Origin: a virus
Reading direction: 5' to 3' (one strand)
DNA: 6,104 nucleotides
IMG/VR virus record: IMGVR_UViG_3300020040_000004
Coordinates: 1 to 6,104 of that record
The notes under the pieces are model-generated. The model was not told where the DNA came from. It made no database searches and worked only from the letters and a program-made list of their open reading frames with translations. Shown in pieces: positions 1-6,104 of this stretch (positions are counted from its first letter, which is position 1; every line of letters begins with the position of its first letter). Made by a program: the position numbers and the translations under genes.

Positions 1-121
1 TACTCCTGAAGACGGGAAGCAATAGCCAACTGCGGAATAGTTTGGACACCAGTCATCGAAACGGCAGAGCTACTACCAATAGGAAGAAGCCGACTAAATC
101 GATCAGGATTAGCCGGGATGA
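1..121. repeat. Direct terminal repeat, left copy (identical to 5984-6104); overlap left when a circular genome was assembled as a linear contig
   Basis: Base-by-base comparison shows 1-121 (tactcctgaagacggg...agccgggatga) is identical to 5984-6104. The repeat lies inside the capsid reading frame, which stays in frame across the join. Confidence 0.97.
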
Positions 122-1076
122 CAGCCATAGGATGGGCAAGGTTAAAAATAATAGGCTCAGCGAGGCCCTTTGCGTCGTCGCGCGAACTAAATTGATCTAG
201 AGGCGCCGAAGTTCCCCAGATTTGAATCGCAGTCGGTTGAGCCGCAACCGGATAACCGTCGCCTGAAGCACCGGCAGCAGCGCCTGTAGAGGAAATATCG
301 GAGGCGATAATCTGCCGAAGCAAAGCAGAACGACAATAGGTGTTATTGGAAGATGATACGGCTGCGGGATAAAATTGACTCTCAAAATAGGCATCAAGGA
401 ATTCAAGATTACCATAACGTTGAGTAAAATATGAATCCGCAGAATTCGAATTAAAGCCATAGGTGCCATTGGTAGCGGTAGAATGACCTGTTACGGTGTA
501 ATACCAAGAAGCGGGCCAAGCAAAGGAATAGAGCCCCCACTGCGAGTAACTGTAGTAATTTCGGACGATATCCCAATAGGCGAGATACGTATCAGCGTTA
601 GCCCAAACACCTCCAACAATACCCGAGGGGAGAACGATGCCGGAAGTTGAAGCAGGCGTAGCATAATTAACAGCACGATTAGATACGCGCAGCCAATACA
701 TAAGTGAATTAGAAAAAGTCGCAGTAACAGCAGGAGTCGCGCCAGTCGAAGGAATTCCTGGAACTGCGTTAATCCAATTCAAACTCAAACTATTCATATC
801 GAACTTACTGCTATTCGTTCTGAGCTCAGGGTGATACAACTGAAGAGGTACCCAAAAGCGGTGAAGCCGAATAGTGTAAGGATTGAACGTTGGAACGGCA
901 AGGGGATTACTTCGAACATCGATGCCTTGCTCGATAGAAACGCGGTCGCGAGCGTTGATAAAATCAATTCGCACCGGATACAAAATACCCGGTGTACACG
1001 TAAAGGCTTTACTCTCAGGAACATCGTAACGAGAGTAACCATTCACGGCATGTGAAATAAAGGGTTGCTTTCCCAT
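1..1076 (-). CDS. VP1: Major capsid protein (Microviridae VP1 / F-like), N-terminal part. It continues across the circular junction into 5983..5236 for a total of 607 aa.
   Basis: My hand translation of the minus strand from the ATG at 1076-1074 stays open to position 1. It is missing from the ORF track because it runs off the window. It reads MGKQPFISHAVNGYSRYDVPESKAFTCTPGILYPVRIDFINARDRV..NPLAVPTFNPYTIRLHRFWVPLQLY..YLAYWDIVRNYY. Position 56 is equivalent to 6039, and 1076-56=1020 is divisible by 3, so it is in frame with the listed ORF 5236-6039. These motifs resemble conserved microvirus capsid blocks. Confidence 0.93.
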   Translation of the reverse strand, partial: MGKQPFISHAVNGYSRYDVPESKAFTCTPGILYPVRIDFINARDRVSIEQGIDVRSNPLAVPTFNPYTIRLHRFWVPLQLYHPELRTNSSKFDMNSLSLNWINAVPGIPSTGATPAVTATFSNSLMYWLRVSNRAVNYATPASTSGIVLPSGIVGGVWANADTYLAYWDIVRNYYSYSQWGLYSFAWPASWYYTVTGHSTATNGTYGFNSNSADSYFTQRYGNLEFLDAYFESQFYPAAVSSSNNTYCRSALLRQIIASDISSTGAAAGASGDGYPVAAQPTAIQIWGTSAPLDQFSSRDDAKGLAEPIIFNLAHPMAVIPANPDRFSRLLPIGSSSAVSMTGVQTIPQLAIASRLQE

Positions 1077-1079
1077 AAA

Positions 1080-2150
1080 TTAAGTAATTAGTTGAAGTTT
1101 ATAATGATCTCTCCAAAACTGGAGAATGTCTAAATTTAACCAAGTAGGGGGGTCAAAATCGGGCATCTTCCGAGAAGATGCAGAAAAACGCATTATTTGC
1201 TTTTGCTCCCACGTATACGACGCTCTACAGGATACGGCGGAATTGAGGCCGAACCGCTCAACACACAGAGACACAATACGCTTAACCAGAGAAGACTTGC
1301 TAAAATGTGCATAAGCATCAGCAGCGGCAATCGAACGCAAAGTCTCGTCTTCCTGTTTAAGATATCTAAGATAATATCGAGGGATCGAGTAATTATAACT
1401 GATACGCTTCTCGAAATTATAATAAGACCACGTCGAAACACGAGCAGAAGGGCGAGGCATATAACCAAGAAAATCACCAACGCCAGCAGATACGAATTTT
1501 CGCGTATAACGGCGATGTTGGAGGAGGCAAGATAAAGGTATAAGTGTTCCATCTACGGTAACGAATTTATCCGAGATTTCCTCGGGGTTAAACTGAATTT
1601 GTTTAGTAACATACTTAACGCAGTAACGAGCGCGCTTATGGGTAGCCTTTGCCAGCCACACAAAGCCAAGATCTCGAACAGCAGAACGAATGGTGTTATA
1701 AAGAACATTTGTGCCAAAGAGAAAGCCGTGAAAATGCAATCGAGGCTCATTTCCCGTCTCAGGATGAGTGCCGAACTCTTGAAAAAAGGCATGCTTGAAC
1801 GAATGACCGAGTTTGTGCCGCAAACGCTCATTGAAACGACGGATGAATCGAGAAGGATCAAGCAAAGCTTCGTTGTAATACTTCGGAGCAATCGTTATAG
1901 TAATGAAAATAGCCTGCTGGTTATTAGCCTTACAACAAGCGAGCTCACGCTCTAGGCGGACAAACCAGTCATTACGCTGACGACGCAAGCAGTCTTCACA
2001 CTTACCACACGGGACCATGAGCCATTGACGGGCGACATCCCAAGGTCGAAGAGCTAAGGCCGATTTAGCAACATCGGAGCCATTACGACAAGGGTTCTTC
2101 TTGTCAAAATAACGGCGATTTCGTATCCATATGGGAGAAGAGCAGGCCAT
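1080..2150 (-). CDS. VP4: Rolling-circle replication initiation protein (Microviridae VP4 / phiX174 A-like HUH endonuclease), 356 aa
   Basis: ATG at 2150-2148 and TAA at 1082-1080. There is a Cys cluster (PCGKCEDCLRRQRNDW) and an HUH-type motif (RLHFHGFLFG). There is also a two-tyrosine motif (ARYCVKYVTKQ, Y-x-x-K-Y), as in the phiX174 A active site. The capsid ATG follows 3 nt after the stop. Confidence 0.94.
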   Translation of the reverse strand: MACSSPIWIRNRRYFDKKNPCRNGSDVAKSALALRPWDVARQWLMVPCGKCEDCLRRQRNDWFVRLERELACCKANNQQAIFITITIAPKYYNEALLDPSRFIRRFNERLRHKLGHSFKHAFFQEFGTHPETGNEPRLHFHGFLFGTNVLYNTIRSAVRDLGFVWLAKATHKRARYCVKYVTKQIQFNPEEISDKFVTVDGTLIPLSCLLQHRRYTRKFVSAGVGDFLGYMPRPSARVSTWSYYNFEKRISYNYSIPRYYLRYLKQEDETLRSIAAADAYAHFSKSSLVKRIVSLCVERFGLNSAVSCRASYTWEQKQIMRFSASSRKMPDFDPPTWLNLDILQFWRDHYKLQLIT

Positions 2151-2350
2151 TACAGAAGGCTTCTAAGACAATCAAATTTAACACCAGGACGATCAAGACG
2201 ACAGCGGACGAGATAGTCTCTCGCAGGACCCTCGTCAGCAAACCAAGCGATAGTAACTCGCTTTTTGCCGCGATATGCGCCAATAGAATAACGAAGAGGG
2301 ACACCATCAACAGTAGGGGAAAATCTAAGTTTGAAATCGAAGTTATCCAT
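2150..2350 (-). CDS. Hypothetical small basic protein, 66 aa, translationally coupled to VP4
   Basis: ATG at 2350-2348. Its stop TAA (2152-2150) overlaps the VP4 ATG (2150-2148) as TAATG. By my count it has 13 K+R against 8 D+E. I recognise no motif. Its position next to the Rep gene parallels the small C/VP5-type replication accessory proteins of other microviruses, but that is inference only. Confidence 0.6.
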   Translation of the reverse strand: MDNFDFKLRFSPTVDGVPLRYSIGAYRGKKRVTIAWFADEGPARDYLVRCRLDRPGVKFDCLRSLL

Positions 2351-2589
2351 AATTTAAAAATATTACTCTACGCTTCGAAAGACGGTACTTTCGAGCGCGA
2401 GAACTACTACGTTTCGCCGGCCGACAGCCTTAACGGCTGGGACGCTGCGCGTCTTCGGCCTCCATGGCTCCACTTCGTTTGGGATATACCGGCAAAGCCG
2501 GTGGATACAAAAAGCCCACAGGAGAAGGGGATATCTCCTGGGGCCTAGTGAGTCAAAGGACTCTTCCACCAAGCGGGCGGGTCACTACT
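2351..2589 (-). other. GC-rich non-coding module with seven stem-loops: a structured ssDNA/RNA element that may be a complementary-strand origin, a regulatory region or an ncRNA
   Basis: No ATG-initiated ORF on the coding strand. Hand-mapped helices are 2583-2595, 2566-2580, 2550-2563, 2514-2544, 2488-2502, 2419-2460 (three-way junction) and 2371-2397. G+C is about 59% over 2401-2580 (106/180 by hand count). Coding samples I counted gave 27-48%. Confidence 0.6.
2509..2544 (-). terminator. Intrinsic (Rho-independent) terminator-like hairpin downstream of the 107-aa gene
   Basis: The minus strand reads GGCCCCAGGAGA-UAUCCCCU-UCUCCUGUGGGCU followed by UUUUU. The stem is 11 bp (2514-2525 pairing with 2534-2544) with a one-base bulge at 2518. 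The loop is 8 nt, and the five U are the complement of A2509-A2513. Confidence 0.6.
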
Positions 2590-2913
2590 TTAGTGCCCTT
2601 TCCCTTCTTCTTTCGACGTGCTTTCATTGTGAGTTAGATCAGCATTAAACATAAGGACAAGCGTATTATCGAAAAAGTCAATCGAAAAATCAGGATACGC
2701 AGTCAGGGCCTCTACAAGACAGGGAATACGACAATGATCGATATAGGGCGAAGCAGAAATAGCAGAATGCTCTACATGATCAGTAATAGGAGTACGAGCA
2801 AGAGCATCAAGAGGAAGAGTTTCAAACTGATCATCTTTGATGTAGCCTACCTGTACAAGGTCAACCTTCAGAGCCGGATTGATGCGGCGAATAACAACAT
2901 GAATCTGTGTCAT
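2590..2913 (-). CDS. Hypothetical acidic protein, 107 aa (MTQIHVVIRRINPALKVDLVQVGYIKDDQFETLPLD...)
   Basis: This is the listed ORF 2590-2979, but its first codon at 2979-2977 is TTG. The first ATG is at 2913-2911, only 7 nt after the stop of the upstream gene, so I use that start. By my count it has 16 D+E against 8 K+R. I recognise no family. Confidence 0.55.
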   Translation of the reverse strand: MTQIHVVIRRINPALKVDLVQVGYIKDDQFETLPLDALARTPITDHVEHSAISASPYIDHCRIPCLVEALTAYPDFSIDFFDNTLVLMFNADLTHNESTSKEEGKGH

Positions 2914-2920
2914 AACAACA

Positions 2921-3241
2921 TTATTTAAAATTATTTTGAAAGTCAATGCAAAAACGACGCCAAGCGAAGGACAAATCAAACCAAAAGGAAACGCCTTCGG
3001 GCGTGTGAACGAATATGAAACTCATAGAAACAAGATCGCCTATGCCGAAATGAGGCGAATGCAATACACTCTCAATTCGAGAACGAAGCATAGCTCGAAA
3101 TAAGTTATTGCGTTCACCATCAAACCCGCAGTTTGATCTAAAAGCAGAAAGTATACCTCGACGGCGAAGCCACTCGACGAAAAGGTAATCTACAGCGTCA
3201 ATTGACAATTCGGAAATAATTGAAACTCTAGTCTTTTTCAT
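2921..3241 (-). CDS. Hypothetical mildly basic protein, 106 aa (MKKTRVSIISELSIDAVDYLFVEWLRRRG...)
   Basis: This is the listed ORF 2921-3289, but the codon at 3289-3287 is TTG. The first ATG is at 3241-3239. TAA is at 2923-2921. I recognise no family. Confidence 0.55.
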   Translation of the reverse strand: MKKTRVSIISELSIDAVDYLFVEWLRRRGILSAFRSNCGFDGERNNLFRAMLRSRIESVLHSPHFGIGDLVSMSFIFVHTPEGVSFWFDLSFAWRRFCIDFQNNFK

Positions 3242-3320
3242 AACAATAAGGTTACTGGTTTGAAATGCAAAGTAAGCAAGAATAACCAAACCTCAAGGTT
3301 CAAAAAGTCGAAGAAACTGT

Positions 3321-4601
3321 TCAATTTCTCTCATGATAGTTACGACGAGTGTAAGTGCTGCCAGTCGGGGTTCCCGATGGGCCGTAAATCTCCCTCACTT
3401 CCTCATAGCCTTCGGGACCGGCAGGACCCGCTGCCTTACGACCAACGTAGGAAGCACCGGCGATGCCTGCGGCAGTAGCAAAAGCTTTTGTAACATCATA
3501 AAACAGAGCGTTCTTGTTCTTGCGGATAGCAAACCAGTTACCGGACAGGCTCTGGCGACCTTCACCAAGATCAAGGCCACGAAGATAAGAGTAATATTCG
3601 CGACCTGTAATCTTCTCAAATTCTCCAGTGGGTTCACCCTTCTCGTTGATCAGAGGAACCTTTACAGGGGTTTCCCAAGTGACTTCAAACATGCGTTGCA
3701 TATCCTTCTGCTGAATGTCAAGAATATCAGCATGAGAACGGGACTCACGTGCGGAGGCTTTAGCAGAATCGGCGACAGCGCAAAGATAGGCAAGGTTGGC
3801 AGCGGCAGACTGTTCGAGAAGAGGGATCTCAGCATCGTTTTCAGCACGAATACGCTTAGTGCGCTCAACCTGTTCAGCATAAGCAGACTGAATGCGCTGG
3901 AAATCATACGTAGCAGCAAGGTCTGCATACTTGTTGTAGGCCTCCTGATTGATAGCCAACTCGCCATAATAACGAGCGAGCGAAGACTGATTGTCAATGT
4001 TAGCTCGCTTTAGTTGCTTCTCGAGCTCGATAAGGGCCTGGCCTTGTTCCCTGGTGGGCATCCTGTTACGAATGTCATCAGCCTGAGCATTATCGAGATT
4101 AGCGGCAGCCTTATTGCGTTCGATAGTCGAATTAACACCCATGGCATCGAGAGCGACACCTGCAGCAGCAGAACCAGCGCCAGGAGGCAGAGGACTGGAG
4201 AAGTCAAAAGAGCCGCCTGAAGGGCCGGAAGCACCAACGGAGCCCGAAGAACCGCCAGACATAGTAGCATTGACGCCGACGCCTGAAGAGCCTAAGACGG
4301 CAGCAGGGGTAATGCCGGCCTTCAAGTAACGATCAAAAACCTTCGTGGGGTCATTGTAAGCATTCTCATAATCAAACTGTTTCTGCCAGTTAGCATAATT
4401 GATTTCACCTTGTTTTTGCATCTGCTCCAAAGCGTACTGCTGTTGAAGTTTCATTTGCTTCTGCTGATATTTCCATTGTCTCTTGAGCGAGGGTTTGAAC
4501 AGGCCAGAGGCAACCTGACCGCCGGCCGAAATACCAGCGGCACCAAGTATAGCACCTGTGGAAAGAGGTCCGACGTAGGACTTGAAATCAATGAGTCTCA
4601 T
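3321..4601 (-). CDS. VP2: DNA pilot / minor capsid protein (Microviridae VP2 / H-like), 426 aa
   Basis: ATG at 4601-4599. It has a Gly/Ala-rich hydrophobic N-terminus (GPLSTGAILGAAGISAGGQVASGLF) and a Q/K-rich predicted coiled coil. It also has the block RYLKAGITPAAVLG, which resembles the AGLNP-type block of microvirus pilot proteins, and a G/S/A low-complexity tract. Its size and position are typical for this protein. Confidence 0.85.
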   Translation of the reverse strand: MRLIDFKSYVGPLSTGAILGAAGISAGGQVASGLFKPSLKRQWKYQQKQMKLQQQYALEQMQKQGEINYANWQKQFDYENAYNDPTKVFDRYLKAGITPAAVLGSSGVGVNATMSGGSSGSVGASGPSGGSFDFSSPLPPGAGSAAAGVALDAMGVNSTIERNKAAANLDNAQADDIRNRMPTREQGQALIELEKQLKRANIDNQSSLARYYGELAINQEAYNKYADLAATYDFQRIQSAYAEQVERTKRIRAENDAEIPLLEQSAAANLAYLCAVADSAKASARESRSHADILDIQQKDMQRMFEVTWETPVKVPLINEKGEPTGEFEKITGREYYSYLRGLDLGEGRQSLSGNWFAIRKNKNALFYDVTKAFATAAGIAGASYVGRKAAGPAGPEGYEEVREIYGPSGTPTGSTYTRRNYHERN

Positions 4602-4602
4602 A

Positions 4603-4794
4603 TTACGGAAGCGAAAAATTGTTCGAACGGATAATGTAGTCTACACGAACAGTATCAATATGAATACCTGCTCGAGCAACTTTTGCCTGTGCAGAACACG
4701 AGGACAAGAAAAAGGCAGCCAAAGCAGCGACAATGGACGAGACGAGCGTCCAAAACGCCTTCGACTTATAAAAGGGTTGTTTAGTATCAGACAT
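4603..4794 (-). CDS. Small predicted lipoprotein or membrane protein, 63 aa from the ATG at 4794. The ORF also stays open upstream to an ATG at 4905, which would give 100 aa.
   Basis: It reads MSDTKQPFYKSKAFWTLVSSIVAALAAFFLSSCSAQAK.... That is a Lys-containing n-region, an 18-aa hydrophobic core, then L-S-S-C, which fits the lipobox pattern [LVI][ASTVI][GAS]C. The stop TAA (4605-4603) lies 1 nt before the VP2 ATG. The start is uncertain because 4795-4905 coincides with a long hairpin plus U tract. Confidence 0.6.
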   Translation of the reverse strand: MSDTKQPFYKSKAFWTLVSSIVAALAAFFLSSCSAQAKVARAGIHIDTVRVDYIIRSNNFSLP

Positions 4795-4819
4795 GATAGT
4801 AGAATTTAAAGAACGATAG

Positions 4820-4897
4820 AAAAATGCGCGGCCTCTCCTGCAGTCGTTACCAATAACCTTCAGCAATTCACGGACTCTCGCAGAAGGGGTCCGCGCA
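4820..4897 (-). terminator. Long imperfect GC-rich hairpin followed by U5: a terminator- or attenuator-like element between the capsid block and the pilot block
   Basis: Minus-strand UGCGCGGACCCCUUCUGC..AGU.CGU (4897-4870) pairs with ACGACU..GCAGGAGAGGCCGCGCA (4847-4825). That gives about 23 pairs with bulges, one mismatch and one G-U, around a 22-nt apical loop. UUUUU follows directly (complement of A4820-A4824). The size and large loop are non-canonical. Confidence 0.4.
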
Positions 4898-4927
4898 CGT
4901 AGCATATATCGTCAAGTAAAGGATATA

Positions 4928-5224
4928 CTATTTTTCTTCAGAATTGGCAGATTTCGAAGCAGACTTCGATCTATCCAACTCTGAGTCAATGAGTTCCTGT
5001 CCGACCTCGAGACCGTCAAACTTATCCATACGGGAAAACGAGTTAGGATCGAAGTCGATATCAGGGTTGAACTTCTCACCCTTATCAAAATCAGCCGACG
5101 ATGCCTCAACATCTGGACGACCAGGAAGGACGTCGACAGAACCAGAACCGTCGAGAACAGAAAGAATACGCTGACCGCGAGAAACGTAAGCTTCGCGATC
5201 TTCAATCATCCAATCTAATGCCAT
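4928..5224 (-). CDS. Hypothetical highly acidic protein, 98 aa, directly downstream of VP1. It may be a scaffolding-type protein.
   Basis: ATG at 5224-5222, 11 nt after the VP1 stop. By hand count it has 23 D+E against 12 K+R (net about -11). It contains D-rich repeats such as DFDKGEKFNPDIDFDPNSF. I recognise no family, and the scaffold idea rests only on position and charge. Confidence 0.65.
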   Translation of the reverse strand: MALDWMIEDREAYVSRGQRILSVLDGSGSVDVLPGRPDVEASSADFDKGEKFNPDIDFDPNSFSRMDKFDGLEVGQELIDSELDRSKSASKSANSEEK

Positions 5225-5235
5225 AAAATGTAATA

Positions 5236-6104
5236 TTATCGGTTAGACAAACGGGTTGCAAAGGTTTTGTTAATCAGGTTCTTCTTCTGAACAGCGTAAG
5301 ACATATTCACAAAGAAATTATCTTCCACGTCAGAAGCGAAAGGAGAATTAACTTGCGACATGTCGACGAAAAGGGCAGGCGCGTAATCAGCCTTCGAAGG
5401 CCAATAGGAACTCCAATTCAATTGCCGCTGCTGTACCCAATAAGCATAAAGATTTCGACCTTTAACAGATCCAGCGGTACTAGAAATTTGACCTAAAACT
5501 TCATCATAAGAAGACCGAAACTCATTAAAGCAGGGCTCTTGTGAAAAAGTAGACTCGACGACGCCGCCAACAAGATTGCCAAAACGCCAATTAGGTACGC
5601 TCTGATATCCTATATCATTGTAGATTGGGTTGAAATAATCAGAGCCTCGATAATTCAAGTAGTCAGGTTTAATCTGCGACCAGTAATAAACAGGTCGAAT
5701 ACTTAGCATATCAATCAAATAACCAGGTTCGCGGAAGTAATAGGACTGTCGGCGACCAAGGCGATCATTAAAGGCAATAGCGCCACCCTGCTGACCAAGA
5801 GGACCGGTCGCACCCGGATTACCAAAATTATTTTGTCCGGCTTGATTCATAATAACCTGCACGTTAATAGTCTGAGAAGCGCTAAAGAGAAGTTTCGGCC
5901 GATCAACATGCTCAATCTTAGAGGCAAAAAACGTCTCGAGCCAATCGCTATAACGAGAACCACCAGCACCGAGGAGATCTTTGTACTCCTGAAGACGGGA
6001 AGCAATAGCCAACTGCGGAATAGTTTGGACACCAGTCATCGAAACGGCAGAGCTACTACCAATAGGAAGAAGCCGACTAAATCGATCAGGATTAGCCGGG
6101 ATGA
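5236..6104 (-). CDS. VP1: Major capsid protein (VP1 / F-like), C-terminal part. Positions 5984-6104 duplicate 1-121.
   Basis: The listed ORF 5236-6039 starts at an internal Met. The frame stays open upstream to the window end and joins 1076..1 in frame. It contains IASRLQEYKDLLGAGGSRYSDWLETFF, matching the conserved LQ.y.e..arGGsRY.e block of microvirus capsids. TAA is at 5238-5236. Confidence 0.93.
   Translation of the reverse strand, partial: IPANPDRFSRLLPIGSSSAVSMTGVQTIPQLAIASRLQEYKDLLGAGGSRYSDWLETFFASKIEHVDRPKLLFSASQTINVQVIMNQAGQNNFGNPGATGPLGQQGGAIAFNDRLGRRQSYYFREPGYLIDMLSIRPVYYWSQIKPDYLNYRGSDYFNPIYNDIGYQSVPNWRFGNLVGGVVESTFSQEPCFNEFRSSYDEVLGQISSTAGSVKGRNLYAYWVQQRQLNWSSYWPSKADYAPALFVDMSQVNSPFASDVEDNFFVNMSYAVQKKNLINKTFATRLSNR
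5984..6104. repeat. Direct terminal repeat, right copy (identical to 1-121)
   Basis: Exact 121/121 identity with the window start. Confidence 0.97.

Follow-up and report, generated by a model that had tools for sequence, protein, structure and literature searches.

What is the structured region at positions 2351-2589 of this microvirus, and in which nucleic acid does it work? The window, i.e. the whole 6,104-nt stretch of DNA that we analysed, represents a microvirus genome that is circular, measures 5,983 nt and carries its genes on the minus strand. An earlier note had read the region as a wholly intergenic, ATG-free, 239-nt module of seven stem-loops with about 59% G+C, and had suggested a complementary-strand origin, a structured RNA or a fragment acquired from elsewhere. 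Here, we found that the region is composite and holds, one after the other, the 3' end of a small gene, a terminator and a folded cassette (Table 1). The spacer proper is 202 nt long (2351-2552), while the other ~37 nt (2553-2589) are the 3' part of a conserved 24-codon ORF. Nor is the spacer free of ATG, as a single one opens an 11-codon ORF. The G+C content is 54.0% for 2351-2589, compared to 46.1% for the genome, and the proposed value applies only to the cassette at 2370-2502 (59.4%). The strong folding of the region, by comparison, was confirmed. The minus strand of 2351-2600 folds as RNA with -104.4 kcal/mol versus -76.4 +/- 5.0 kcal/mol for dinucleotide-shuffled controls (z -5.63), DNA parameters give a z of -6.38, and with either parameter set none of the 200 shuffles reached the observed value.

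Table 1. Features in and around the structured region (positions in the window).
Feature	Position	Strand	Description
66-aa ORF, conserved	2150..2350	-	between cassette and VP4; 1-nt overlap with VP4 start
AT-rich leader of the 66-aa ORF	2351..2369	-	10% G+C; homologous to the leader in cassette-free relatives
Accessory cassette H1-A-H2	2370..2502	-	133 nt, 59% G+C
Module H2	2370..2398	-	GCGCT-CGAAAG-TACCGT-CTTTCG-A-AGCGT; upper stem and loop near-invariant
Module A	2406..2478	-	irregular closing stem and three-way junction (2419-2460)
Module H1	2488..2502	-	hairpin ACCGGC-TTT-GCCGGT, then conserved TATAT (2483-2487)
Rho-independent terminator	2509..2546	-	AGGCCCCAGGAGA...TCTCCTGTGGGCT then TTTTT; terminator scan and MFE folds
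Missed 24-codon gene	2553..2627	-	MKARRKKKGKGTKVVTRPLGGRVL; conserved ORF, J/VP8-like basic protein

Of the seven proposed helices, four are supported by the relatives, namely the terminator (placed at 2514-2544 in the note), H1, the three-way junction and H2 (2371-2397 in the note). The three upstream helices, which lie in or across the 24-codon ORF, are not. The helix at 2566-2580 is conserved, but without a single compensatory change, and it encodes the peptide TRPLGG; those at 2583-2595 and 2550-2563 are intact in only 30 and 33 of 90 relatives, respectively.

The 24-codon ORF shares sequence, in a different frame, with the end of the upstream ORF (2590-2922) and was found in all relatives examined. 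Its variability is 0.24 at third codon positions versus 0.03 at first and second positions, its codons differ by 230 synonymous versus 41 nonsynonymous changes, and TAA, TGA and TAG all occur at one and the same stop position among the relatives. The encoded protein contains 42% lysine and arginine and not one acidic residue, and its C-terminus LGGRVL is similar to RGGIRL of phiMH2K and RGGIRF of Chp2 ORF8. In being tiny, very basic (32-43% K+R) and devoid of acidic residues it resembles phiX174 J, the gokushovirus VP8/ORF8 proteins and the putative DNA-binding protein of phiMH2K, with which it also has in common a GG-containing hydrophobic C-terminus with a GG-x-R-hydrophobic motif and a gene position just before the terminator or spacer. 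Unlike these proteins of 38-44 aa, it comprises only 24 aa, overlaps an upstream ORF and had no match in HMM searches. Due to this absence of an HMM match, we regard the predicted J/VP8-like DNA-binding protein as a functional analogue with a common motif rather than as a proven homologue. A gene of this kind, skipped by annotation pipelines, is thereby newly added. The hairpin 3' of it is an ordinary terminator, GC-rich and with a T-run directly behind it. A GC-rich hairpin plus T-run, with differing stem sequences, occupies this position in most of the spacer variants, and a crude automated criterion recognised it in 48 of all 91. In phiX174, gene J is likewise followed by a terminator.

The cassette itself comprises three modules. 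In H1, the pair 10:17 changes from GC to AU in 36 of 79 sequences, and in other lineages the hairpin is shortened to ACC-G(C/T)A-GGT mini-hairpins, again followed by TATAT. In module A, the closing-stem pairs 2478/2406, 2473-2472/2412-2411 and 2468-2466/2418-2416 lead to the junction helices P1 (GGCCGA/TCGGCC), P2 (GACGC-GCA-GCGTC) and P3 (CAGCC-GTTAA-GGCTG), each of which is 100% paired in the alignment of 79 cassettes. Compensatory changes occur in this module at columns 33:105, 34:104, 39:99, 52:91, 53:90, 73:85 and 76:82, several of them with three pair types. The P2 loop is G-N-A, where N takes all four bases, and a CTG is present in P3 in some variants only. In some relatives a different hairpin of ~100 nt, type B, stands in for module A. 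H2 is common to type A and type B cassettes and to all three lineages that carry the cassette (W, X and Y); its 21-mer occurs exactly in 68 viral contigs, and its upper stem shows zero covariation while the lower stem varies. The two hairpins H1 and H2 are unlike each other.

Is this fold under selection? Among the 79 distinct cassettes, pairing holds in 98.8% of the pair cells, and two-sided changes are seen at 11 pairs, in 217 cells, a count that overstates the number of independent events because many relatives come from few related samples. Slid controls gave at most 4 pairs and 9 cells, and 0 of 500 shuffles reached the observed values. Type B shows 9 compensated pairs. The structure and the selection on it are thus plain from the relatives, as is a constraint on the sequence: mean identity is 87% in the cassette versus 63% at the fourfold sites of the adjacent VP4, and the cassette is the more conserved of the two in 99.5% of 2,926 genome pairs. 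Counted on the cassette strand, type A contains 35 G:T versus 7 A:C combinations, and type B contains four conserved G:T wobbles. This G:T excess could reflect a C-to-T mutation bias rather than selection.

Modules are gained and lost even between close relatives. Among genomes with VP4 86-94% identical, the spacers differ in module content, the classes being terminator (T) only (69-82 nt), T+H1+A, T+B, T+H1+A+H2 and T+H1+B+H2. Genomes without the modules, which include complete circular ones, carry no copy elsewhere in the genome; a cassette, where present, always stands as one copy in this spacer, ahead of the replication module. Since the terminator-only relatives manage without it, any benefit of the cassette would be conditional or redundant. 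Between lineages W, X and Y the cassettes are 96-98.5% identical, despite VP1 and VP4 (capsid and Rep) at 22-28%, and the same H2 accompanies Rep proteins with an identity of only 25-28%. Judged by these comparisons, the cassette is swapped between very different gut microviruses, and non-coding replication or ssDNA signals move horizontally among microviruses. The suggestion of a fragment acquired from elsewhere was therefore well founded. So far, the cassette has been seen only in microviruses. Against phiX174, Chp2, phiMH2K and SpV4 we found chance 9-11-mers only, and against PLSDB plasmids no similarity. A search of 596 Gb of cellular genomes with the H2 18-mer returned 19 matches versus ~17 expected by chance, none of which extends past the 18-mer and 8 of which lie inside a gene resembling that of ribosomal protein S2. 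A host repeat, a CRISPR repeat and a prophage end were rejected as identities of H2 on these chance-level cellular matches and the lack of any H2-flanked prophage.

On which strand does the cassette act? Folding energy was uninformative for this choice (z -3.7 on both strands). Lineages W and X have the cassette on their transcribed strand. In lineage Y, its orientation to the genes is reversed along its full length, such that the cassette strand is antisense to all of them and is not the mRNA strand. The base composition at fourfold sites is mirrored as well, lineage Y having A 0.45 and T 0.085, and lineages W and X having T 0.50 and A 0.10. Taken together, the inversion and the mirror-image composition place the cassette on the T-rich strand in all three lineages, an argument that consists of one inversion event and reads the packaged strand from composition. 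phiX174, for which the virion strand is known, shows the T-rich signature, and a preference for NNT codons is a general rule for ssDNA phages (PMC3278643). Near-identical cassettes are exchanged between the lineages, which presumably have hosts in common, so host codon preference is an unlikely cause of the opposite skews. The coding strand of the cultured gokushovirus phiMH2K, a compositional exception, is A-rich too, and for this reason we downgraded an A-rich coding strand as proof of reversed polarity. The mirror-image fourfold composition spans a broad related clade (VP1 45-57% identical). We consider it possible, but rather doubtful, that cassette polarity is locked to the packaged strand and that a large group of gut microviruses would package the strand antisense to all genes; if true, this would amount to a 'negative-sense' branch within a family regarded as uniformly positive-sense. 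Our literature search returned no earlier description of the cassette element or of negative-sense microviruses.

In our best reading, to which we assign a probability of roughly 45%, the cassette is a complementary-strand origin that works on single-stranded DNA and is exchanged horizontally. We infer that the T-rich strand is the packaged one, that the element acts as ssDNA and that its job is priming. After infection or strand displacement, the single-stranded viral DNA would fold into SSB-resistant hairpins and the three-way junction, and priming machinery of the host, be it primase, a PriA-type primosome or RNA polymerase, would recognise this fold and start complementary-strand synthesis. 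The cassette would thus most likely be a single-strand origin (sso, ssi, minus-strand origin), working neither in RNA nor in duplex DNA. Recombination may then pass it between unrelated microviruses infecting the same cells, in all of which it could work because, as we propose, a host factor reads it. Single-strand origins are described as orientation-specific, stabilising and not essential (PMC4595007), and the dispensable and modular cassette matches this behaviour; it also has a selected single-strand structure and is exchanged among related replicons.

The loops of the cassette point in the same direction. P2 has the form GAC-GCGNAGC-GTC with N free, P3 variants the form GCC-GTTA-GGC and the short H1 variants the form ACC-GNA-GGT, i.e. 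DNA mini-hairpins at hairpin apices as in G4-type origins. The motifs GCGNAGC and GCGNNAGC combine high stability as DNA with a much lower one as RNA, and they are found at the primase origins of G4, St-1 and alpha3, at RSF1010 ssiA and at the single-stranded promoters of phage N4 (PMC13037366). Genome-wide, GCGNAGC is not enriched (6 versus 3.5 expected), and SCGNNAGS likewise is not. For the stretch 2370-2502, the origin proposal of the earlier note remains the best-supported reading, based on compensation, placement on the T-rich strand, DNA-type loops and dispensability. What speaks against it is the lack of sequence similarity to phiX174, other reference microviruses and plasmids, and the near-identity across unrelated genomes, which is equally expected of a selfish mobile element.

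How does the cassette compare with known systems? By analogy, it resembles the G4, St-1 and alpha3 origins of Bullavirinae, which are non-coding intergenic hairpin clusters of ~130-140 nt on the viral strand of ssDNA microviruses and which also differ between related phages. The sequence itself was compared with phiX174, to which it showed no similarity. Unlike the three tandem hairpins of the G4-type origins, the cassette joins a three-way junction to a hairpin on one side and an invariant hairpin on the other, has no conserved CTG start site, and its host is probably not an enterobacterium. The phiX174 n' (PriA) site and the M13/f1 minus-strand origin offer a further analogy, being folded intergenic ssDNA signals that recruit host priming machinery; the branched three-way junction could mimic a fork, as for a PriA-type site. 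The cassette differs from them in having no phiX174 sequence similarity and no promoter-like hexamers. The sso elements of rolling-circle plasmids and ICEs (ssoA, ssoU, ssoT, ssoW; ICEBs1 sso1) are structured and non-coding as well, with ~130-250 nt, dispensable or redundant, and orientation-specific on the displaced strand, a property that may apply to the cassette too. Host enzymes recognise them, and replicons trade them in the form of cassettes. Unlike plasmid sso, the cassette has no PLSDB match and is confined so far to microviruses, and the CS-6 element of ssoA (TAGCGT) is not conserved: it is present only if the free P2 loop base N is T, and then mostly in a stem. Judged by CS-6 and the PLSDB search, a plasmid origin of the ssoA type was rejected.

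The main rival, which we hold for unlikely, is a selfish non-autonomous mobile element in microvirus genomes whose structure serves its own mobility and not the phage. Such an element would spread between co-infecting phages by ssDNA strand transfer, catalysed by an HUH enzyme (e.g. VP4 or a host Y1 transposase), or by recombination. It would account for near-identical copies inside otherwise barely alignable genomes, for the clean presence/absence boundaries and swapped modules among close relatives, for dispensability and for both orientations relative to the genes; even the fixed polarity on the T-rich strand fits insertion into ssDNA. In its short, structured, modular and non-coding nature, polymorphic presence and either orientation, the cassette is similar to BOX, ERIC, Correia and the IS200/IS605-derived PATEs. 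Unlike these, it occurs as a single copy in a constant spacer before the replication module, has no copies in plasmids and none above chance level in cellular genomes, and shows no terminal inverted repeats or target duplications at its boundaries by inspection. The ends of IS200/IS605 elements are alike, but H1 is unlike H2, and single modules persist alone. A MITE or an IS200/IS605-derived element was rejected for its single copy, the absence of host copies and the unlike end hairpins. The selfish reading is moreover compatible with an origin function, as plasmid single-strand origins travel as cassettes too. A structured RNA, be it an mRNA stabiliser, a processing site, a translational regulator of the 66-aa ORF or VP4, or a separate sRNA or ribozyme, appears improbable. 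The strong RNA fold, covariation including G:U pairs and the location between the terminator and the next ORF on the transcribed strand of lineages W and X are in its favour. In lineage Y, however, the selected strand is antisense to all genes, and the ~20 nt between cassette and VP4 start leave no room for a promoter of the cassette's own. Loops of the types C-GNA-G and C-GNNA-G are markedly more stable in DNA than in RNA, close relatives whose downstream genes are the same do without the cassette, and our scan found no sigma-70-like promoter and no promoter-like hexamers. Rfam returned no match at E<=10 anywhere in the window, and in six related genomes with type B or other modules only two chance-level matches located elsewhere in them; ARAGORN (tRNA search) returned nothing relevant. 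The ribozyme or structured ncRNA considered in the earlier note thus finds no counterpart in Rfam.

Still less probable is a site in duplex DNA or a viral-strand origin, i.e. a VP4 nick site (dso), a dif-like XerCD site, an operator or a promoter. The sequence invariance of the H2 stem and loop is what a protein recognition site would show, the cassette lies just upstream of the replication gene, and lineage X is temperate. Yet H2 is common to highly diverged Rep proteins, the inversion in lineage Y would aim any promoter away from VP4, and a single-strand fold is what the compensatory changes and the wobble asymmetry point to. No genome can lack an essential origin, and the cassette-free complete circular relatives therefore rule out a viral-strand origin for VP4. 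For a dif-like site we looked for two 11-bp arms with a 6-bp centre, an XerD arm similar to TTATGTTAAAT and duplication at the prophage ends. In the window, there were only weak matches inside coding sequence, and H2 has no TTATGTTAAAT-like arm. Lineage X carries a duplicated dif-like core with a TTATGTTAAAT arm ~525 nt away from the cassette, and H2 as a dif-like attP was rejected. Finally, the TTG-initiated ORF of 69 codons (2363-2572), whose translation the earlier note had named as a finding that would overturn the structural reading, does exist as an open frame in the window, but as a real gene with the structure as its by-product it is effectively refuted. Of 51 genomes that have this cassette, only 10 keep at least 60 aa of it, and 1-nt indels are common inside the frame. 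Close relatives have type B in its place or have lost the sequence, and lineage Y has it inverted; substitutions are pairwise-compensatory rather than codon-periodic, and the product has no family match.

To our knowledge, coliphages of the phiX174 and G4 types and filamentous phages are the only ones whose complementary-strand origins have been characterised, and we know of nothing comparable described in gut microviruses, very abundant as these are. The putative origin is a testable candidate: its secondary structure is supported, its modules are clear, and the cassette-free relatives amount to natural knock-outs. Being near-identical in unrelated phages, the cassette labels phages that must encounter one another inside one host. 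Should the link to the T-rich strand hold, it would also be a sequence-only marker of the packaged strand and would point to a large clade with genes antisense to the virion DNA. The 66-aa ORF downstream, whose protein had no family match in HMM searches, lies outside the structured element; it is kept in most relatives and deleted in MG945664 and L131.

The microvirus genome in the window is circular and 5,983 nt long; the window ends share a 121-nt repeat, and every gene lies on the minus strand. In GenBank it comes closest to uncultured Microviridae from the faeces of pig and other animals. The earlier note had described a spacer of 239 nt (2351-2589) with seven stem-loops. The folding it expected is borne out: the minus strand of 2351-2600 reaches -104.4 kcal/mol with RNA parameters compared to -76.4 +/- 5.0 in dinucleotide shuffles (z -5.63), and z -6.38 with DNA parameters, with none of 200 shuffles matching either value. 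Its G+C content of ~59%, however, is true only of the cassette, a folded element of 133 nt (2370-2502), whereas the region measures 54% and the genome 46%. The note had also entertained a structured RNA; Rfam and ARAGORN gave no match in the window, this region included.

Features of the genome, its spacer classes and lineage X (T, terminator)
Feature	Position or length	Strand	Remark
VP1, capsid protein	wraps round window ends	-
98-aa ORF and 63-aa ORF		-	after VP1 in gene order
VP2, pilot protein	4601 down to 3321	-
Two hypothetical ORFs		-	after VP2, before region 2351-2589
24-codon ORF	2553-2627	-	MKARRKKKGKGTKVVTRPLGGRVL
Terminator	2509-2546	-	GC-rich hairpin, then TTTTT
Cassette modules H1, A, H2	2488-2502, 2406-2478, 2370-2398	-	A, three-way junction core (helices P1, P2, P3)
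66-aa ORF	2350 down to 2150	-	after cassette region, abuts VP4
VP4, replication initiator	2150 down to 1080	-
Spacer class, terminator only	69-82 nt
Spacer class, branched terminator variant	98-110 nt		GAA triloops
Spacer class, T+H1+A	173 nt
Spacer class, T+B	176-181 nt
Spacer class, T+H1+A+H2	197-212 nt		window's own type
Spacer class, T+(H1)+B+H2	212-228 nt
Lineage X prophage	L172 3225-9138		also L059, L228, L226, L168
Lineage X attP core	L011 2531-2554

Upon aligning the genome tail with three GenBank relatives, we found a 24-codon ORF starting within the end of the upstream ORF. Among 89 distinct sequences, variability is 0.24 at third positions versus 0.03 at first and second, codon differences are 230 synonymous and 41 nonsynonymous, and the stop is fixed in position with TAA, TGA and TAG all in use. 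Judged by this variation, the ORF is coding; thus 2553-2589 belongs to a gene, and of the proposed 239 nt a true spacer of 202 nt stands. Three upstream helices drop out of the proposal as well, since they fall within or straddle the gene; one is conserved without compensatory change, and the other two are intact in only about one third of relatives. The predicted protein contains 42% K+R and no acidic residues, and its C-terminus LGGRVL resembles RGGIRL of the phiMH2K DNA-binding protein and RGGIRF of Chp2 ORF8; HMM searches gave no match. In the 38-nt overlap (2590-2627, minus strand), variation follows the codon phase of this small basic gene (third-position variability 0.24), so that, of the two frames, the upstream ORF's C-terminal tail seems the less constrained.

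We gathered ~110 relatives with 72-94% identical VP4 and sorted their 91 distinct spacers into classes. Most show a hairpin and T-run at the terminator position, with differing stem sequences. The cassette modules, including B, a different core of ~100 nt, are confined to this one spacer, and genomes without them carry no copy elsewhere. In some spacers (L075, L126, L106, L114, L003, L087, L004 and L131, 98-110 nt; L089, a further variant of 131 nt) a branched element takes the place of the simple terminator; it has the stem CCCCAGGGG/CCCCTGTGGG and two GAA-triloop hairpins, CAGCC-GAA-GGCTG and CCGC-GAA-GCGG.

Is the cassette structure maintained by selection? In an alignment of 79 distinct H1-A-H2 cassettes, 98.8% of the cells of 39 pairs in 8 helices are paired. 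Changes on both sides occur in 11 pairs and 217 cells, compared to maxima of 4 pairs and 9 cells in slid controls, and none of 500 shuffles reaches these values; several pairs, among them 52:91 (CG, GC, AU), 53:90 (CG, UA, GC) and 73:85 (GC, AU, CG), occur as three pair types. Type B folds into a long, imperfectly paired hairpin in which 9 pairs are compensated. Cassette identity is 87% versus 63% at adjacent synonymous sites, and is the higher value in 99.5% of 2,926 genome pairs. By these sequence comparisons the structure is under selection. In H2, upper stem and loop stay invariant throughout the alignment, which indicates that here the sequence, too, is constrained in its own right.

Exact copies of the H2 21-mer are present in 68 viral contigs and extended cassette matches in 36 metagenome loci, which sort into three lineages. 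In lineage W, the window's group, and in lineage X, a temperate microvirus (L011, L172 and others), the cassette runs in gene direction; in lineage Y (MG945515, L012, L030, L047 and others), with core A or B, it is inverted as a block. Cassette identity between lineages is 96-98.5%, whereas that of VP1 and VP4 is only 22-28% in partial alignments, which indicates recent transfer, so that the lineages presumably share host cells. An origin as host repeat is ruled out, as the 18-nt H2 core gave 19 matches in 596 Gb of cellular genomes, about the chance expectation, none extending past the 18-mer; the cassette was not found in plasmids. Exact opposite-strand copies of this core, CGAAAGTACCGTCTTTCG, lie in Bacteroidales (L138, L145, L147, L150, L155, L156) and Gammaproteobacteria (L141, L152) inside a conserved gene resembling ribosomal protein S2 (...KDGTFD...); their flanks are unlike the phage, and they are therefore probably coincidental.

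Type A shows 35 G:T versus 7 A:C wobbles on the cassette strand, on which the modules are read, and in type B four G:T pairs there are invariant in lineages X and Y alike. These wobbles point to the cassette strand as the functional one; the G:T excess could instead be mutational, and folding energy of the cassette does not discriminate between strands. At fourfold sites of the coding strand, lineages W and X show T ~0.50 and A ~0.10 (TA skew +0.65), phiX174 shows T 0.59 and A 0.09, and lineage Y is the mirror image with A ~0.45 and T ~0.085 (TA skew -0.68, GC skew also reversed). In ssDNA phages, NNT preference from C-to-T deamination is a general rule (PMC3278643). Given this rule, the mirrored composition and the inversion in lineage Y, each of the three lineages has its cassette on the T-rich strand, which would be the virion-type one; the argument depends on a single inversion event.

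The A-rich coding-strand pattern reaches a broad gut microvirus clade around lineage Y (A 0.33-0.55, T 0.07-0.18 at fourfold sites of the whole genomes L002, L012, L030, L047, L209, L233, L252 and L277-L287), mirroring the T-rich signature of phiX174 and the window's lineage. By composition, the strand that this clade packages may be the one antisense to its genes. However, the cultured gokushovirus phiMH2K is A-rich as well, and both its pattern and the breadth of the clade are caveats to the strand argument. A literature search found no report of microviruses with genes antisense to packaged DNA. Two lineage Y relatives with A-rich coding strands carry long GC-rich structured spacers upstream of VP4 (L282 5561-6244, L284 5317-5973), non-homologous to the cassette; their GTGC-TTC-GCAC hairpins, when read on the T-rich non-coding strand, are mini-hairpins of the GCGAAGC kind, and the coding strand of L282 bears one such motif too.

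Among the loops, P2 reads GAC-GCGNAGC-GTC with all four bases at N, P3 variants GCC-GTTA-GGC, short H1 variants ACC-G(C/T)A-GGT, and the alternative branched module contains CCGAAGG and GCGAAGC. GCGNAGC and GCGNNAGC hairpins are exceptionally stable in DNA and much weaker in RNA, and occur in the G4, St-1 and alpha3 primase priming sites, RSF1010 ssiA and the single-stranded promoters of phage N4 (PMC13037366). The bare GCGNAGC motif is not enriched across the window genome; what counts is that it caps a conserved stem.

Because the cassette is structured, selected, dispensable, modular, exchanged between unrelated phages, linked to the T-rich strand and equipped with DNA-type loops, we favour, at a probability of roughly 0.45, a single-strand origin or initiation signal that a host enzyme would read. 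Single-strand origins as a class are orientation-specific, stabilising and non-essential (PMC4595007), and the cassette is likewise dispensable. A selfish mobile element at the ssDNA level is the main rival, less likely but compatible with origin function. We consider a structured RNA more doubtful, given loops much weaker in RNA; against an mRNA element in particular, the cassette strand of lineage Y is antisense to all of its genes. A duplex-DNA site or viral-strand origin is less probable again, and a 69-aa TTG-initiated gene is effectively excluded: of 51 genomes sharing this cassette type, just 10 retain its frame. Other ssDNA-level roles, e.g. packaging or interference with host defence, take up the remaining probability.

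Elsewhere in the genome, a long hairpin with imperfect pairing, GCGCGGACCCCTTCTGCGAGAGTC ... GACTGCAGGAGAGGCCGCGC, precedes TTTTT in the second long spacer (4795-4927, minus strand). It looks like a terminator; compared with shuffles, the folding of this spacer does not reach significance (z -1.56). The 66-aa ORF between cassette and VP4 is conserved, with no family match in HMM searches; it is nearly all deleted in MG945664 (L001 5996-6039) and absent from L131, and since both retain VP4, it is dispensable.

Lineage X sits integrated in bacterial contigs between host genes: those for formate/nitrite transporter, ZnuA and ABC transporter flank one end, HIT and RelA/SpoT genes the other. Both ends share a dif-like core of ~23 nt, AATTTAACATAATGA..., ~525 nt from the cassette; its reverse complement carries TTATGTTAAAT, which we take to be the XerD arm of E. 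coli dif, and this sequence implies that lineage X would integrate via XerCD/dif. One lineage X contig (L248, 8,343 nt) carries two B+H2 cassettes 2,654 nt apart with differing downstream flanks, which could reflect a tandem prophage, tandem duplication of part of the genome, or an error of assembly.
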